From Candidatus Doudnabacteria bacterium CG10_big_fil_rev_8_21_14_0_10_41_10 (lineage in GTDB: Bacteria > Patescibacteriota > Doudnabacteria > UBA920 > 2-01-FULL-50-11): 40,374 nucleotides of DNA. The translations under genes and the position numbers were made by a program. This document shows, piece after piece, positions 1 through 40,374 of the stretch. The notes under the pieces were generated by a model. It saw only the letters and a list, made by a program, of their open reading frames with translations, was not told the DNA's origin and made no database searches. Position 1 is the first letter of the stretch. The number at the start of each line of letters is the position of its first letter. The stretch spans positions 5,961-46,334 of the forward strand of contig PFAJ01000070.1 in assembly GCA_002773695.1 (NCBI GenBank), in the 5' to 3' direction.

Positions 1-505
1 TTGTGTGATGGTCGATATTTATAACCGGGGTCTCAAAAAACAAATCCGTATGCTGATCGTAAAGATCCCCCAAAAGGTCGAGGGAAGGAATATCTAAAAC
101 TATAATTAAATCATAGGGAAACTTGTCTGACCGAAAACTAACATCTCTTTGATCATACTGTCCTTCTTTCGGTTTTAAAAAAATATTTAAAAGCCCGGAA
201 GCCTCATCTTGGTGATAAGAAATTTCTCCCAGTGGAGCATTTTCCATCCGAATAGAAATAACAAAACTTCTACCCTCCTCCAATTCCCTCTGCACCAACT
301 CTGTTCCCGGTAAAAATCTATACTTTTCCGGGATCGAGCCAGCGGAAACAATTGTCGGCTCTTTATCCAATTTTTTTAAAAATTTATGCACAGCTAAAGC
401 CGCGGCCAAACTGTCACCGCTTGAAGAAACCCCAAGAGGAATCAATATTTTTTTTGAACGATTAATATGATCAAAAATTTGTTGCCCTGTCGACAAATCA
501 ACCAT
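1..505 (-). CDS. DHH-family phosphoesterase (NrnA/RecJ-like), N-terminal part; continues beyond the window edge
   Basis: Absent from the ORF track because it is open at position 1. The reverse-strand ATG at 505-503 gives MVDLSTGQQIFDHINRSKKILIPLGVSSSGDSLAAALAVHKFLKKL...ETPVINIDHHT, which contains the IDHH motif typical of DHH phosphoesterases. Confidence 0.7.
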   Translation of the reverse strand, partial: MVDLSTGQQIFDHINRSKKILIPLGVSSSGDSLAAALAVHKFLKKLDKEPTIVSAGSIPEKYRFLPGTELVQRELEEGRSFVISIRMENAPLGEISYHQDEASGLLNIFLKPKEGQYDQRDVSFRSDKFPYDLIIVLDIPSLDLLGDLYDQHTDLFFETPVINIDHHT

Positions 506-727
506 GATTTTTTTCTTCTGCCCAACAGTACTTAATCAAGTTAATTTAATTCATTTACATTGATTGGTCAAGTGTGGAAAAACCTTTTGATCCTCTCTTT
601 AAAATAAAAGGGGGTAGGAGGAGTTATGATCCGGTTTAAATCTCATAACTCCCCAAACCCGCTGTTATTTTTAAGAGGGGTGCTCGGGAAAGCTGACTAA
701 ATTGGGGATAACTGCTAAAATATCGTT

Positions 728-1186
728 ATGAAAACTATTATTTCCAACTCTCCGAAAGAAACCCGCTTATTTGCGGCAATCCAAGCAAAAAAAATTAATG
801 GCTCTACCGCGATTTTACTGAATGGCGAACTTGGAAGCGGTAAAACAGAATTTGTAAAAGGTTTTTGTAAGGCTGTGGGTATTACAAAAAAAATCAGTAG
901 CCCCACCTTTATTTTACAAAAAAGCTACGACTTTAAAAAACAGAATAAACCGTTTGTTCTGCACCACTTCGATTTTTATCGCCTAAAAGGTAAAACATCT
1001 GTTTTCGGTTTAGGTCTTAAGGATATTTTTGAGCAGAAAAATCAAGTTACAATTATTGAATGGCCAAAAAAAAATTTGCGACTTTATAAACTATTACCCA
1101 AAAAAATAGTAAGAATTAACTTCCAATATGGCGAAAAAGAAAACAGTCGAAAAATTACGATTGCGGATAGTGCCGGAAACGATTAA
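728..1186 (+). CDS. tsaE: tRNA t6A37 biosynthesis ATPase TsaE (YjeE)
   Basis: 152 aa with P-loop GELGSGKTEFVKG followed by SPTF, the size and layout typical of TsaE. Confidence 0.85.
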   Translation: MKTIISNSPKETRLFAAIQAKKINGSTAILLNGELGSGKTEFVKGFCKAVGITKKISSPTFILQKSYDFKKQNKPFVLHHFDFYRLKGKTSVFGLGLKDIFEQKNQVTIIEWPKKNLRLYKLLPKKIVRINFQYGEKENSRKITIADSAGND

Positions 1187-2558
1187 AAATCCTCTTCCAA
1201 AAAATCCCGGGGTAAAAAAAATATTGACCCCTTGGTTTATATTAATTTTAATCATTCTTTTTTTTATTTTTACAATCTTTCCTATAACCAAGCAAATACA
1301 AATAACGACAAACCAAAAAGAAATCTTGCCCCGAAGTTTTGGATTTGCGCTACAGACCTCTAAATGGATAGGGGAATCATTACAAGTCGAACACGGAAAT
1401 ATTCATTTCAATATTGACAACCTTGCTGATCTAAAAACAACCAAAGATTTAGATTTATCAAAATACAGAAAAGGGTTTAATAATAAAATCTCTTTGAACG
1501 AAGCGATTTTTAAGCAGTTTGGGACAACCAACCCGTGGCAGGCCTATAAAAAAAATGGTTCCCTAAGAACCTTTGACTTTAATGAAACCTGGCTATATAA
1601 TATTCTATCCGGCGAAATTGCTTCGAAAGTAAATCAGTTGAATAAAAACGCGATTTTGGAAATCCAAGATGATAGAGCGATTCAATTCCGACCTCATGTA
1701 ATAGGACAGAGTTTAAACGTCGTAGAAACAGTTTCAGTTATTAAAATCGCGGCATTTTCTAACCAAAATACGACCGGGTTAAAAATCGTTATTACCAAAC
1801 CATTAATTGTACTGTCTGATCTTAATAGTTTGGGAATTGAAGAAATAGTCGCGCAAGGAGAGTCGGATTTTTCAGGGTCAAGCGCCTCACGAATTACGAA
1901 TATAAGAGTCGGAGCGTCTCGCTACAACGGTCTAATCTTAAAACCAAACCAAGAGTTTTCTTTTAACGAACATTTAGGGTCAATCACCGCGGCTACCGGA
2001 TTCAAGCCGGAACTTGTTATCAAATCTACCGGCACAGTGCCAGAGTTGGGGGGAGGGCTTTGTCAAGTTTCTACCACAGTTTTTCGCGCCGCTTTGTATG
2101 GAGGACTTCCTATCACTGCTAGAAAAAATCACTCTTACGCGGTTAATTATTATTCCCCGCAAGGAACCGATGCGACAATTTATCCCGGGGTTGTGGATTT
2201 CAAATTTATAAATGACACACCCAACCACCTGCTGATTAACAGTTATTTGGAAGGAACAAAGTTGCATTTTGATTTCTATGGAACGAAAGATAGTAGAAAA
2301 ACCGAAATTGACGGACCGTACCAGTACGATTTTGGAACGGGCGGATCGATGCGAGCAAGGTTAACACGAACCATAAAATACGATCAAAAAGAGGTGGTTG
2401 ACAATTTCTATTCCAGATATGTTTCAAAAAATCTTTTCCCAAAAATATATGAATACCCGGGAGATCCGAAAAATGATGATCTCCAAAACGGTTCTCCAAT
2501 AAAAGAACTTATAGACGAATTACTCGAGCCGGACAACCAAGAAGAAATTTTGGAATAA
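1128..2558 (+). CDS. VanW-domain membrane-anchored protein
   Basis: N-terminal TM segment (WFILILIILFFIFTIF) and a C-terminal VanW-like core (GGGLCQVSTTVFRAALYGGLPITARKNHSYAVNYY). The ATG at 1128 overlaps tsaE by 59 nt, so a later GTG at 1167 is a possible alternative start. Confidence 0.8.
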   Translation: MAKKKTVEKLRLRIVPETIKNPLPKNPGVKKILTPWFILILIILFFIFTIFPITKQIQITTNQKEILPRSFGFALQTSKWIGESLQVEHGNIHFNIDNLADLKTTKDLDLSKYRKGFNNKISLNEAIFKQFGTTNPWQAYKKNGSLRTFDFNETWLYNILSGEIASKVNQLNKNAILEIQDDRAIQFRPHVIGQSLNVVETVSVIKIAAFSNQNTTGLKIVITKPLIVLSDLNSLGIEEIVAQGESDFSGSSASRITNIRVGASRYNGLILKPNQEFSFNEHLGSITAATGFKPELVIKSTGTVPELGGGLCQVSTTVFRAALYGGLPITARKNHSYAVNYYSPQGTDATIYPGVVDFKFINDTPNHLLINSYLEGTKLHFDFYGTKDSRKTEIDGPYQYDFGTGGSMRARLTRTIKYDQKEVVDNFYSRYVSKNLFPKIYEYPGDPKNDDLQNGSPIKELIDELLEPDNQEEILE

Positions 2559-2590
2559 CAACTTTAATAATAATTTAAACCAACCAAGCT

Positions 2591-4084
2591 ATGACAAATT
2601 TTTCCGCATCCACACAATCACCAACTCAAATAAAATCCGACCTTATGATTGTTCGGATATTCGAGGGTGAAAAAACATTAGAACCAAAAGTAAAAGAGTT
2701 AGACAAAACTCTACGGGGCGCAATTTCAAATATTATAAAAACAGGCGACTTTACTGGTAAAAAAGGTGAGGCTCAACTTGTTTATACTCACCAAGCAACC
2801 CCCACCTCCAGAATTTTACTGCTCGGTCTTGGAAAAAAAACCGCTTATAATCTAGAGTCCTCCAGAATAGCCATGTCAACCGTCACGACTGTAATTCAAA
2901 AAGTAAAGGCGGGGTCTATTTCTGTTTTACTTACAAAAACCTTGCCGAAAAAATCAAATACCGAACAGGCAATACAAGTAATCATGGAATCGTTGTTTTT
3001 GTCTAATTACAAATTCCTGGAACATAAAAAAATTGAGGTCGGTGATGAGCCGGTCATTTTAGATAATATTGAATTTGTTTTGAACAAAGCCGGAGACAAA
3101 GCTTCTGTTCTCAAAGGCGCTAAGCAGGGGTGCTTTGTTGCGGCCGCTGTGAATTTTGCGCGCGACCTGGCCAACCACCCGGGCAACTTCATGACTCCAC
3201 AAAGTCTCGCTGAAGCGGCAATTAAAATGGCCAAAGAAAACAAAATAAAATACAAAGTTTTGGAAAAACCGGAGATGAAAAAGCTTGGTATGGGCGCGCT
3301 GCTTGGGGTCAACCAGGGAAGTATTTTGGAACCGAAATTTATAATTTTGGAATACAACTTGAGCAAGCCGGGGAAACCGACTGTTTTAGTCGGCAAAGGA
3401 ATCACGTTTGATTCTGGAGGAATTTCCATCAAACCCAGTCAAAAAATGAATGAAATGAAATTCGATATGTGCGGCGCCGCCACAGTTTTAGGGGTAATGA
3501 AAGCGGCGGCAGAACTTAAACTCCCCCACAAATTGATCGGGCTTATCCCAGCCACCGAAAATCTCCCCTCGGGATCCGCTATTAAACCCGGAGATGTGGT
3601 ACGCGCCATGAATGGTAAAAGTATTGAAATTAACAATACCGACGCTGAGGGCCGCATAATTTTGGCTGACGCGCTTTCTTACGCACAAAAGTATAAACCG
3701 AAAAACGTAATTGATTTTGCCACTTTAACCGGAGCCGCGATTGTTGCTCTGGGCACCGGCTACTCCGCCGCTTTCGGCAACAACGAACAGTTGATGGCGC
3801 GCCTGCAAAAAGCGGCTGAAATCTCCGGGGAAAAAATCTGGCGCCTACCTTTAGACTCCGACTACAAAGAAAAAATGAAAGGCAAAATTGCAGACCTTGA
3901 TAACATTGGGCACAACGAAGGCGGCGGAACCATTACCGCGGCCTTGTTCCTGCAAGAATTTGTTGATTTTCCTTGGATTCATTTAGACATCGCAGGCACC
4001 GCCTGGACCAACGAGCCAAAACCATACCGGCCAGTCGGGGCAACGGGCGTTGGCGTCCGCCTCACGCTTGAATTTTTGAAATAA
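2591..4084 (+). CDS. pepA: leucyl aminopeptidase, M17 family
   Basis: 497 aa with the M17 signature NNTDAEGRIILADAL and VGKGITFDSGGISIKP. Confidence 0.9.
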   Translation: MTNFSASTQSPTQIKSDLMIVRIFEGEKTLEPKVKELDKTLRGAISNIIKTGDFTGKKGEAQLVYTHQATPTSRILLLGLGKKTAYNLESSRIAMSTVTTVIQKVKAGSISVLLTKTLPKKSNTEQAIQVIMESLFLSNYKFLEHKKIEVGDEPVILDNIEFVLNKAGDKASVLKGAKQGCFVAAAVNFARDLANHPGNFMTPQSLAEAAIKMAKENKIKYKVLEKPEMKKLGMGALLGVNQGSILEPKFIILEYNLSKPGKPTVLVGKGITFDSGGISIKPSQKMNEMKFDMCGAATVLGVMKAAAELKLPHKLIGLIPATENLPSGSAIKPGDVVRAMNGKSIEINNTDAEGRIILADALSYAQKYKPKNVIDFATLTGAAIVALGTGYSAAFGNNEQLMARLQKAAEISGEKIWRLPLDSDYKEKMKGKIADLDNIGHNEGGGTITAALFLQEFVDFPWIHLDIAGTAWTNEPKPYRPVGATGVGVRLTLEFLK

Positions 4085-4116
4085 CCATCACAACCAAACG
4101 ATCCGCGTTGAGAACC

Positions 4117-4147
4117 AAGGCTTCGGAGCAACCTCCGAAGCCTTTTG
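4117..4147 (+). terminator. rho-independent terminator after pepA
   Basis: AAGGCTTCGGAG-CAAC-CTCCGAAGCCTT hairpin followed by TTTTG. Confidence 0.65.
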
Positions 4148-4241
4148 AATAAATCTTTAAAATGGTAGAATGTTAATAGGTATTTATTATAAATTTTGGC
4201 CCCTTCTACCCTTTCAATACAAGAGGGAGGAAAAATGTGCC

Positions 4242-5282
4242 ATGCTTAAACCCAGTAAACCAAAAGAAAACGAACGAACAATCGCAGAAGTTGAGTCGCC
4301 TGAAGACAAATCTTTTGATACGGCTTTACGACCGGTTGATTTTACAGAATTTATTGGTCAAGAAAAAATCAAAGAAGCTCTTAGAATATTTTTACAGGCC
4401 GCCCAAGGACGAAAAGAAACTCTGGACCATATTTTATTTTATGGCCCTCCCGGGCTAGGAAAAACTTCACTTGCCAATATTGTCGCATCCGAAATGGGAG
4501 TAAATATCAAAACCACTTCCGGGCCGGCGATCGAGCGCGCCGGGGACCTGGCTTCAATTTTAACCAATCTGGAGGCTGGTGATATTTTATTTATCGACGA
4601 AATCCATCGACTTCCCCGGGTTGTAGAAGAAGTCCTCTATCCTGCCATGGAAGATTATTCTTTAGATATTGTTTTAGGGAAAGGTCCGGGCGCGCGATCG
4701 GTTAAACTAGATTTGCCAAAATTTACCTTGATTGGCGCCACCACTCGTTTTGCCATGTTATCCGCTCCGTTGCGCGATCGATTTGGGTCGGTTTATCGAC
4801 TTGATTATTACGAGCCAAATGAGATTAAAAAAATCGTCATGCGGTCGGCGGAGATTTTAAAAACGCCCCTGCACGAAACCGGAGCGCACGAGATAGCAAA
4901 ACGCTCGCGCCGCACCCCGAGAACCGCCAACCGCCTACTCCGACGCTGTAGAGATTTTGCGCAGGTTAAAGGTTATAAAAACATTGATTCGGTATCCGCA
5001 CAGGGGGCGCTCGACATGTTGTCGGTTGATTCTTTAGGTCTTGATGAAAACGACCGAAGGATACTGTACACCATAATAGAAAAATTTTCAGGTGGCCCGG
5101 TGGGAATCCAAACTTTAGCCGCCGCCACAGCAGAAGAAACCGATACTATAGAGGGGATTTATGAGCCCTACCTGATGCGTATTGGATTTCTTACCCGTAC
5201 TCCAAAAGGTCGAGTGGCCACCCCACAGGCCTATGAACACCTTGGAATCAAGGTAAGACCAGACCAAAAGACACTACTTTAA
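4242..5282 (+). CDS. ruvB: Holliday junction branch-migration helicase RuvB
   Basis: Walker [22 protein letters not shown], and RuvB-like N and C domains. I chose the ATG at 4242 ([11 protein letters not shown]) because a GGGAGG lies at 4225-4230; the track ORF starts at 4170. Confidence 0.9.
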
Positions 5283-5311
5283 ACTTTTTACTTTAAATTT
5301 CGCGCTTATTT

Positions 5312-5509
5312 ATGTCCAATATCTCTCCAATAATAAACCTTGTCTTCCATCTCTTTATGATTTTTATTATGGTCTATTCTAGTTTCGCTATTTTTTCATT
5401 GATCCGTTACGGAAAATCCCAAGTGTTAGGATTTATTATTTCTGTTATTTATATTGTTTTTATGTCCGGCCTCTATTTTCAAACCCTTTTCATAATAAAA
5501 GGCCTTTAA
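5312..5509 (+). CDS. small hydrophobic protein (two predicted TM segments), function unknown
   Basis: 65-aa ORF in a gene-dense plus-strand run. It is strongly hydrophobic and has no recognisable family. Confidence 0.4.
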   Translation: MSNISPIINLVFHLFMIFIMVYSSFAIFSLIRYGKSQVLGFIISVIYIVFMSGLYFQTLFIIKGL

Positions 5510-5549
5510 GTATATACTCACTACCCACTATTAACTATCCACCAATCAA

Positions 5550-6125
5550 ATGCCTTTTCGAGAAACCAAATACCTTCCACATATTCACCAAGGAGAAAAA
5601 GTTTACCTTATACTCCGCCGTCACTGGCTAATTCCTGCCTTCAAAGCGGTTTTCTGGATTTTCTTAATCGTTGTTTTTCTACTTGCTCAACACTTTTTGA
5701 AAGACGTCTTCACTTTCCTGTCGTCGGGTTTAGGCGAATCAATCACAGATATTATAATTTCTGCTTTTCTTATCCTTTCTCTTTTGGGTTTAATGATAGT
5801 TTGGACTATGTATTACCTGAACGTTCAGCTTGTTACCAGCAAAAGGATAATCGACATCAATCAAAAAAGTATTATTCACCATGAGACTACGGAGTTTGAT
5901 TTAAATAAAGTTCAGGATGTAACCACTGAAGTGCGCGGACCGCTTGCAAACTTTTTTGATTATGGCAACGTGTTTGTTCAAACAGCCGGAACTGAACAGA
6001 ATTTCGGTTTTGACCACATTCCCTCCCCCCATCAAGTAGCAAAAACCGTTATTGCGCTTTCGGGCGTCGTCGTGGGTCGTGGAAAAAATCATTCTTCCTT
6101 AAACCGCCCTGCCGAACGCACATAA
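5550..6125 (+). CDS. membrane protein with bacterial PH-like (DUF304/bPH_2-type) architecture
   Basis: 191 aa with the pattern YLILRRHWLIPAFKAVFWIF..., two TM helices, then a soluble domain, as seen in YdbS/YdbT-like proteins. The assignment is made from memory of that family. Confidence 0.5.
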   Translation: MPFRETKYLPHIHQGEKVYLILRRHWLIPAFKAVFWIFLIVVFLLAQHFLKDVFTFLSSGLGESITDIIISAFLILSLLGLMIVWTMYYLNVQLVTSKRIIDINQKSIIHHETTEFDLNKVQDVTTEVRGPLANFFDYGNVFVQTAGTEQNFGFDHIPSPHQVAKTVIALSGVVVGRGKNHSSLNRPAERT

Positions 6126-6131
6126 AAAAAT

Positions 6132-7175
6132 ATGAAAATTGTAATTCTTGCCGGAGGAATCGGCCAAAGACTTTGGCCGCTCTCTCGCAGTTATTCTCCA
6201 AAACAAATAAAACCGTTTTTTGGTAAATATACATTACTACAAAAAACAGTGAATCGCTTGCGTAAAAAATTTAAGGCGAGTGATATTTTTATTGTTACCG
6301 GAAAAGAGTATTTAAAAAGTATTAAAAAACAACTACCCGAGCTCTCCGTAAAAAATATTTTGGTAGAGCCTGCTCGGAAAAATACCGCGGCGGCGATTGG
6401 TTTGGCGGCATACACCTTCGCTCGTAAAAATCCAAAAGAAATAATTATTTCAATCGCCTCCGATCATTTTATAGACCCGGAAGACGCTTTTTTAAAGGGT
6501 TTGAAAGAAATGGAAGCTGTGATCAAAAAAAACCCGAGGGCGGTTTGCTTGATGGGAGTAAAACCAACCTATCCAGAAACCGGATTGGGCTATATTGAAG
6601 TTGGACCAAAAAAAACCACTAAACTTTTTAAAATAAAAAGATTTGTCGAAAAACCCGGATTAAAAACCGCGAAAAGGTTTGTTGCCTCAAACAAATATTT
6701 ATGGAACCCCTCTTATTTTGCCTGGCGTGTTGACCGTGTTAAAGAACTTTTTAAAAAATTTGAGCCAAAAACCCATGCGTTACTGGAAAAAACCGCTAAG
6801 GGTGATAGGGAGGCTTTTAAAAAAATCTCGGCCCCGCCGATCGATTATGCTATCATGGAAAAGCTAAAAGAAGATTTTTATGCGTTGCTGGCAGATTTTT
6901 CTTGGGCAGATATTGGACACTGGGCCTCGGTAAAAGAGCTTCAAGCTAAAACCAGCGATGACAACGTCCAGCTCGGCCTCCAAAGCAATCTTGGAACAAA
7001 AGGGTCGTTGATCTACAATTATACTGACAATGTGCTAACAACGGTTGGTGTAAAAGACCTGATAATCGTACAAACCGAAGACGGAACGTTAATCTGTCAC
7101 AAAAACCGCGCTCAAGATGTAAAAAAACTGGTTGAGCAAATGAGAAAGAAAAAAAAGCTGCGCAAGTTTCTATGA
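6132..7175 (+). CDS. mannose-1-phosphate guanylyltransferase-like nucleotidyltransferase
   Basis: N-terminal ILAGGIGQRLWPLSRSYSPKQ (GGxGxRLWPLS signature). 347 aa. Confidence 0.8.
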   Translation: MKIVILAGGIGQRLWPLSRSYSPKQIKPFFGKYTLLQKTVNRLRKKFKASDIFIVTGKEYLKSIKKQLPELSVKNILVEPARKNTAAAIGLAAYTFARKNPKEIIISIASDHFIDPEDAFLKGLKEMEAVIKKNPRAVCLMGVKPTYPETGLGYIEVGPKKTTKLFKIKRFVEKPGLKTAKRFVASNKYLWNPSYFAWRVDRVKELFKKFEPKTHALLEKTAKGDREAFKKISAPPIDYAIMEKLKEDFYALLADFSWADIGHWASVKELQAKTSDDNVQLGLQSNLGTKGSLIYNYTDNVLTTVGVKDLIIVQTEDGTLICHKNRAQDVKKLVEQMRKKKKLRKFL

Positions 7176-7711
7176 TTATTTTTTTAATTGGGCCTGGCGG
7201 GGTCGGGAAAACAACTTGCGGTAAACTATTGGCTAAAAAAATTGGGTACGAATTAATTGATCTTGATAAAATTTTTCAAAAAAAGTTAGGGGGCATCGGC
7301 CGATATATTGATCAGCGCGGTTATAGGAAATATTGCTATCAAAACTCAAAAATATTTTACTCCCTGCTTAAAGCCAACGAAAAAAAATCAGTATTCGTTC
7401 TCTCTTCTGGTTTTCTGGTCCATAAAGGGTTAGAAAGGTTGACGACAAAGCATCGACTAACGATCAATAGACACGGGCTCTCCGTTCTATTACTACCTTC
7501 CCGATCCCGACAACAAAGCACAAAAATTATTGTCGAGAGACAATTGTCAAGGGCTCTGGGGCTGAACAAACGGCGGGAAATCCGAAAGATAGAAGAAAGA
7601 TATGACCAATATTTAAAATTCGGTGATATACGGATTTTTTCTTACGCTAAACCAGAAACAATAGTCAATCGCGTTACAAAAAAATTGTACTCTCATCCAA
7701 ATTTTAAATAG
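7172..7711 (+). CDS. shikimate-kinase-like P-loop kinase
   Basis: IFLIGPGGVGKTTCGKLLAKKIGYELIDLD resembles the AroK/AAA_33 N-terminus. Its start overlaps the upstream stop (ATGA), which suggests translational coupling. Confidence 0.55.
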   Translation: MIIFLIGPGGVGKTTCGKLLAKKIGYELIDLDKIFQKKLGGIGRYIDQRGYRKYCYQNSKIFYSLLKANEKKSVFVLSSGFLVHKGLERLTTKHRLTINRHGLSVLLLPSRSRQQSTKIIVERQLSRALGLNKRREIRKIEERYDQYLKFGDIRIFSYAKPETIVNRVTKKLYSHPNFK

Positions 7712-7751
7712 TCATTTTTTTATTTTGATTTTTACATTTTGAATTTTTAAG

Positions 7752-9191
7752 ATGTCCGTTCAAAAAATCTTTCTAAATACAATCCTCCAAAGCGTAGGGA
7801 AGGTAATCTCGGTCGCGATCGGACTGGGCACGATCGCGTTTTTAACGCGTTTTTTAGGAGACGAGGGTTTTGGCGAATACACAACCGTTATCGCTTTTAT
7901 GGGATTTTTTGGGATCCTTGCCGACCTTGGTTTATACCTTGTTACCACGCAAGAAATTTCCCGAGAAGGCGCGGATGAATCCAAAATCCTGGGGAATGTC
8001 TTTTTCTTGCGGTTTCTAACAGTTGTGACCATGCTTGTTATTGGGGCCGTCTTGGCTTTATTTTTTCCATACTCTGCCGAGGTCAAACAGTCTATGTTTT
8101 TGGCAATTGTAGCGTTTGCTTTTGTCTCCGGAACACAGGTGTTGGTTGGTGTCTTTCAAAAACACTTAATTTTTTATAAACTCATCGGTTCGGAAATTAT
8201 TCAGCGGCTTGTCAACCTTGGTTTGGTTGTTTTGTTTATTAAACAAGATTTAGGGATTTTACATTTTATTCTGGCGCTCGCTGTTTCTAACGGAGTCCAT
8301 TTTTTTATTTCCATGTCCATGGCGCAACGAATAACTCCTTTTACCTTACAGCTTGATTTTGCGTTTTGGAAAAATATCTTAGCAAAATCATGGCCACTTG
8401 GTTTCTCTGTTGTCCTTAACCTTATTTACTTCCGAGCAGACACTCTAATCCTTTCGTACTTTAAACCACCAACCGATGTTGGGGTTTATGGGTTGTCTTA
8501 TAAAATTTTAGAAGTGTTAATGGCCTTCCCCGCGATGTTTGCGGGTCTCATAATGCCTTTTTTAGCGCGCTACGCCTTCAAAGAATGGAGTAGATACAAA
8601 AAGTATCTTCAAAATTCTCTTAACGCAATGTTTTTGGTTATTGTCCCAATGATAATTGTAACCCTGTTCTTTGCCAGACCAATAATAAATTTAGTGGGTG
8701 GCGACGGTTTTGTCGGCGCTGATAAAGTTTTACAAATTCTCATTTTCGCAACAGCCCTAATCTATTTAGGAAACCTATTTGGTTATACCGTGGTCGCTTT
8801 AAACGCCCAGAAAAAAATGTTGTGGGGATACGGCGCCGGCGCAGTGGTCGGCCTTCTTTTGTATTTTGTCCTCATCCCTCGTTTTTCTTATTTTGGAGCG
8901 GCTTTTGCCACACTAGCAGTAGAATTGATAGTATTTATTTTTGCCTATTTGGTTACCGGTCGCGCATCAAATTTCTACCCCTCTATTTCCGCTCTATTTA
9001 AGGCTCTACTGGCCGCAATCCCCATGGTTGGGTTCTTCTACTACGTCCAGACACAATGGGTCGCAGAGGCTCTTTCTGGGCTTGCGATATACACCATTTT
9101 TCTTTTTATCTTAAAAGCGGTTCCTCGTGATTTTATTTCCGAGGTAATAAAAAAACGCGAACCTGTCGCGCTTCCTTCCTCGTTCGAATAA
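7752..9191 (+). CDS. MOP-superfamily polysaccharide/oligosaccharide flippase (Wzx/MurJ-like)
   Basis: 479 aa and polytopic (12 or more hydrophobic segments). The N-terminal pattern is typical of polysaccharide biosynthesis protein families. Confidence 0.75.
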   Translation: MSVQKIFLNTILQSVGKVISVAIGLGTIAFLTRFLGDEGFGEYTTVIAFMGFFGILADLGLYLVTTQEISREGADESKILGNVFFLRFLTVVTMLVIGAVLALFFPYSAEVKQSMFLAIVAFAFVSGTQVLVGVFQKHLIFYKLIGSEIIQRLVNLGLVVLFIKQDLGILHFILALAVSNGVHFFISMSMAQRITPFTLQLDFAFWKNILAKSWPLGFSVVLNLIYFRADTLILSYFKPPTDVGVYGLSYKILEVLMAFPAMFAGLIMPFLARYAFKEWSRYKKYLQNSLNAMFLVIVPMIIVTLFFARPIINLVGGDGFVGADKVLQILIFATALIYLGNLFGYTVVALNAQKKMLWGYGAGAVVGLLLYFVLIPRFSYFGAAFATLAVELIVFIFAYLVTGRASNFYPSISALFKALLAAIPMVGFFYYVQTQWVAEALSGLAIYTIFLFILKAVPRDFISEVIKKREPVALPSSFE

Positions 9192-9243
9192 CGATCCCTG
9201 TGACAAGCTTTAGGGTATTCTGCCAAAAATAATAAACCAGACA

Positions 9244-9531
9244 CTACAATTTAAAAACAATTCTTTCGACCATCTTTTTTTCAAAATGGTCGTTTATTTT
9301 TTTTATAAATTCTCTTTGGCGCAACTGCAGCTCGCTGGCTAGCGGCCCGCCCTCAACTTGAATATATAAAGTTTTGCCTTTTAAAAACTTTGGGTAGCAG
9401 TTTATTTTTTTATTGCCAAAAACCTCACTCGCTTTTTTATTCCACTCCGCAAACAACTCATAAATCTCCAGTGGTTTTTTTAAACCTCTTTGTTGTTTCT
9501 TTTTTCTAATTAAATTTTTTAGCGACTCCAT
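9244..9531 (-). CDS. DUF721 / DciA-like protein
   Basis: 95 aa, directly downstream of recF. The pattern ...EWNKKASEVFGNKKINCYPKFLKGKTLYIQVEGGPLASELQLRQREFIKKIN... matches the DUF721 layout. Confidence 0.7.
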   Translation of the reverse strand: MESLKNLIRKKKQQRGLKKPLEIYELFAEWNKKASEVFGNKKINCYPKFLKGKTLYIQVEGGPLASELQLRQREFIKKINDHFEKKMVERIVFKL

Positions 9532-9604
9532 AACTTGGGAGGGGTTAAGGTTTGTGAACGGAGATTTATAAATGAGAAAAAATACTTAATTCTCACTTCT
9601 TAAT

Positions 9605-10672
9605 TCACAGTTCTATCACTAGCGCGTTTTTTACAATTTCTTCAGGGAGTTCTTCCAAATTGGTGGTTGTCAAAAATATTTGTGAATCTTCCGGTAAACT
9701 TTCTAAAACCTGCCTTCTACGATCTTCGTCAAGCTCCGCTTGAATCTCGTCCAACAGCACAATCGGAGACATGTGAAGACCGTCTTGTAAATACGCGACT
9801 TCTTTTCTTTTTAAACAGGTAACAATGCTTCGCTGTTCTCCTCGTGATAAAAAATGTGCCAGATTGAAACTGTTACTGTCTTGAATTTTCCAATCATCCC
9901 GATGTGGCCCCGCGCCAGTCCTCCCCGAAGCGATATCCGCCTGTCTTTTTTCTAAAAATTTTTTTGCATACATTCCAGGGTTTTCACCTAAAGAGTTGTT
10001 ATAGTAAAACCTTAAATCTCGCTCCTGCCCACTAACCTTTTTGTACAACAAAGAAAGCCCTTGGTCTACATAATCTGAAAACTCTTTTCTTTTCCTCACT
10101 ATTTTTTCTGCCAACTCAATTGTTTTTGTATCCCAAAAATCCAACTGGTCTAACCCCGCAGACCCCTGCCGAATATTATAAAGTAATTCGTTTCGTTGGC
10201 TCACCACTTTTGTATAACTAGACAGTTCCTCCTCATAATCTTTGTTGGTTTGTAACAATATGTCGTCTAAATATTCTCTCCGTAAACTTGGAGACAATTG
10301 TAATAAATTCAGGTCCTGCGGTAAAAAAACTACGACCGGCAAATACCCCAGCATCTCCCCGGCCTTTTTTCTAACTCCATCAATTTTTTGCGCGCGCTCA
10401 TACCGCTTTTCATTTTTTCTTCCATAGTAATATTCAAATTCTTTTTCTTTGGTTTCAACCTTAATTCTAAAATAATTTTTTCCAAAACCTATCAACTCCC
10501 AAGATTTATTTGGGGGGAGGCCCAACAAAACAGACGCGTAAAAAATACTTTCCAAAAAACTTGTTTTACCACTGGCGTTTTTTCCCACTAAAATAACAAA
10601 ATCTTGATCTATTTTTAAATCAAGATTTGATAGCCCTCTGAAATTCTCAAGTCTTAGTCTGCTTATCTTCAT
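9605..10672 (-). CDS. recF: DNA replication/repair protein RecF
   Basis: RLENFRGL...GKNASGKTSFLESI Walker A, SMC-like signature region, and position after dnaN. Confidence 0.9.
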   Translation of the reverse strand: MKISRLRLENFRGLSNLDLKIDQDFVILVGKNASGKTSFLESIFYASVLLGLPPNKSWELIGFGKNYFRIKVETKEKEFEYYYGRKNEKRYERAQKIDGVRKKAGEMLGYLPVVVFLPQDLNLLQLSPSLRREYLDDILLQTNKDYEEELSSYTKVVSQRNELLYNIRQGSAGLDQLDFWDTKTIELAEKIVRKRKEFSDYVDQGLSLLYKKVSGQERDLRFYYNNSLGENPGMYAKKFLEKRQADIASGRTGAGPHRDDWKIQDSNSFNLAHFLSRGEQRSIVTCLKRKEVAYLQDGLHMSPIVLLDEIQAELDEDRRRQVLESLPEDSQIFLTTTNLEELPEEIVKNALVIEL

Positions 10673-10690
10673 TTACTTTTTTAGAGGCTA

Positions 10691-11788
10691 TTAAGTTTTT
10701 ATCGGCATCACCAGATAAAGATAATTATCTTCTCCTTCGGGAACCACCATCGCCGGGGAACTGCTATTTATAACCTTTAAAACAACCTCTTTGTTGTGAA
10801 GGTGGTTTAAACAATCAAGAATGTAACGATAGTTAAAAATTATATTATTATCCTCTCCTTCAACAACCCCTCTAACCTCTGTGGTGTTTGATCCCGCCCG
10901 TTGTGAGGTTGCTTTAATCACCACCGCGTCTTTATTTTTAATTATATCAAGTTCAACGTTATTATTTTCTTGAGCAAATAAACCGGAGAGTTTCAGCGCG
11001 GATGTTAGTTCTTTCACCCCCAATTTTATTTGAGTTGGAAAATCCGTTGGAATAATTTGTTTGTAGTCTGGATATTGCCCCTCTATTAAACGGGAGATTA
11101 TCTCTACCCCATTAACTTTGAATAATATTTGATTGTCAGAAATCAATATTTCTGCGTCGTTTTTACAACCACTCAAAACCCTCCCCAATTCAGTAATCGC
11201 CCTGTTTGGAACAATTGCTTTCTTTTCTCCTCCACCATTTTTTAAATCTATTATTTTTTCCGCCAATCGATATCGATCCGTGGCGGCCATTGTAAGTTTT
11301 TTTTCTCCCAGCTCAAAAAGTACTCCTGATAACTCCGGTTGAGTTTCTGAAAAGGACGAGGCAAACAAGATTTGTGCCACCGCTCCCGCTAAAATCTCTG
11401 CGTTTACTGTTGTTACAATGCCGTCTTGAATCTCAGGAATAAGTGGAAAATCTTCCGCTGGCAACCCTTTTACCACGGATTGGGTGCTTGGGGTTTTTAC
11501 CAAAAGGTCTGTCATTTTTGTTTCTAGCATTATTTTTTCCTCTGAAATATTGTTTATATAATCAACGATTGTGCGTGCCGGCACTGTTATCTCCCCCGGT
11601 TTTTCAATCTGGGCTCCAACCCATGTTTTAATTGCGATTTCTAGATTTGTTGAGGAAATTTTAAGTTGTCCCTCCTCGGTTTTCAGAAGAAGGTTGTTTA
11701 AAATCGGAAGGGTTGTGTTTGATCCCACGGCTCTAGACGCAAACCCTAACGCTCTTTTTAAATTTTCTTTTGTACAGTTTAATTTCAT
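10691..11788 (-). CDS. dnaN: DNA polymerase III beta sliding clamp
   Basis: 365 aa, three-domain clamp-like sequence (MKLNCTKENLKRALGFASRAV...), located between dnaA and recF. Confidence 0.92.
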   Translation of the reverse strand: MKLNCTKENLKRALGFASRAVGSNTTLPILNNLLLKTEEGQLKISSTNLEIAIKTWVGAQIEKPGEITVPARTIVDYINNISEEKIMLETKMTDLLVKTPSTQSVVKGLPAEDFPLIPEIQDGIVTTVNAEILAGAVAQILFASSFSETQPELSGVLFELGEKKLTMAATDRYRLAEKIIDLKNGGGEKKAIVPNRAITELGRVLSGCKNDAEILISDNQILFKVNGVEIISRLIEGQYPDYKQIIPTDFPTQIKLGVKELTSALKLSGLFAQENNNVELDIIKNKDAVVIKATSQRAGSNTTEVRGVVEGEDNNIIFNYRYILDCLNHLHNKEVVLKVINSSSPAMVVPEGEDNYLYLVMPIKT

Positions 11789-12016
11789 TTTTCAACAGCC
11801 CTTATTATTATTATTTAATTATATTAAAAAAGAAGTATTAGTAGTAGTCTCTGTGGATTTGTTAAGAACATACAAACAACCAATATTTATAACCACAAAA
11901 CAAAGAGGTTTTTTTGGTAGCTTGTGGAGATGGTTGTTGGCGGGCTGTTGGTAGACTTGTTGATAAATATAGTTATCCTTTTTTATACCAACCCATCAAC
12001 AAGATCTATACAGCCT
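11789..12016. other. candidate oriC segment (dnaA-dnaN intergenic) with DnaA-box-like 9-mers
   Basis: TGTGGATTT at 11853-11861, ATAACCACA at 11889-11897, TGTGGAGAT at 11923-11931, TGTTGATAA at 11958-11966 (one mismatch to TGTGGATAA), and TTATCCTTT at 11973-11981. Confidence 0.5.
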
Positions 12017-13393
12017 TTAAAGACAAGCCTTATCGACTATTAATAAGAGCTCTTGCTTTAGATTGTCGTCTTCTTTTTTGATTCTATTAATCTTATTAAT
12101 AGCATGAATTACTGTGGTATGGTCCCTTCCACCAAAAAACTCACCAATGGAAGGGAGAGACGTTTCCAGTTCTTTTCGGATCAGATACATAGAAATTTGA
12201 CGGGGTTTTACAAACTCTTTTTTTCGGGACTGTTTAACCAAGTCTTCAATGGTTACGTTGTAAAAATTAGCAGCTGCCTCCATAATTTTTCTCGGGGTAA
12301 GGCCGCGCTTCTTTGGTTGTGCTATCAGACTGCTCAATATTTCTTTAACCTTGTCAAGTGAGGGTTTGGTGGTGTTTATTTGGCAGTAAACAATTACTCG
12401 ATTAAGGGCGCCTTCCAACTCCCTAATATTAGATTCAATATTCGTGGCAATAAAATTGATCACTTCCGAAGAGATCTCGTAATTTTTTTCTTTTACTTTA
12501 CTTTTTAAAATAGCGGTTCTTGTTTCCAAATCCGGCGCCTGGATATCCGCCACCATTCCACCCTCAAACCTGGAAACCAGACGCTCCTCAATGGAAGGAA
12601 TTTCTTTTGGTAGCCGGTCTGAGGTAATAATAATTTGTTTATTGTGATTGTGGAGAGCGTTAAAAGTGTGAAAAAATTCTTCTTGGGTTTGCTCTTTCCC
12701 GGCAAGCGATTGAATGTCATCAATTAACAAAACATCGAGTTTACGATAACGGTTTTTAAAATCGTGGGCGCGGCCGTCTTTAACAGCCATAATAAATTCA
12801 TTAATAAAACGCTCGGCGGACACATACAACACTCGACTTTGAGGGGTGTTTTCAATAATTTTTCTACCAACAGCCTGCATGAGGTGAGTTTTACCCAAAC
12901 CGACACCCCCGTAAATAAACAAAGGGTTATAAGCAGTCCCCGGTTTTTCAGTAATAGCCAGTGCCGCCGCGTGAGCGAGTTCGTTGGTTTTTCCAACAAT
13001 AAAATTTCCAAAAGAAAATTTTGGGTTTAGAATACCGGCGAGAGTCCTTGGTTTTTGCGGCGCCTCTTCTATTTTTGTGTCTTTTCTGGTAACAAGTTCT
13101 GTTTTTTGATCTAGTTGTGGAGAAATTGCTGGTGGTTTGGCAAAAGACCCGATTTCGTAACGAATTTCTCTAATTTCAGGATCAATGGATCGCACCGCTT
13201 GTAGGATGTTTTGGTGATATTTTTTTTGAAGCCATTCTTTAGTAAAAGTATTCGGCACCCCTATGGTCACTCCTCCAGGAGTGCTGTTAACAACAAAAGT
13301 ATTTTTAAACCAAGTGGTAAAGTTTGGTTTAGAGAGGGAAAGTTCAAGGTTTCCCAATACTGCCCGCCAAAATTGTTCATTGTTCATGGACAT
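12017..13393 (-). CDS. dnaA: chromosomal replication initiator DnaA
   Basis: GGVGLGKTHLMQA Walker A, LLIDDIQ, and a C-terminal DNA-binding helix (GGRDHTTVIHAINKI). Confidence 0.95.
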   Translation of the reverse strand: MSMNNEQFWRAVLGNLELSLSKPNFTTWFKNTFVVNSTPGGVTIGVPNTFTKEWLQKKYHQNILQAVRSIDPEIREIRYEIGSFAKPPAISPQLDQKTELVTRKDTKIEEAPQKPRTLAGILNPKFSFGNFIVGKTNELAHAAALAITEKPGTAYNPLFIYGGVGLGKTHLMQAVGRKIIENTPQSRVLYVSAERFINEFIMAVKDGRAHDFKNRYRKLDVLLIDDIQSLAGKEQTQEEFFHTFNALHNHNKQIIITSDRLPKEIPSIEERLVSRFEGGMVADIQAPDLETRTAILKSKVKEKNYEISSEVINFIATNIESNIRELEGALNRVIVYCQINTTKPSLDKVKEILSSLIAQPKKRGLTPRKIMEAAANFYNVTIEDLVKQSRKKEFVKPRQISMYLIRKELETSLPSIGEFFGGRDHTTVIHAINKINRIKKEDDNLKQELLLIVDKACL

Positions 13394-13656
13394 TACAAGT
13401 GTTTGATAATTTCTTATTAAAGCGTAATATTTGGCTTAATTGAGCAAAAAAATAGCCAACTGTATGCCTGAAATTCGATTCAATTTATAATAATTTATCA
13501 CGCCCATTCATTTTAACAGATAAGTTATCAACATGTAAAATATATATATTTCGGCTAAATTTAGCGAAATTTTGACAAATCTGTGGATTTGTTGTGGAAG
13601 AAAGGTTGATGATTTTGTTTACCTAACCCTATTTTAAAAAAGAAATTTTCGAAGTC
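13394..13656. other. candidate oriC segment upstream of dnaA (DnaA-box-like sites plus AT-rich tract)
   Basis: TTATCAACA at 13525-13533 (one mismatch to TTATCCACA), TGTGGATTT at 13583-13591, TGTGGAAGA at 13593-13601, and an AT-only run aaaatatatatatt at 13537-13550. Confidence 0.5.
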
Positions 13657-13685
13657 TTGGTAAAAGAACTAAAAAATTGTATAAT
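13657..13685 (+). promoter_or_regulatory. putative sigma70-type promoter of the rpmH operon
   Basis: TTGGTA (13657-13662), a 17-nt spacer containing an extended TG, then TATAAT (13680-13685). It lies 34 nt upstream of the rpmH ATG. Confidence 0.45.
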
Positions 13686-13718
13686 AAAACAGACTTTTTC
13701 ATTAAAATAAGTAAAAAG

Positions 13719-13856
13719 ATGACCAAAAGAACTTGGCAACCAAAGAAAAAAAAGAGAGCGCGTAGTCACGGTTTTCTAAAAAGGCGAAGAACCACAGCCG
13801 GAAGGGCGGTTCTTGCTCGCCGAAGGAACAAAGGAAGAAAAAGAATAACAGTATAA
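13719..13856 (+). CDS. rpmH: 50S ribosomal protein L34
   Basis: 45-aa ORF below the track cutoff: [45 protein letters not shown]. This is a classic L34 sequence in the classic position upstream of rnpA. Confidence 0.92.
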
Positions 13857-13861
13857 TTTCA

Positions 13862-14218
13862 ATGCTTCCCAAACAAAGCCGTTTAAGTAAAGAAAAAGAC
13901 ATTGTGTTGGTGTTGAGAAGAGGACGCCGGCTTACCTCTTCTTTTATGAATTTAAATGTTTTAAATAACCACACAAAAGTTTCGCGGTTTGGGTTTATTG
14001 TTTCAAAAAAAGTCGCGGCCAAACCGATAAAAAGGAATTTGATTAAACGGCGGATGAGAAATATTATTGGGAAACATAAAAAAAATCTCCTAACCGGTTT
14101 TGATTGTCTGTTTGTGACAAAACCTCCCATTAAACTGGTTGATTATCAAGACACAGAAAAAGAGCTGTTGGGGTTGTTGGAGAGAGCGGGGCAAGTAAAG
14201 AAAAAGCCGGGTAGCTAA
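13862..14218 (+). CDS. rnpA: RNase P protein component
   Basis: 118 aa, basic, MLPKQSRLSKEKD...FGFIVSKKVAAKPIKRNLIKRRMR, located after rpmH. Confidence 0.85.
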   Translation: MLPKQSRLSKEKDIVLVLRRGRRLTSSFMNLNVLNNHTKVSRFGFIVSKKVAAKPIKRNLIKRRMRNIIGKHKKNLLTGFDCLFVTKPPIKLVDYQDTEKELLGLLERAGQVKKKPGS

Positions 14219-14223
14219 AAATT

Positions 14224-14460
14224 ATGAAGTATATCTTAATAAAAATTATAGAAATTTACCAAGCGACATTTTCGCCAGATCATGGATGGTTTAAACACCA
14301 CCATCCTTATGGATATTGCAGGTTTTATCCAAGCTGTTCTGAATACACGCGCCAAGCAATAGAAAAGAAGGGGGCCGTGAAGGGAACTTTTATGGGAATA
14401 AAAAGGGTGTTGAAGTGTAATCCTTATACTCAACCGGAAGTCGACCATGTTTTATTTTAG
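14224..14460 (+). CDS. yidD: membrane protein insertion efficiency factor YidD
   Basis: YQATFSP...CRFYPSCSEYTRQAIEKKG motif. 78 aa. Confidence 0.85.
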   Translation: MKYILIKIIEIYQATFSPDHGWFKHHHPYGYCRFYPSCSEYTRQAIEKKGAVKGTFMGIKRVLKCNPYTQPEVDHVLF

Positions 14461-14492
14461 ATTTTATAAAAGCTAAACCTTAAACACTTATA

Positions 14493-15221
14493 ATGCTCTC
14501 AAATATCTACCATACAATTTTAGTCTCTCCTTTATTAAATTTATTAGTATTTTTTTACAATTTACTTTGGAGTGATATTGGTTTGGCGATAATCGCTGTT
14601 ACGGTTTTAGTAAGATTAATTTTATACCCGTCTTTTAAACACCAACTCGAGTCGCAAAAAAAATTATCAGAGCTTCAACCTCAACTGCAAGAACTTCGAA
14701 AGAAACACAAAGACGACAAGGAAGCGCAAAGTAAGGCAATGATGGATTTTTACAAAAACAACAAAGTAAACCCGTTTGGTTCGTGTTTACCAATGTTGAT
14801 ACAGTTGGTTATTTTATTTGCTTTATACCGAGTGTTTTTAACCGGCCTAAATGGAGAGATACTAAACCAACTTTACTCGTTTGTACCAAACCCGGGAGAA
14901 ATAAATCCGGTGTCATTAGGGTTTATTAATCTTGCTGAAAGCAGTTTGGTTTTGGCTGTTATTACCGGAATAGCACAATTTTTCCAAAGTAAATTAATGA
15001 CTAAATTTACCCCAAAATCCGTAAAAAACGGAAAAGACGCGGGGGGAATGATGACTAACATGATGTCGACGCAATTCGTTTATATTTTCCCGGTTATTAC
15101 AGTGGTTATTGGTATGAGGTTGCCGTCGGGGTTGGTAATTTATTGGCTTATTACCACGCTGTTTGCGGTTGGACAACAATATTTTATAATGAGAGGAAAA
15201 TCAAAAACCGCTAATCAATAA
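14493..15221 (+). CDS. yidC: membrane protein insertase YidC/Oxa1 (short form)
   Basis: 242 aa with a conserved core (KLSELQPQLQELRKKHKDDKEAQSKAMMDFYKNNKVNPFGSCLPMLIQ). Confidence 0.88.
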   Translation: MLSNIYHTILVSPLLNLLVFFYNLLWSDIGLAIIAVTVLVRLILYPSFKHQLESQKKLSELQPQLQELRKKHKDDKEAQSKAMMDFYKNNKVNPFGSCLPMLIQLVILFALYRVFLTGLNGEILNQLYSFVPNPGEINPVSLGFINLAESSLVLAVITGIAQFFQSKLMTKFTPKSVKNGKDAGGMMTNMMSTQFVYIFPVITVVIGMRLPSGLVIYWLITTLFAVGQQYFIMRGKSKTANQ

Positions 15222-15229
15222 ATTTTTTT

Positions 15230-15691
15230 ATGGAAGGAACACAGGAAAAAATTAAACAGCATATTTTAAAACTCCTCGATCTTTTAAAGATCGAGGGGAC
15301 GGTAGCGATAGATGACCGTAACGGGCAGCTTTTTTTTAACATCACAAGTGAAGATTCAAATATGTTAATCGGTCACTACGGACAGAACCTGAAAGGGCTG
15401 CAACATTTGGCGCGATTGCTTGCAAGAAAAGATGTTTTAAAAGGACAGTTGCCCCAACGGTTTTATGTGGATGTGGGAGATTATCGGAAAGAGCGAGGAG
15501 TGTTTTTAGAGGCACTGGCCCGCAAAGCGGCTTCGCGAGTACGGGAGACTAAACAAACCTTGATTTTGAAACCAATGAACAGTTCTGATCGGAAGATGAT
15601 TCATGTGACCCTGTCAAATTTTGATGATTTAATAACCGAGAGCGTTGGTGACGAGCCGGAAAGAAGGATCGTGATTAAACTGAAGGAGTAA
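15230..15691 (+). CDS. jag: Jag-like KH/R3H RNA-binding protein
   Basis: 153 aa with the R3H-type segment LKPMNSSDRKMIHVTLSNF, located after yidC. Confidence 0.8.
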   Translation: MEGTQEKIKQHILKLLDLLKIEGTVAIDDRNGQLFFNITSEDSNMLIGHYGQNLKGLQHLARLLARKDVLKGQLPQRFYVDVGDYRKERGVFLEALARKAASRVRETKQTLILKPMNSSDRKMIHVTLSNFDDLITESVGDEPERRIVIKLKE

Positions 15692-15697
15692 TTTTTG

Positions 15698-15866
15698 TTA
15701 TTTCTGGCAGAATACCCCTGCGGCTTGCATTGTGGGTATTCTGCCTGCCCGAAGCTCCGCGAAGCGGAACGGAGGAAATAACCCGATCAAACACGTCTGC
15801 TAGCATAAATATAAAAATGCGAGCAGACGTAGTATTCCCTTTAGGGAATACCCTGCAAGAAGCTTT
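15698..15866 (+). repeat. structured intergenic element of about 170 nt, copy 1 (candidate ncRNA or non-autonomous element)
   Basis: About 80 percent identical by eye to 40205-40374. Hairpins: GGCAGAATACCC/GGGTATTCTGCC (15706-15745), ACGTCTGCT/AGCAGACGT (15793-15830), and GTATTCCC/GGGAATAC (15832-15851). A possible closing helix pairs TTATTTCT (15698-15705) with GGAAATAA (15774-15781). Confidence 0.55.
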
Positions 15867-15951
15867 AGGGCTCGTTATTTTTGCAGATGCCTAATTTATC
15901 AGGCCGATAAATTGGCAGATTTTACTAAACAAGAAGAGTTAAAATAATTAT

Positions 15952-15986
15952 AAAAAAACCGTCAGTTTTCAGACCGACGGCTTTTT
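15952..15986. terminator. bidirectional-looking terminator hairpin
   Basis: An A-run, CCGTC...GACGG hairpin, then CTTTTT. Confidence 0.5.
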
Positions 15987-16128
15987 AGATATTTTTTAAT
16001 TTATTATTCCCCGCGGCAAGCTGTGAGGTTAACTTTTTATCCAACACCTGCGCCGGTTTAATTTCTTTTTTCATAGTATCTGCCAGCGATTTTTGAAGCC
16101 TCTTTAACGGTTTTTGTTGTAACGGTTA

Positions 16129-17460
16129 TCATATTTTTGTATTTGTTAATGTATGTGATTTTAAAACAGGTAAAACTCCAATCAAAAACCAAAACAGAAT
16201 TGCTAAATCATTTTTGAAAAACGGCGCGTCGACTTGGCCGTGGACAAATAAAACAATTATTCCTGCAAAGAGGGCCAGGATTAACGGCTGTGTTTCCGAG
16301 TTTTCTTTATAAAGTTTTATTCCCTTCCAAAAAATCCAAACCAATATCAATACCACAGACAGCACTCCAAGTAAACCCGTCTCCACCCAGAAATTTAGAA
16401 AGAAATTGTGAGGATAATTTAAAACTTCATCAGTGCTTGACTCTCTGATTTCGGCGTAAGCCTCACGAAATCCGTACAACCCCACTCCAATCATCGGATT
16501 CTCCTTAATTATTTCCCATGTGCCCTTGTAAAGCTTTATACGCTCATGAGAAGCAGGGTCAGCGCCAGTGAATAGAGGGGCTAGGCGGTCGCGGGATGTC
16601 GGGATCATTAAAGTTCCAACAATCCCAATTAAAAGCAATGCGATTATCGGCTTTTTAAATTTATTGAATAAGGATAAAAACAATATCGCCACGACATAAC
16701 CAATCCATGCTCCGCGGGAAAAAGTTAGCATTAAAAGAATAATACCTAATAGGGTTACAATGATTAGGAATTTTTTTGAAAAAATAAGATCCCTTTTAAT
16801 CCCTCCTTGTAAAGGGGAAAAAATTAATTTATCCCAAAAAATTAATAGGGCAGAATAGATTGCAAGAATTGGTGTGATCAAAAGCGCCACGGCATTGGGG
16901 TAAGTGTAAAACGAAACGATTCGTCTGGGCTCGGTTCCCGGTCCCCACCAAGACGGGGGGAGGTGGTACAGAGTGAAAAACTGGTAAATTCCAAAAACCG
17001 ATAAAAAAATTATTAATACCCCAAGAGTTTTTAATGAATTGAAAAGCTTTTTTTGGTTGTCGATTAGTAAAATAAACAATATCCAAAAAAGAAACCCTTC
17101 AAAAAAATATGCTTTAAAAAGCCCCAGCGCTTTTATTGTTTGTGGGCTTGTAAAAATAGCAATTCCAGAAGCCAATAAAAACAAAAATATGAAAATTATT
17201 AACCAATAAGATTGTTTTATAATAGCCAGGAGCCGTGCGATTATCGTTTTACGGTATTTTTGGTTAACAATAAGGCGCGTAAAAATTACTGCTGCCAAAA
17301 TTAAAATCAACCACTCAAGATAAGTGGTTGGGAATGCGGGCATATTAAAACGGACTTGATAAGTAGGAAGTAGTAATAGGATTATATAAATACCCCAGTG
17401 AGGCCGGAGGGAGATGAGGAGAGTGTAGATTATTAGAGAAAGGATAATTACAATTAACAT
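16129..17460 (-). CDS. O-antigen ligase/polymerase-like (Wzy_C) membrane protein
   Basis: 443 aa and polytopic, with a Wzy_C-like segment (TFSRGAWIGYVVAILF...NYPHNFFLNFWVETGLLGV). Confidence 0.75.
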   Translation of the reverse strand: MLIVIILSLIIYTLLISLRPHWGIYIILLLLPTYQVRFNMPAFPTTYLEWLILILAAVIFTRLIVNQKYRKTIIARLLAIIKQSYWLIIFIFLFLLASGIAIFTSPQTIKALGLFKAYFFEGFLFWILFILLIDNQKKLFNSLKTLGVLIIFLSVFGIYQFFTLYHLPPSWWGPGTEPRRIVSFYTYPNAVALLITPILAIYSALLIFWDKLIFSPLQGGIKRDLIFSKKFLIIVTLLGIILLMLTFSRGAWIGYVVAILFLSLFNKFKKPIIALLLIGIVGTLMIPTSRDRLAPLFTGADPASHERIKLYKGTWEIIKENPMIGVGLYGFREAYAEIRESSTDEVLNYPHNFFLNFWVETGLLGVLSVVLILVWIFWKGIKLYKENSETQPLILALFAGIIVLFVHGQVDAPFFKNDLAILFWFLIGVLPVLKSHTLTNTKI

Positions 17461-17579
17461 AGTTCAAAGCACTAACCAGTTCTTCAATATTTAACAACTA
17501 ATAACTAATCAATGACTAATTAGTAATTAACAAATTGAGAATTGATTAGGCGTTAAACATTAGTAATTAGGAATTTTAC

Positions 17580-20477
17580 TTAGGGAACGATTATCTTTAC
17601 CTTATTTGACCGATTACCATTATTACTTTGAGCAAATATCTCATACGATCCCGCTTCGGGTTGCTCGTCGCCTTCCCAAGTCAGTTTGAAGGAAAAAAAA
17701 ACATCGGATTCGTGCGGGGTTTTAGAGGCTTGGCCAGCAATTCTAACAGGAGTACCATTTCCTTTTTGAAAAAAAAATTCGATACTTGAGACCGTATTGT
17801 TTGCTAAAACCTCGAGTGGTGCGGGGAAAAACATTACTTTTTCACTCGTTGGTTCAACCAAGGTAAGGGTGTTTCCAAGCGAAAAAGTGACAGACCTCTT
17901 AACACTTTCTGTTTGGCCATCATTATCTTCAGCGAGAACTTCAACCAAATATTCACCATCAGGTTTAAGATCGGAAAAGAAGTAAGTAGCCTGGTCAGAA
18001 TTTCCGCTGAAAATTTCTTTTCCGTCAAAAAAGAAACTGATTTTTTTTATCCCATTTTTAGATTTTGCGCTAGCGGAGATTACCAAAGGCAATTCGTTGA
18101 CACTCATACCGTTTTTTGGTTTATCTAAACTAAGCTCAAAGGTTTGAACGGGGCTATATTCATCCTCAATACCTGGATAAGAGAGTCCGTTTGATATTGC
18201 CCACTCCTTAACCGGCGCTTCCCAACTATTGTCGTTAGGTTTTTCAGAACGTAAAACCGTATATACCCGTTCGATAATATTATTTTCAGGAGTATTGTTG
18301 GTTGCTAACTGTAAAGTATTTTTATCAAGCCTGAATAGTATATGAACATCGTCGAAATCTTTTGGTTCCGCAAAGTCAGCGAAAACTTCGGGTTTGGTTT
18401 CCGGGGTATATTGAGTGGGGAGTTTACCAGAAACCTTATCAACCGCAATGTCTCTGATTTGGTTAGGTCGTGAAAAATTTTGAGGGGAGACTTCTGTCAA
18501 AGCTTTTTTCATAAAAGAGTTCCAGATAGGAGCAGCGACTGTTCCCCCGGCGGCCCCAGGTTTCATGGCGTCATTGTTATTGTTTCCAACCCAAACACCG
18601 GCAACAAGTTGAGGAGTGTATCCAATAGTCCAGGCATCACGATACTCTTGGGTTGTTCCGGTTTTGGCAGCCACCGGTCGTCCTCCCAAAGTCAGGTAGT
18701 TGTTTGCGCCAAAAGTTAAGGATCTGGCATTGTTATCAGAGAGGACGGAATTCATCAAAAAAGCCGTTTGTCCATCTATTACTCTTTGTCCCTTTTTTTC
18801 TTTATATTCTTCCAAAATTTTTCCTTTGGAATCAACGATTTTTAAAATTGTGACCGGTTCATGTTTAATTCCTTCCGCCGCAAATACACCGTAGGAAGAA
18901 ACATGGTCAAGAAGTTTAACTTCTCCGCCGCCCAGCACCAATGATGGTCCGTAACGGGATTCGTCTTCTAGGGTTGTAATTCCCATATTACGAGCGGTTT
19001 TGATAGAATCCCTCACCCCGACCAAAAGAATGGTTTTAACAGCGGGAATGTTAAGCGAGGCGGCTAGCGCTTGCCTCATCGAGACGGGACCGAAGACTTT
19101 ATTGCTATAGTTTAAAGGTATATAATTTTCCCCTCCAAACGCACCAAAATTTGTAACCACATCCATAAGCATGGTCGAAGGCGAGTATCCTTTTTTAAAG
19201 GCAGTCGCGTAGACATATGGTTTAAAAGATGATCCTGGTTGGCGAGGGCGAAGCGCAACGTTTACCTGCCCATCAATTTCTTCGTTAAAAAAATCTTTCG
19301 AACCAACCATCGCCAATACTTGGCCGGTAAGAGGATCGATTGCCACCAAAGAGGCGTTGTTTGCTTTCCAGGTTTGAGAATTTATCTCTTCTCGCTCCGC
19401 GATAGATTCTTCCGCAAATTGTTGAAGTTTTAAATCTAAAGTGGTCGTAATCTGCAGCCCGCCTTCTTGTAAGGTTTTTTCACCATACAGTTTCGCTAGT
19501 TGGTCTTGGATATATAACACAAAATGAGGAGCTAAAATTGAGTCTCTAACCGGTGAGAACGTGACTACTTCGGCCAGAGCTTGTTCCATCGTTTGTTCAT
19601 CGATATACCCTTGGTCCTCCATAAAACGAAGAACGGTATTTTTTCTGGCGTCCAGTCGGTCACGGTTCGGGCCGTGTGGCGAATATAAAGTCGGCGCTTG
19701 CGGAATAGCCGCAAGGTATGCTGATTCTGCCAGGGTTAGTTCTTTTGCAGATTTTTGAAAGAAACTTTGGGACGCCGCTTCGATCCCATATATATTAGCT
19801 CCATACGGAGTCTCGTTTAAATATAGTTTTAAAATTTCTTCCTTAGAAAATTTTCTTTCAATTTGGATGGCGAGCACAATCTCTTTGATTTTTCTAGACC
19901 ATTTTTTCTCGTTGGTTAAAAGCGCATTTTTTATAAACTGCTGCGTGATTGTGCTGGCCCCTTGGGCTTTGGATAATGTGACAATATCATAACCCACAGA
20001 AAATATGATTCGAGAGAGGTCAATTCCTTTATGGTTATAAAAATCTTTATCTTCAATAGCCACGGTTGCGTCTCTGACTGACTGCGGCATATCTTCGAAA
20101 CTAATTATTGTCCGTTTAGTTTCTCCGAACACATCATAAAGCAACTCACCGTTGCGATCATAGATTTTTGTTGATTCAGCCACTAAACGTGAGTTGATTT
20201 TGTTTGGATCCGGCAGATCTTTGGAATAATACGCAAAAGCGGAAAGAGTAAAAAATAAAAACATTAAAATTAGTGTTCCAGCAAATCTCATTAGCTGTTT
20301 TTTTCTGGAACCACGAAGCAAAAATTTGAAAAAACTGCGAAATTGTTTTGGTTTGTTTCGTTTGCCACTTCCCGCATTGAAAGTTCGACGACGAGAACTG
20401 GCGCTTTGTAAAACCGCTCGTTTTTTATCGAAATAACTGCTATGAGACGATCTCCAACTTTTTTGATATTGAACCAT
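17580..20477 (-). CDS. bifunctional class A penicillin-binding protein (PBP1A-like) with a long C-terminal beta-rich extension
   Basis: Glycosyltransferase motif EDKDFYNHKGID and transpeptidase motifs SSFKP and KTGT. About 300 extra C-terminal residues. Confidence 0.9.
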   Translation of the reverse strand: MVQYQKSWRSSHSSYFDKKRAVLQSASSRRRTFNAGSGKRNKPKQFRSFFKFLLRGSRKKQLMRFAGTLILMFLFFTLSAFAYYSKDLPDPNKINSRLVAESTKIYDRNGELLYDVFGETKRTIISFEDMPQSVRDATVAIEDKDFYNHKGIDLSRIIFSVGYDIVTLSKAQGASTITQQFIKNALLTNEKKWSRKIKEIVLAIQIERKFSKEEILKLYLNETPYGANIYGIEAASQSFFQKSAKELTLAESAYLAAIPQAPTLYSPHGPNRDRLDARKNTVLRFMEDQGYIDEQTMEQALAEVVTFSPVRDSILAPHFVLYIQDQLAKLYGEKTLQEGGLQITTTLDLKLQQFAEESIAEREEINSQTWKANNASLVAIDPLTGQVLAMVGSKDFFNEEIDGQVNVALRPRQPGSSFKPYVYATAFKKGYSPSTMLMDVVTNFGAFGGENYIPLNYSNKVFGPVSMRQALAASLNIPAVKTILLVGVRDSIKTARNMGITTLEDESRYGPSLVLGGGEVKLLDHVSSYGVFAAEGIKHEPVTILKIVDSKGKILEEYKEKKGQRVIDGQTAFLMNSVLSDNNARSLTFGANNYLTLGGRPVAAKTGTTQEYRDAWTIGYTPQLVAGVWVGNNNNDAMKPGAAGGTVAAPIWNSFMKKALTEVSPQNFSRPNQIRDIAVDKVSGKLPTQYTPETKPEVFADFAEPKDFDDVHILFRLDKNTLQLATNNTPENNIIERVYTVLRSEKPNDNSWEAPVKEWAISNGLSYPGIEDEYSPVQTFELSLDKPKNGMSVNELPLVISASAKSKNGIKKISFFFDGKEIFSGNSDQATYFFSDLKPDGEYLVEVLAEDNDGQTESVKRSVTFSLGNTLTLVEPTSEKVMFFPAPLEVLANNTVSSIEFFFQKGNGTPVRIAGQASKTPHESDVFFSFKLTWEGDEQPEAGSYEIFAQSNNGNRSNKVKIIVP

Positions 20478-20627
20478 ATAACTTGAATTTGATATTGTGT
20501 AACTTTTTAAGAAAACCTAGTTACATAACATCTATTACATGATTTATGATTTGACGTTGTTCATTATGGCAATAATTTGCTAAAATGTAAAGGATTGGAA
20601 AGAATAAAAAATTATGAATTAAAAATT

Positions 20628-21800
20628 ATGAGCGGAGAAAAAATAGAAGAGTTGCTTACCAGAGGGGTAGAAGAAGTAATCGATAGAGAGCCCCTCACCA
20701 AACTACTTAAATCCAAAAGGAAATTACGAATTAAACTTGGGATTGATCCAACTAGTGTAAAGATTCACATCGGACATGCTGTTATTCTTTGGAAGCTACG
20801 AGCTTTTCAGGATTTGGGACATAAAGTTATTTTTATCGTTGGCGATTTTACCGGGCAGATTGGCGATACTTCGGACAAAGATTCAGAACGGCCAATGCTT
20901 ACAGAAGTACAGATTCGTAAAAATATGAAGACTTATTTTCAACAGGCCTTGATGATTTTGGATAAGAGCAAAACCGAGACGCATTACAACTCTGCTTGGT
21001 TAAAGAAATTGGACTTTAACGATGTTGGTAGGCTTGCGGATTTGTTTGGGGTAAACGAGTTTACTTCTCGCGAAAATATGGCCCGCCGGCTGAAAGCGGG
21101 TAAACGTGTTTCTTTGCGTGAACTTTTATATCCCCTAATGCAAGGTTATGATTCTGTTGCCGTAAAAGCCGACGTAGAGCTCGGCGGGACTGATCAACGG
21201 TTTAATTTACTAGCAGGCCGAAAAATTCAAAAAATGTTTAGGCAAGAACAGCAAAACGTAATGATTATGACTCTTATGGAAGGGACTGACGGACGAAAAA
21301 TGTCTGCTTCTTGGGGAAACGTTATTAATCTTACTGAAAGTGCAGACGAAATGTTTGGAAAAGTGATGTCTGTTAGCGATGATTTAATGAGAAGATACTT
21401 TTTACTTGCGACTCAGGTTTCGCAAGATGAGATTGCTCAAATCTTTAAGATCACGAGTAACCCACGAGATATTAAGGTTAGATTAGCGCGGGAGATTGTT
21501 TGTTTGTATCACGGACAGAAAAAAGCCCAGCTAGCACAGGAGAATTTTGAAATAAAGTTTGGGAAAGGAAAAGGCGCGATTGTGCCCGATTTTACTTTAA
21601 ATAAAAAATCGGGCAGTTACCCGATTCTTGATATATTGGTTGAGAGTAAACTGGCCTTTTCCAAATCGGAAGCTCGCCGGAAGATAAAAGAAGGAGCGGT
21701 AGAGGTAGATGGTGAGAGAATTATCGAGGAGATGGCGCAAGCGAAGCTGAAACCTGGAAGCCTGATACGATTAGGTAAAAGGTTTGCAAAGATAGTGTAA
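20628..21800 (+). CDS. tyrS: tyrosine--tRNA ligase
   Basis: HIGH-type KIHIGHAV, KMSKS-type RKMSAS, and a C-terminal S4-like domain. I prefer the ATG at 20628 (MSGEKIEELL); the track ORF starts at 20577. Confidence 0.9.
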   Translation: MSGEKIEELLTRGVEEVIDREPLTKLLKSKRKLRIKLGIDPTSVKIHIGHAVILWKLRAFQDLGHKVIFIVGDFTGQIGDTSDKDSERPMLTEVQIRKNMKTYFQQALMILDKSKTETHYNSAWLKKLDFNDVGRLADLFGVNEFTSRENMARRLKAGKRVSLRELLYPLMQGYDSVAVKADVELGGTDQRFNLLAGRKIQKMFRQEQQNVMIMTLMEGTDGRKMSASWGNVINLTESADEMFGKVMSVSDDLMRRYFLLATQVSQDEIAQIFKITSNPRDIKVRLAREIVCLYHGQKKAQLAQENFEIKFGKGKGAIVPDFTLNKKSGSYPILDILVESKLAFSKSEARRKIKEGAVEVDGERIIEEMAQAKLKPGSLIRLGKRFAKIV

Positions 21801-21835
21801 TAATTTAAACGTCTCAATGAGCCGTTTATTATCTC

Positions 21836-21880
21836 TGGTAGAATATTCCCGCGACTTGCCGCAGGGATCGTTATTTTTTT
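21836..21880 (+). terminator. terminator-like hairpin after tyrS, related to the GGCAGAATACCC hairpin family
   Basis: TGGTAGAATATTCCCGCGACTTGCCGCAGGGATCGTTATTTTTTT: the stem CCCGCG/CGCAGGG followed by a T-run. Confidence 0.5.
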
Positions 21881-22065
21881 GCTGATTGTGTCCACTTGTT
21901 TCTTCTTTGAGCGCAAAATCGACATTGGTGAAATACATAATTACGAAGGAAAAAATTAGTTTTTTCATTTATATCATCAGTAAAAATATTGTTAGCTTTA
22001 TTACAGTTTGGACAATAGGCGACTATTTTATATTTTCCATTCGTATTGCTTGAGGGTATAAACAT
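21871..22065 (-). CDS. possible small zinc-ribbon protein
   Basis: 64 aa with CPNC ... CRFC pairs. Its ATG is 4 nt after the glgA-like stop and there is no obvious SD, so it could be spurious. Confidence 0.3.
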   Translation of the reverse strand: MFIPSSNTNGKYKIVAYCPNCNKANNIFTDDINEKTNFFLRNYVFHQCRFCAQRRNKWTQSAKK

Positions 22066-22069
22066 GGGT

Positions 22070-23476
22070 TTATTTTATAATTTTTTTATACAATTTCAAA
22101 TATTCTTTTGTCGATCTATTCCAAGAATGATTTTCGCTCATAGCCTGAAATTGCAGTTTTTTCCAGAGTTTTTTGTTTTGAAAAGTAACTCGCGCTTCTT
22201 CTAGAGATTTTATAAAAGCTTCGCCTGTAAATTTTTTAAAAATAAAACCATTGCCGCCTTTTTTATTATAGTTTACCACTGTATCGTGAAGCCCTCCGGT
22301 ATCTCGTGCGACCGGTAGTGTCCCGTATCTATGCGCTATCATTTGCCCTAAACCACAAGGTTCAAATAGCGAGGGCATGGCAAAAACATCGGAACCAGCA
22401 TAAATTTGTCTTGCTAAATGCCGGTCAAATTCAGGGATAAAACAGATTTTTTTCGGAAACTTTTTTTCTAATATACTTAAAATCTCATGGTATTTTTTTG
22501 AGCCTGTTCCCAAGATTACAAACTGGAACGGGCCGGGGGTAAGATTTTCCATAGCCTGCACTAAAAGTTCTATTCCTTTTTGATGAAAAAGTCGAGTTAC
22601 CATTCCAACAAGCAAGAGCGATTTATTATTTAATAAATTGAGATTTTTTTGTAAACCCGATTTATTTTTTATTTTTTTCGCGAGAGTTTTGGCGGAATAT
22701 TTTGTCCAGAGATAGGGATCGGTGTTTGGATCGAAAGATGTAGTGTCAATACCATTTAAAATTCCGGAGATCTTTTTTCCACGGATTGTTGCCGCAAGTT
22801 CACCACTGAATTGTTTTTTACCCAATTCTTTGGCGTAAGTTGGTGATACGGTGTTTACAGCGTCAGCCGTTTGAATTCCAAGTTTTAAAAGGTTAATCTG
22901 GGCACTGGTTTGGTTTGCAATACCAAGAGATTTAAGTAATTTTTTTGGTACAGATGTTTGTTGAGCCGCGTTGTGTAAAGTTAATAAACTTTTGATTTTT
23001 ATTTTTTTTTGTGATTTTAAAAGCCCCGCGACCGGAGCTACCGGCCAGTCGTGAATATGAATAAGGTCAGGCTCAAAGTTAACGTTTTTTAGTATTTGTA
23101 GGACGCTAACAGAGAGAAACAGGAAGCGTTTTGTAATATGTTCTTTAGCTTTTTTATTAATTGTAGGTTTGCCATATATTTCCGGAGGATTGGTAAACCA
23201 CTTTTTTTGTTGAAGTAAATAAATTGGAACCCTCGAGCCTGGTAAAAAGGCTTGAAAAATTTTAACTTTATAAAATTTATTTCCAAAAAAAATTTTTGTA
23301 TCGCCAACAATTTTAGCGCGTAGCATTCCCAGTTTGGTTTGTTGGTAGTGAGGGATTAAAACCCGAACATCAACTCCGACCCGCTTCAACTTTTTTGGTA
23401 ACGAGGAAACCACATCGGCCAATCCCCCGACTTTTGCAAAAGGAGCAACTTCTGAAGAAACAAACAATACTTTCAT
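22070..23476 (-). CDS. glgA: glycogen/starch synthase (GT5), paralogue 2
   Basis: N-terminal SSEVAPFAKVGGLADV motif. 468 aa. Confidence 0.85.
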   Translation of the reverse strand: MKVLFVSSEVAPFAKVGGLADVVSSLPKKLKRVGVDVRVLIPHYQQTKLGMLRAKIVGDTKIFFGNKFYKVKIFQAFLPGSRVPIYLLQQKKWFTNPPEIYGKPTINKKAKEHITKRFLFLSVSVLQILKNVNFEPDLIHIHDWPVAPVAGLLKSQKKIKIKSLLTLHNAAQQTSVPKKLLKSLGIANQTSAQINLLKLGIQTADAVNTVSPTYAKELGKKQFSGELAATIRGKKISGILNGIDTTSFDPNTDPYLWTKYSAKTLAKKIKNKSGLQKNLNLLNNKSLLLVGMVTRLFHQKGIELLVQAMENLTPGPFQFVILGTGSKKYHEILSILEKKFPKKICFIPEFDRHLARQIYAGSDVFAMPSLFEPCGLGQMIAHRYGTLPVARDTGGLHDTVVNYNKKGGNGFIFKKFTGEAFIKSLEEARVTFQNKKLWKKLQFQAMSENHSWNRSTKEYLKLYKKIIK

Positions 23477-23514
23477 AATTTATTTAAATTAAATAGTTGT
23501 TAGCTTGATTAGCT

Positions 23515-24420
23515 TTACAAGCGGATACCTTTCCGGTGCAAGTAATGCATGAAATCGTCGTAAATCTTGGGGGGTAATCGTAAATTTTTTACAGGATAAG
23601 GTAAAGGGATCCGATGTTTTTGTATATTCAAATGGTAATCACTTCCAGCCGTGACCACCATATTTAGTTTTTTTGCCAATTTTGCATAGTGAACGATTTG
23701 TTTTGGGTTGTGTTTTGGGGTGAAGACTTCCAACCCATCCAATCCAATTCGTTTTAAAAAATGAATTACTGAGTCTTCTCTGAAACGAAGGTGGTAACCG
23801 GGGTGGGCTATAACTGTGAACCCCCCGGCTTTTTTGATGATTCGGATGACTTTTTCAGTTTCTGGCAAGATTTCAGGGATATATGCCGGTTTATTTTCTG
23901 CAAAATAAAAATTTATTAATTTAAAAATATTTAAGGAGCCAGCCTCTTTTTTCATTCGGTTTTTATTACTTTGCGTTTTAGTAATTATTCTAACCAAATG
24001 ATCGATTCCCCAATAATTAGCCGGAAAATGAAATAGTTTTTTTTCATTAAATCGAAATCCTAATTTTTTTATTTTTTCTACCCCAACCATTATCTCTTTT
24101 CTCCTTTTTAATTGTAATGATTTTAGTAGTTGTTGTAATGGTTGATTTTTAGGATCAAAACCGTAGGCTAACACATGGAAATGTTTTCCTCGATGAATGG
24201 TTGATATTTCAGCGCCAGGCAACAGTTTTAAATTTAGCATTTTGGCGGTTATTTTGGCGCTGTCTAAATGTTCAGTAGTGTTGTGGTCGGTTAAGGAGAC
24301 AAGTGATATTTTAGCTTTTTTTGCTCGACGAAAAACTTTTCCTACGGATTCTCTACCGTCGGAATAATAGCTGTGCAGGTGGAGATCGAGTTGTTTAGTA
24401 TTTTTCGATTTCATTAACAA
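23515..24420 (-). CDS. PHP-domain metal-dependent phosphoesterase
   Basis: LDLHLHSYYSDG ... SLTDHNT motifs typical of the PHP fold. Confidence 0.75.
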   Translation of the reverse strand: MLMKSKNTKQLDLHLHSYYSDGRESVGKVFRRAKKAKISLVSLTDHNTTEHLDSAKITAKMLNLKLLPGAEISTIHRGKHFHVLAYGFDPKNQPLQQLLKSLQLKRRKEIMVGVEKIKKLGFRFNEKKLFHFPANYWGIDHLVRIITKTQSNKNRMKKEAGSLNIFKLINFYFAENKPAYIPEILPETEKVIRIIKKAGGFTVIAHPGYHLRFREDSVIHFLKRIGLDGLEVFTPKHNPKQIVHYAKLAKKLNMVVTAGSDYHLNIQKHRIPLPYPVKNLRLPPKIYDDFMHYLHRKGIRL

Positions 24421-25366
24421 TTAATTTTGCAATTTTTATTTCAGTAACCGATTTAATATGCATTAAAGTTTTTAGCCGAAAAAGTTTCATTTTTTTTATC
24501 ACAATATCGGACTTATCAATGCTCCTTTTTTTCAAGTAAGAATCTCCCTGCTGGTTTAAAAAGCTTGAATTGTCAGGATAATTACAAAGAGTAAGCATTT
24601 GGTTGGTTTGAGTCAGAAAATAAGACAAATCATAAAGTTCATCGTAAAAAAACGAGTCATTAAAATCAATTACAGTTGTTCGTCGGGGGAAGTCACTTAT
24701 GATAACATTATGCGGCTGGAAATCTCCATGGATAAGCTGAAACGATTCTGGAACAAGGATCTCTTTTTCATCCACCATCATCTTCGCAACAGTTTTCTCC
24801 AAAATATTTTTATGATCAGGAAATCTTTTTAAAAGACCGTCAAGCAGCACGCGGAAACGCCTGCGTTCCTCATCCCACTGAAATTCCATTTCCGGAATTT
24901 TAAAAGGTTTTTTTTCATGAAACTCCACCAACCAATCAAGAGCCAAAACAATTCCATTTTCCCATTCGTCCCGGGTTTTGTGCTTGAATTTATCATAGAG
25001 AGATTGCCCGGCGATGTTTTTATAGATTAGAAGATTATACTCAGAAAAATACCCAAAAGGATCGGCTACCTGATTTATTTCTTCTTTAAAAGTATCTTTC
25101 CGAAGATTTTTTAATATTTGATAATGTCTTTGTCTTTTTTGTCCGGGGCTAGATGAGCCGCGAAGAAAATATTTATTAATCGCGCCATCCATATTTTCGA
25201 CCTCTACGTGGTATTCTGCGAGCACAGAGCTTTTATCCATAATAAATAAAGGATCGTGTTCTAATATTTTTAAATTAAAAAGTTTTTTCCCGTTTTCAAA
25301 AAGATCAATATGGTCTTGAAAGAACCCTTCCATATTCTTTTGGTCAACAATGGCTTTAGGATCCAT
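24395..25366 (-). CDS. APH-fold (aminoglycoside phosphotransferase-like) small-molecule kinase
   Basis: Catalytic-loop-like LIHGDFQPHNVII followed by IDFND. It overlaps both neighbouring genes. Confidence 0.6.
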   Translation of the reverse strand: MDPKAIVDQKNMEGFFQDHIDLFENGKKLFNLKILEHDPLFIMDKSSVLAEYHVEVENMDGAINKYFLRGSSSPGQKRQRHYQILKNLRKDTFKEEINQVADPFGYFSEYNLLIYKNIAGQSLYDKFKHKTRDEWENGIVLALDWLVEFHEKKPFKIPEMEFQWDEERRRFRVLLDGLLKRFPDHKNILEKTVAKMMVDEKEILVPESFQLIHGDFQPHNVIISDFPRRTTVIDFNDSFFYDELYDLSYFLTQTNQMLTLCNYPDNSSFLNQQGDSYLKKRSIDKSDIVIKKMKLFRLKTLMHIKSVTEIKIAKLIVNEIEKY

Positions 25367-26846
25367 TTTTTTGATGGTTTTTAATCTTTAATGCCCTTAA
25401 ATATAATTCGATATATTTTTTAGCGGGCAACTCCCAGGAGAACGACTGTTTCATTGCGCGGTAAACCGTTTTATTCCATTTTTCTTTATACTTATAACTT
25501 TCAGTTGCCCGGGCAATCGCAACGAGCAGCTCGTCTTTATTGTAACGGGTGAATACAAACCCATTGCCGGTATTTTCTAAAGGGTCGTAATTAGTTACTG
25601 TATCCTGTAGTCCACCCACATGGTGTACAATTGGAATCGAGCCATAACGCAAACTAATCAACTGTGACAATCCGCAAGGCTCAAACCGGGAAGGCATTAG
25701 GTAAATATCCGACCCGGCATAAACCCGAGAAGCCATTTTTTCTGTAAATGGTGAATAGACTCCAATTTTACTGCTGTTTTTTCTTGCGACCTCACGAAAA
25801 AATTTTAAGAAACTTTTTTGTCCGCTTCCAACAATAACTATCTGTAAATCCATTTTTAAAAGGGTTGGTAACGCCTCGATGATTAATTTGAACCCTTTTT
25901 GTTCGGTCAGGCGGTTCACCACCCCTAGCAAAGGGGTCTTTTCTTGGACTGATAACCCCACTTCCTTCTGAAGATGTTTTTTATTTTTGAGCTTTTTTTC
26001 TAATGAATTCACGTCATAATTTACATAAACATTTTTGTCGTAGGCCGGGTTCACAATCTCATAATCAATCCCGTTAATAATTCCGAACAATCGATTTTTT
26101 CTCCGTTTTAGGTACTGGTCGAGTCCGGCTCCAAATTTTGGAGTGGTAATTTCCTTGGCGTATCGTTCAGAGACGGTATTAATTATATCACTATACAAGA
26201 CAGCTCTTTTGGTATAGTTGATATACCTTCTAAATTTTTTATCCACGGGAGGGGCGCCTGTTCCTTTGTCGTAAGTTTCTTTTTTTACGTGTTGCCAAAA
26301 AAATGTCCCTTGGTGGTAAAGGTTGTGGATGGTAAACAAAGTAACGCTTTTTTGAAATATCGGTTCGTGCTTGTAAATAGTTTTAATATAGTTTGCGATC
26401 AGTCCCGCATGCCATTCATGAGCATGAATAATATCGGCTTCAAATTTAATATATTTAATAAGTTCAATCACCGCCAGATTAAATACAATCCAACGCAGCG
26501 ATTCGTCATCAATCGCTCTATATACCGCTTGATGAGCCCCGTACAATTCTTCATTCACCACAAAATAAATTGGCAGCCCGTCTATAGAGATATGTTTATA
26601 AAAACTTATAGGAAATTCTTTATCACCAACTTTTATCGATTCGGCATAACCCAATTTTTCCTTTTTTATACCTTTTTTTCTAACAAGACCGTAGTAAGGG
26701 GTAACGATTATAGATTCATGTCCCAGCCGGGCAATGGCTTTTGGCAGAGCATAACCAACATCTCCAAGCCCCCCAACTTTCGAGTATGGAGAAACTTCGG
26801 CAACTGCATGGATAATTTTTAGTTTTTTACTAAATGAAAAACGCAT
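25356..26846 (-). CDS. glgA: glycogen/starch synthase (GT5), paralogue 1
   Basis: AEVSPYSKVGGLGDV motif. 496 aa. Its start abuts the ruvC stop with no gap. Confidence 0.85.
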   Translation of the reverse strand: MRFSFSKKLKIIHAVAEVSPYSKVGGLGDVGYALPKAIARLGHESIIVTPYYGLVRKKGIKKEKLGYAESIKVGDKEFPISFYKHISIDGLPIYFVVNEELYGAHQAVYRAIDDESLRWIVFNLAVIELIKYIKFEADIIHAHEWHAGLIANYIKTIYKHEPIFQKSVTLFTIHNLYHQGTFFWQHVKKETYDKGTGAPPVDKKFRRYINYTKRAVLYSDIINTVSERYAKEITTPKFGAGLDQYLKRRKNRLFGIINGIDYEIVNPAYDKNVYVNYDVNSLEKKLKNKKHLQKEVGLSVQEKTPLLGVVNRLTEQKGFKLIIEALPTLLKMDLQIVIVGSGQKSFLKFFREVARKNSSKIGVYSPFTEKMASRVYAGSDIYLMPSRFEPCGLSQLISLRYGSIPIVHHVGGLQDTVTNYDPLENTGNGFVFTRYNKDELLVAIARATESYKYKEKWNKTVYRAMKQSFSWELPAKKYIELYLRALKIKNHQKNGS

Positions 26847-27314
26847 TTATTTTTTAATGGTGCCACATATTGCCAATGCCAAAGCATCGGCCGCATCATC
26901 TGGCCGAGGGGTCGTTTTAAGGTTTAACATTTTACCCACCATAAATTGCACTTGATGTTTAGTCGCGGCTCCATAGGAGGTTATTTGCGATTTCATCTGT
27001 AATGGGGTAAGTTCTTGGAGTTTAACCTTATGCTTTTTTAAAGTTAACAAGATAACTCCCCGAGCATGTGATACAATAATTGCGGTTTTTACGTTTTTAG
27101 CAAAATAGACAGATTCGACTACCGCCAGTTGTGGGCGGTATTTTTTTATTATTTTTTTTAAATCGTCCGCAATAATCTCTAATCGTTTTTCAATCGGGGT
27201 ATTTTTTTTAGTTTCGATCACTCCCCAGTCCAATGGTTGAATTTTTGATCGTTCCATTTTGATAATGCCGTAGCCTGTAGTCGCCAGTCCGGGGTCGATG
27301 CCAAGTATAATCAT
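26847..27314 (-). CDS. ruvC: crossover junction endodeoxyribonuclease RuvC
   Basis: MIILGIDPGLATTGYGII ... ADALALAI, a RuvC-type RNase H fold. Confidence 0.9.
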   Translation of the reverse strand: MIILGIDPGLATTGYGIIKMERSKIQPLDWGVIETKKNTPIEKRLEIIADDLKKIIKKYRPQLAVVESVYFAKNVKTAIIVSHARGVILLTLKKHKVKLQELTPLQMKSQITSYGAATKHQVQFMVGKMLNLKTTPRPDDAADALALAICGTIKK

Positions 27315-27341
27315 ATATATAGTTACTTTATAGATTTCAAA

Positions 27342-28055
27342 TTAAAGATTAGCGCTAGTATGCACAGCGATCACATCTTCGTTTTCGTCAAAGACTTCTA
27401 ATAATTTTTGTATTTTTTCTTTATCTTCATCTTTTAATTCCACCTTATTTTTTGCTTCCATTATAATTTCCGCGCTAGCAACAGTAAAGCCTTTTTTTTC
27501 CAAAAATTCTTTGATTGAATTTAAATTGATTGGGCTAGTGTATATTTCCAACCCTTCTTCCGATCCTATAACATCTTCTGCCCCAGCATCGATTGCTAAA
27601 AGTTCAAGTTCTTGCAAATTATAACTTCCTTTTTCTACGAGAATTTGTCCTTTAGATTCGAAATTCCACGCGACTGAATTTTGTTGGCCCAACGAGCCGC
27701 CGTTTTTTTCTAAAGTATGACGAATTTCTGAAGTGGTTCGATTTTTATTATCAGTCCCAGTCTCAATAATAAACGCGGTACCAAACGGACCATAGCCTTC
27801 GTAAGTGACTAACTCGATTTGTTCAACTCCCGCTCCGGCGGCTTTGTCGACAGCTCTTTGAATGTTGTCTTTCGGCATTTGCGACTGTTTCGCAAGGTCA
27901 ACCGCTAGTCGGAGTTTAAAATTCATGGTCATATCCGTACCATCTCTCGCGGCTATGGTGATTTGTTTTGACAAACGAGAAAATAACAGCCCTTTTTTCT
28001 TGTCGGCAGCGCCTTTTTTATGTTTAATTTTTGACCACTTGGAATGTCCGGACAT
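27342..28055 (-). CDS. YebC/PmpR family DNA-binding regulator
   Basis: MSGHSKWSKIKHKKGAADKKKG N-terminus. 237 aa. Confidence 0.9.
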   Translation of the reverse strand: MSGHSKWSKIKHKKGAADKKKGLLFSRLSKQITIAARDGTDMTMNFKLRLAVDLAKQSQMPKDNIQRAVDKAAGAGVEQIELVTYEGYGPFGTAFIIETGTDNKNRTTSEIRHTLEKNGGSLGQQNSVAWNFESKGQILVEKGSYNLQELELLAIDAGAEDVIGSEEGLEIYTSPINLNSIKEFLEKKGFTVASAEIIMEAKNKVELKDEDKEKIQKLLEVFDENEDVIAVHTSANL

Positions 28056-28161
28056 AAAAGAAGCCCAAAATTAAAAATAAAAAGTGTAAAATTAAGATTC
28101 AAAATTGAAATTTAGAAATTTTTTAAAAATTGAAAATTGAGCATCAGACTTGGTATTGTGG

Positions 28162-29145
28162 TTATCCCCGAGAGATAGCAACAATAATATACATTAGATA
28201 AGCAGTAAGCAATACGCCTCCCTCCCATCGCTTGATTATCTGTTTATGAGTAATGGCAAACAACAAGATAATTAAGGAGAAAACAAGCATTATAATAAGA
28301 TCAAGATACCAAGCCGATAAAAATTCGATCGGGCGGATTATTGCGGAAATACCAAGGATTAGAAGTGTGTTAAAAATATTACTACCAACAAGGTTTCCAA
28401 CCGCAATATCAGAATGTTTTTTATAAGCGGCAATTATAGACGTCGTTAATTCAGGCAAGGAGGTTCCAATCGCCACAATAGTCACCCCGATTAACATCTG
28501 GGAAATACCCAAGGCCGACGCAATATTAACAGCGTTATCCACAGTCAGTTTACCACCCAAAAGAACTGCCAATAGCCCACCTAAAACCAGAAAAGTAAGT
28601 TTTACTGAAGAATGGTCTTTATTTGGATAAGCCTCCGCAAATTCTTTTTTTTCAGTGGTTTTTTGTTGCCGACTTTCTTGGATTTCATCAATAAGATAAT
28701 AAATAAACACCGAGAAAATCAACAAAAAGGTGATCCCATCATTCCGGCTCAAAAAATTATCCGTCCCCATGTTAAAAGCTTTATCCATAGCTGCCGCCAG
28801 CAACACCAATCCAGACAGTAACATAAAAGGAATCTCTTTTTTTATGGTAGAGCCTTGGATTTTTAAAGGATATAAAAATGCTGTTAACCCGACGATAAGA
28901 CCAATATTGGCGAGGTTGCTTCCAATAATATTTCCTACAGTTATATCGGTTGCGCCCTGAACAGCCGCTAGAATATTTACAATAAGTTCCGGCGCCGAGG
29001 TTCCAAAAGCTACAATGGTAAGGCCAATCACCAAAGGAGGCACTCCAAACCTTCTGGCTAGCCGAGATGAGCCATCGACTAAATAGTCAGCTCCTTTGAT
29101 CAGGAGGATAAAACCAGCAATAAGGATAAGAATGTCAGTTAGCAT
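28162..29145 (-). CDS. calcium/sodium (CaCA, YrbG-type) antiporter
   Basis: Two alpha-repeats, GNIIGSNLANIGLIVG and GNLVGSNIFNTLLILG. 327 aa and polytopic. Confidence 0.85.
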   Translation of the reverse strand: MLTDILILIAGFILLIKGADYLVDGSSRLARRFGVPPLVIGLTIVAFGTSAPELIVNILAAVQGATDITVGNIIGSNLANIGLIVGLTAFLYPLKIQGSTIKKEIPFMLLSGLVLLAAAMDKAFNMGTDNFLSRNDGITFLLIFSVFIYYLIDEIQESRQQKTTEKKEFAEAYPNKDHSSVKLTFLVLGGLLAVLLGGKLTVDNAVNIASALGISQMLIGVTIVAIGTSLPELTTSIIAAYKKHSDIAVGNLVGSNIFNTLLILGISAIIRPIEFLSAWYLDLIIMLVFSLIILLFAITHKQIIKRWEGGVLLTAYLMYIIVAISRG

Positions 29146-29182
29146 GATATTAAATTCAAAATTTAAAAATCAAAATGTAAAA

Positions 29183-29407
29183 TTACTCCTCGTCCCCTCC
29201 AGCTTTAAACTTGAGTTTAATCTTCTCCATCCGGTTTTCAATTTCAGAAAGACGAGATTTTAATTGCTCGGAAATATTTAGGCCTTCTTCAAATTTTGAA
29301 AGTGATTTTTCCAAATCTAACCCACCCGATTGTAATTCGTCAGTAATTTTTTCCAAGTCGGCAAAAGATTTTTCTAGGCTTGGTTTATTTTTTTGAGTTT
29401 TAGACAT
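29183..29407 (-). CDS. xseB: exodeoxyribonuclease VII small subunit
   Basis: 74 aa, helical, SFADLEKITDELQSGGLDLEKSLSKFEEG, located downstream of xseA. Confidence 0.85.
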   Translation of the reverse strand: MSKTQKNKPSLEKSFADLEKITDELQSGGLDLEKSLSKFEEGLNISEQLKSRLSEIENRMEKIKLKFKAGGDEE

Positions 29408-29446
29408 TGAGAAATTAAAAATTGATTGGAAATTTGAAATTGAAAA

Positions 29447-30655
29447 TTACAAATTTTTCAAACCCCTTACGACAGACGAAATAGTCCCTTTATGAAACTC
29501 TATTTCCAGTTCATCATTTATTTTAACGTCTCCCGCTTGCCTTATTATTTTACCAGATTTTCGTACAATACTGTAGCCTCGTCTTAGGATATCTTTCGGA
29601 CCGAGCGAATGTAAAAGTTTGCGCAAAGACCCATTGCGATTTTTGTATCTTTGTAGTTTGTCGGAAAGCATGGAAAATTCAAACTGAAATTTTTGTCGGG
29701 CTGATTTGATGACAGAAAATTTTTCCAAAATCGTCTCTCGTAAAAGTGAAGTTTGAGTGTTCAATTTATAACCAAGGGCTTCTAGCCGGCACCCTACTAT
29801 TTGTCGTTGGTCGGCAATAGTTTGGTTTATTTCGCTAATTAAATTTTCAGATTTAGGAACCAAGAGTTGCGCAGCATGCGTGGGAGTACTCGCCCGCTTG
29901 TCTGCCGCAAGCTCGGCTAAAGAAACATCGCGTTCGTGGCCAATCCCCACCACCACGGGAATTTTTGATGAAAACACAGCTCTTACGACTTCTTCCGAAT
30001 TAAATTCTTTCAAATCTTCAAGTGATCCTCCACCACGGGTGAGTACCAAAACATCTGGTTTTTCTTTTACCGAATTAAAATATTCAAACGCCGCAAGAAT
30101 TTCCGGAACCGCTTTTTCTCCCTGCACGGCTACCGGAGTAAATATAATTGTGAGTCCTCCCATACGAGAATTTATTTGTCTTATAAAATCGGTATAGGCC
30201 GCCGCTTGCTCCGAAGTAATTAGCCCAATTTTTTCTGGAAACCTTGGTAATGGACGCTTTCTGTTTTCGGAAAAGACTCCTTCTTTTTTCAGTTTAGTTT
30301 TTAATAATTCAAACGCGCGCTTCAACGACCCTTCACCCGAAATCTCAATTTTTTCCACTTGAAAAGAAAATTTGCCGGAGCGGCCAAAGATTTTTGGATA
30401 GCCAAAAATCTTTATTTTCATACCGTCTTCAAGTGGTTGACGGATGCGATAAGTAAGAGAGAAACAGTTTAACGATTCATTATTATCTTTTAGATTAAAC
30501 CAAACAAATTTATTTTGGCTTACCCGAAAATCAGAAATTTCCCCTTCCACAGTTACGCGTAAAGGGGTGACAATATCGTTTACGAATTGGTTGAATTCGG
30601 AAACGGAAAATATTTTATCTTGGATAAGATCAGTAATTTCCATATAGTTTGCCAT
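29447..30655 (-). CDS. xseA: exodeoxyribonuclease VII large subunit
   Basis: An OB-fold N-terminus (FSVSEFNQFVNDIV...FNLKD) followed by the catalytic region. The start is set at the ATG at 30655 (MANYMEITD) or 30643, because the longer track ORF would overlap the upstream SpoU gene. Confidence 0.85.
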   Translation of the reverse strand: MANYMEITDLIQDKIFSVSEFNQFVNDIVTPLRVTVEGEISDFRVSQNKFVWFNLKDNNESLNCFSLTYRIRQPLEDGMKIKIFGYPKIFGRSGKFSFQVEKIEISGEGSLKRAFELLKTKLKKEGVFSENRKRPLPRFPEKIGLITSEQAAAYTDFIRQINSRMGGLTIIFTPVAVQGEKAVPEILAAFEYFNSVKEKPDVLVLTRGGGSLEDLKEFNSEEVVRAVFSSKIPVVVGIGHERDVSLAELAADKRASTPTHAAQLLVPKSENLISEINQTIADQRQIVGCRLEALGYKLNTQTSLLRETILEKFSVIKSARQKFQFEFSMLSDKLQRYKNRNGSLRKLLHSLGPKDILRRGYSIVRKSGKIIRQAGDVKINDELEIEFHKGTISSVVRGLKNL

Positions 30656-30773
30656 CCAGAACTTATAGCCTACTTCACCGAAGTGACTAGCCGACACCGA
30701 CAAAGTAGCCTTTGGATACGACGGCTGGATGAAGGTTGAATTCAGGATCAATAACCTAAATTTAGATTCCGGA

Positions 30774-31241
30774 TCATGTCCAAAATGACGAGATATAGTG
30801 CATAGCAATTCCTGCCGCCACTGACACATTTAGCGACTCTTTTTTACCTTGCATGGGAATTTCAACTATTTTGTCGCAAAGTTTTAAATAGTCTTTTTTT
30901 ATTCCCTTTACTTCCTCACCCAAAAGCAAAGCGCAGGGAAATTTTGGCTTGAATTTATTAAGAGAAATAGTACCAGAAACATTGTTCTCTAACGCAACGA
31001 TTTGAAAATGATATTGTTCGAGCTTGTCGAGAATTCGCTTCAAATGTTTTTGATATTCCCAAGCCACTAATTTTTCCGCTCCCAGCGCGGTTTTTGCCAA
31101 ACGGAAATTTTTCGGAGTGCCGGTATAGCCCGTCAGGATGATTTTATCCACCCCAAAAGCGTCGGCCGTGCGGAAGATTGACCCGACGTTATACAGGCTT
31201 CGAATGTTATGGGAGATGATGTAAAAGAGACCTTTGTACAT
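30774..31241 (-). CDS. SpoU/TrmH-family RNA 2'-O-methyltransferase
   Basis: 155 aa with NVGSIFRTADAFG ... LLGEEVKGI ... ESLNVSVAAGIAM motifs of SPOUT methylases. Confidence 0.75.
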   Translation of the reverse strand: MYKGLFYIISHNIRSLYNVGSIFRTADAFGVDKIILTGYTGTPKNFRLAKTALGAEKLVAWEYQKHLKRILDKLEQYHFQIVALENNVSGTISLNKFKPKFPCALLLGEEVKGIKKDYLKLCDKIVEIPMQGKKESLNVSVAAGIAMHYISSFWT

Positions 31242-31349
31242 ACTTTATTATAGCATTTTACCCTTTCCCGAGCTCGGTTGATTGCGGAGTAATTGTAATA
31301 GTGGAGCCAAAATAAAAAAACCGTCGCTTGAGGCGACGGCAAGAGTTGA

Positions 31350-32104
31350 AGTAGGCTTTTGGCTAGTGTGTGCTGGTCAGTACACCGGTATCGGAACAAC
31401 AGTGGCGCTCTGGTTTTTGGACTGGTTCCAATTACTCTGGGGCTTTTGGGTTTTATCGGTGCAAGTTCAGATGTAGCACTCTCAATGCCGGAAGGTGTAG
31501 ACGCTTCCATGATCGGAGTTTTAGTAGTAGGAAAACTGCTTCCAACTTGGGCGACAACTTTATTTATAATTATGCTTGTCAGCGCTTTAAGTTCTACAAT
31601 CGATTCAGGTTTAAATGCTGCCGCAAGTTTATATTCGACAGATGTTATGAAATATTCACAGCAGGATCGAGATATCATGTTGCGATTCGAGAGGGGTGAA
31701 ATATTATCTGACAAAGAAAAACTTTATAAATATTTATTAGACGCAAAAAGACTTTCTGGATCTCGAACCATGATGGTAGTTTTAACTATTACGGGATTTC
31801 TTGTTGCAATGGGTGTTATTTATATTCCAAGATTTGAACTTTTTCATTTATGGTGGATATTCAATACAATAGCCGCATGTGTTGTGGTTTCCACCATTCT
31901 TAGTTTGTATTGGGAAAGGTTAAATCCAAAAGGTGTATTTTGGGGAGTAATATTTGCTTTTTTATAGGTCTTCCGGTTTTTATTTATAGTAATATTATTC
32001 AAAACAATGTAATAATTGTTTTAAGCGTCTTGGGGATTATAACTGTAACCACGCTTTTTTGTTTGGCTATACCAAAAAAATCTACACAGCCCAATCAGTC
32101 TTAA
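31350..32104 (+). pseudogene. remnant of a sodium:solute symporter (SSS family), N-terminally truncated and frameshifted
   Basis: The frame from 31359 encodes ...LVSALSSTIDSGLNAAASLYS..., an SSS-like C-terminal half, with no room upstream for the missing N-terminal part. The reading frame ends at 31965-31967 just after a T6 run (31958-31963). The final TM segment continues in another frame (31910-32104: ...FFIGLPVFIYS...). Confidence 0.6.
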
Positions 32105-32166
32105 AATTCGTAAAAAAGTCAACTACTCTACCGCGAGCGTTTAGTTCGCGGCATTTTTTTATAAAC

Positions 32167-32197
32167 AAAAAATCCGCCTTTCCGGCGGACTTTTTTG
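32167..32197. terminator. bidirectional terminator hairpin
   Basis: AAAAAA-TCCGCC-TTTCC-GGCGGA-CTTTTTT, immediately 3' of tRNA-Gly on the minus strand. Confidence 0.7.
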
Positions 32198-32201
32198 ACA
32201 A

Positions 32202-32273
32202 AGCGGGTAACGGGAGTCGAACCCGTATCTCGTCCTTGGCAAGGACGCATAATAGCCACTATACGATACCCGC
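32202..32273 (-). tRNA. tRNA-Gly (anticodon GCC)
   Basis: The minus strand reads GCGGGTATCGTATAGTGGCTATTATGCGTCCTTGCCAAGGACGAGATACGGGTTCGACTCCCGTTACCCGCT. Cloverleaf with anticodon loop TTGCCAA and T-loop TTCGACT. No encoded CCA. Confidence 0.9.
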
Positions 32274-32369
32274 TAAAAAAACTAACAATATTAATTTTTT
32301 AATTTACAAGGAATTGAGTATTAGTGAGAGAGAGAAAATGAAATACAAAATTGGAAAAAATTATAATAA

Positions 32370-32448
32370 GGTGCGGGGTGAGCCCATATCCCTGCCGGCG
32401 GCAGGGCATCCTTGGCAAGGACGCATAATACCACTATACGATACCCGA
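32370..32448 (-). pseudogene. orphan tRNA-Gly(GCC)-like 5' part fused to a foreign hairpin and the 13-mer TCACCCCGCACC
   Basis: The minus strand reads TCGGGTATCGTATAGTGGTATTATGCGTCCTTGCCAAGGATG-CCCTGCCGCCGGCAGGG-ATATGGGC-TCACCCCGCACC. The acceptor 5' strand, D arm and anticodon arm are nearly identical to the real gene about 100 nt downstream. The T arm is replaced and there is no matching 3' acceptor strand. Confidence 0.65.
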
Positions 32449-32511
32449 CGAAAAGAATATTTAAATATACTTTCCAATTTTAACTTAAAAACAATCCTTC
32501 TTCAACCCCCC

Positions 32512-32540
32512 TTGACAGATAACTCTATATATGCTAATAT
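32512..32540 (+). promoter_or_regulatory. near-consensus sigma70-type promoter
   Basis: TTGACA (32512-32517), a 17-nt spacer, then TAATAT (32535-32540). Confidence 0.55.
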
Positions 32541-32546
32541 AACATT

Positions 32547-32900
32547 TAAACCTAAATTACCAATTGGTATTGACCGTTGTTATGGGCGTGTCTTTCTTCC
32601 TGATTTTTCAGGGCAGACAGGCCCATCCATCACAGCGGTTAAGTGCTAAAACAGCAATTCTTCACTCGCTCTTTAAATCCGGTAGTGCAACCTCGATTTT
32701 CTGCCTTGCCTTTATGTGGCAAATTCAGAACATTTACCCCAATTTCAAAAGATTTCAGTTTTCAGTAACTTTGTCTGTCAGACGTAGGAGAAATGTGTCG
32801 AGGTTATACTACCGGAGCATAAATATTAATCCCGACTTTTTTTCTGAATAATTTTTGTTTAGGTAAAAAAGTCAGGGAGGAGTTTAAAATTCACTGGTAC
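32547..32900 (+). promoter_or_regulatory. long, highly structured 5' leader or candidate ncRNA upstream of 32901-33482
   Basis: Three long hairpins: 32573-32639 (about 25 bp including CCTGA/TCAGG at the tip); 32678-32816 (19-bp base TCCGGTAGTGCAACCTCGA / TCGAGGTTATACTACCGGA with one wobble and one mismatch); and 32831-32877 (CCCGACTTTTTT / AAAAAAGTCAGGG), which runs into the GGGAGGAG Shine-Dalgarno at 32875-32882. Confidence 0.45.
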
Positions 32901-33482
32901 ATGTTGGCGTTAATTATCTGGGCGCTTTCAGATAAGGAAAACAAACTTTCCTTATCGGAGCAGATGCTAGCCAGTATTGCTCTATCAGCTATGTTGCTCT
33001 GGGTTTTCCCCAACGCAGCGTTAGCCCAAAGTGTTCAGACTACACCACAGCTGGCCTTTGAAATTAAACACCAAAATTATCAAGAGTCACCGCAACCGGT
33101 ATTCCCGCGAGATATTCCTGGCAATAAACTCTTTACCTTAAAAAATTATCTGGCAAGCAAAAATTCCCCTCTTGTCGATCACGTTGAAATATTGTTACTA
33201 CAACGAAACTGGAAAATTGTTTTAGCAATTTCCCAAGCGGAAAGCAATATGTGTAAACGTGAAATCGGCCATAACTGTTGGGGCATCGGCGGTGGCAATC
33301 ATCGTAAATACCCAAGCTATGCCGAAGCGATTGTGGATGCCAACGACGTCGTGCAGAGGTATTTAAACCGCGGACACACCGGCACCAAAAGTATGATGCT
33401 TTACTACGTTGGTTGGGACAACCAATCTTGGGTCGTTGCTACTCAAAATATATTATATCAATTAAATCAAATAGGAATCTAA
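32901..33482 (+). CDS. secreted or membrane-anchored protein, possibly a peptidoglycan glycosidase-like enzyme (weak)
   Basis: 193 aa with an N-terminal hydrophobic signal-like segment ending AALAQS. The segment LAISQAESNMCKREIGHNCWGIGGG loosely resembles muramidase/glucosaminidase catalytic regions. The ATG is 20 nt from the SD, and an in-frame ATT at 32889 is better spaced. Confidence 0.55.
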   Translation: MLALIIWALSDKENKLSLSEQMLASIALSAMLLWVFPNAALAQSVQTTPQLAFEIKHQNYQESPQPVFPRDIPGNKLFTLKNYLASKNSPLVDHVEILLLQRNWKIVLAISQAESNMCKREIGHNCWGIGGGNHRKYPSYAEAIVDANDVVQRYLNRGHTGTKSMMLYYVGWDNQSWVVATQNILYQLNQIGI

Positions 33483-33511
33483 AAAATCCCCCCGTTTGGG
33501 GGGATTTTTTT
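33481..33511. terminator. bidirectional terminator
   Basis: AAAAA-ATCCCCCC-GTTT-GGGGGGAT-TTTTTT. Confidence 0.75.
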
Positions 33512-33512
33512 A

Positions 33513-33622
33513 TTGCTAGGATCATTTGCGACAAAGCAATCACAACCGTGAGATCCCTCGACTCCGCTCGGAATGACAGTGTGTGCGATTGCTTCTCTCC
33601 CTTCGGGAGATCGCAATTACAA
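33513..33622. repeat. GC-rich REP-like palindromic cluster
   Basis: TTGCGACAAAGCAATCACAAC ... CCTCGACTCCGCTCGGAATGACA ... GTGCGATTGCTTCTCTCCCTTCGGGAGATCGCAATTACAAC. It contains several short GC-rich hairpins in an otherwise AT-rich intergenic region. Confidence 0.4.
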
Positions 33623-34060
33623 CTAGTTAAGTTTATTTTTATACTTTTCTAAAAATTCTGGAAGCACCGAATGAAGCTCGCTCTGAGGCGGGATATTATC
33701 CATGCGAAACCATTTTATTTCATCAAATTTATGCGGCTCGTTGTTTTTTACTATTTTTGGATCAACTAATACTTTGTAATCAAGGGCAATCCAGTGGGTC
33801 TTTTGTCCTTCATGTTTCCGGTGGACATCGCGAATACCTAAAAATTCAAAATCCAAAACATCGGTATTGTATTCTTCTTTGATTTCTTTTTGGAGAGTTT
33901 TTTCAACAGTGTCGCCAAACTCCATTCCCCCGCCACCAATATCCCAGCGACCATTTTCATCACGCGCCTGTTTTGATCGCTTGGCCATTATAAAATTGCC
34001 TTTACCATCGTGGCAAAAATAGACTGTGGTCACACCTATATAATCAAATCCTTTTTTCAT
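33623..34060 (-). CDS. NUDIX hydrolase
   Basis: Nudix box GGGGMEFGDTVEKTLQKEIKEEYN. 145 aa. Confidence 0.85.
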   Translation of the reverse strand: MKKGFDYIGVTTVYFCHDGKGNFIMAKRSKQARDENGRWDIGGGGMEFGDTVEKTLQKEIKEEYNTDVLDFEFLGIRDVHRKHEGQKTHWIALDYKVLVDPKIVKNNEPHKFDEIKWFRMDNIPPQSELHSVLPEFLEKYKNKLN

Positions 34061-34177
34061 AACAGGAATCGTTTCCTTACTTTTTTTTAGGCTTTTACTC
34101 CGATTAATGCGAATCGTCCGTATTTCTTTTTAGATTCTCGGATCGATAAGAATGATACGAATAAAGATAAATCCAAC

Positions 34178-34714
34178 TTATAATCTAACTAGCCTGTACT
34201 CCCATCCTGGTCTCCATGCCCAAGGGGTGGTTACCGCCTGCCTTAAAAGGGTCTTATTTATAAAATATTCAAGAGCATATTGTGTTGCCCGGTGACCTAT
34301 TATTAAAACAGTTTTGCCGTCGTATTTTTTTAGTAAGTCTAGCAAAAAAAATTTCATTAGCGTCGTGGTTTATTCATAGCTTTCCCCTTCTGGAAAAGGT
34401 ATTTTTACCTTCCGAGCTTTTTGGTATTTAACCTCGGCGCTTGGTCGTTTGGTCATCTTCCCGTAATCAATCTCCGAAAGTCTTTTGTCAATAATTATCG
34501 GGATACGATTTTCGAATGCGATTTTTCCCGTATCCAAAGATTTTTTTAGATTGGAACAAAAAACCGCGTCGGGTAAATTATTTTTATACCTATCCCCCAA
34601 TTGTTTCGCTTGCGTCTCACCTAGTTTGGAGAGTTCTATATCATAGTGACCTGAGGCAAGTCCTTTTTCATTGTTCAAAGTTGTACCGTGTGCTTCAAAA
34701 ATGATAGTAATCAT
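34178..34714 (-). pseudogene. histidine phosphatase (phosphoglycerate-mutase-like) family gene interrupted by an in-frame TAA
   Basis: The N-terminal part (34373-34714) ends ...PEGESYE, followed by TAA at 34370-34372. The same frame then continues TTTLMKFFLLDLLKKYDGKTVLIIGHRATQYALEYF...RLVRL to the stop at 34178-34180. The canonical RHG motif reads EAHGTT, so the catalytic Arg is replaced by Ala. Confidence 0.7.
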
Positions 34715-34815
34715 TTCGTTTTATTCTACGTGAAACAATTGTAAAACACTCTTAATCGGGGCGCTGGGAGTTGATCCGCCTAGGCGGACTACACGCGCCT
34801 TTACCCCGTTAAACA

Positions 34816-34886
34816 TCGGGATGCCGGGAATCGAACCCGGTCTTCACGCACCCGAAGCGCGCGTACTACCGGTATACTACATCCCG
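34816..34886 (-). tRNA. tRNA-Pro (anticodon CGG)
   Basis: The minus strand reads CGGGATGTAGTATACCGGTAGTACGCGCGCTTCGGGTGCGTGAAGACCGGGTTCGATTCCCGGCATCCCGA. Anticodon loop TTCGGGT with G37, T-loop TTCGATT. Confidence 0.9.
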
Positions 34887-35031
34887 ATGATGTCTAACGG
34901 GGCGAACGTACGTTTTTTATTTTGTGAAATTTTTTAAAAGAAATTTGTTCCGGTTAAATTCCCTCCCCCGATCTCGTTTCCATGAGATTTTTTGAGCTTT
35001 ACCCCCGGCGGAATTTCACCCCGCACCTTTT

Positions 35032-35103
35032 TCTCCCCACCAGGAATCGAACCTGGATCTAGGGCTTAGGAGTCCCTTGTTCTATCCATTGAACTACGGG
35101 GAG
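35032..35103 (-). tRNA. tRNA-Arg (anticodon CCT)
   Basis: The minus strand reads CTCCCCGTAGTTCAATGGATAGAACAAGGGACTCCTAAGCCCTAGATCCAGGTTCGATTCCTGGTGGGGAGA. Anticodon loop CTCCTAA. It closely parallels the E. coli argW layout as I remember it. Confidence 0.88.
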
Positions 35104-35108
35104 CAAAA

Positions 35109-35174
35109 GGCGCGGGGTGAACTTACATTTAGAGCTTAGGCTTCCCTTGTTCTATCCATTGAACTTACGGGGAC
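35109..35174 (-). pseudogene. orphan tRNA-Arg(CCT)-like 5' part ending in TTCACCCCGCGCC
   Basis: The minus strand reads GTCCCCGTAAGTTCAATGGATAGAACAAGGGAAGCCTAAGCTCTAAATGTAAG-TTCACCCCGCGCC. The D arm is identical to the real gene 5 nt downstream. The anticodon loop is changed to AGCCTAA (U33 lost), and there is no T arm or 3' acceptor strand. Confidence 0.65.
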
Positions 35175-35238
35175 TCTTCTTTAATTTTAGCAACCTATTC
35201 TCCTACTAACAAACCCGCCTTTATAGCGGGCTTGTTTC

Positions 35239-35309
35239 TGGACCCACGGGGAATCGAACCCCGACCTCATCCATGCCATGGACGCGTAATGCCACTTTAC
35301 TATGGGCCC
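35239..35309 (-). tRNA. tRNA-Ala (anticodon GGC)
   Basis: The minus strand reads GGGCCCATAGTAAAGTGGCATTACGCGTCCATGGCATGGATGAGGTCGGGGTTCGATTCCCCGTGGGTCCA. G3:U70 identity pair present; anticodon loop ATGGCAT. Confidence 0.9.
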
Positions 35310-35418
35310 TGGTTTGGGCCAACTGCCTGCCCACCGAAGTCATAGACAAAGGTGGGAGCGATAGGCCCATACTATTTTAGATTACCTAAAGCAATATATC
35401 ATAAATTGTATTATTATT

Positions 35419-35460
35419 AAAGGAGAAAGCCGCACCGGACGAAATTGGTCCAATGCGGCT
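35419..35460 (-). terminator. terminator-like hairpin after the 87-aa ORF
   Basis: AGCCGCA...TGCGGCT stem with an inner GGAC/GTCC stem, followed on the minus strand by TTTCTCCTTT. Confidence 0.5.
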
Positions 35461-35471
35461 GGTTGGGGCTC

Positions 35472-35735
35472 CTAGTTACTGGGGTTTTGGTTTCTGTTTT
35501 GGCGGCGGGAAAAGACGATCCCGCTCCATTTTCTAAACCAAGGCAACTGCTTCCTCTCATACGAAGTTAACCCTTCTATGTTACCTTGTGATTCCAACAA
35601 TTCGTTGTGCAATCCAAGCACAAGCCCTTCATCAACAGGTGAAAGTCCATATTTACTTATCTTTTCTTTCAACCTTCTAATTTCCAGTTCTCGTTCTGTG
35701 GTATCCGGCCCGATCCCAGATGGCACCGAAGACAT
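35472..35735 (-). CDS. hypothetical 87-aa protein
   Basis: The ATG at 35735 lies 7 nt after AAGGAGG (35743-35749 on the complement). Sequence MSSVPSGIGPDTTERELEIRRLKEKISKYGL... has no recognised family. It is divergent from the parS-bearing intergenic region. Confidence 0.55.
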   Translation of the reverse strand: MSSVPSGIGPDTTERELEIRRLKEKISKYGLSPVDEGLVLGLHNELLESQGNIEGLTSYERKQLPWFRKWSGIVFSRRQNRNQNPSN

Positions 35736-35883
35736 AATTGACCTCCTTTTTCTAGTTTGGTGTTTGTTTCCCAGACGAACCATGTTGCATGAAAAGTTTA
35801 TCCCTAATCTGATCATTGGTCAATACTAATAACAAGTATAGTTTTATACTAGTAAATAGTAATTTTGTCAAATAGAATACAAT

Positions 35884-35899
35884 TGTTTCACGTGAAACA
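35884..35899. promoter_or_regulatory. perfect canonical ParB-binding parS palindrome
   Basis: TGTTTCACGTGAAACA matches the well-known chromosomal parS consensus at 16 of 16 positions. With flanks it extends to an 18-bp palindrome, TTGTTTCACGTGAAACAA. Confidence 0.75.
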
Positions 35900-35971
35900 A
35901 TACTAAATACAGTATTTTCTGTGAAACATACTTATTTAATAGCATGTTTCTTGTGAAACAATAATTAAATA

Positions 35972-37771
35972 ATGGCTAAATTTACACAAAAATTCATCCT
36001 AATCTTATTTGGAATATTGGTTCTTCTCCTTCCTATACAAACCAGATTAATCCAATTTATCCCTGAATCACACATTGATCAGAGTTTCATATTCTATAAT
36101 GTGCTATTTTTGTATATTTCAGACATTATTTTAGCTCTAACTCTAATAATCTGGGCCTTTTCAGGCTTGTTTCACATGAAACAAGCCTCCCCAACTATGC
36201 TTCAGCGCAAGGAGCAAGAGAGTGTTTCCCACGAAACATATAATAAGGCTCTTAATAATGTCGGCAAGAGGAATGTTTTCCATGAAACTAAGCTGGGTAG
36301 ATTAGGTAATGTTTCGCATGAAACATACCTTTGGTTGTTTTTTCTTGTTTCTTGTTCATCACTCATTGTTTCACGTCAAACAATAGGATCATGGGAGTTG
36401 ACTTTTTTTGGCTTATTTAAGCTATTTTTAGCTGTTTCTTTGTTTAGTTTCATGCGAAACATATTTAAAAAGGGTGTTTTCCATGAAATTTCGACTGTAG
36501 AAGGTCATTCTAAGAAGAGTTTCTGGGGGATGTTTCCCATGAAACAGTTGGCAACTTCTACTTTTTGGCTAATTTTAGCAACTTCTATGTTTCAGGCTGG
36601 ATTATCCATTATTCAGTACTTTACCCAGAAATCTGTAGGAGTGAAACTTTTAGGCGAAGAGGTTATAAGAAACCATATTCCGGGCATAGCCAAATTTATT
36701 GTTTCAGGAGCACCAAGATGGTCGCTTGATCGTCTGTTTGATGTTTCCCATGGAACATCGATTTTAATTCGTCCGTATGGTACATTTTCTCACCCTAATA
36801 TTTTTGGGGCCTTTATGTTTTTCTCTGCTCTAATAAATTTTTACCTCTATGTTTCATATGGAACAAATGTTCAAAACAATGATCAAAAAGAGGGGAGCGT
36901 TTCCCGTGGAAGATGGGTTAAGGGATTGCTTTCGTTTGTTCTTTTCGTTCAGATTTTTGCCGGAGTAATTTCTTTTTCTCGAGTCGCGATAGTGGCGTTT
37001 GGTTTATCGACCCTTTTTTGGTTTGTGTTAATGTGTTTCATGGGAAACAAATCCAAAGCAAATGTCATTTCCGCGTTGCGCCCTTCTGAAGCCTTTGGCG
37101 AAGGAGGGAAAACGGGAATCCATGACCGAGAAGACAGGCAAGTAAGAAAACCTGGATACCCGATCGGATTCGGGGATGACAAAAAAACAAAGATAGCAAT
37201 AAAATCTTTCAGTCTTACATTTTTTAAAAAAGAAGGAAGGGGACTGATTATTACTTTGGTAGCGAGTGGGATTATCCTGTCAGCACTTTTCTACCCTCAC
37301 TTTTTAGAGCGTGGGGGAGTTGTTTCACATGGAACAACTAACGAAAGGTCTATATCTGAAAGGATTTTATATCAAAAAATTTCCGTGGAGATGATAAAAC
37401 AAAACCCACTCACCGGAGTGGGTTACAAGAATTTTGTAATGGTAATGGATGACTATAGCCCACAAAAATTACAGTCGAACCAACATCAACCTGTCCACAA
37501 TATTTATTTATTGATAGCCGCAGAAACCGGTTTACCCGCCTTGATAATATTTTTGATATTTATAATAACTATTCTAAAGCAAGCCTGGTGGAATCGAAAA
37601 GATCCTTTAATCATAACTTTATTATCTATATTTATCGGATTCCTTTTTATCGGACTGTTTGATCATTACTTATTGACTATCCAGCAGGGGAGACTAATGT
37701 TTTTTTTAACCGCGGGATTGTTGGCAGTATCATCCAAAATAGCAGTACCAGCCTACTCTATGAAAAAGTAA
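35972..37771 (+). CDS. enlarged O-antigen ligase/polymerase-like (Wzy_C) membrane protein carrying the parS-like palindromes
   Basis: 599 aa. The C-terminal part has the Wzy_C-like segment FSRVAIVAFGL...HQPVHNIYLLIAAETGLPALI. The N-terminal and central parts contain hydrophilic inserts with recurring VSHET/VFHET/MFPMKQ peptides. Confidence 0.75.
   Translation: MAKFTQKFILILFGILVLLLPIQTRLIQFIPESHIDQSFIFYNVLFLYISDIILALTLIIWAFSGLFHMKQASPTMLQRKEQESVSHETYNKALNNVGKRNVFHETKLGRLGNVSHETYLWLFFLVSCSSLIVSRQTIGSWELTFFGLFKLFLAVSLFSFMRNIFKKGVFHEISTVEGHSKKSFWGMFPMKQLATSTFWLILATSMFQAGLSIIQYFTQKSVGVKLLGEEVIRNHIPGIAKFIVSGAPRWSLDRLFDVSHGTSILIRPYGTFSHPNIFGAFMFFSALINFYLYVSYGTNVQNNDQKEGSVSRGRWVKGLLSFVLFVQIFAGVISFSRVAIVAFGLSTLFWFVLMCFMGNKSKANVISALRPSEAFGEGGKTGIHDREDRQVRKPGYPIGFGDDKKTKIAIKSFSLTFFKKEGRGLIITLVASGIILSALFYPHFLERGGVVSHGTTNERSISERILYQKISVEMIKQNPLTGVGYKNFVMVMDDYSPQKLQSNQHQPVHNIYLLIAAETGLPALIIFLIFIITILKQAWWNRKDPLIITLLSIFIGFLFIGLFDHYLLTIQQGRLMFFLTAGLLAVSSKIAVPAYSMKK
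36168..37336. repeat. array of 13 degenerate parS-like 16-mers inside the CDS
   Basis: Site starts are 36168, 36223, 36274, 36310, 36367, 36446, 36475, 36531, 36742, 36850, 36898, 37034 and 37321. All fit TGTTTC-N4-GAAACA with 1-5 mismatches to TGTTTCACGTGAAACA. Confidence 0.65.
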
Positions 37772-38003
37772 TTTTAACGCTGTTAAACAATAGAAAATAA
37801 AGCTAGTAAGAGACATTAGTTTTCAGGAGGACTACAAATGACAGACCGCACGGTTTTGTTGGGGGGTATTATTCGGATATAAACCGCTTTTGTTATTGTG
37901 TGGATTACAGCAACATTTGTTTTTCTGGTATTTCTGGATTTGAATAATCGGGGGAAATCACAAGCTTTTTTGTTGTTTTATGTGAGATTGCAATAATGCA
38001 ATT

Positions 38004-38273
38004 GTGCTTCCAATTTTGCCTAAAAAGAAACATTTGGCATGGGGAATATTCACCGATGGAGGTTTTAAAAGGGTAGCTTGTGGCATGGTTTTGATGATGG
38101 TGTTTGCAACAACTGCATTGATCCCACAGCAAAAGATTGATATGGCAAACTGGAGGGAATTACCTTTTATAACCAAAACCTTATGGGCGCTGGTGTTATT
38201 GGGTTTTTTTGGAGGCCTTGAGAGTTTACTTCTCCAAATGTTTTGGTTCGAACGGAAGCGCTCGCCAGTATAA
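38004..38273 (+). CDS. possible small membrane protein (may be part of a broken gene)
   Basis: 89-aa GTG-initiated ORF with two hydrophobic segments. The upstream frames (37838 onward) contain a good SD and ATG but are cut by stops. Confidence 0.3.
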   Translation: MLPILPKKKHLAWGIFTDGGFKRVACGMVLMMVFATTALIPQQKIDMANWRELPFITKTLWALVLLGFFGGLESLLLQMFWFERKRSPV

Positions 38274-38426
38274 CCCTCGATCCTTTTATCTGGTTTTTTT
38301 ATCCAAACAAAAAACCCTACCTTCACAGGGGGTATTTGGAAGTAATTTTATTTTTTAACTTAGCTTTGTGTACCCAGAGGAGAATCCTTTATCGCTAAAG
38401 CCTTGGAGGACACAGTCAAATTCTTA

Positions 38427-38610
38427 AACCTGCTCTGCTTCGCAGGTTATGAATTACGAAACTCTCTAAACCGCATGTGTCATTGCGACCCCGGACTAGA
38501 TCCGGGGGCGGCAATCTCGTGGTGTTCCCTTGGGAGTGCTTCTCCGTCCGCCGTGGCGGACGGATCGCAGTGACATGAAATTAGAGTTTCGTAATTTAAG
38601 TTCGCAGGAT
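38427..38610. repeat. GC-rich nested-hairpin element (candidate structured RNA or REP-like unit)
   Basis: Hairpin AACCTGC/GCAGGTT (38427-38448); outer 14-bp stem AATTACGAAACTCT (38452-38465) / AGAGTTTCGTAATT (38583-38596); inner stem GTCATTGCGA (38479-38488) / TCGCAGTGAC (38565-38574). These enclose the hairpins CCCCGGA-CTAGA-TCCGGGG (38489-38507) and TCCGTCCGCC-GT-GGCGGACGGA (38543-38564). Confidence 0.45.
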
Positions 38611-38701
38611 ACTTTGTTGTTTTTAAATTAACAAAAAATCGTTTTTTTACGAAACAGCATTTGCACTTCGTAGCCCCGAGTAATAGCGAGGAGCGAAGAA
38701 G

Positions 38702-38772
38702 TGGACTCACCGGGAATCGAACCCGGGCCTCAGCAATGCGAATGCCGCGTAATACCACTTTACTATGAGCCC
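38702..38772 (-). tRNA. tRNA-Ala (anticodon CGC)
   Basis: The minus strand reads GGGCTCATAGTAAAGTGGTATTACGCGGCATTCGCATTGCTGAGGCCCGGGTTCGATTCCCGGTGAGTCCA. G3:U70 present; anticodon loop TTCGCAT. Confidence 0.9.
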
Positions 38773-38780
38773 ATGAATTT

Positions 38781-38825
38781 GGTGCGGGGTGAAAATGCCG
38801 CGTAATACCACTTTACTACCGGTCC
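38781..38825 (-). pseudogene. orphan tRNA-Ala-like 5' half ending in TTCACCCCGCACC
   Basis: The minus strand reads GGACCGGTAGTAAAGTGGTATTACGCGGCATT-TTCACCCCGCACC. The D arm and the 5' anticodon stem are identical to the real tRNA-Ala(CGC) 8 nt downstream, and the acceptor strand differs. The tRNA similarity breaks off inside the anticodon loop. Confidence 0.65.
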
Positions 38826-38830
38826 TGGGA

Positions 38831-38971
38831 TTAGAACTGTTCGGCCAGTCTGTCTAAAAATCCATTCGCGCGATTGGCAAAGTATAGAGCAATCAGGACC
38901 ACAACGAAAAATAGATTTATAGCAAGCGACCACATAACGTCTTTTTTATTGGTTTTATAATCTTGTTCCAT
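38831..38971 (-). CDS. possible 46-aa single-TM protein
   Basis: MEQDYKTNKKDVMWSLAINLFFVVVLIALYFANRANGFLDRLAEQF. Below the track cutoff, with no homology recognised. Confidence 0.3.
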   Translation of the reverse strand: MEQDYKTNKKDVMWSLAINLFFVVVLIALYFANRANGFLDRLAEQF

Positions 38972-39118
38972 AACTCTTTTAAAATAATCGTTTTCCACCC
39001 AAGGCGGATTTCTTTAATTATTTAATTTTAATGTTAATAATATAATAAGAGAAACGATAATTCTGAATTACTATTGTTGAAGTTGCTTCAAAGTGCTAGT
39101 ATTATAACCTAAAAGATT

Positions 39119-39682
39119 ATGCCTTACAATCTAATAATATTTGAAATTATCGCAATCGTTTTAGGTCTTTTGTCTTTGATTTTGGTGCTGGTTTTTTTGA
39201 GCAAGTTGCGTTCGCTTCAAAAATTTCAAAAAAGTTTTTTATCAGGCGCTCGAGGCACCAATTTGGAAGAAATAATAATGTCACAGCGAGAGGATGTCAA
39301 AAAATCTTTGGAGGATATAAAAAAATTATCACAAGCGAATAAAATTTTAGCCGACCTACATTTGCTTTGTATTCAAAAAGTTGGGATGGTTCGATTCTCG
39401 GCGTTTCCCGGAGAAGGTGGAAATCAAAGTTTTGCAATCGCCCTACTTGATGCCTACGGAACAGGGGTGGTAATTTCATCAATTTATGGACGAGATACTC
39501 AGCGAATATTTGCCAAATCCGTAAAAAAAGGAGAATCAACCAATGCCTTGACGGACGAGGAAAAAAAGGCGATACTACAAAGTCACAGTGTTGAAGAGCA
39601 AATAGAGCTGGCAGGTGAACCGCAAAATGAGAGTTTTGCCAAAAAATACGTTAAAAAAGCAACTCGTAGAATTAAGAAATAA
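39119..39682 (+). CDS. DUF4446-family membrane-anchored protein
   Basis: N-terminal TM segment followed by KVGMVRFSAFPGEGGNQSFAIALLDAYGTGVVISSIYGRDTQRIFAKSV, which matches my memory of the DUF4446 core. Confidence 0.7.
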   Translation: MPYNLIIFEIIAIVLGLLSLILVLVFLSKLRSLQKFQKSFLSGARGTNLEEIIMSQREDVKKSLEDIKKLSQANKILADLHLLCIQKVGMVRFSAFPGEGGNQSFAIALLDAYGTGVVISSIYGRDTQRIFAKSVKKGESTNALTDEEKKAILQSHSVEEQIELAGEPQNESFAKKYVKKATRRIKK

Positions 39683-39693
39683 GAGTAAGAGTT

Positions 39694-40128
39694 ATGGCTA
39701 AAGATAAGGATAAAGATAAAGAAAAAAATAATATTATGGACACTTCCCAAACAGAAGATGCTCAGCCAGCAGAAACCGTGGTTGGTCACTCGGTTAAAAT
39801 CGAAGGAGATTTGGTATCAGAGGGTGACATCAAAGTTGATGGAATCGTGATGGGAAAAGTTAAAACCGCAAAATCTTTATTTATTGGTCCAAGCGCAAAG
39901 ATTGAAGCTGATGTTGAAGCGGGAACGGTTACGGTTGCCGGAGTTGTTCACGGGAATATGAAGGTTAAAGGATTATTGGTTGCTTTGCAGACAGGAAAAA
40001 TCTTGGGAGATATCGATTGCAAGGAGTTGGCGATAGAGGAAGGAGCATTTTTTACAGGACAATGTAAAATGACTGAACGCAATGAGAGTAAAAAAATTTC
40101 CAAACCAACTCTCGACGACGAGGACTAA
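39694..40128 (+). CDS. bactofilin-family cytoskeletal protein
   Basis: Beta-helical repeat core IEGDLVSEGDIKVDGIVMGKVKTAKSLFIGPSAKIEADVEAGTVTVAGVVHGNMKVKGLLVALQTGKILGDIDCKELAIEEGAFFTGQ with disordered termini. Confidence 0.85.
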   Translation: MAKDKDKDKEKNNIMDTSQTEDAQPAETVVGHSVKIEGDLVSEGDIKVDGIVMGKVKTAKSLFIGPSAKIEADVEAGTVTVAGVVHGNMKVKGLLVALQTGKILGDIDCKELAIEEGAFFTGQCKMTERNESKKISKPTLDDED

Positions 40129-40143
40129 TATTACAAAAATTTT

Positions 40144-40204
40144 AAATCTCAAATCTGAAACACCAAGTTATTTGGGATTTGGTTGTTGGGATTTGAGATT
40201 TTTA
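40144..40204 (+). terminator. terminator-like long hairpin after the bactofilin gene
   Basis: AAATCTCAAATC ... GATTTGAGATTT arms followed by a T-rich tail. Confidence 0.5.
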
Positions 40205-40374
40205 TTATTTCTGGCAGAATACCCCCGCGGTAAGCATTAGGGTTGTTCCGCCTGCCCGAAGTTCCACAGGAGCGGAACGGAGGAAATAACCCGATCAAAC
40301 ACGTCTGCGGGCATAAAGACAAAAATGCGAGCAGACATAAAGTATTCCCAATAAGGAATACTCCTAAAGAGCGC
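40205..40374 (+). repeat. structured intergenic element of about 170 nt, copy 2 (reaches the window edge)
   Basis: Aligns along its whole length with 15698-15866. The block GGAACGGAGGAAATAACCCGATCAAACACGTCTGC is identical in both copies. Confidence 0.55.

What the first reader, a model, noticed from the sequence alone, without database searches (positions are those of the whole stretch)
15698..15866. Structured element of about 170 nt present twice in the window; candidate novel ncRNA or non-autonomous mobile element
Copy 1 follows jag and copy 2 (40205-40374) follows the bactofilin gene. Both are on the same strand, about 24.5 kb apart, and about 80 percent identical by eye.

The conserved architecture is:
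- TTATTTCT, which can pair with GGAAATAA about 70 nt downstream
- enclosed by that helix, a 12-bp hairpin (GGCAGAATACCC / GGGTATTCTGCC) and a second short GC hairpin around GCGGAAC
- an invariant single-stranded-looking block GGAACGGAGGAAATAACCCGATCAAACAC
- a long hairpin ACGTCTGC...GCAGACGT with an A-rich loop
- GTATTCCC-loop-GGGAATAC

Differences between the copies cluster in loops and in one arm of the first hairpin, while the linker block is identical.

The 3' hairpin arm GGGAATACCC could also pair with GGGTATTC of the first hairpin, so alternative folds are possible.

I cannot match it to any RNA family I know. It is not RNase P, tmRNA, SRP or a tRNA.
Basis: seen in the sequence. Interest (0 to 1): 0.66.

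Follow-up and report, generated by a model that had tools for sequence, protein, structure and literature searches.

The report
Small hairpin-rich mobile repeat family
The two look-alike 185-base structured segments belong to a family of small gene-less repeats that has recently spread through one uncultured Patescibacteria genome, so it is most likely a parasitic mobile DNA element rather than a conserved RNA gene.

Summary
Copy 1 is window 15695-15879 (185 nt). Copy 2 starts at 40202 and is cut by the window end.

It is not a two-copy curiosity. The same organism carries at least 7 long copies at distinct loci, two of them 100% identical with different flanks. It also carries at least 4 short (49-50 nt) forms that join the long form's 5' and 3' ends; two of these lie in the window (9187-9235 minus, 21826-21875 plus).

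- Copies sit in either orientation relative to neighbouring genes, and they abut or overlap stop and start codons.
- Metagenome assemblies break inside them.
- Syntenic relatives (85%, 73% and 65% Jag identity) lack them.
- There are no terminal inverted repeats and no target duplication.
- Both ends carry TTATT, and there are related hairpins near each end.
- The short forms resemble the roughly 52-bp terminal-only derivatives described for palindrome-associated transposable elements (PATEs).

Best reading: a lineage-specific, non-autonomous element of the PATE / IS200-IS605 type, moved as single-stranded DNA by a transposase supplied in trans. That transposase was not found.

A 24-nt central block is the best conserved part and is complementary to both termini. 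Its role is open; it could be a cis guide or a guide-RNA scaffold.

The parts
15695..15879 (+). Long copy 1 (185 nt), 3-4 nt after the jag stop codon.
   Evidence: Boundaries come from comparing 7 long and 4 short copies. The fold has z = -6.6.
15694..15705 (+). 5' terminal motif T-TTATT-ATTTCY, conserved in all 11 copies. TTATT may be the target motif next to the left end.
   Evidence: Flank comparison. Pairwise difference is 5.6%.
15706..15745 (+). Hairpin H1, GGCAGAATACCCC - variable loop - GGGGTATTCTGCC; candidate left subterminal palindrome.
   Evidence: The arms differ by 10-12% and the loop by 49-69%.
15748..15755 (+). CCCGAAGY, which can pair with RCUUUAGGG at 15862-15870 as a long-range helix.
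   Evidence: helix 3: 97.9% of cells paired; the end pair is seen as C-G, U-G and U-A.
15771..15794 (+). Central block GGAGGAAATAACCCGATCAAACAC, the most conserved segment. GGAAATAA is complementary to the 5' end (TTATTTCY), and AAATAAC..GATC is complementary to the 3' end (GATCGTTATTT).
   Evidence: Pairwise difference is 2.8%, against about 23% overall across all six copies.
15793..15830 (+). Hairpin H3, ACGTCTGC..GCAT - A-rich loop - ATGC..GCAGACGT.
   Evidence: In L030b its loop carries a 41-nt GC-rich insert.
15832..15851 (+). Hairpin H4, GTATTCCC-TTTA-GGGAATAC; candidate right subterminal palindrome. Its arms resemble H1's arms in swapped order.
15842..15870 (+). Internal direct repeat DR2 (GGGAATACCC-TGC..GC-TTTAGGG), a copy of DR1 at 15708-15736. 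Deleting between DR1 and DR2 gives the short form.
   Evidence: The similarity is modest, about 65-75%.
15871..15879 (+). 3' terminal motif (A/C)TCG-TTATT, followed by a pyrimidine in 11 of 11 copies.
40202..40374 (+). Long copy 2, cut by the window end after 173 of 189 nt. It follows the bactofilin gene.
9187..9235 (-). Short form sA (49 nt), squeezed between the convergent polysaccharide-synthase and dciA genes. The TAA stop of the + strand gene lies inside its terminal AATAA.
21826..21875 (+). Short form sB (50 nt), 25 nt after the tyrS stop codon.
15874..15887 (+). Possible remnant of a second, decayed copy's 5' end abutting copy 1 (TTATTTTT-GCAGA against TTATTTTTGGCAGA).
   Evidence: score 21, against 17 for the shuffle 95th percentile and a shuffle maximum of 25. 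Weak.

Best explanation
The element is one member of a lineage-specific family of small, gene-less mobile DNA repeats in an uncultured Patescibacteria genome.

**Shown**
- The long form is 185 nt and hairpin-rich.
- It has spread to at least 7 loci.
- It decays to 49-50 nt forms that keep only the two ends.

**Inferred mechanism**
- It is a palindrome-associated transposable element (PATE) of the IS200/IS605 type.
- One strand (the + strand as written) is excised and reinserted as single-stranded DNA by a Y1 HUH transposase (TnpA or a RAYT-like enzyme) encoded elsewhere in the genome.
- That enzyme would recognise the related hairpins near each end (H1 and H4).
- It would cut next to the TTATT motif that flanks the left end and terminates the right end.
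- This leaves no inverted repeats and no target duplication.
- The short forms arise by deletion between the two internal direct repeats.

**Central block**
The 24-nt central block is complementary to both termini and is under the strongest constraint. I infer that it either holds the two ends together in the folded strand or is the core of an element-encoded RNA.
For: **Copy number and recent movement**
- There are 7 long copies at distinct loci and 4 short ones in about 130 kb of this organism.
- L040 and L030a are 100% identical over 185 nt but have unrelated flanks on both sides.
- Contigs from several assemblies end inside the element: L002, L008, L010, L013, L014, L031 and the window itself.

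**Absence from relatives**
- The jag-downstream site has no element in relatives at 85%, 73% and 65% Jag identity.
- The 20-kb fully syntenic locus L064 has no copy at the jag or tyrS site, nor anywhere else in the locus; the dciA neighbourhood there is rearranged.
- Exact-word scans of 185,579 species genomes, of JGI metagenomes and of viral contigs found real copies only in this population.

**Placement**
- Three long copies share the strand of the adjacent genes and three are antisense to them. One (L030a) lies upstream of infC on the opposite strand.
- Copies abut or overlap stop and start codons. The gpmI ORF runs 16 nt into one copy.

**Architecture**
- No terminal inverted repeat scores above shuffles, and there is no shared flank word.
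- TTATT sits at both boundaries, with 6 nt from the left TTATT to the foot of H1 and 28 nt from the foot of H4 to the right end.
- H1 and H4 stems are related (AGAATACCC against AGTATTCCC).
- AATA lies directly 5' of both CCC...GGG imperfect palindromes in the internal repeats DR1 and DR2. In IS608, 4-nt guides lie 5' of each hairpin foot and pair with the cleavage sites (PMC3201880). TTTAT-type target motifs are known in the family (PMC10055086).
- The 49-50 nt short forms match HMM positions from both ends, sharing one copy of the internal repeat. This parallels the Haloquadratum PATE HqIRS46, where deletion between a 22-bp direct repeat gives a 52-bp terminal-only element (PMC3119063).

**Constraint**
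- Conservation is strongly uneven: block 3%, 5' end 6%, stems 10-12%, loops 50-77%. This indicates selection among propagating copies rather than uniform decay.
- Of the changed helix cells, 19 keep a pair (mostly G-U / G-T as read on the + strand) and 9 break it.
Against: - No Y1 transposase, TnpB, RAYT or any other transposase was found. Pfam annotation of L001, L009 and L060-L063 and my scan of L040 and L039 show only one XerC/D-like recombinase. Only a fraction of the genome could be reached.
- No empty-site allele was recovered, so the exact boundaries and the lack of target duplication rest on flank comparison alone.
- The strand test is inconclusive. Four of five copies around the probable origin fit a top strand on the lagging-strand template, and by the sign of local GC skew 8 of 11 fit. 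The skew is weak and not independent of gene orientation.
- The palindromes inside the internal repeats fold weakly on their own (-2 to -6 kcal/mol, z not significant). The short forms therefore may not be mobile.
- In the long form the candidate guide AATA is buried in the H1 and H4 stems.
- The right hairpin is 28 nt from the end, further than the 10 nt in IS608.
- No compensatory double changes were seen, and covariation is no better than shuffles (340 of 500).
Confidence: 0.5

Rival explanations
1. It is a PATE that carries a guide-RNA scaffold. The right-hand ~110 nt (central block, H3, H4 and the 3' end) would be transcribed as an omega-RNA-like scaffold. Its last helix, block pairing with GATCGTTATTT, would end exactly at the right boundary, so the adjacent flank would serve as the guide for a TnpB- or IscB-type nuclease encoded elsewhere. 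This refines the best explanation rather than excluding it.
For: - PATEs 'often encode omega-RNAs' that are acted on in trans (PMC10055086).
- The block is the most conserved part of the element (2.8% difference). It is absent from the short forms, which retain both termini, so if the short forms can move the block is not needed in cis.
- RNAalifold pairs block columns 84-96 with the 3' terminal columns 222-232, enclosing H3 and H4.
- A TTTAT / TTATT motif next to the left end resembles known TnpB target-adjacent motifs (PMC10055086).
Against: - No tnpB or iscB gene was found in the reachable sequence.
- No Rfam family matched at E <= 10 in any of three copies, and no omega-RNA-type family was among even the weak hits.
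- No promoter-like site lies in or before the element.
- There are no expression data.
- Translations of the element match no protein, so there is no sign that it descends from the 3' end of a tnpB gene.
Confidence: 0.15
2. It is a REP/BIME-like family maintained by a single-copy domesticated RAYT transposase. The ~50-nt short form would be the basic repeat unit, and the long form a composite of units in alternating orientation, like a REPIN or BIME.
For: - The 13-mer GGCAGAATACCCC and related arms occur four times in the long form in the order forward, reverse, reverse, forward.
- Copies are extragenic and often sit just after genes.
- The short units have a constant length.
Against: - The short forms are poor hairpins.
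- They lack the conserved GTAG-type 5' tetranucleotide next to a palindrome that is typical of REPs (this rests on my knowledge of REPs).
- The density, about 1 per 10 kb, is modest.
- The long form has 100 nt of unique, conserved core that is not made of repeat units.
- No RAYT gene was found.
Confidence: 0.12
3. It is a family of stand-alone structured small RNA genes (paralogous sRNAs) that function as RNA, with the repeats arising by gene duplication.
For: - The fold is strong (z = -6.6).
- 96.9% of cells are paired across six copies. One-sided changes are mostly wobble on the + strand, and one pair is seen as C-G, U-G and U-A.
- The single-stranded block is highly conserved.
Against: - It is absent from syntenic relatives and from every other genome and metagenome scanned.
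- Copies overlap coding ends and lie antisense inside operons, for example between prfA and prmC.
- No promoter-like site is present.
- End-only derivatives exist.
- Two copies are identical at unrelated loci.
- There is no covariation beyond shuffles.
- The opposite strand folds equally well.
Confidence: 0.08
4. It is a non-autonomous element moved by another enzyme class: a DDE transposase (a classical MITE), a serine, tyrosine or DEDD site-specific recombinase (IS607- or IS110-like, or the nearby XerC/D-like protein), or a reverse transcriptase (SINE-like).
For: - The enzyme is unknown.
- A tyrosine recombinase gene lies 6.6 kb from one copy.
- The internal block's complementarity to both ends is reminiscent of the guide loops of IS110 bridge RNAs (this rests on my knowledge; it was not tested).
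Against: - There are no terminal inverted repeats and no target duplication, which argues against a DDE enzyme.
- Flanks beyond TTATT are not conserved, so there is no long specific target of the kind IS110 or integrases use.
- There is no A- or T-tail length variation and no 5' truncation of the kind expected from retro-copies; 5 of 7 long copies are exactly 185 nt.
Confidence: 0.1

Closest known systems
Palindrome-associated transposable elements (PATEs) derived from IS200/IS605-family insertion sequences, e.g. HqIRS46 of Haloquadratum walsbyi and the PATE-like elements of Geobacillus stearothermophilus
   Same: - It is gene-less and 50-200 bp long.
- It has no terminal inverted repeats and no target duplication.
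- It has related hairpins near both ends.
- A short T-rich motif lies next to the left end, and a similar motif ends the right end.
- Internal direct repeats mediate core deletion to a roughly 50-bp terminal-only form (PMC3119063, PMC10055086, PMC3201880).
   Different: - No sequence similarity to any described element was detected.
- No TnpA or TnpB partner was found.
- The right hairpin lies further from the end than in IS608.
- The best conserved part is an internal block complementary to both termini, which is not a described PATE feature.
- The host is a Patescibacteria (CPR) bacterium with a small genome.
REP / REPIN / BIME repeats mobilised by RAYT transposases
   Same: These are short extragenic hairpin-forming repeats in many copies, with units in alternating orientation, and they rely on the HUH Y1 enzyme superfamily.
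   Different: The long form has a unique 100-nt conserved core. The short units fold poorly. No GTAG-type head and no RAYT gene were seen.
TnpB/IscB omega-RNA (guide-RNA scaffolds at IS200/IS605 ends; Rfam HEARO and IS605-orfB motifs)
   Same: It is a structured segment of about 110-130 nt that ends at the right boundary of the element, closed by a helix that uses the terminal nucleotides.
   Different: There is no covariance-model match, no nuclease gene and no expression evidence.
Classical bacterial MITEs (e.g. Correia, RUP, ERIC)
   Same: These are small, non-coding, intergenic, structured when transcribed, and they cause assembly breaks.
   Different: MITEs have terminal inverted repeats and target duplications. 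This family has neither.

Membership tests
IS200/IS605-type PATE | No terminal inverted repeats | tested here: met
   Aligning the first 30 nt against the reverse complement of the last 30 nt scores 5-7. Shuffles average about 5 and reach 8-12, in all 11 copies.
IS200/IS605-type PATE | No target-site duplication; scarless insertion | tested here: inconclusive
   No consistent direct repeat abuts the boundaries. No empty-site allele close enough to prove the exact junction was recovered.
IS200/IS605-type PATE | Related imperfect palindromes near both ends, on one strand | tested here: met
   H1 lies 6 nt from the left TTATT and H4 lies 28 nt from the right end. Their stems are related. The weaker CCC...GGG palindromes inside the internal repeats fold poorly alone.
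IS200/IS605-type PATE | Conserved 4-5 nt target motif abutting the left end, and a similar motif at the right end | tested here: met
   T-TTATT precedes ATTTCY in 9 of 11 copies (the other two have TTGTT and TCATT). TTATT ends all 11 copies, preceded by G in all and by a second G instead of T in copy 2. Whether the left motif belongs to the target or to the element cannot be told without an empty site.
IS200/IS605-type PATE | 4-nt DNA guide 5' of each hairpin foot that pairs with the cleavage motif | tested here: inconclusive
   AATA lies 5' of both CCC...GGG palindromes and is complementary, position by position, to TTAT. It is buried in the H1 and H4 stems, and the pairing register is unproven (rule taken from PMC3201880).
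IS200/IS605-type PATE | Y1 HUH transposase (TnpA) in the same genome | not testable with these tools
   None was found in about 130 kb reachable. The remainder of the genome could not be fetched.
IS200/IS605-type PATE | Active strand lies on the lagging-strand template | tested here: inconclusive
   Four of five copies around the dnaA/rpmH origin region fit. By the sign of local GC skew, 8 of 11 fit. The skew is weak.
IS200/IS605-type PATE | Terminal-only derivatives of about 50 bp produced by repeat-mediated core deletion | tested here: met
   Four forms of 49-50 nt match both end HMMs through one shared repeat. The precedent is PMC3119063.
Conserved structured ncRNA gene | Present in related genomes, with compensatory base-pair changes | tested here: not met
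   It is absent from syntenic relatives. There are 0 pairs with changes on both sides, and the covariation score is reached by 340 of 500 shuffles.
Conserved structured ncRNA gene | Match to a curated RNA family | tested here: not met
   Rfam 15 at gathering thresholds and at E <= 10.
Classical MITE (DDE-mobilised) | Terminal inverted repeats plus target-site duplication | tested here: not met
TnpB/IscB omega-RNA | Scaffold ends at the element boundary, the guide comes from the flank, and a cognate nuclease gene is present | not testable with these tools
   A helix using the last 11 nt of the element is predicted. No nuclease gene, no transcript data and no model match are available.

The most novel reading that the evidence does not exclude
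The long form would be a self-contained 'guided' element. Its invariant central block (GGAAATAAC-CC-GATC) would base-pair with both of the element's own termini. It would act either in the excised single strand, bringing the two cleavage sites together, or in a transcript that forms a new kind of transposon guide-RNA scaffold ending at the right boundary. That would be an IS200/IS605-like system in CPR bacteria with an RNA or DNA guide architecture unlike any described omega-RNA.
Probability: 0.15. Interest if true: 0.6.

Novelty: new member of a known kind. Interest (0 to 1): 0.33.

Why it matters
- Patescibacteria have tiny, streamlined genomes, and I know of few descriptions of mobile repeats in them. 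An actively spreading non-autonomous element at roughly one copy per 10 kb shows that such genomes still tolerate selfish DNA.
- These repeats fragment metagenome assemblies of this lineage. The window and at least six other contigs end inside a copy. Knowing the repeat helps to close such genomes.
- If the conserved central block proves to be a guide, in DNA or RNA, it would add a compact and divergent example to the transposon-guide systems that gave rise to Cas9 and Cas12.
- As a candidate new RNA class the finding is weak, and it should not be catalogued as a conserved ncRNA.

Tried and rejected
**Searches that found nothing useful**
- Rfam at gathering thresholds and at E <= 10 on three copies gave nothing.
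- The exact 18-mer scan of GTDB species genomes returned only chance hits.
- The metagenome scan returned this population plus unrelated coding hits (L027/28/34/35/38).
- One of two viral-contig scans returned chance hits only and the other returned none.
- Searching the protein database with the 65-aa ORF that runs through one copy found no candidate. I had hoped for spurious ORF calls in other copies or for a transposase C-terminus.

**Readings I rejected**
- Protein coding: one frame is open through 4 of 7 copies, but it is shifted or stopped in the others. It has no start codon or ribosome-binding site.
- Riboswitch, leader or 3'-UTR element: orientation relative to neighbouring genes is mixed.
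- Promoter inside the element: none.
- DGR template/variable repeat, retron, CRISPR, integron attC (the GTTRRRY core is not met) and dif site: considered from the sequence and dropped.
- Complementarity of GATCAAAC and GGAGG to the 5' and 3' ends of 16S rRNA: noted but treated as chance, since an 8-mer match is expected about 0.7 times.

**Tests that were uninformative**
- GC skew as a replication-direction test is too weak.
- A search for closer relatives through PBP1a found nothing nearer than 74% identity, so no empty site was obtained.
- A Pfam scan of ten further ORFs near copies found no transposase.

Full report
**1. The observation**

Both segments are present on the + strand as described.
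- They are 83.5% identical over 194 nt by BLASTN.
- The 29-nt block GGAACGGAGGAAATAACCCGATCAAACAC occurs exactly twice, where shuffles give none.
- Copy 1 folds at -75.7 kcal/mol, with z = -6.6 against dinucleotide shuffles.
- The truncated copy 2 folds less well (z = -2.9).
- The reverse strand of copy 1 folds equally well (z = -7.5), so the fold alone identifies neither a strand nor an RNA.
- Rfam 15 has no match at gathering thresholds anywhere near the element. At E <= 10 nothing consistent appears in three different copies.
- The window ends inside copy 2. A 59-kb contig that carries the identical bactofilin gene (L009) supplies the missing 3' end and shows that a DAGK-type kinase gene follows.

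**2. A repeat family with two size classes**

BLAST and profile searches of the loci fetched with the window's own proteins turned up pieces of the element elsewhere. These pieces are not fragments. Each is a 49-50 nt unit made of the first ~25 nt of the long element, one copy of an internal repeat, and the last ~12 nt.
- Two of these short forms lie in the window: 9187-9235 on the minus strand and 21826-21875 on the plus strand.
- Two more lie in L009 and L044.

A metagenome scan with an 18-mer from the conserved block found further long copies only in contigs from the same samples that hold this organism. These are L040, L030a, L030b, L042 (the same locus as L039) and L044 (the same locus as L031).

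That makes 7 long copies at distinct loci.
- Five are exactly 185 nt.
- Copy 2 is 189 nt.
- L030b is 223 nt, because a 41-nt GC-rich hairpin sits in the loop of hairpin H3.
- L040 and L030a are identical over the whole element, yet their flanks differ on both sides. One of the two is therefore a recent copy.
- Contigs from several assemblies stop inside the element: L002, L008, L010, L013, L014, L031 and the window itself. This is what a dispersed repeat does to assemblers.

**3. Distribution**

The organism is a Patescibacteria bacterium, judging by the names that sources give to the closest homologues.
- In relatives with 85%, 73% and 65% identical Jag proteins, the region downstream of jag has no element. 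In the 85% relative the same terminator hairpin is recognisable about 40 nt after the stop codon, where the window has about 260 nt.
- The 65% relative (L064) has the same gene order over 20 kb. It has no copy at the jag or tyrS site, nor anywhere else in the locus. Its dciA neighbourhood is rearranged.
- An 18-mer scan of one genome from each of 185,579 species gave only chance hits. Viral contigs gave nothing real.
- The PBP1a search found no relative closer than 74% identity.

As far as these data reach, the family is confined to one population.

**4. Context**

Three long copies share the strand of the adjacent genes: copy 1, copy 2 and L030b. Three are antisense to the adjacent genes: L040, L042/L039 and L044. 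L030a lies upstream of infC on the opposite strand. One of the antisense copies lies between prfA and prmC, which are on the same strand.

Copies are wedged into very short spacers.
- Copy 1 starts 3-4 nt after the jag stop codon.
- The short form sA fills the 52-nt gap between two convergent genes, and its terminal AATAA provides one of the stop codons.
- Another short form abuts the gpmI start codon.
- The gpmI reading frame runs 16 nt into the L044 copy.
- No sigma-70-like promoter lies in or just upstream of copy 1.

This pattern does not fit a leader, a riboswitch, a 3'-UTR element or a conserved sRNA gene. It fits selfish DNA.

**5. Anatomy of the long form**

| Segment | Sequence or description |
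|---|---|
| 5' end | T-TTATT-ATTTCY |
| Hairpin H1 | GGCAGAATACCCC / GGGGTATTCTGCC with a variable loop |
| Variable linker | includes a weak hairpin (H2) |
| Central block | GGAGGAAATAACCCGATCAAACAC |
| Hairpin H3 | A-rich loop |
| Hairpin H4 | GTATTCCC-TTTA-GGGAATAC |
| Internal repeat DR2 | GAATACCC...GC...TTTAGGG |
| 3' end | ATCG-TTATT, followed by a pyrimidine in 11 of 11 copies |

- The ends are not inverted repeats, and the flanks share no duplicated word.
- The segment GAATACCC..GC..TTAGGG occurs twice in direct orientation (DR1 and DR2, about 65-75% alike). Removing everything between the two copies yields the short form.
- The H1 and H4 stems are related (AGAATACCC against AGTATTCCC), with arm order swapped.
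- The central block is complementary to both termini. AAATAAC..GATC pairs with GATCGTTATTT at the 3' end.

**6. Constraint**

Pairwise differences are very uneven. In the three copies that were not selected through the search word, the values are as follows:

| Segment | Pairwise difference |
|---|---|
| Central block | 2.8% |
| 5' end | 5.6% |
| Hairpin arms | 10-12% |
| Linker | 27% |
| DR2 | 39% |
| Loops | 50-77% |

- Uniform decay of dead copies would not produce this. The copies descend from lineages that were selected to keep the ends, the stems and above all the central block.
- Across six copies, 96.9% of helix cells are paired.
- 19 changed cells keep a pair, mostly G-U (or G-T) as read on the + strand, and 9 break it.
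- No pair changed on both sides, and the covariation score is matched by 340 of 500 shuffles.
- With six sequences from one genome this test has little power. It gives a mild hint that the + strand is the folded one, and no proof of an RNA.

**7. Mechanism**

The combination is the signature of IS200/IS605-family elements and their gene-less PATE derivatives. It consists of no inverted repeats, no duplication, related hairpins near both ends, a short T-rich motif next to the left end that recurs as the last bases of the right end, and strong single-strand structure.

In IS608 the transposase binds subterminal hairpins. It cuts 3' of TTAC, 19 nt upstream of the left hairpin, and after TCAA, 10 nt downstream of the right one. 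The cleavage sites are read by 4-nt guides just 5' of each hairpin (PMC3201880). Related elements use TTTAT and TTCAT next to the left end and a similar motif at the right end, and gene-less PATE-like copies exist that often carry guide RNAs (PMC10055086).

In Haloquadratum, PATE HqIRS46 has a 22-bp direct repeat representing its two near-terminal palindromes. Deletion between the repeats leaves a 52-bp terminal-only element (PMC3119063). That is the same relation as the 185-nt and 50-nt forms here.

I therefore infer single-strand 'peel and paste' transposition by a Y1 transposase supplied in trans.

What is shown: the repeat family, its recent copying, its restriction to this lineage, and its architecture.

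What is inferred: the enzyme class, TTATT as the cleavage or target motif, and AATA (5' of both CCC...GGG palindromes, and complementary position by position to TTAT) as the guide.

Weak points:
- No transposase was found in the sequence I could reach.
- No empty site was recovered.
- The strand test was inconclusive.
- The internal-repeat palindromes fold weakly on their own, so the short forms may be dead.
- AATA is buried in stems in the long form.

**8. The central block**

The short forms retain both termini but lack the block, so it may not be needed for recognition of the ends. Even so, it is the most constrained part of the long form. Two readings remain.
- It may hold the two ends together in the folded strand.
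- It may be the core of an element-encoded RNA whose closing helix ends at the right boundary, as in TnpB guide RNAs.

Neither can be tested without a genome and transcript data. I give the second reading about 15%.

**9. Verdict**

The 'novel ncRNA' reading is not supported, and the 'non-autonomous mobile element' reading is. The family is new in sequence and in host, but it belongs to a known kind. Interest is modest.

Noticed in passing
L030:5955-6179 (H3 loop) and L009:11642-11670: A 41-nt GC-rich hairpin (ATGAGGCCCCGACC...GGCGGGGAGGCGG) is inserted in the loop of hairpin H3 of copy L030b. A perfect GC-rich palindrome (GGCCCACCTGCC-GACGA-GGCAGGTGGGCC) sits directly beside short copy sC. 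Both stand out in a 38-40% GC genome and may represent a second kind of tiny insertion.
   Followed up: partly
window 15874-15887: The last bases of copy 1 plus its flank (TTATTTTT-GCAGA) match the 5' start of a short copy at 13 of 14 positions. This may be a decayed second copy inserted in tandem at the same TTATT. The score is 21, against 17 for the shuffle 95th percentile.
   Followed up: partly
L044:29-2642: A C-terminal fragment of gpmI, a short copy, a full gpmI gene and a long copy lie in a row. The full gene's reading frame ends 16 nt inside the element, which lengthens its C-terminus by about 10 residues compared with the fragment.
   Followed up: partly
L030:3936-6179: Two long copies on the same strand bracket 1.8 kb. 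The bracketed segment holds a small membrane-protein ORF and a PaaX-like regulator split into two ORFs. The layout resembles a composite transposon.
   Followed up: no
window 12017-13900: dnaA (minus strand) and rpmH-rnpA-yidD-yidC-jag (plus strand) diverge here, the classical position of oriC. GC skew changes sign weakly (-0.05 to the left, +0.02 to the right).
   Followed up: partly
window 15944-16074 (-): There is a sub-threshold Rfam hit to the L10 leader (33.4 bits, gathering score 44). It is mostly the bidirectional terminator at 15953-15986, and the upstream gene on that strand is a Wzy-type ligase. It is probably not a real leader.
   Followed up: partly
window 32202-38772 (-): Five tRNA genes lie on the minus strand (Rfam 56-65 bits).
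   Followed up: no
L040:6618-7562: A XerC/D-like tyrosine recombinase gene lies 6.6 kb from a long copy. It is probably the housekeeping chromosome-dimer resolvase.
   Followed up: no
window 15700-15891 (+) and equivalent positions in other copies: One reading frame (..ISGRIP..TEEITRSNTSASIN.KMRADVVFPLGNTL.E.LG.VI..) is open through the whole element in 4 of 7 copies. It is shifted or stopped in the others, has no start codon or ribosome-binding site, and matches no protein.
   Followed up: yes
L064:10600-10800: In the 65% relative, the jag-to-wzy spacer holds a small ORF (starting MARWKLHPILKRRKPEGPRINIDTGRPVSKKVAQ...) where the window has the repeat.
   Followed up: no

What the first reader, a model, noticed from the sequence alone, without database searches (positions are those of the whole stretch)
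32370..32448. Orphan tRNA-Gly(GCC) copy with intact D and anticodon arms but a foreign hairpin in place of the T arm
About 100 nt upstream (minus-strand sense) of the real tRNA-Gly lies a second copy of its first roughly 43 nt. It carries a one-base deletion, a changed first base, and a G-U in the anticodon stem, and retains anticodon GCC.

It then continues into a 7-bp GC hairpin, CCCTGCC-GCC-GGCAGGG, then ATATGGGC, then TCACCCCGCACC. This is the same 13-mer family that ends the orphan Arg and Ala halves.

Three independent tRNA families carry the same arrangement: a 5' part of the same isoacceptor, the same GC-rich terminus, always upstream of the functional gene. Random pseudogene decay is an unlikely explanation. 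The arrangement suggests one of three things:
- a targeted process, such as element insertion or replacement at tRNA genes that duplicates the 5' side
- a functional leader RNA
- split-tRNA-like parts, by analogy with Nanoarchaeum, where 5' half genes are followed by GC-rich complementary tags
Basis: partly seen in the sequence, partly recalled or inferred. Interest (0 to 1): 0.72.

Follow-up and report, generated by a model that had tools for sequence, protein, structure and literature searches.

The report
Leftover of an invaded tRNA gene
The "orphan" half tRNA-Gly is the leftover front part of an older tRNA gene that was broken by a small hairpin-ended insertion which holds an intact tRNA of the same kind, and I found this tRNA-inside-tRNA arrangement in many candidate-phyla-radiation (CPR) bacteria but in no paper I could search.

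Summary
The window (a Patescibacteria/CPR chromosome) holds a 43-nt copy of the 5' part of tRNA-Gly(GCC), then a 17-nt palindrome, 8 nt and TCACCCCGCACC, 95 nt upstream of the intact gene. tRNA-Arg(CCT) and tRNA-Ala(CGC) have the same arrangement.

The 12-mer is one arm of a conserved inverted repeat, TTCA-CCCCGCACC ... GGTGCGGGG-CRRG/TGAA. In 48 non-redundant units from public metagenomes and genomes this repeat brackets a complete tRNA. The unit sits inside a loop of a second, "outer" tRNA gene of the same type, up to three levels deep.

The same repeat bounds intervening sequences (IVS) in 23S rRNA genes of three genomes. One of these carries a GIY-YIG nuclease gene.

The orphan is therefore the decaying outer 5' part of an invaded tRNA-Gly gene, and the intact gene is the copy that replaces it. 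In the window only tRNA-Arg keeps both repeat arms. tRNA-Gly and tRNA-Ala(CGC) have lost the other arm and the outer 3' part.

The structure and its spread are shown. RNase III processing of the stem and mobilisation by a GIY-YIG nuclease are inferred. How the inner tRNA copy arises is unknown. Ten literature searches found no description of nested tRNA genes. I rate it a new variant of a known kind.

The parts
32407..32449 (-). Outer tRNA-Gly(GCC) 5' remnant (the 'orphan'): acceptor 5' strand, D arm and whole anticodon arm, about positions 1-43
   Evidence: 39 of 40 positions identical to the intact gene, with one gap (blastn E=1.5e-13; alignment). Coordinates. Not called as a tRNA by ARAGORN or Rfam.
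32390..32406 (-). Small GC palindrome CCCTGCC-GCC-GGCAGGG inserted after the anticodon stem of the outer tRNA-Gly
   Evidence: Sequence. The related palindrome CCTGCC(TGCC)GGY(GGCA)GGCAGG lies in D loops of tRNA sequences that flank nested units or stand next to an intact copy, in L088, L174, L215, L237 and L262, and upstream of tRNA-Gly in L105.
32370..32381 (-). 'End A' arm of the inverted-repeat element (here cTCA-CCCCGCACC); no partner arm is left at this locus
   Evidence: The same arm, with its partner GGTGCGGGG, brackets a complete tRNA in 48 non-redundant units elsewhere.
32275..32369 (-). 95-nt AT-rich spacer between the repeat arm and the intact tRNA-Gly. It is unusually long: 3-16 nt in the other units.
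   Evidence: No sigma-70-like site was found on the minus strand inside it, whereas one lies upstream of the orphan at 32505-32477.
32201..32274 (-). Intact (inner, functional) tRNA-Gly(GCC), followed by a terminator hairpin at 32190-32166
   Evidence: ARAGORN; Rfam tRNA model 60.6 bits; terminator sequence.
35122..35174 (-). Outer tRNA-Arg(CCT) 5' remnant, through the T stem 5' strand; degenerate (U33 replaced, T stem no longer pairs)
   Evidence: 47 of 54 positions identical to the inner tRNA-Arg; sequence.
35109..35121 (-). Repeat arm TTCACCCCGCGCC, 5 nt upstream of the inner tRNA-Arg
   Evidence: It pairs with 35027-35015 in the predicted fold.
35032..35103 (-). Intact inner tRNA-Arg(CCT)
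   Evidence: ARAGORN; Rfam 61.4 bits.
35015..35027 (-). Partner repeat arm GGTGCGGGGTGAA, 4 nt downstream of the inner tRNA-Arg
   Evidence: The fold of 35180-34995 gives a 17-bp stem (including one G-U pair) that encloses the cloverleaf, z = -4.2.
35000..35014 (-). Stub of the outer tRNA-Arg 3' part (T loop end, acceptor 3' strand; ATTCCGCCGGGGGTA)
   Evidence: 10 of 12 positions match inner positions 57-69, directly after the arm. Its CGGGGG pairs with the outer 5' strand GUCCCCG in the fold. Too short to be significant alone.
38794..38825 (-). Outer tRNA-Ala 5' remnant. It ends at position 32-33, just before the anticodon, and its acceptor strand (GGACCGG) differs from the inner gene (GGGCTCA).
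   Evidence: 25 of 25 positions identical to inner positions 8-32 (blastn E=2e-9); sequence.
38781..38793 (-). Repeat arm TTCACCCCGCACC, 8 nt upstream of the inner tRNA-Ala(CGC) at 38772-38701; the partner arm is not recognisable downstream
34755..34906 (-). tRNA-Pro(CGG) unit: variant arm TTCGCCCCGTTAG (34906-34894), inner tRNA (34887-34815), partner TTAACGGGGTAAAG (34812-34799), then the outer tRNA-Pro 3' remnant (34797-34755) carrying a small palindrome TCCGCCTAGGCGGA
   Evidence: Sequence. The remnant aligns to inner positions 38-73 with a 7-nt insertion; score 28 against 15.7 +/- 3.4 for shuffles, p about 0.005.

Best explanation
**What it is.** The orphan is the 5' remnant of a former ("outer") tRNA-Gly gene. 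That gene was interrupted by a member of a widespread family of small insertions bounded by inverted repeats. The arms are TTCA-CCCCGCACC on one side and GGTGCGGGG-CRRG or -TGAA on the other. The family also occurs as intervening sequences (IVS) in 23S rRNA genes.

**Why the tRNA version looks as it does.** When the insertion sits in a tRNA gene, it encloses a complete tRNA gene of the same type. The host therefore keeps a working copy, and the interrupted outer gene is free to decay.

**State of the window.**
- tRNA-Arg still has both arms and stubs of both outer parts.
- tRNA-Pro has a variant pair of arms and an outer 3' remnant.
- tRNA-Gly and tRNA-Ala(CGC) keep only the outer 5' part and one arm.

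**Shown.**
- The nested architecture and its recurrence.
- The pairing and covariation of the arms.
- That the same termini bound the 23S IVSs.
- The decay of the outer parts.

**Inferred.**
- (a) Outer promoter, remnant, arms and inner tRNA are transcribed as one RNA. The 12-17-bp stem is cut by RNase III, as for rRNA IVSs, and RNase P and 3' processing then release the inner tRNA.
- (b) The element is spread by small GIY-YIG nucleases acting on genes for structured RNAs. The outer tRNA parts would serve as homology arms. Only insertions that bring or create a replacement tRNA would survive ("home and rescue").
- (c) The step that produces the inner copy is unknown.
For: **Architecture.**
- In L027, L040, L034, L098, L088, L095 and L015, the sequence after GGTGCGGGG-CRRG continues the tRNA whose 5' part precedes TTCACCCCGCACC. 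The acceptor and anticodon stems of the two parts match.
- ARAGORN in intron mode reports intron-containing tRNAs that span the nested unit in L015, L017, L027, L040, L067, L068, L088, L090 and L095, among others.
- L095 holds three nested tRNA-Val(CAC) genes with covarying arm variants.

**Statistics on 48 non-redundant bracketed tRNAs.**
- Flanks resemble the inner tRNA in the sense orientation, above the 99th percentile of shuffles, in 24 units upstream, 23 downstream and 32 on at least one side. The antisense control gives 1 and 1.
- Insertion sites fall in loops: anticodon arm 16, T loop 10, variable region 3, D region 1.

**The stem is a selected structure.**
- The three pairs next to the invariant core covary: AU 31 / UA 15, UA 23 / AU 20, and AU 19 / UA 18 / CG 5.
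- No shuffle out of 500 reaches the observed covariation score.
- The window Arg unit folds into a 17-bp stem plus cloverleaf, z = -4.2.

**Link to rRNA intervening sequences.** The same arms lie inside 23S rRNA genes in L153 (Methylotuvimicrobium), L203 (Uhrbacteria) and L191. The L153 copy carries an 86-aa GIY-YIG ORF (Pfam E = 2.7e-16).

**Link to GIY-YIG nucleases.**
- L209 reads: orphan tRNA-Trp 5' part, palindrome, GIY-YIG ORF, intact tRNA-Trp. L226 reads: 20-nt orphan, GIY-YIG ORF, TTCACCCCGTTAG, intact tRNA-Ile.
- In six of six family members picked without regard to tRNAs, the ORF starts about 75-95 nt downstream of a tRNA gene.

**Outer parts are relics.**
- Of the 48 units, 18 have no recognisable part of the outer tRNA directly next to the arms, and only 15 have flanks that resemble the inner tRNA on both sides.
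- In the outer Ala and Met genes read in full, no anticodon is left in the interrupted loop.
- Extra small palindromes are found in outer or flanking tRNA remnants, not in the tRNAs that ARAGORN calls intact.

**Spread.** Hits come from many CPR lineages and from MAGs labelled Elusimicrobia and Bdellovibrionales.

**Transcription.** A promoter-like site lies upstream of the Gly orphan, and none was found on that strand in the 95-nt spacer.
Against: - No nuclease or recombinase gene lies near the window's tRNAs.
- At the Gly locus the partner arm and the outer 3' part are missing and the spacer is 95 nt instead of 3-16 nt. Its history must include further deletion or rearrangement that I cannot reconstruct.
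- The association with GIY-YIG genes is correlative. Only a few nested loci have such an ORF within 1 kb.
- No autonomous element with the same arms was found, apart from the 23S IVS of L153.
- In L167 and L219 the outer and inner tRNAs are identical over about 50 nt. The arms occur in both orientations relative to the tRNA, yet the inner tRNA is always in the sense of the outer one. Both points suggest that the target itself is duplicated at insertion, and no known mechanism explains that.
- No filled-versus-empty polymorphism was found.
- RNase III cleavage is assumed from rRNA IVSs and was not tested.
- G-U pairs and well-kept cloverleaf pairing in many outer genes would also fit a function for the whole RNA.
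Confidence: 0.7

Rival explanations
1. Functional processing scaffold. The inverted repeat is a normal leader/trailer processing stem for tRNAs of these lineages, like the RNase III stems around rRNAs. The outer tRNA-like parts are kept because they help transcription, folding, RNase P recruitment or stability of the precursor. On this view the orphan is a functional leader.
For: - The stem covaries and uses G-U pairs, which speaks for RNA-level pairing.
- The Arg unit folds far better than shuffles.
- A promoter-like site precedes the orphan, and none was found on that strand before the inner tRNA-Gly.
- Many outer genes keep matching acceptor stems.
Against: - Only some tRNAs carry it. tRNA-Leu just outside the window has none, and many tRNAs in the same contigs have none.
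- Outer parts are missing or one-sided in 33 of 48 units.
- In the window the Gly and Ala-CGC loci have lost one arm, so no stem can form.
- The Gly orphan alone has z about 0.
- The same arms occur in 23S rRNA and around cargo that is not a tRNA. That fits a mobile insertion, not a tRNA-specific leader.
Confidence: 0.14
2. Intron-containing or split tRNA. The outer tRNA is a real gene whose intervening sequence, which happens to hold another tRNA, is cut out at the GC-rich helix. Its halves are then ligated, or work as a two-piece tRNA, as in archaeal bulge-helix-bulge introns or Nanoarchaeum split tRNAs.
For: - The geometry is 5' part + GC tag ... complementary tag + 3' part.
- Insertion sites lie in the D, anticodon, variable and T loops, which recalls non-canonical archaeal introns.
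- ARAGORN in intron mode calls several outer genes.
Against: - The junction is a continuous helix with an A.C mismatch and partial pairing next to it. It lacks two 3-nt bulges 4 bp apart.
- The interrupted loop is replaced. Removing the element leaves no anticodon in the outer Ala and Met genes read in full, and no T-loop TTCG in T-loop cases.
- Outer parts are frequently truncated or carry further palindromes.
- At the window's Gly and Ala-CGC loci no 3' part exists.
- Ten literature searches, some aimed at tRNA introns in CPR bacteria, returned nothing on protein-spliced tRNA introns in bacteria.
Confidence: 0.06
3. Scars of integrase-mediated integration. A phage or genomic island integrated into each tRNA gene, restored it with its own copy, and was later mostly deleted. 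This left att-like partial duplications.
For: - tRNA genes are classic integration sites, and break points in the anticodon and T loops are typical of them (my own knowledge of tRNA integration sites, Williams 2002).
- Synteny is broken next to tRNA-Gly relative to related genomes.
Against: - Integrating elements normally duplicate the 3' part; here the 5' part is upstream, and in intact examples both parts flank a unit of only about 110 bp.
- No integrase lies in the window's tRNA neighbourhoods.
- The same 12-mer occurs at unrelated tRNA types and in 23S rRNA across phyla.
- The arms pair with each other and covary, which att sites do not do.
Confidence: 0.04
4. Coincidental local duplications or assembly chimeras of strain variants.
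For: Short partial duplications near tRNA genes can arise by slippage. The data are metagenomic.
Against: - The loci are identical in three to seven independent assemblies.
- The same architecture appears in about 48 non-redundant loci from different assemblers, projects and phyla.
- Motif enrichment in the window.
Confidence: 0.01

Closest known systems
Intervening sequences (IVS) of bacterial 23S rRNA genes (helix 25 / helix 45; Salmonella, Coxiella, Leptospira; short non-intron insertions in CPR rRNA genes, PMC11270868)
   Same: - A short insertion replaces the loop of a hairpin in a gene for a structured RNA.
- It is bounded by inverted repeats that form an extended stem.
- Its distribution is sporadic and crosses phyla.
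- It sometimes carries a small ORF.
- The very same arms (CCCCGCACC / GGTGCGGGG) bound IVSs in the 23S rRNA genes of L153, L191 and L203.
   Different: - rRNA stays functional when the IVS is cut out without religation. A tRNA cut in its anticodon or T loop would not.
- The tRNA version encloses a complete replacement tRNA, and the interrupted gene decays.
- I found no report of IVSs in tRNA genes. PMC11270868 never mentions tRNA.
Free-standing or intron-less homing endonuclease genes that travel with a piece of the target gene. Examples from my own knowledge, not checked here: phage T4 SegB in the tRNA cluster; the GIY-YIG ORF plus a foreign atp6 C-terminus in Allomyces mitochondria, which leaves the resident C-terminus as a pseudogene.
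   Same: - A small GIY-YIG nuclease gene lies next to or inside the disrupted gene.
- A functional copy comes with the element.
- A displaced remnant of the resident gene lies beside it (L209, L226, L153).
   Different: - Most nested units, and all those in the window, have no nuclease ORF.
- The replacement is a whole gene nested inside the old one.
- Nuclease activity and target are untested.
Phage or island integration into tRNA genes with restoration of the gene from the element's attP copy
   Same: - tRNA genes are the target.
- Break points lie in the anticodon and T loops.
- A partial duplicate lies beside a functional gene.
   Different: - No integrase.
- The element is about 100-130 bp.
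- The 5' part is displaced upstream and the 3' part downstream of a complete inner gene.
- The termini form a conserved, covarying hairpin.
Archaeal disrupted tRNA genes: Nanoarchaeum split tRNAs, and Thermoproteales tRNA introns that transpose between tRNAs (cited in PMC10714607)
   Same: - GC-rich complementary sequences follow the 5' part and precede the 3' part.
- Insertions lie at several loop positions.
- Related intervening sequences occur in different tRNAs.
   Different: - No bulge-helix-bulge motif.
- Loops are replaced, not split.
- An intact tRNA lies inside.
- The hosts are bacteria.
- Outer genes decay.
Small palindromic mobile repeats in compact genomes (MITEs, REPINs, Rickettsia palindromic elements, GC clusters and double-hairpin elements of fungal mitochondria; from my own knowledge)
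   Same: - GC-rich hairpin-forming repeats in an AT-rich genome.
- Several copies per genome.
- Insertion into genes for RNAs and at gene starts: the class of hits without tRNA cargo, with TTCA on both flanks.
   Different: - The same 9-12-bp terminus is conserved across phyla.
- The cargo in tRNA genes is a tRNA of the same type as the target.
- No transposase partner is known.

Membership tests
rRNA-type intervening sequence (IVS) | Insertion replaces the loop of a hairpin in a gene for a structured RNA | tested here: met
   Break points fall in the anticodon loop, T loop, variable region and D loop of the outer tRNA. In the window the Arg insertion is in the T loop, Ala-CGC at positions 32/33, and Gly after the anticodon stem.
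rRNA-type intervening sequence (IVS) | Terminal inverted repeats that form an extended stem | tested here: met
   9-bp core plus 3 covarying pairs; 0 of 500 shuffles reach the covariation score. 17-bp stem in the window's Arg unit. At the Gly locus itself only one arm is left.
rRNA-type intervening sequence (IVS) | Members of the same sequence family reside in 23S rRNA at known IVS sites | tested here: met
   The same arms lie inside the LSU rRNA genes of L153, L191 and L203 (Rfam). The flanking rRNA sequence corresponds to the helix-25 region by my own comparison with E. coli 23S.
rRNA-type intervening sequence (IVS) | Excised from the transcript by RNase III without religation | not testable with these tools
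   Needs RNA end mapping or an in vitro RNase III assay.
rRNA-type intervening sequence (IVS) | Host RNA stays functional after excision | tested here: not met
   In the outer Ala and Met genes read in full, no anticodon is left in the interrupted loop; T-loop cases lose the T loop. Outer parts are truncated in 33 of 48 units, and at three of the four window loci that keep a remnant (Gly, Ala-CGC, Pro). Function is supplied by the inner tRNA instead.
Homing-endonuclease-driven element (GIY-YIG) | Nuclease ORF inside or next to the insertion | tested here: inconclusive
   Absent from the window. Present in L153 (inside a 23S IVS with the same arms), in L209 and L226 (between the orphan 5' part and the intact tRNA), and next to nests in L098 and L171. 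Six of six sampled family members lie about 75-95 nt downstream of a tRNA gene.
Homing-endonuclease-driven element (GIY-YIG) | Nuclease cuts the uninterrupted target allele; filled and empty alleles coexist | not testable with these tools
   No empty allele was seen for the window organism: the assemblies are identical. Cleavage needs biochemistry.
Split tRNA / bulge-helix-bulge tRNA intron | Bulge-helix-bulge motif at the exon-intron junctions | tested here: not met
   Alignment A1 shows a continuous helix with an A.C mismatch and partial pairing next to the core. It lacks two 3-nt bulges 4 bp apart.
Split tRNA / bulge-helix-bulge tRNA intron | Joining the parts gives a complete tRNA with an anticodon | tested here: not met
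   In the anticodon-loop cases read in full (outer Ala and Met), the loop is replaced by TTCA...CRRG and no anticodon remains. For outer Glu(UUC) an anticodon-like TTC overlaps the arm, which is ambiguous. The window's Gly and Ala-CGC have no 3' part.
Split tRNA / bulge-helix-bulge tRNA intron | GC-rich complementary tags after the 5' part and before the 3' part | tested here: met
   Window Arg: 35121-35109 and 35027-35015. Many related loci. Not met at the Gly locus itself.
Integrase-type integration scar at a tRNA gene | Integrase gene and an att duplication of the tRNA 3' part that flanks a long element | tested here: not met
   No integrase among neighbouring ORFs. The duplicated part is 5' and lies 5-95 nt from the intact gene.
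MITE / REPIN-like palindromic repeat | Terminal inverted repeats, several copies per genome, target-site duplication, autonomous partner with the same ends | tested here: inconclusive
   - Inverted repeats and multiple copies: met (four arms with this core, plus a variant pair at tRNA-Pro, in 7 kb of the window; three or four loci in some MAGs).
- TTCA on both flanks only in the class without tRNA cargo.
- No long element with the same ends in 1.2 Mb of fetched loci, except the GIY-YIG IVS of L153.

The most novel reading that the evidence does not exclude
A family of IVS-like hairpin elements, found in several phyla, invades the loops of tRNA genes. It survives there because each insertion creates or carries a complete copy of the tRNA it destroys. 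This would be a natural "home-and-rescue" element, and repeated rounds would build tRNA-in-tRNA-in-tRNA nests.

Two observations hint that the insertion step itself duplicates its target, by a mechanism not yet described:
- In some loci the outer and inner tRNAs are identical.
- The arms can face either way, while the inner tRNA always matches the sense of the outer one.
Probability: 0.4. Interest if true: 0.85.

Novelty: new variant of a known kind. Interest (0 to 1): 0.74.

Why it matters
- **A new way to disrupt and rescue tRNA genes in bacteria.** Bacteria are thought to have only self-splicing group I introns in tRNA genes. This would add a further class of disruption, linked to the poorly understood rRNA intervening sequences and to the small GIY-YIG genes that are common in CPR genomes.
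- **Annotation.** It explains tRNA-like fragments that gene finders miss or miscall. ARAGORN in intron mode gave wrong anticodons for the outer genes.
- **A record of past invasions.** Each relic marks one earlier event at that locus.
- **A possible new mechanism.** If the target is duplicated at insertion, that points to an undescribed DNA or RNA mechanism. Such a natural design could interest work on gene drives and on tRNA scaffolds.
- **rRNA intervening sequences.** It makes testable the idea that these are mobile elements with a defined terminal stem.

Tried and rejected
- **Synteny with relatives.** Loci at 57-78% XseA identity (L008-L013) lack tRNA-Gly beside the SpoU methylase gene and lack the motif, so there was no orthologous comparison.
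- **First genome-contig scan.** A scan with the Wzy-like protein found nothing.
- **Viral contigs.** No hit for the motif-to-T-loop pattern.
- **Motif as a tRNA 3' end.** TCACCCCGCACCA is a real tRNA 3' end (T-stem end, acceptor strand, discriminator, CCA) in L054 and L074, and closes a tRNA-like sequence in L106 and L109. The orphans' 5' strands do not pair with it, so the orphans are not odd complete tRNAs.
- **Promoter, CRISPR repeat or guide-RNA handle.** Rejected. Spacing to the tRNA varies, there are no arrays, and both arms pair across the tRNA.
- **Bulge-helix-bulge intron.** The junction does not fit.
- **Rfam at relaxed threshold.** Only the five tRNAs, plus a weak Deinococcus Y RNA hit (23 bits against a gathering score of 80) on the bracketed tRNA-Arg.
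- **Autonomous element.** A search for a long element with the same arms in 1.2 Mb of fetched loci found none apart from L153.
- **Nuclease or recombinase domains near the window's tRNAs.** None found in unknown ORFs.
- **Literature.** Searches for nested tRNAs, CPR tRNA introns, bulge-helix-bulge in Patescibacteria, the motif itself, GIY-YIG with tRNA, and IVS with tRNA found nothing on point.
- **High-GC hits.** Hits of both DNA scans in Streptomyces, Nocardioides and a protein-coding family look like chance or unrelated sequence and were set aside.
Full report
**1. The observation**

On the minus strand the window reads as follows.

| Coordinates | Sequence or feature |
|---|---|
| 32449-32407 | GTCGGGTATCGTATAGTGGTATTATGCGTCCTTGCCAAGGATG |
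| 32406-32390 | CCCTGCCGCCGGCAGGG |
| 32389-32382 | ATATGGGC |
| 32381-32370 | TCACCCCGCACC |
| 32369-32275 | 95 AT-rich nt |
| 32274-32201 | intact tRNA-Gly(GCC), then a terminator hairpin |

- ARAGORN and Rfam find five tRNAs in the window, all on the minus strand: Gly-GCC, Pro-CGG, Arg-CCT, Ala-GGC and Ala-CGC. Neither tool calls the orphan.
- The orphan matches the real gene at 39 of 40 positions with one gap (E = 1.5e-13).
- Partial copies followed by the same 12/13-mer precede tRNA-Arg (35174-35122) and tRNA-Ala-CGC (38825-38794).
- The motif is over-represented.
- The loci are identical in several independent assemblies.
- The window is a Patescibacteria (CPR) chromosome segment near dnaA.

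**2. What the 12-mer is**

Four nt after tRNA-Arg lies the inverted copy GGTGCGGGGTGAA (35027-35015). The two arms bracket the tRNA. The predicted fold of 35180-34995 has a 17-bp stem that encloses a cloverleaf, with the outer GUCCCCG pairing to CGGGGG beyond the stem (z = -4.2).

I scanned public metagenomes for the arm followed by a T loop and species-representative genomes for the arm pair at tRNA distance. After GC-rich chance hits were set aside, the low-GC hits show one recurring design:

[5' part of a tRNA] - TTCA-CCCCGCACC - 3-16 nt - [complete tRNA of the same type] - 2-22 nt - GGTGCGGGG-CRRG (or -TGAA) - [3' part that completes the first tRNA].

So the orphan belongs to an outer tRNA gene that is interrupted by an insertion containing an inner, intact tRNA. 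ARAGORN in intron mode reports intron-containing tRNAs spanning many of these units. L095 holds three nested tRNA-Val genes whose arm variants covary (ACGCCCCCACACC / GGTGTGGGGGT and TGCCCCGTCGCC / GGTGACGGGGTG).

**3. Numbers**

I extracted 48 non-redundant bracketed tRNAs.

| Measure | Result |
|---|---|
| Upstream flank resembles the inner tRNA, sense orientation, above the 99th percentile of shuffles | 24 units |
| Downstream flank, same test | 23 units |
| At least one side | 32 units |
| Both sides | 15 units |
| Antisense control | 1 upstream, 1 downstream |
| Break point in the anticodon arm | 16 |
| Break point in the T loop | 10 |
| Break point in the variable region | 3 |
| Break point in the D region | 1 |
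| No recognisable outer part directly next to the arms | 18 |
| Outer-to-inner identity | median 0.88, range 0.73-1.00 |

- The 9-bp core was fixed by my search patterns. The next three pairs were free, and they covary almost perfectly: AU 31 / UA 15, UA 23 / AU 20, and AU 19 / UA 18 / CG 5. No shuffle out of 500 reaches the observed covariation score, and slid registers fall to 42-52% paired cells against 82%.
- Outside the core, TTCA faces CRRG. This gives U.G or U-A, U-A or U.G, and C-G or C.A pairs, then a conserved A.C mismatch.
- The arms sit in either orientation relative to the tRNA. TTCA...CRRG dominates in anticodon-loop cases and the flipped form in T-loop cases. The inner tRNA always has the sense of the outer one.

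**4. Are the outer genes functional?**

Probably not.
- The interrupted loop is replaced rather than split. After the element is removed, the outer Ala and Met genes read in full have no anticodon, and T-loop cases lack TTCG.
- Outer parts are missing on one or both sides in 33 of 48 units.
- Outer or flanking tRNA remnants collect further tiny palindromes. Examples are CCTGCCTGCCGGCAGGCAGG in D loops (L088, L174, L215, L237, L262) and TTGCCCCGCCAAAGGCGGGGTGAA in a relic tRNA-Ser (L256). The window's CCCTGCCGCCGGCAGGG is one of these.
- The junction is not a bulge-helix-bulge motif.
- In the window, the outer Arg has a degenerate anticodon loop and a T stem that no longer pairs. The outer Gly and Ala-CGC have no 3' part. 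The Gly orphan alone folds no better than shuffles.

**5. Link to rRNA intervening sequences and GIY-YIG nucleases**

- Among hits without tRNA cargo, three lie inside 23S rRNA genes: L153 (Methylotuvimicrobium sp. KM1), L203 (Uhrbacteria) and L191. By my own comparison with E. coli 23S rRNA they lie in the helix-25 region, a classic IVS site.
- The L153 IVS has two arm units around an 86-aa GIY-YIG ORF.
- PMC11270868 describes short insertions in CPR rRNA genes that are not introns. They lie at the known RNase III IVS sites, and GIY-YIG ORFs occur only in such insertions. The paper does not mention tRNA.
- Homologues of the L153 protein occur next to disrupted tRNAs:
  - L209: orphan tRNA-Trp 5' part, palindrome, ORF, intact tRNA-Trp.
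  - L226: 20-nt orphan, ORF, TTCACCCCGTTAG, intact tRNA-Ile.
  - L098 and L171: ORF beside nested tRNA-Met genes.
- In six family members picked from a protein search without regard to tRNAs, the ORF starts about 75-95 nt after a tRNA gene. In most of them the linker is a similar two-hairpin sequence starting AACGT.
- The window itself has no such ORF.

**6. The whole window**

Four of the five tRNAs carry significant traces.

| tRNA | Outer 5' remnant | Arms | Outer 3' remnant |
|---|---|---|---|
| Gly-GCC | yes (32449-32407), plus a palindrome | one arm only | none |
| Arg-CCT | yes (35174-35122) | both | short stub (35014-35000) |
| Ala-CGC | yes (38825-38794) | one arm only | none |
| Pro-CGG | none | variant pair TTCGCCCCGTTAG / TTAACGGGGTAAAG | yes (34797-34755), with a palindrome; p about 0.005 |

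- Ala-GGC is preceded by GGGCCTA plus a hairpin (TCGCTCCCACC ... GGTGGGCAGGCA) that may be a further, very decayed case. It is not significant.
- A promoter-like site lies upstream of the Gly orphan, and none was found on that strand in the 95-nt spacer. This fits co-transcription through the orphan.

**7. Interpretation**

- **Shown:** the nested architecture, its recurrence in many CPR lineages and some other phyla, a selected terminal stem, the same termini on 23S IVSs, and decay of the outer parts.
- **Inferred from what is known of rRNA IVSs:** the stem is an RNase III site, and the inner tRNA is released from a common precursor.
- **Inferred from association only:** GIY-YIG nucleases mobilise the elements, outer parts serve as homology arms, and selection keeps only insertions that restore the tRNA.
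- **Unexplained:**
  - How the inner copy arises. L167 and L219 have identical outer and inner tRNAs, and the arm orientation is uncoupled from the tRNA sense. Both hint at duplication of the target at insertion.
  - Why the 9-bp core is conserved across phyla.
  - What removed the second arm and lengthened the spacer at the Gly locus.

**8. Comparison with known systems**

The closest known kind is the rRNA IVS. Three defining features are met. Excision by RNase III could not be tested. The feature "host RNA stays functional" is not met, because the inner tRNA supplies the function instead.

The arrangement works like an endonuclease-associated gene replacement (T4 SegB, Allomyces atp6; my own knowledge), but most copies lack the nuclease. 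It is not an integrase scar, and it is not a Nanoarchaeum-type split tRNA or a bulge-helix-bulge intron.

**9. Verdict**

The finding is real, and its general idea of a targeted insertion at tRNA genes is right. The specific object is a relic and does nothing much itself. It does, however, point to a widespread arrangement of nested tRNA genes that I could not find described.

Noticed in passing
window 34755-34906 (-): tRNA-Pro(CGG) is bracketed by a variant inverted repeat (TTCGCCCCGTTAG / TTAACGGGGTAAAG). It is followed by a 3' remnant of an older tRNA-Pro with a small palindrome (TCCGCCTAGGCGGA) in its T arm.
   Followed up: yes
window 35310-35368 (-): Upstream of tRNA-Ala(GGC) lies GGGCCTA, which resembles the gene's first 7 nt. 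It is followed by a hairpin TCGCTCCCACC...GGTGGGCAGGCA and by GGCCC-AAACCA. This may be a very decayed outer gene, but the similarity is not significant (p about 0.45).
   Followed up: partly
L138, L141, L146, L151, L162, L163, L181, L186, L225 and others (Omnitrophota, Planctomycetes and unclassified MAGs): The same arms bound MITE-like units of about 110-130 bp without tRNA cargo. Their inverted repeats are about 22 bp (CCCCGCACCTTCTYTTWTATTCA), TTCA lies on both flanks, and some MAGs have three or four copies. Many sit exactly at gene starts (reverse strand ATGAA|CCCC...). The other end, ...GGGGTGA|AGAAG, could recreate a GTG start codon with an upstream AAGGTG.
   Followed up: partly
L253, L256, L259, L262, L265, L268 (ORF at about 2001-2300 in each): Small GIY-YIG ORFs of CPR bacteria start about 75-95 nt downstream of a tRNA gene in six of six sampled loci. 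In most of them the linker is a similar two-hairpin sequence starting AACGT. In L256 and L262 the 3' end of the ORF overlaps a tRNA-Ser call.
   Followed up: partly
L088, L171, L174, L215, L237, L262, L031, L032 and others; window 32390-32406: A perfect 20-nt palindrome CCTGCCTGCCGGCAGGCAGG recurs in CPR contigs. It often lies inside the D loop of disrupted tRNA genes.
   Followed up: partly
window 34178-34714 (-): A histidine-phosphatase gene is split into two adjacent ORFs (114 aa and 59 aa), which suggests a frameshift or pseudogene next to the tRNA cluster.
   Followed up: no
window 31359-31967 (+): Only the C-terminal part of a sodium:solute symporter is present, beside tRNA-Gly. In a relative (L009) a gene with a NUDIX domain lies directly next to the SpoU methylase gene, so the 2.4 kb that hold tRNA-Gly lie at a synteny break.
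   Followed up: partly
window 35015-35118 (-): The bracketed tRNA-Arg gives a weak Rfam hit to Deinococcus Y RNA (23 bits against a gathering score of 80). The likely reason is only that both are a long stem plus a tRNA-like domain.
   Followed up: no
window 29447-30829 (-): The mechanical XseA ORF is 460 aa, but relatives are about 398 aa and cover 85% of it. The true start is probably downstream, and the apparent overlap with the SpoU gene would then disappear.
   Followed up: no
L167 2797 and L219 1200: Outer and inner tRNAs are identical over about 50 nt (51/51 and 53/53). These insertions are very recent, or they were made by copying the target itself.
   Followed up: partly

Follow-up and report, generated by a model that had tools for sequence, protein, structure and literature searches.

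The tRNA-Arg(CCT) locus

The window, i.e., the whole stretch of 40,374 nucleotides analysed here, has 38% GC and lies in a region encoding bactofilin, DUF4446, Wzy_C, and PBP1, with dnaA and dnaN upstream. Such genes indicate a CPR/Patescibacteria chromosome, close to its replication origin. The homologues of the NUDIX protein are labelled Candidatus Doudnabacteria. Identical contigs are present in several groundwater-type metagenomes, and the organism is contained in the samples JGI 3300004208 and 3300025142.

Inverted copies of the 13-mer TTCACCCCGCRCC bracket the gene for tRNA-Arg(CCT), as a sequence-only reading of the window had proposed and as the sequence, ARAGORN, and Rfam confirm (Table 1). 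On the minus strand, from 35174 to 34997, the locus is composed of GTCCCCGTAAGTTCAATGGATAGAACAAGGGAAGCCTAAGCTCTAAATGTAAG, TTCACCCCGCGCC, TTTTG, the intact tRNA, AAAA, GGTGCGGGGTGAA, and ATTCCGCCGGGGGTAAAG. The two 13-mers can pair with a single G-U, and the addition of the U and A runs extends this pairing to the 17-bp leader-trailer helix that had been anticipated. A repeat search returns the same structure as an inverted repeat of 27 nt with 89% complementarity when the acceptor stem is counted. In the RNA fold predicted for 34996-35180(-), the 17-bp helix is stacked on the tRNA cloverleaf, and a 6-bp outer helix (UCCCCG/CGGGGG) joins the 5' end of the orphan tRNA part upstream to the remnant downstream. 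The energy of this fold is -74.9 kcal/mol (z = -4.98), and none of 200 shuffles was equally stable.

The orphan 5' part of a tRNA-Arg reported upstream of the 13-mer is real: 35122-35174 aligns with positions 2-55 of tRNA-Arg with a local score of 67, relative to a maximum of 26 among shuffles, and the repeat search identifies it as a repeat at 85%. It is not the separate object that it was taken for, since it runs through the T-stem into the TTCA of the 13-mer, i.e., into the T loop, and is therefore the 5' three-quarters of an outer gene that was split. This part has decayed, with a G at position 33, an extra A, and lost pairing in the T-stem. The 3' end of such a gene had been suspected past the downstream 13-mer, and several observations concur with this. 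In the minimum-energy fold, ATTCCGCCGGGGGTAAAG pairs with the 5' end of the orphan. The stretch GGTGCGGGGTGAAATTCC aligns with the 3' remnants of T-loop insertions in tRNA-Arg genes of other genomes, and GGTGCGGGGTGAAATTCCGCCGGGGGTA, 3' of the repeat, matches column for column the T-loop-type Arg 3' junctions of six other contigs. The flanks of the locus are TTCA and TGAA, which are inverted and not direct. The best explanation for tRNA-Arg(CCT) is a T-loop-type insertion that kept both repeats and both outer remnants. The inner tRNA is probably driven by the promoter-like site just upstream of the outer gene, which is only a match to the consensus. A possible tRNA-Pro 3' fragment at 34755-34777 (17/23 identity) was rejected, as it is not significant relative to shuffles.

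Table 1. Features of the three repeat-associated tRNA loci of the window (positions are those of the window).
Feature	Position	Strand	Evidence or remark
Intact tRNA-Gly(GCC), without encoded CCA	32201..32274	-	ARAGORN, Rfam
T-arm-like remnant ATATGGG and terminal repeat CTCACCCCGCACC (one mismatch)	32370..32389	-	
Outer tRNA-Gly 5' part, acceptor to anticodon arm	32407..32449	-	Followed by a GC hairpin, 32390-32406
Outer tRNA-Arg 3' remnant ATTCCGCCGGGGGTAAAG (rest of T loop, T-stem 3' strand, acceptor 3' strand)	34997..35014	-	
Downstream terminal repeat TTCACCCCGCACC	35015..35027	+	tRNA strand reads GGTGCGGGGTGAA
Inner intact tRNA-Arg(CCT), without encoded CCA, putative element cargo	35032..35103	-	ARAGORN; Rfam 61.4 bits
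Upstream terminal repeat TTCACCCCGCGCC, core CCCCGCGCC	35109..35121	-	TTCA shared with the outer gene, as the start of its T loop
Outer (resident, disrupted) tRNA-Arg 5' part GTCCCCGTAAGTTCAATGGATAGAACAAGGGAAGCCTAAGCTCTAAATGTAAG, acceptor to T-stem	35122..35174	-	Local alignment
Promoter-like site TTGTTA-17-TAAAAT (TG), just upstream of outer tRNA-Arg	35184..35212	-	Consensus match only
Intact tRNA-Ala(CGC), without encoded CCA	38701..38772	-	ARAGORN, Rfam
Terminal repeat TTCACCCCGCACC, 8 nt upstream of tRNA-Ala(CGC)	38781..38793	-	
Outer tRNA-Ala 5' half GGACCGGTAGTAAAGTGGTATTACGCGGCATT, ends at anticodon-loop position 33	38794..38825	-	Anticodon-loop type insertion

Other copies in the same genome and in its relatives

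With one mismatch allowed, TTCACCCCGCRCC occurs four times in the window, where 0.05 copies are expected, and none of 100 shuffles reached this number. Every minus-strand copy is preceded by the truncated 5' copy of a tRNA, each time the one located downstream (Arg, Ala-CGC, or Gly-GCC). Three of the five tRNA genes of the window have the same architecture, i.e., an outer 5' part, the 13-mer, and an intact gene of the same isotype. The outer half at tRNA-Ala(CGC) includes 25 nt that are identical to positions 8-32 of the intact gene (25/25; score of 50, with a shuffle maximum of 22). At tRNA-Gly(GCC), the outer part has 39/40 identity (score of 72, shuffle maximum of 22), the T-arm-like stretch before the gene reads ATATGGG-CTCA, and the repeat copy lies ~95 nt upstream of the intact gene. 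A second promoter-like site, again a mere consensus match, is found upstream of the Gly orphan. The two loci are best explained as relics where the outer 5' part and one repeat were kept, of the anticodon-loop type for Ala and of the T-loop type for Gly. Our best reading of the window is that it contains three decayed copies of one kind of element.

The stretch of this genome that we could cover is about 63 kb. The extra ~15 kb encode one more tRNA, tRNA-Leu(GAG), which lacks the repeats, and no further 13-mer is present either in the loci upstream or in L015, a locus of 16.4 kb that shares sequence with the window and continues for ~6 kb beyond the window's end. Both repeats are found at one of the six tRNAs of the organism, a single upstream copy at Ala(CGC) and Gly, and none at Ala(GGC) and Leu. 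There is no integrase gene at the three loci of the window. Rfam has no match for the orphans, for the non-tRNA inserts described below, or for the conserved internal hairpin class, and a search for a group I intron core gave no Rfam intron match at either the gathering or the E-value threshold.

The next relatives are distant: with the NUDIX protein as single anchor, identity falls from 100% to 74%. Two of them (L008 and L010) have the bactofilin, DUF4446, Wzy_C, and NUDIX genes in synteny, and retain in synteny the tRNAs Ala-CGC, Pro-CGG, Ala-GGC, Arg-CCT, and Gly-GCC. At these syntenic tRNA loci, neither relative has 13-mers or tRNA orphans. The loci thus provide an empty state for comparison, but at this distance they do not allow the insertions to be dated. 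Since no closer relatives were found, the insertions in this lineage cannot be directly dated or polarised.

Distribution of the repeat pair

In a pilot scan of viral sequences, the bare 12-mer turned out to be the 3' end of a phage tRNA-Val within a tRNA array. The bare 13-mer was dropped as a query for the collections because true tRNA ends and chance matches would swamp the scan. We also dropped the idea that the 13-mer mimics a tRNA 3' end or a primer-binding site after the family of inverted pairs had been seen. For the species-representative genomes, the query was the 12-mer followed by a T loop. It gave 112 matches, most of which are chance matches or tRNA arrays in GC-rich bacteria. 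The low-GC matches are in MAGs labelled Moran-, Uhr-, Doudna-, Sungii-, Falkow-, Lipton-, and Saccharibacteria, and also in MAGs of the Parcubacteria/Patescibacteria group.

An isotype-blind scan, with spacings of 72-102 nt, identified the inverted pair in at least 120 metagenome stretches. Among the matches listed, 137 pairs have in common a conserved core of 9 nt, CCCCGCACC...GGTGCGGGG, and 41 of the 137 enclose a tRNA. The low-GC loci among these matches comprise 36 unique pairs of the tRNA type and 81 unique non-tRNA pairs; around one third carry a complete tRNA. The enclosed isotypes are Glu, Arg, Met, Val, Pro, Leu, Ala, and Lys, in either orientation relative to the search strand. The cores are separated by 38 to 150 bp. 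Small, non-coding, and multi-copy, with three loci in 40 kb of this genome, these elements meet the size and copy criteria of MITEs. One-sided relics, with an outer 5' half, a repeat, and an intact tRNA but no second repeat, are present in other MAGs, including one of Doudnabacteria, and resemble the Ala and Gly loci of the window.

The proposal that a cassette made of a tRNA between terminal inverted repeats had split a resident tRNA-Arg gene is supported by these nested tRNA genes of the same isotype, which have the same repeat pair in many CPR genomes. The condition named for its refutation, 13-mers without any association with tRNA genes, is partly fulfilled, since elsewhere the repeat flanks non-tRNA inserts too. 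In the window, however, all four copies are associated with tRNA genes.

A viral scan with the bare 9-mer pair gave unrelated longer palindromes and GC-rich chance matches, and nothing of the tRNA type. No autonomous partner was identified: the ~1.09 Mb of low-GC loci that we covered contain no two repeats paired at a distance of 0.2-3 kb. Nor is a transposase or recombinase linked to the element.

Elements that enclose a tRNA

In the low-GC matches of the species-representative genomes, a tRNA 5' half and TTCA-CCCCGCACC are followed by a complete tRNA of the same isotype, which has a short A/T linker before it and another linker after it, and then by GGTGCGGGG-CAAG and the outer 3' half. The insertion point in the outer gene is in the anticodon loop or in the T loop, and the inner and outer isotypes are identical. 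The linkers around the inner tRNA have 4-12 nt. In many T-loop-type loci, the repeat pair is antisense to the tRNA. One locus (L124) has three tRNA-Glu genes, one nested inside another. The outer acceptor stems are 7/7 paired in most cases, and therefore both outer halves belong together. The inner tRNA-Glu genes of three genomes have 82-88% similarity with each other, against 50-76% with their own outer genes; in this small sample, and from sequence comparison alone, there is a hint that the inner genes may have spread horizontally.

The flanks of these members are TTCA at one end and CRRG at the other (CAAG in 14, CGGG in 10, and others), the latter never being TTCA. A duplication of TTCA is absent from all 36 tRNA-type members, where 2-4 loop nucleotides are replaced and not duplicated. 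When TTCA...CAAG is replaced by CA in anticodon-loop members, ARAGORN recovers a tRNA with the same anticodon in seven cases (four Glu, one Met, and two Val). Members that read CYYG...TGAA are in the T loop or, for Pro, in the anticodon loop. The deletion in silico from the core to TGAA restores in nine cases a tRNA of the same isotype, with loops that read CCCG-ATT or CGCG-GGT and lack T54-T55 or U33. We tried target duplications of 2, 4, and 6 bp, the overlap of a serine or tyrosine recombinase, and an IS200/IS605-like insertion 3' of TTCA, and none of them fits the flanks of the tRNA type.

Elements without a tRNA

Among the matches listed, the 81 unique low-GC pairs without a tRNA enclose ~70-110 nt of varied sequence. 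The arms beside the core are complementary, yet differ from element to element. The search pattern forced only TCA on the left flank. The base before it is T in 71 of these 81 members, the right flank is TTCA in 37, and the four flanking bases are identical in 38. The TTCA flanks of non-tRNA members are a 4-bp direct repeat, which corresponds to a target duplication or to the overlap of a recombinase. At L150, two elements abut as GGTGCGGGG-TTCA-CCCCGCACC.

Insertions in three contigs, L131, L172 (twice), and L248, lie within the part of NAD-epimerase genes that codes for GxGxxG. On the 5' side, the host sequence ends with GGNGCNGGN-TTCA and is followed by CCCCGCACC and an AT-rich stretch with a ribosome-binding site. 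On the 3' side come a new ATG, ~11 codons that end in GGTGCGGGG (read here as Gly-Ala-Gly codons), TT(C/T)A, and the host gene in frame. These are clearly self-healing insertions at the DNA level, which duplicate TTCA and carry a replacement N-terminus. By analogy, the logic of such a patch would be that of a whole tRNA inside a tRNA.

Alternative explanations

The leader-trailer duplex could primarily be a processing signal of the RNase III type, selected for the maturation of tRNA-Arg, with the orphan being an unrelated duplication. Correia-type repeat hairpins are RNase III substrates and would provide a precedent, the helix is predicted to have 17 bp (27 nt and 89% complementarity if one counts the acceptor stem), and the neighbouring tRNA-Pro(CGG) has a leader/trailer complementarity of 8 bp (CCCCGTTA/TAACGGGG). 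However, both repeats are present at only one in six tRNAs of the organism, and the same pair encloses non-tRNA sequence or is antisense to the tRNA in T-loop-type loci. Single repeats and orphans are left unexplained by this hypothesis. The exact sequence, and not just the pairing, is conserved across phylum-level distances, which points to the recognition of DNA ends by a protein. We regard this primary role as quite unlikely, even if RNase III cleavage of the Arg precursor, undemonstrated and without RNA data, is neither supported nor excluded. It is also unlikely, to a slightly lesser degree, that the loci are scars of tRNA-targeting integrative elements (phages, ICEs, or plasmids with a tyrosine integrase) that entered the anticodon or T loop and of which later deletion spared only the att sites. 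Within tRNA genes, these two loops are reportedly the classical sublocations of integrases (Williams 2002), the abutted ends of L150 look like the core site of a recombinase, and Xer-like genes lie close to elements in two contexts (see below). Yet more than 30 independent loci have a uniform content of ~110 bp, with no element body and no integrase. Furthermore, classical integration results in direct repeats of the tRNA 3' part and not in a whole tRNA between the halves of another, whereas the repeats observed here are inverted.

Alternatively, the outer gene may be a functional interrupted or split tRNA, where the GC-rich helix holds the halves together after excision of the inner tRNA, and an endonuclease and a ligase splice them. 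The layout, a 5' half with a GC-rich 12-13-mer and the complementary 12-13-mer with a 3' half, is formally that of a split tRNA, many loci have intact outer acceptor and T stems, and the two outer ends of the tRNA-Arg locus of the window are paired in its fold of minimum energy. But excision, by whatever scheme, leaves no normal loop: CA would have to be restored in the TTCA..CAAG type, and the CYYG..TGAA type yields loops without U33, or without T54 and T55 (as judged in part by manual parsing). Manual pairing revealed no bulge-helix-bulge, since the junctions form an asymmetric internal loop instead of 3-nt bulges 4 bp apart. The outer genes of the window are visibly decayed or truncated, and the outer gene always comes with an intact tRNA of its isotype and is thereby dispensable. 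As for the epimerase inserts, they bring their own start codon and therefore need no splicing. A functional split tRNA seems to us very improbable.

A proposed self-healing mobile element and its limits

Our preferred interpretation is a small mobile DNA element, MITE-like (~110 bp), non-autonomous, and able to form a hairpin, which has the 13-mers as its terminal inverted repeats and whose cargo replaces the gene that it disrupts. We give it a probability of about 0.68. The anatomy, its recurrence, the nesting, the match of isotypes, and the absence from relatives are direct observations, while mobility at the DNA level is inferred. In the tRNA subfamily, the cargo would be one complete CCA-less tRNA gene, and the element would enter a resident gene for a tRNA of that isotype, at a position corresponding to a single-stranded loop (anticodon or T loop). 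This insertion would destroy the resident, outer gene. Linkers of only 4-12 nt imply that the cargo has no promoter of its own. The inner tRNA would then be co-transcribed from the resident promoter, which is also an inference, and could be freed by the ordinary enzymes that process tRNA ends. If the cargo is released by normal tRNA processing, the insertion heals itself and its fixation becomes possible. The outer halves would decay afterwards, and repeated rounds might produce nested genes. Members in essential genes are expected to persist only when their cargo replaces the lost function. We infer that matching cargo may be gained by survivorship together with a preference for targets that resemble the ends of the element. 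One possibility is that pseudo-ends, GGT-GCGGG-TTCR in T arms or GGNGCNGGN-TTC in Rossmann motifs, are used and that survivorship then operates.

The conservation of 9-13 nt across phylum-level distances implies a specific protein partner, which could be a site-specific DNA-insertion activity aimed at tRNA loops. The identity of this enzyme, itself inferred, is a guess: a Xer-type tyrosine recombinase acting in trans on a site that resembles a core site or on a folded hairpin, or else a DDE transposase. Genes for Xer-like recombinases lie ~100-400 bp from elements in two independent contexts. The abutted ends are compatible with the core site of a tyrosine recombinase, i.e., 9-bp inverted arms around a short spacer, and stem-loop DNA targets such as the anticodon and T arms would suit such an enzyme. 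Still, the evidence for a tyrosine recombinase is weak, and the generic members are just as compatible with a DDE transposase and its 4-bp duplication. A more specific scenario is possible but doubtful as a whole. CPR bacteria would host undescribed "gene-replacing" hairpin elements of ~100 bp, with a recombinase-type site (arms CCCCGCACC/GGTGCGGGG around TTCA), which a host Xer-like tyrosine recombinase would move, possibly as folded single-stranded DNA, into stem-loop-like targets. They would survive by carrying a fresh copy of what they break, be it a whole tRNA or the N-terminus of a Rossmann-fold enzyme, and successive invasions would turn over the tRNA set from CCA-encoding to CCA-less, leaving Russian-doll tRNA genes behind.

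Comparison with known systems

These elements resemble MITEs and other small palindromic repeats (Correia/nemis of Neisseria, RPE of Rickettsia, ERIC, REPIN) in being non-coding, multi-copy sequences of ~100 bp whose terminal inverted repeats form hairpins. The generic members often have a short direct repeat (TTCA) that may be a target duplication like that of MITEs, and like RPE they can sit inside genes. The capture of host sequence as cargo recalls the Pack-MITE and Pack-MULE of plants. Unlike in these systems, the cargo matches the disrupted gene, being either a whole tRNA gene or a new N-terminus. Loops of tRNA genes serve as targets, conservation is limited to 9-13 bp at the ends of very different interiors, the tRNA-type members lack a target duplication, and no autonomous partner is known. 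Integrative elements that target tRNAs (P4-like, SSV-like, tycheposons) similarly enter the anticodon or T loop, restore the tRNA with sequence that they carry, and leave fragments. However, they have kilobases and their own integrase, supply only the displaced part of the tRNA, and create direct repeats, whereas the unit described here has ~110 bp, a whole tRNA, and inverted repeats.

The split and intron-containing tRNAs of Archaea (Nanoarchaeum equitans, and the tri-split tRNAs of Caldivirga) also have halves with complementary GC-rich 12-14-mers and interruptions in the anticodon loop. In contrast, we are dealing with a bacterium, no bulge-helix-bulge could be drawn, removal of the insert does not produce a functional loop, and a complete tRNA lies between the halves. 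Finally, integron attC sites and the pdif modules of Acinetobacter share with these elements short conserved termini around a variable self-complementary centre of 60-140 nt, and modules bounded by inverted sites, which here are only putatively of the recombinase type. Here there is neither a platform nor an array, and the sites are dispersed in tRNA loops and coding sequences.

Our full-text literature searches gave no published description of a nested tRNA element of this kind, even when the motif itself was searched as text. Its parts are familiar, namely hairpin repeats similar to MITEs, and integrative elements by which the targeted tRNA is repaired. The combination appears to be new: a cargo tRNA in a loop of its own isotype, repeated nesting, a motif found across the CPR, and patches for the N-terminus of an enzyme. 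The epimerase cases suggest that insertion with one's own repair patch may be a general principle.

Possible turnover of tRNA genes

The self-healing element points to a route by which an essential tRNA gene present in a single copy can be invaded and exchanged while its function is kept. If so, it would be a driver of tRNA gene turnover in the very reduced genomes of the CPR. It would account for tRNA fragments, for "leader-trailer" helices, and possibly for the loss of encoded CCA. Without this explanation, such features could be mistaken for introns, split tRNAs, or processing signals. Encoded CCA is missing from all six tRNAs of the window organism, in contrast with the five orthologues that have it in each of the two relatives. 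Among tRNA-type members, CCA is encoded by 1 of 35 inner tRNAs and by 6 of 23 outer ones. This difference, together with the contrast with the relatives, suggests by inference that the tRNA set of the organism was turned over by replacements.

Same ends in epimerase genes, and the 9-mer in viral contigs

Elements with the same ends as the tRNA-type members, but carrying other inserts, were found in NAD-dependent epimerase genes at three metagenome loci, one of which has two copies (see Table). Their insertion site is the region coding for the GxGxxG motif, where TT(C/T)A is duplicated. In each case the original N-terminal fragment is orphaned, and the insert brings in a new start, in frame, with an N-terminus in which the terminal repeat itself forms the Gly-Ala-Gly codons. 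An internal hairpin, GGCGAAGCCGCC-loop-GGCTC, is conserved in one subclass of the non-tRNA elements and possibly represents a structured RNA; a search of Rfam gave no match for this subclass.

The 9-mer core of the terminal repeats also occurs in contigs of large phages and giant viruses, where it is part of a longer repeat, GGAACCAAGGTT-CCCCGCACC-CCTCC..., of multi-copy palindromic elements. These have flanks unlike those of the CPR family and lack tRNA cargo, and their relation to this family is undetermined.

Other repeats and hairpins in the window

Small GC-rich hairpins of a second type interrupt some dead outer tRNA copies, at sites such as the D loop or variable region. They may belong to a separate family of small insertions that affects CPR tRNA genes. 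A further hairpin lies upstream of tRNA-Ala(GGC). Its arms loosely resemble the 9-mer and its flanks resemble both tRNA-Ala acceptor strands, and it could be what remains, in extremely reduced form, of the same proposed tRNA-in-tRNA insertion process. The tRNA-Pro(CGG) gene is bracketed by an 8-bp inverted repeat distinct from the 13-mer. About 40 nt downstream of this gene, GGATCAACTCCCAGCGCCCCGAT matches the tRNA-Pro T loop-to-3' end at 17 of 23 positions, a likeness without significance relative to shuffled sequences.

The palindrome TGTTTCNNNNGAAACA is present in 7-9 copies within and just upstream of an O-antigen-ligase-like ORF (Wzy_C), with a further copy elsewhere in the window. Read in frame, the copies encode repeated VSHET, VFHE or MFPMKQ-like peptides. 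Those in the Wzy_C gene look like in-frame palindromic insertions in the style of the Rickettsia palindromic element.

tRNA 3' ends and probable gene remnants

The 3' CCA is not encoded in any of the window organism's six tRNA genes (five in the window and one in L015, an overlapping locus of the same organism). In L008 and L010, two Doudnabacteria relatives with conserved synteny, it is encoded by 5/5 orthologous tRNAs each. The match of the histidine-phosphatase gene to its 194-position family profile stops at about position 118, and a separate short ORF of 59 aa follows just downstream; the gene is probably a frameshifted pseudogene. About 6 kb past the window end, a 98-aa ORF adjoining tRNA-Leu contains an HTH_32 domain, such as IS481/IS3-type transposases typically have at their N-terminus, and looks like a transposase fragment.

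Table. Coordinates of the repeats, hairpins and genes (L-numbers, fetched loci)
Feature	Position	Strand	Remark
Elements in epimerase genes	L131 899-1007; L172 4288-4382 and 5358-5452; L248		metagenome loci
Internal-hairpin subclass	L133, L135, L136, L138, L153, L154, L158, L162, L211, L230		metagenome loci
Viral palindromic elements	L251-L298		IMG/VR contigs, e.g. UViG_3300027763_001560, GVMAG-M-3300018868-12
Second GC-rich hairpin, CCCTGCCGCCGGCAGGG	32390-32406	(-)	window copy
Second GC-rich hairpin, CCTGCCTGCCGGTAGGCAGG	L161/L197/L243, L025, L067, L132		further loci
Hairpin GGGCCTAT-CGCTCCCACC...GGTGGGCAG-GCAGTTGGCCC	35312-35370	(-)	upstream of tRNA-Ala(GGC)
tRNA-Pro(CGG) inverted repeat, CCCCGTTA / TAACGGGG	34895-34902 and 34804-34811	(-)	either side of the gene
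GGATCAACTCCCAGCGCCCCGAT	34755-34777	(-)	
TGTTTCNNNNGAAACA copies	35884-37050	(+)	Wzy_C gene, 35972-37771
TGTTTCNNNNGAAACA, further copy	about 34722		
CCA-less tRNA genes	32201-32274, 34815-34887, 35032-35103, 35239-35309, 38701-38772; L015 15527-15612		
Histidine-phosphatase gene	34370-34714	(-)	
HTH_32 ORF	L015 15929-16225

Follow-up and report, generated by a model that had tools for sequence, protein, structure and literature searches.

The ParB-parS system is the near-universal centromere of bacteria, and it usually comprises few, scattered 16-mers whose placement is thought to be relevant just as distance from the origin. Spo0J/parS of Bacillus subtilis is a chromosomal centromere of this type, and well-studied ParB proteins read the CpG at the centre of the site. 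Plasmid centromeres include F sopC (12 tandem 43-bp units), P1 parS and R1 parC; the plasmid arrays are non-coding and consist of regular tandem units of plasmid-specific sequence beside their own par operon. A related palindrome, the Noc NBS (ATTTCCCGGGAAAT), is read by a ParB paralogue, Noc, which recruits DNA to the membrane; rather than clustering, these sites are dispersed around the chromosome, with the terminus avoided, and we know of no Noc outside Firmicutes. In the ParABS system of Myxococcus xanthus, the sites of which extend over at least ~15 kb, a scaffold of bactofilin (BacNOP) and PadC positions the partition complex. The palindromic elements of Rickettsia are selfish repeats of 100-150 bp found in many genes, for which no binding protein is known to us. 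Among chromosomal systems, a parS cluster of at least five sites lies ~8 kb from ori in Caulobacter (PMC5815017), and parS1-4 of Pseudomonas aeruginosa lie near oriC (PMC4368675, PMC5961200). In vivo, the ParB of P. aeruginosa also occupies single parS half-sites, hundreds of which are bound (PMC5961200).

The window analysed here, a stretch of 40,374 nucleotides from a contig of Candidatus Doudnabacteria, carries a dense array of parS-type palindromes inside and just before one coding gene. All 16 palindromes reported in the initial annotation were recovered, in position as in sequence, and the codon phases of the intragenic ones (1,2,2,2,2,0,2,1,2,2,2,0,2) were reproduced exactly. The host gene, these sites and one outlying site are as follows, the sites being given without strand:

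34722-34737: outlying site TATTCTACGTGAAACA with a perfect right half, 8 bp upstream of a His_Phos_1 gene
35884-35899: perfect canonical parS TGTTTCACGTGAAACA, intergenic, with the ATG 88 bp further on
35913-35928: degenerate site TATTTTCTGTGAAACA, intergenic, two arm mismatches, right half intact
35945-35960: site TGTTTCTTGTGAAACA, intergenic, perfect arms, centre TTGT
35972-37771, plus strand: host gene, encoding a 599-aa polytopic membrane protein of the Wzy_C / O-antigen-ligase family (Pfam)
36168-36183: site TGTTTCACATGAAACA, phase 1, FHMKQ, at a hydrophobic helix end, one mismatch to the full parS
36223-36238: site TGTTTCCCACGAAACA, phase 2, VSHET, within a hydrophilic loop insertion
36274-36289: degenerate site TGTTTTCCATGAAACT, phase 2, VFHET, sharing the loop insertion with 36223
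36310-36325: site TGTTTCGCATGAAACA, phase 2, VSHET
36367-36382: site TGTTTCACGTCAAACA, phase 2, VSRQT, in a slot common to relatives (VSRET)
36446-36461: site AGTTTCATGCGAAACA, phase 0, SFMRN
36475-36490: weak site TGTTTTCCATGAAATT, phase 2, VFHEI, three arm mismatches
36531-36546: site TGTTTCCCATGAAACA, phase 1, FPMKQ, in a slot used by 18 loci in two frames
36742-36757: site TGTTTCCCATGGAACA, phase 2, VSHGT
36850-36865: site TGTTTCATATGGAACA, phase 2, VSYGT
36898-36913: decayed site CGTTTCCCGTGGAAGA, phase 2, VSRGR, in a VSRGT/VSRET slot occupied in 25 relatives
37034-37049: site TGTTTCATGGGAAACA, phase 0, CFMGN
37321-37336: site TGTTTCACATGGAACA, phase 2, VSHGT, at a family-wide VVSYGT motif

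When scored over the 12 arm bases of TGTTTC-N4-GAAACA, seven sites have no mismatch (35884, 35945, 36168, 36223, 36310, 36531 and 37034), five have one (36367, 36446, 36742, 36850 and 37321), two have two (35913 and 36274) and two have three (36475 and 36898), the last pair being weak when taken singly. A full-length perfect parS occurs in the array at 35884 only, and the central CpG is missing in 11 of the 13 intragenic sites. The deviations fall mainly in the central 4 bp, as had been remarked earlier. Some of these central deviations are imposed by coding, since reading the canonical parS in phase 0 produces a TGA stop; the centre of the phase-0 site at 36446 must deviate because this TGA has to be avoided. 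The intersite spacing is irregular (29-579 bp) and the shared unit measures merely ~16-25 nt. Upstream of the gene, a weak promoter-like match spans 35936-35965; the site at 35945-35960 and the spacer of this match overlap.

The array agrees with the chromosomal parS palindrome of 16 bp (TGTTNCACGTGAAACA). With the full 16-mer TGTTYCACGTGRAACA as query and at most two mismatches allowed, 11 matches were obtained in the window against 0.03 expected (maximum 1 in 100 shuffles); ten of them fall within 35884-37336 and the eleventh is the outlying site at 34722, whose membership in the array is uncertain. Matching the arms only (at most two mismatches) gave 17 window matches, against 4.04 ± 1.85 in shuffles (maximum 9), of which 15 lie within the 1.45-kb interval. 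Fourteen of these are sites of the initial annotation, and the fifteenth, at 36700, is probably a chance match, as is an extra match at 36346. The local enrichment is extreme, and a search of the 59-kb source contig outside this locus found no parS-like sites. As a control, metagenomes were scanned for two canonical 16-mers 8-38 nt apart; among the 120 loci obtained, 79 carried soj and/or spo0J on the retrieved stretch (both genes in 60), and therefore the motif represents ParAB-associated parS in these data.

The product of the host gene matches Pfam PF04932 with 57.8 bits (gathering cut-off 31.7) and contains multiple hydrophobic helices. At 599 aa it is longer than its site-free homologues (median 436 aa), and across homologous loci protein length rises with the number of sites (Spearman rho 0.85, p = 4e-22), a growth of ~15-20 codons per site; the array-rich homologous ORFs are intact and score as Wzy_C. 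All 13 intragenic sites of the window fall in hydrophilic loops or at helix ends. In an AF2 model, 12 of the 13 lie in low-confidence inter-helix segments; the model itself is of low confidence (mean pLDDT 60) and was therefore used just to place sites in these poorly modelled segments. NCBIfam gave no names for the ligase, for the DUF4446 and bactofilin genes described below or for the small ORFs. The O-antigen ligase gene of the cultured Patescibacterium Southlakia epibionticum, only 1353 bp long, was uninformative.

The arrangement recurs in related loci. A set of 80 homologous loci from GTDB species representatives was searched with at most two mismatches, comparing the ligase ORF ±150 bp with flanks of ±10 kb, and 226 sites were found in 143 kb of the former against 21 in 1,113 kb of the latter, an 84-fold difference in density. 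At least one site is present in 43 of the 80 loci, at least three in 33 and at least five in 21, with a maximum of 13 sites per gene, 11-13 of them perfect. Many of these Patescibacteria relatives bear, in their homologues of the host gene, arrays made up of perfect canonical parS or of a symmetric variant, TGTTCCACGTGGAACA; the carrier lineages share 25-40% protein identity, and within one genome either the T..A or the C..G variant is used almost exclusively, a uniformity that suggests one trans-acting reader per genome. Copies also spill over into non-coding DNA beside the gene, both in the window (35884-35960) and in two relatives (L010, 4169-4802; L031, 1346-2498). The distribution is patchy, sites being absent from 37 of the 80 loci and from 123 of the 150 closest family representatives. 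The site-free loci next to yidC and jag were considered as representatives of the second Wzy_C paralogue of the window, an interpretation that was rejected because each of the 80 loci resembles the array-bearing paralogue more closely.

Selection acts on the DNA rather than on the peptide. The sites of related loci occupy three frames (125, 56 and 40 sites), in which the peptides are VSRET/VPRGT, FHVKQ/FHVEQ and CSTWN, and the flanking bases A-W...W-T are kept in every frame, extending the palindrome to ~20 bp. In tests defined by peptide, parS codons were used in 96 of 106 occurrences of V[SP]R[EG]T (0.2 expected), in 48 of 53 of FHV[KE][QH] (3.4 expected) and in all 37 of C[SF]TWN (0.2 expected); in ~330,000 aa of neighbouring ORFs the first of these peptides occurs three times and the other two are absent. 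One and the same alignment slot is filled in different frames in different species, and for the window, the joint probability of the arm-preserving synonymous choices is ~3.5e-10. The argument from three frames in the initial annotation, that the constraint lies on the nucleic acid, is thus strengthened by the parS codons, the frame-independent flanks and the non-coding spill-over.

The chromosomal context of the array is defined by three further genes:

12017-13393, minus strand: dnaA, marking the origin region
39119-39682, plus strand: DUF4446 gene, a conserved neighbour of the array, 1.3 kb downstream
39694-40128, plus strand: bactofilin gene, a conserved neighbour, in ligase-DUF4446-bactofilin synteny

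The array lies 22.5 kb from dnaA, in keeping with the earlier estimate of about 22 kb, and is therefore origin-proximal; the origin region reads dnaA/dnaN/recF, then yidC and jag, the cumulative GC-skew minimum falls at ~12-13 kb, and the surroundings consist of chromosomal housekeeping genes (dnaA, PBP, TyrRS, IF2, tRNAs). Using tblastn with the Spo0J and Soj of B. subtilis as queries over the window and 1.3 Mb of related loci, no parA or parB was found, as had been observed before for the window; both genes are absent from the 59-kb source contig, and in none of the 80 loci does either lie less than 10 kb to one side or the other of the ligase gene; the same probes gave E values down to 1e-100 on the 120 control loci. 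Weak Soj-like matches were rejected as ParA, being formate-tetrahydrofolate ligases. A profile of 20 diverse ParBs run against 5.8 billion proteins for a ParB of this clade returned Lachnospiraceae-type proteins only among the 120 matches listed, and a divergent soj/spo0J locus (L191) was rejected as a Patescibacteria ParB, as it is frameshifted and probably from a Firmicutes contig. A small divergent ORF upstream of the array was considered as a conserved regulator and rejected, the upstream ORFs of four relatives not being homologous. DUF4446 stands directly downstream of spo0J in nine unrelated loci. In S. epibionticum both ParA and ParB are present and scored essential (PMC10633639, supplementary tables). 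A ParB is predicted for the genome studied here.

Compared with chromosomal parS, the array shares the 16-bp palindrome, the origin-proximal position and the clustering of several sites; single chromosomal sites, too, are frequently found within coding sequences, and there is tolerance for degenerate or half sites. It differs in density, with 16 sites per 1.45 kb against a handful over at least 8-10 kb in Caulobacter, in its confinement to one expanded membrane-protein gene conserved across many species, in the use of three frames and in the lack of an adjacent parAB. The array had been called plasmid-style, a description that holds for the density, many close sites for a (here predicted) partition protein being gathered in one compact centromere, and fails in the absence of a regular iteron unit and of adjacent parAB: the array is irregularly spaced, coding and of chromosomal consensus sequence, and neither a regular tandem unit as in sopC nor an own parA-parB operon on a mobile replicon was seen. 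With M. xanthus it has in common a multi-site parS cluster and a bactofilin, linked here by gene neighbourhood alone, whereas PadC and ParAB were not seen.

Taken together, the findings support the description of the palindromes as parS-type, densely arrayed in and before one gene and constrained at the DNA level. We therefore hypothesize that the array is an origin-proximal, ParB-loading centromere embedded in a coding gene, a reading to which we assign a probability of roughly 0.68. In this Patescibacteria lineage the platform would have arisen within a conserved Wzy_C-family gene and immediately before it, sites being gained as short insertions in loop-coding segments in any tolerated reading frame. 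A ParB dimer would read two half-sites containing GTTTC/GAAAC, close as a CTP-dependent clamp and slide to flanking DNA, so that many close loading sites would give a dense partition complex, which could then be moved by ParA and/or used for SMC loading. Binding of ParB to these sites, and notably to the centre-degenerate ones, is predicted from their sequence, and the array is the putative functional centromere. Since ParB binds half-sites in P. aeruginosa, sites degenerate in one arm can still be targets; on the other hand, ParB reads the central CpG and this is lost in most intragenic copies, so that many of them may bind weakly or not at all. Against the centromere reading we also count that parAB is missing near the arrays, whereas generic parS pairs usually adjoin parAB, as well as the single perfect site in the window, the lack of a ParB tied to the clade and the patchy distribution.

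An extension of this reading, which we offer tentatively and consider rather unlikely, takes the location within a membrane-protein gene as functional: by transertion, in which translation and membrane insertion of the product accompany transcription, the ParB-parS complex and the origin region would be tethered to the cell membrane in many Patescibacteria. In that case a switch to TGTTCCACGTGGAACA would be favoured because it frees the third frame, with TGG instead of TGA, and the DUF4446 membrane protein and the bactofilin might assist in tethering. If true, it would provide a centromere anchoring for ultra-small cells without known polar anchors.

Among the alternatives, the reader of the sites could be another dimeric DNA-binding protein, either a paralogue of ParB that resembles Noc or PadC or an unrelated regulator, that might control ligase expression or tether the locus to the membrane or to a bactofilin scaffold. 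The absence of parAB near every array, the overlap of the three upstream sites with the promoter region, the conserved bactofilin and DUF4446 neighbours and the tolerance of the window clade for a variable centre, as if the arms alone were read, are all compatible with such a protein. However, the exact canonical parS found in many relatives is tied to soj-spo0J in the control scan, a conserved DNA-binding gene beside the array was not found, and at least 13 sites over 1.8 kb of coding DNA are unlike an operator. As for Noc, the array shows a related palindrome and its membrane-gene context echoes the membrane link, but it is clustered where NBS sites are scattered and, to our knowledge, Noc is confined to Firmicutes. 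The initial annotation had considered an NBS-like half-site in the TTTCCC halves; this idea is not supported by comparison of all array sites with the NBS (TATTTCCCGGGAAATA), none being within three mismatches. Of the 16 sites, 13 have a G at position 2 and 35913 alone has the A required by NBS, and the TTTCCC halves correspond to synonymous Ser changes from TCA to TCC in the V-S-x-E-T frame. We hence regard another reader as unlikely.

It is very unlikely that the palindromes are functionless, selfish or slippage-generated insertions in a tolerant gene, like small Rickettsia palindromic elements. The increase of gene length with copy number, the location of copies in loops and the decay of the window copies at the centre would agree with such an origin, and Rickettsia elements likewise place in-frame palindromic DNA in loop or surface parts, lengthening proteins without destroying their function. 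Here, though, the unit is a site of merely ~16-20 bp confined to one gene family; no longer repeat, MITE or tandem unit was found around the sites, and the repeats of at least 100 bp with extended similarity in many genes that characterise the Rickettsia elements were not seen. The unit is moreover identical to a functional protein-binding site, its 84-fold density in one gene family relative to 1.1 Mb of neighbouring DNA holds across lineages that are 25-40% identical, and purifying selection is needed to explain why the copies remain perfect in many genomes.

Hairpins of mRNA or single-stranded DNA, serving for instance transcription attenuation or the slowing of ribosomes after transmembrane helices, which could help membrane insertion, appear highly improbable. 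The sites do coincide with transitions between helix and loop in a polytopic membrane protein, their arms are better conserved than the 4-nt centre, as expected of stem and loop, and the T..A to C..G change is symmetric; yet it is the sequence itself that is conserved, equal to parS and free of covariation to other pairs, asymmetric C..A sites that break the pair exist, and the predicted stability is weak (0 to -7.4 kcal/mol). Copies also occur in intergenic DNA that does not look transcribed and in non-coding arrays, and an Rfam search found tRNAs alone and no family matching the palindromes. Lastly, a requirement of the protein for a peptide repeat such as VSHET, with DNA likeness as a by-product, could account for the single phase of 9 of the 13 intragenic sites and for VSRET/VSYGT-like peptides at fixed alignment columns, but we consider it refuted by the frame-independent flanks, the codon test and the frame-switching within a slot, to which the three unrelated peptides and the intergenic copies may be added.

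Returning to the centromere reading, no prior description of this arrangement was found in searches of the full-text literature on parS/ParB in Patescibacteria, DUF4446 and intragenic parS, and a chromosome centromere appears to be built here in a manner not described before. The same DNA would serve as dual coding, for a protein sequence and for a predicted multi-copy protein-binding platform, and much of the candidate phyla radiation has retained the arrangement in this one gene family. For annotation, it carries the warning that the repeated VSRET, FHVKQ and CSTWN peptides of these proteins are shadows of DNA sites. DUF4446 emerges as a candidate accessory protein of the par system, and the question is raised whether a centromere within a membrane-protein gene couples segregation to the membrane. 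In organisms with an almost unknown cell biology, the identification of a probable centromere thus provides a handle that may be used in tractable Patescibacteria.

The palindromes described between 35884 and 37336 were checked against the sequence, and every one was present with the coordinates, bases and, for the intragenic sites, exactly the codon phases claimed in the initial annotation. Across the 12 arm bases of TGTTTC-N4-GAAACA, seven of the 16 sites carry no mismatch, five carry one, two carry two and two carry three (36475 and 36898). With up to two mismatches allowed, the full 16-mer TGTTYCACGTGRAACA was matched 11 times in the window against 0.03 expected, and the arms alone 17 times in the 40-kb window against 4.04 ± 1.85 (maximum 9) in dinucleotide-preserving shuffles; 10 of the former and 15 of the latter fall within this 1.45-kb stretch. 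The single full-pattern outlier, half-perfect, lies at 34722, and no further parS-like site was found in the rest of the 59-kb source contig. In 11 of the 13 intragenic sites (36168-37336), the CpG at the centre of parS has given way to CA, TG or TA; it is kept more often in the related loci L210 and L211 (L-numbers denote retrieved genomic loci). This suggests that the local array is partly decayed or that its reader protein tolerates a variable centre; the loss could be due to relaxed selection, to such tolerance or to CpG-directed mutation. The TTTCCC halves, once taken for half-sites of Noc, are rather synonymous TCA to TCC serine changes in the V-S-x-E-T frame, and comparison with the Noc binding site did not support a Noc reading of the sites.

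The features around the array are as follows.

Features of the window (coordinates, strand where assigned, description)
9605-13393, minus strand, recF-dnaN-dnaA
14493-15691, yidC and jag/KhpB, next after recF-dnaN-dnaA
16129-17460, minus strand, second Wzy_C paralogue (443 aa) directly past jag, without parS-like site; weak NCBIfam matches to IctB and RfaL
Beyond this paralogue, class A PBP, TyrRS, glycogen synthases, RuvC, YebC, ExoVII and four tRNAs
34370-34714, minus strand, His_Phos_1 gene
34722-34737, outlying site TATTCTACGTGAAACA, right parS half perfect, 8 bp upstream of the His_Phos_1 start and 1.15 kb from the array
34815-35309 and 38701-38772, the four tRNA genes (Pro, Arg, Ala and, further downstream, a second Ala), flanking the ligase locus on both sides
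35972-37771, host ligase ORF, 599-aa polytopic membrane protein; Pfam Wzy_C / O-antigen ligase, 57.8 bits (cut-off 31.7)
Downstream of the ligase, 89-aa ORF
39119-39682, DUF4446 gene, downstream of the ligase
39694-40128, bactofilin gene, after DUF4446
After the bactofilin gene, DAGK, IF2, RbfA and NrnA

All three non-coding sites of the array sit in the 155-bp gap ahead of the ligase ATG. Since the cumulative GC skew reaches its minimum at about 12-13 kb, the array lies about 22.5 kb from the probable origin, as judged from dnaA location and skew, in agreement with the 22 kb from dnaA estimated before. The reported absence of parA and parB from the window was confirmed and extends to the whole source contig.

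Arrays of this kind recur in the gene family and are no peculiarity of the window. Relatives of the host protein stem from Patescibacteria/CPR metagenome bins, and a protein alignment with homologues no more than 40-48% identical places the palindrome's peptide images (FHVKQ, VSRET/VSHET, VSRGT and VSYGT) in the same columns. Across 80 species-representative loci encoding such relatives, the ligase ORFs with 150 bp on either side (143 kb) contain 226 full-parS sites (up to two mismatches) and the flanks (1,113 kb) contain 21, so that sites are 84 times as dense in the former (18 times by the looser arm-only criterion). At least one site occurs in 43 of these loci, at least three in 33 and at least five in 21; L053 and L063 hold 13 sites each and L027 and L039 11 each, with only three imperfect sites among the four, and the array-rich ORFs encode intact Wzy_C proteins. 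The closest relatives of the window (L208, L210 and L211) carry 9-14 sites each, in and just before the gene, with variable centres. At least one strict peptide image was found in 27 of the closest 150 family representatives (50% clustering), which shows a wide yet patchy distribution of the trait. The sites come in two variants, canonical TGTTTCACGTGAAACA and symmetric TGTTCCACGTGGAACA, and each genome uses almost exclusively one of them, as expected if one dimeric protein reads all sites of a genome.

Besides the ligase, few coding hosts were seen. A conserved 210-aa protein of unassigned function, encoded in 17 of the 80 loci, bears one parS-like site (VSRET) in some genomes (L078, site 1557 in ORF 1365-2006; L037, site 2003 in ORF 1811-2443), and perfect sites also occur singly in unrelated ORFs in L004 and L031. 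In several Moranbacteria-type loci, gyrA contains one and the same near-parS sequence, TGTTCCACATGGAATA, apparently at a similar position in each gene (L013, 14472; L053, 8888; L063, 14913; L069, 16156).

That the constraint acts on the nucleic acid rather than on a peptide, as first proposed, is borne out by reading frames, flanks, codon choice and non-coding copies in the 80 loci and the window. The 221 intragenic sites of the 80 loci are divided among the three frames (125, 56 and 40), yielding the unrelated peptides NVSRETF/NVPRGTF, LFHVKQ/LFHVEQ and CSTWNN. In every frame the bases flanking the 16-mer are conserved, with A at -2 in 84-95% and T at +2 in 80-95%, and the palindrome thus extends to about 20 bp. 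Codon choice was examined starting from the peptides and not from the DNA, with the expectation taken from local codon usage, which avoids circularity.

Peptide occurrences in the ligases encoded by exactly parS-compatible codons
V[SP]R[EG]T, 96 of 106, expected 0.2
FHV[KE][QH], 48 of 53, expected 3.4
C[SF]TWN, 37 of 37, expected 0.2

The same three peptides occurred 3, 0 and 0 times, respectively, in about 330,000 residues of neighbouring ORFs. Synonymous choices in the window also keep the arms (GTT 9/9, ACA 6/7, GGA 4/4, GAA 4/4; joint p ~3.5e-10), a test partly circular because the sites were picked by DNA sequence. Sites that occupy one alignment slot differ in frame between species, with the caveat that identical peptides attract each other when aligned. 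Non-coding copies stand beside the gene upstream of the ATG in the window, within 1 kb 3' of the ligase stop in L010 (four sites) and around purN, next to the ligase gene, in L031. Canonical parS in phase 0 reads TGT TTC ACG TGA, that is, a stop codon, so that phase-0 sites must deviate or take the G variant (TGG). Those of the window have the centres ATGC and ATGG, and all 40 phase-0 sites of the 80 loci carry G at position 12 (TGG, peptide CSTWN; e.g., L063 9671 and L047 10880); hence the TGTTCCACGTGGAACA variant opens the third frame. Coding accounts for part of the site degeneracy.

Ligases with more sites are longer (Spearman 0.85, p = 4e-22), the median being 436 aa without a site, 506 aa with 3-5 and 637 aa with at least 10, which indicates that short insertions brought the sites in. 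All 13 sites of the window protein fall in hydrophilic segments or where hydrophobic helices end, and 12 of the 13 overlap low-confidence inter-helix segments of an AlphaFold model, which, given its mean pLDDT of only 60, was used solely for this placement.

The identity of the motif was examined in public metagenome contigs with two perfect parS copies 8-38 nt apart. Among 120 such loci, soj and/or spo0J (ParA/ParB) lay on the retrieved stretch in 79 and both in 60, the pair typically being just upstream of parA; the exact 16-mer is therefore the ParAB-associated centromere, and matches with E down to 1e-100 show that the ParA and ParB probes were sensitive. Dense arrays exist in non-coding form too, since in L110 (1044-2027) a non-coding stretch of about 1 kb has fifteen perfect TGTTTCACGTGAAACA copies; it lies 1.1 kb upstream of a dnaA whose product is 46% identical to the window's DnaA, on a contig low in GC. 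Another locus, L147 (59-13217), has thirteen sites with at most one mismatch, which extend over 14 kb in mainly intergenic positions, with no parAB within the retrieved stretch. None of the 80 loci has a ParB gene within 10 kb on either side of the ligase, and a profile search returned solely gut Firmicutes among the matches listed, none tied to the window's genome. The system exists in the phylum, as the cultured Patescibacterium Southlakia epibionticum has adjacent ParA (K03496) and ParB (K03497, PF02195 + PF17762) genes (Wang et al., 2023, PMC10633639, supplementary tables), both essential in two of three Tn-seq calls (GD/ES/ES; PMC10633639). ParB of P. aeruginosa binds hundreds of single parS half-sites in vivo (PMC5961200), which makes binding to arm-intact, centre-degenerate sites plausible.

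The comparative evidence thus supports the core reading of the initial annotation, a parS-type centromere array under DNA-level constraint, and we hypothesize, with a probability of roughly 0.7, that the array is bound by ParB and functions as a centromere. A reader protein other than the segregation ParB is less probable. Hairpins formed by the palindromes in RNA or DNA are unlikely, because sequence and not pairing is conserved, asymmetric C..A sites exist, the stems are predicted to be weak (0 to -7.4 kcal/mol) and Rfam gave no match. Spread as a selfish mini-repeat is also unlikely, given that no longer unit surrounds the sites, that they are extremely confined to one gene family and that perfect copies are maintained. 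A peptide repeat as the cause is excluded by the frames, the frame-independent flanks, the parS codon choice and the mixed-frame slots.

The ligase-DUF4446-bactofilin neighbourhood is conserved in L001, L002, L003, L009 and L211. In nine unrelated metagenome loci (L104, L133, L150, L163, L175, L193, L196, L206 and L207), spo0J/parB is followed after 140-550 bp by a DUF4446 gene in the same orientation, which ties this neighbourhood to par loci; the DUF4446 protein, so far uncharacterised, may serve the par system as an accessory factor. It is a rather doubtful idea that transertion would couple a centromere lying within a membrane-protein gene to the membrane, DUF4446 and bactofilin perhaps taking part.

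In Caulobacter, five or more parS sites lie about 8 kb from ori (PMC5815017); of the ten in P. aeruginosa, four are near oriC (PMC4368675, PMC5961200). Chromosomal sites are usually few and scattered across kilobases, whereas here a dense array occupies one gene. Dense centromere arrays are known on plasmids, such as sopC of F, which is regular, non-coding and beside its own par operon, in contrast to the window array, overprinted on a coding gene. No account of such an arrangement was found in topical searches of the full-text literature. What is new is, first, that one conserved membrane-protein gene is overprinted, in three frames, with a dense array of the chromosomal consensus and, second, that this host gene expanded together with its array, which is retained in the gene family across many Patescibacteria.

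Follow-up and report, generated by a model that had tools for sequence, protein, structure and literature searches.

An orphan tRNA-Ala half in a Doudnabacteria genome, best read as the fossil shell of an older gene and one instance of a tRNA-within-tRNA pattern widespread in its order

How does the 5' half of a tRNA gene come to stand, broken in its anticodon loop, directly upstream of an intact gene of the same kind? The case considered here lies in a 40,374-nt stretch (hereafter the window) of a Candidatus Doudnabacteria genome (contig PFAJ01000070.1 of assembly GCA_002773695.1), where a partial tRNA-Ala is followed on the minus strand by a short 'cap' and then by a complete tRNA-Ala(CGC) (Table 1). 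A first-pass annotation had likened the break to those of split and intron-containing tRNA genes. From comparison with related genomes, the orphan half is instead best read as a fossil shell, one instance of a tRNA-within-tRNA pattern that is widespread in the order.

Table 1. Features of the tRNA-Ala locus and of two sister loci, in window coordinates.
Feature	Position	Strand	Basis
Working inner tRNA-Ala(CGC), uninterrupted, G3:U70	38701..38772	minus	ARAGORN; Rfam tRNA 64.7 bits
Spacer AAATTCAT, arm to inner tRNA	38773..38780	minus	sequence
Putative left terminal arm of inserted cassette (the 'cap'), TTCACCCCGCACC	38781..38793	minus	repeated motif
Outer tRNA-Ala positions 8-33 (D arm, 5' anticodon stem, U32 U33), TAGTAAAGTGGTATTACGCGGCATT	38794..38818	minus	25/25 direct repeat
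GGACCGG, probable decayed 5' acceptor strand of the outer (older) tRNA-Ala	38819..38825	minus	sequence; decay is our reading
Small membrane-protein ORF, weak DUF485 match (Pfam)	38831..38998	minus	ORF list
Hairpin module ACTTCTTCGCTCC...GGGGCTACGAAGTGC, abutting the tRNA-Ala 3' end	38663..38702	minus	12-mer core repeated
Sister case: tRNA-Arg(CCT) with both arms, TTCACCCCGCGCC ... GGTGCGGGGTGAA, 17-bp helix, decayed tRNA-Arg copy before	35015..35121	minus	
Sister case: tRNA-Gly(GCC) 5' part then CTCACCCCGCACC, upstream of working tRNA-Gly(GCC)	32370..32448	minus	

The outer segment (38794-38818) is an exact copy of 38741-38765, tRNA positions 8-33 of the inner gene, at a spacing of 53 nt and with 28 nt between the two copies. 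These 25 nt occur only twice in the 1.08-Mb genome, and an exact repeat of this length is far beyond what chance could plausibly give. Similarity between the two tRNA-Ala copies is confined to this stretch. The first-pass annotation was accordingly right in placing the break after position 33, in calling the D arm and 5' anticodon stem identical to those of the real gene, in setting the acceptor strand GGACCGG apart from GGGCTCA, and in denying that this is a simple tandem copy. The inner gene is the sole CGC isoacceptor among the 40 tRNAs of the assembly (1.08 Mb in 70 contigs, 41% GC) and must therefore be the working one. The window sequence is present in groundwater and aquifer metagenome samples, and the locus was recovered on independent contigs in four groundwater metagenome runs, one contig covering 38745-38816 (fragment, cap and start of the tRNA) without a mismatch, so the arrangement is no assembly artefact.

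Upstream of the repeat, the stop codon of the small ORF (38833-38831) is followed by TCCCA and then by GGACCGG, which begins 5 nt past the stop, at the point where the outer or single tRNA-Ala starts in relatives. GGACCGG resembles the outer acceptor strand GGCCCGG of one relative (G021) and has A3 in place of the G3 needed for alanine identity; most simply, it would be the decayed acceptor strand of the outer tRNA-Ala. This strand has 2-3 changes in 7 nt whereas the next 25 nt have none, a contrast that plain decay does not explain, and gene conversion from the inner copy, or another origin of GGACCGG, is possible. A promoter-like TTGTAA-17-TATAAT lies at 39129-39101 (minus strand), upstream of the small ORF (38998-38831), and no terminator was found between that ORF and tRNA-Ala, which suggests an mRNA-tRNA co-transcript; as judged from these signals, the small ORF, the fragment and the tRNA-Ala likely share one transcript. 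RNA runs match only 2-3 of 16 sequence words, probably from conserved tRNA of other organisms.

The same small-ORF end precedes tRNA-Ala in G001, G007, G021, G029, G030, G034 and G037, which span several families of the order, so that the locus is orthologous among them. In at least 19 of 146 genomes of the order, alignments run from tRNA-Ala(CGC) into an upstream tRNA-Ala 5' fragment. Both outer halves are kept in G007, G122, G115, G110, G093, G069, G120 and G029, where the 5' half, ending at U33, is followed by an arm, the complete tRNA-Ala(CGC), the complementary arm and the 3' half. In relatives, the outer halves often have perfect stems, G3:U70 and an encoded CCA, and the outer gene starts where the single gene of un-nested relatives does, directly after the small ORF. 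In the closest relative (G001), as in many others, tRNA-Ala is one uninterrupted gene with no fragment beside it. Where remnants persist, 5' fragments are kept more often than right sides (G000, the window genome itself, G021, G034, G108 and metagenome contig L091). Between G122 and G115, the outer stems differ by compensatory changes, and outer shells could thus still be under selection rather than dead.

In G007 a 'GGGCCCG/CGGCA' gene surrounds a 'GGGCTTA/CCACA' gene and in G029 the reverse holds, which speaks for more than one insertion; nesting reaches three levels in G120 and G101. Arm-type inserts lie in tRNA-Ala(CGC) directly after U33 in the window genome, in G007, G030, G069, G093, G122, G115, G110, G120, G004, G101 and G078, and, on contigs L090 and L092, in each of the layers, so that insertion recurs at the same position of the same gene, while other tRNA-Ala inserts sit in the D loop. 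One such D-loop insert, in an outer tRNA-Ala of G103, G096, G107 and G091, holds the window's tRNA type (99% identical), and these outer genes bear hairpin-only inserts in their anticodon and T loops as well; the window's inner tRNA has 99% identity to inner tRNA-Ala genes of another family of the order. The window's junction, GCATTTTCACCCCGCACCAA / GGCATTTTCACCCCGCACCAA, is common to G069 and three unrelated metagenome contigs. Two of these contigs are three-level cases with each layer broken after CATT, and the third is in the window's own state, with a decayed 5' fragment, left arm and intact tRNA and the right side absent. Spacers resembling that of the window (AAATTCAT, AATTTGAATAT) occur in G007 and G069. 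As a separate observation, GC-rich hairpin-only inserts occur in the D, variable and T loops of outer shells in relatives (loci L031, L032, L035, L017, L019 and L023), never in stems, and one of them, CTTGTCCGCCATAGCTTTAGCGACGGCGGAGG, is identical in two genera.

The cap itself belongs to a repeated element. It had been likened to the leader arm at tRNA-Arg, and the two indeed carry the same motif, TTCACCCCGCRCC, which occurs six times in the window genome (exact 13-mer TTCACCCCGCACC). Across the order the exact 13-mer gave 46 matches in 31 of the 146 genomes, against 7 for the reversed control, and it is not enriched elsewhere in the phylum (about 11 versus 9 matches in 376 genomes). The contexts of 20 of the order-wide matches were read one by one. 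In at least 13 of the 20, the 13-mer is one arm of an inverted pair, its partner GGTGCGGGG lying 57-187 nt away, and between the two arms lies a complete tRNA, itself set within a broken gene for a tRNA of its own kind that runs in the same direction (Thr, Arg, Met, Val-TAC, Val-CAC, Gln, Pro-TGG, Pro-CGG, Ile-GAT, Leu-CAG twice and Leu-TAG); three of the 20 were empty hairpins. Multiple copies with conserved inverted termini, the hallmark of a MITE-type family, are thus present both in the window genome (six copies) and order-wide (46 versus 7).

Of the six copies in the window genome, five are informative. The cap at tRNA-Ala is one; another stands directly upstream of tRNA-Arg(CCT), after a decayed tRNA-Arg copy, and an inverted copy directly downstream completes the helix (Table 1). 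The element at the tRNA-Gly(GCC) 5' part, CTCACCCCGCACC, is a one-mismatch variant of the 13-mer. Contig C45 holds two copies, one of which, together with a TTTACCCCGCACC variant, brackets a GIY-YIG ORF with an in-frame TAG, and no other protein gene was seen between arms of this type. The Ala, Met, Val and Leu junctions showed no target-site duplication; there, if anything, the target lacks 0-4 nt, and the boundaries are ambiguous. We considered TTCA as a fixed target tetranucleotide in the style of IS200/IS605, and it fits the Met and T-loop cases, but D-loop inserts carry a TTTA that does not derive from the target, and the idea was dropped.

On this comparison of sequences, we put at about 0.78 the probability that an older tRNA-Ala(CGC) gene was split by an arm-bounded cassette carrying the present working tRNA, and that the segment is what is left of its 5' side, a shell. 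On this reading, the cassette, in which a left arm (TTCACCCCGCACC) and a short spacer led to a complete tRNA-Ala(CGC) and then to a right arm complementary to the left, entered the anticodon loop of the older gene directly after U33, destroyed the resident tRNA-Ala and put the tRNA that it carried in its place; comparison with relatives shows these steps. The window genome would later have lost the right arm and the outer 3' half, beside a rearrangement breakpoint and another hairpin module, and the outer acceptor strand would have mutated (G3 to A); with the right side lost and G3 changed, the fragment can no longer form a tRNA. It presumably rides in the leader of the small-ORF/tRNA transcript and is removed by the RNase P cut at the inner tRNA.

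As for spread, the arms appear to be the termini of a repeated element that is specific to the order and varies in its cargo, and arms that are shared while cargo varies favour a MITE-like family. For a given tRNA the insertion site recurs and looks like that of a homing element, with small GIY-YIG genes in some inserts as candidate drivers, and homing-like copying is favoured by the fact that successive layers interrupt the same tRNA at an unchanged position. Pairing of the arms probably also prevents the inner pre-tRNA from folding together with the outer halves, to which it is homologous. In an alignment of both arms of 12 anticodon-loop Ala elements, which was registered by hand and therefore leans toward the helix, 91% of cells are paired, whereas slid registers reach 51% at most; 11 of 17 pairs have changed on both sides (CACC/GGTG, TCAC/GTGA, TTAC/GTAA and CCCT/AGGG, for example), and none of 500 shuffles was as good. 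From such compensatory changes it follows that what is maintained is the base-pairing, whether in RNA or in single-stranded DNA, and not a protein-binding sequence alone. The arm helix covaries; the window's own row is the outlier, CCCCG alone having a partner. The GCGG...CCGC hairpin that the first-pass annotation saw in the cap can be drawn and is present in the minimum free energy (MFE) fold, but CCGC is not conserved in homologous elements; nor is the terminal ACC(A), homologous arms reading CCCCGTCAC, CCCCGTTAC and others.

A relic may, of course, acquire a new use. The 25 nt are perfectly conserved beside an acceptor strand that has changed, G021, with a different inner tRNA, has kept an 18-nt core, GTGGTATTACGCGGCATT, unaltered in its outer fragment, and 5' fragments outlast right sides in the genomes and the contig named above, all of which could be taken to mean that the fragment now functions in the leader, as a decoy or insulator for folding and RNase P, or as a protein/ribosome-independent tRNA-like element. 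Such a role is compatible with an origin as a relic. We nonetheless think it unlikely, for the fold of 38640-38830 is no better than that of shuffles (z = -0.11), the fragment is missing from the closest relative and many others, and what remains ranges from a full 5' half to a 9-nt stub (G034).

Partial tRNA duplicates are also the classical footprint of integration at tRNA genes, and an archaeal precedent exists at a Caldiarchaeum tRNA-Thr, where a 5' tRNA fragment lies 1.8 kb upstream of the intact gene with a recombinase-bearing element between them (PMC3293823). By this analogy the fragment would be the att-site relic of a large integrative element, a tyrosine-integrase island or prophage that sat at tRNA-Ala and was later deleted, which we regard as very improbable. 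Only 28 nt separate the repeat copies, with no recombinase-bearing element or its remains among them, and no integrase appears among the ORFs listed for 36.5-40.4 kb. In relatives a complete tRNA and paired arms stand between the two halves, the whole spanning no more than about 250 nt and lacking an integrase, and the same arms are found at many kinds of tRNA and at several loop positions, which is unlike one integrase acting at one core site. The loci of this order do share with tRNA-targeting integrative elements an interrupted tRNA whose function is restored by sequence of the element, and an orphan fragment left behind. Those elements, however, are kilobases long, encode a recombinase and duplicate only the core and 3' (or 5') part, whereas the inserts here measure 100-250 nt and hold a whole tRNA between the old halves.

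Slightly weaker still is a functional split or intron-containing tRNA, in which the intervening RNA would be removed and the 5' half joined, as RNA, to a 3' half in cis or in trans, in the manner of archaeal split tRNAs. It draws on the position of the break in the anticodon loop, on those relatives whose outer halves keep perfect stems, G3:U70 and CCA, on the compensatory outer-stem differences between G122 and G115, and on the conserved helix formed by the arms. The genome, however, holds no 3' half that fits GGACCGG (the assembly is about 94% complete): the search for CCGGTCC urged by the first-pass annotation, whether after a T arm or as CCGGTCC-N-CCA, gave nothing tRNA-like in the 1.08-Mb assembly. 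A3 moreover abolishes the G3:U70 identity pair. The splicing endonuclease EndA (PF01974) is absent from all 31 genomes searched (the window genome and 30 relatives), while the same search found it in four archaeal control genomes. No group I core (Rfam Intron_gpI) was detected in the window or in nested loci L006, L010 and L018, where tRNA was the sole Rfam family matched, and the inserts, at 100-130 nt of which about 72 nt are inner tRNA, are too short for such an intron. In the 10 homologous Ala elements with both halves, the outer loop reads TT, insert, T and lacks CGC, so that splicing could not restore the decoder. Finally, an intact tRNA of the same kind is always found inside, which would make a spliced outer copy redundant. 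The nested loci do resemble the disrupted tRNAs of archaea (BHB introns, split and tri-split genes) in being interrupted in loops (anticodon, D, T and variable), in having flanks that pair into a helix and in allowing several interruptions per gene. They differ in their bacterial host without a splicing endonuclease, in an outer anticodon that cannot be restored, in the intact tRNA of the same kind inside, and in an outer gene that is apparently not reassembled.

We also scanned the window genome for an essential tRNA existing only in interrupted form, using ARAGORN with introns allowed and a scan for T arm plus acceptor; the scans returned two odd cases, on contigs C34 and C45, and no decisive one. 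The latter (C45:20631-20903, L087) is a tRNA, His-GTG by ARAGORN, with good acceptor, D and T arms and a 197-nt insert after U33 that holds no inner tRNA and no Rfam group I match; a separate intact tRNA-His lies on C40. The former (C34:4232-4351, L088) is tRNA-like, with G3:U70 and CCA, and has its anticodon loop replaced by an extended arm of about 45 nt, the Rfam tRNA model scoring 52.7 bits across the insert. Neither tRNA-Asn nor tRNA-Lys was found in the 70-contig assembly. A mirror image of the Ala case occurs at C66:434-599, where 56 nt past a complete tRNA-Cys(GCA) its 3' half (positions 35-73, 39 nt) stands a second time without a mismatch.

A purely local event, in which slippage or illegitimate recombination partially duplicated the resident tRNA-Ala beside an unrelated cap, can draw on the 100% identity of the repeat to its neighbour and on a single gene with the same positions 8-33 in the closest relative, but is scarcely credible, given that the 13-mer after the repeat recurs at other nested tRNAs of the window genome and in 30 other genomes, that the junction GGCATTTTCACCCCGCACCAA is found again in G069 and three unrelated metagenome contigs, and that the similarity ends at 25 nt where a tandem duplication would extend it.

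Candidate nucleases for such insertion are the small GIY-YIG ORFs (70-150 aa), of which there are up to about 10 per genome. Seven of 24 sampled genes of this kind have a tRNA no more than about 320 nt away, where tRNA density would roughly predict about 3%. In G017, tRNA-Asn positions 1-33 are followed by a GIY-YIG ORF and then by a complete tRNA-Asn, which is the architecture of the window with a nuclease gene added. G001 has a fully nested tRNA-Gln with a GIY-YIG gene inside, and in G024 such a gene stands between tRNA-Lys and a copy of its last 19 nt. The window genome itself has one between an 11-nt tRNA-Glu start and a complete tRNA-Glu, and another flanked by the same arms as the window's cap. 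Those GIY-YIG inserts that were read (that of G017, for example) lack CCCCG arms, and arm-type cassettes lack a nuclease, so that nuclease and arms may be two separate systems. No GIY-YIG remnant was detected in the window, where an HMM of five of the genome's own GIY-YIG proteins, run against the six-frame translation, gave a best E of 0.63; ORF 37958-38326, downstream of the tRNA, looks vaguely GIY...YIG-like by eye and was set aside for want of Pfam or HMM support. Two small GIY-YIG ORFs of the window genome (C6:5621-5824 and C45:4041-4217), next to tRNA or arm structures, each contain one in-frame TAG; these may be decaying copies or subject to read-through.

Known mobile elements offer partial parallels. 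Free-standing GIY-YIG homing endonuclease genes can bring with them a replacement piece of the host gene, as does the Allomyces mitochondrial atp6-ORF element; fungal mitogenomes have duplications of host-gene fragments beside endonuclease genes, and SegB of phage T4 resides in a tRNA gene cluster. The present loci resemble these in that a nuclease gene is inserted with a copy of the host gene, the insert's copy restoring function while the displaced part becomes a pseudogene, and in the GIY-YIG genes within inserts at tRNA-Asn, tRNA-Gln, tRNA-Lys and tRNA-Glu. They are unlike them in that the hosts are bacterial chromosomal tRNAs, with a whole gene carried inside the old one, in that most copies, including the window's, have paired hairpin arms in place of a nuclease gene, and in serial nesting to three levels. 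With MITEs and palindromic repeats (Correia elements, RPEs, REP/BIME and the IS200/IS605-derived PATEs) they share small size, non-autonomy, inverted termini in a long hairpin, the existence of empty copies, and here a restriction of the family to one order. They depart from these in that they carry an entire tRNA gene of the kind that they interrupt, that their termini covary instead of staying constant, and that no target-site duplication was seen. Our literature searches found no description of nested bacterial tRNA genes.

We consider the chances about even that these loci represent a new class of selfish cassette in Patescibacteria, one that invades tRNA loops and survives by bringing its own complete tRNA copy rather than by splicing, that is driven by GIY-YIG nucleases, that produces 'Russian-doll' genes, and whose arms insulate the inner pre-tRNA. 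If this is true, it would explain many of the 'orphan tRNA halves' and tRNA-like fragments of the reduced genomes of the candidate phyla radiation, and tRNA fragments beside tRNA genes should then be annotated as shells, not as split genes. A mobile element could in this way inhabit an essential single-copy RNA gene by replacing it, without any splicing machinery. The nested loci would provide a natural record of serial gene replacement and of a possible horizontal spread of tRNA alleles, and the abundant, uncharacterised small GIY-YIG proteins would be nominated as candidate tRNA-gene-specific nucleases.

There remains the right side of the cassette, which the window lacks. Its expected place, together with that of the outer 3' half, is occupied by the hairpin module at 38663-38702, whose 12-mer core GCTACGAAGTGC has four exact copies in the window genome (the others at C14:4425-4436, C45:20930-20941 and C45:25818-25829), each directly next to a tRNA end, or to that of a tRNA relic, and pointing either way. 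The module reads ACTTCKTCGC...GCTACGAAGTGC, and it also follows tRNA-Leu(TAG) in G115. The trailer partners CGGGG and GTGCAAATGC, which the first-pass annotation had paired with the leader, both belong to this separate module, and the leader-trailer helix at tRNA-Ala is therefore probably coincidental; on the same ground we gave up reading CGGGG/GTGCAAATGCTG as what decay had left of the right arm and of the outer anticodon-stem strand. In G037, G029 and G042, tRNA-Ala is followed by a DUF4446 gene in the same orientation; in the window that gene lies on the other side and is divergent, which places a rearrangement breakpoint at the 3' side of tRNA-Ala. The right arm and the outer 3' half are thus absent altogether, and the case for this particular locus consequently rests on the homology of its left junction with those of relatives. 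Slightly further along, within 38427-38610, lies a GC-rich element of about 145 nt whose ends are perfect 14-bp inverted repeats (38452-38465 / 38583-38596) and which is bordered by direct repeats TAWCCTGCGAA; it looks like a MITE with target duplication and has related copies, at 85-90% identity, in metagenome contigs.
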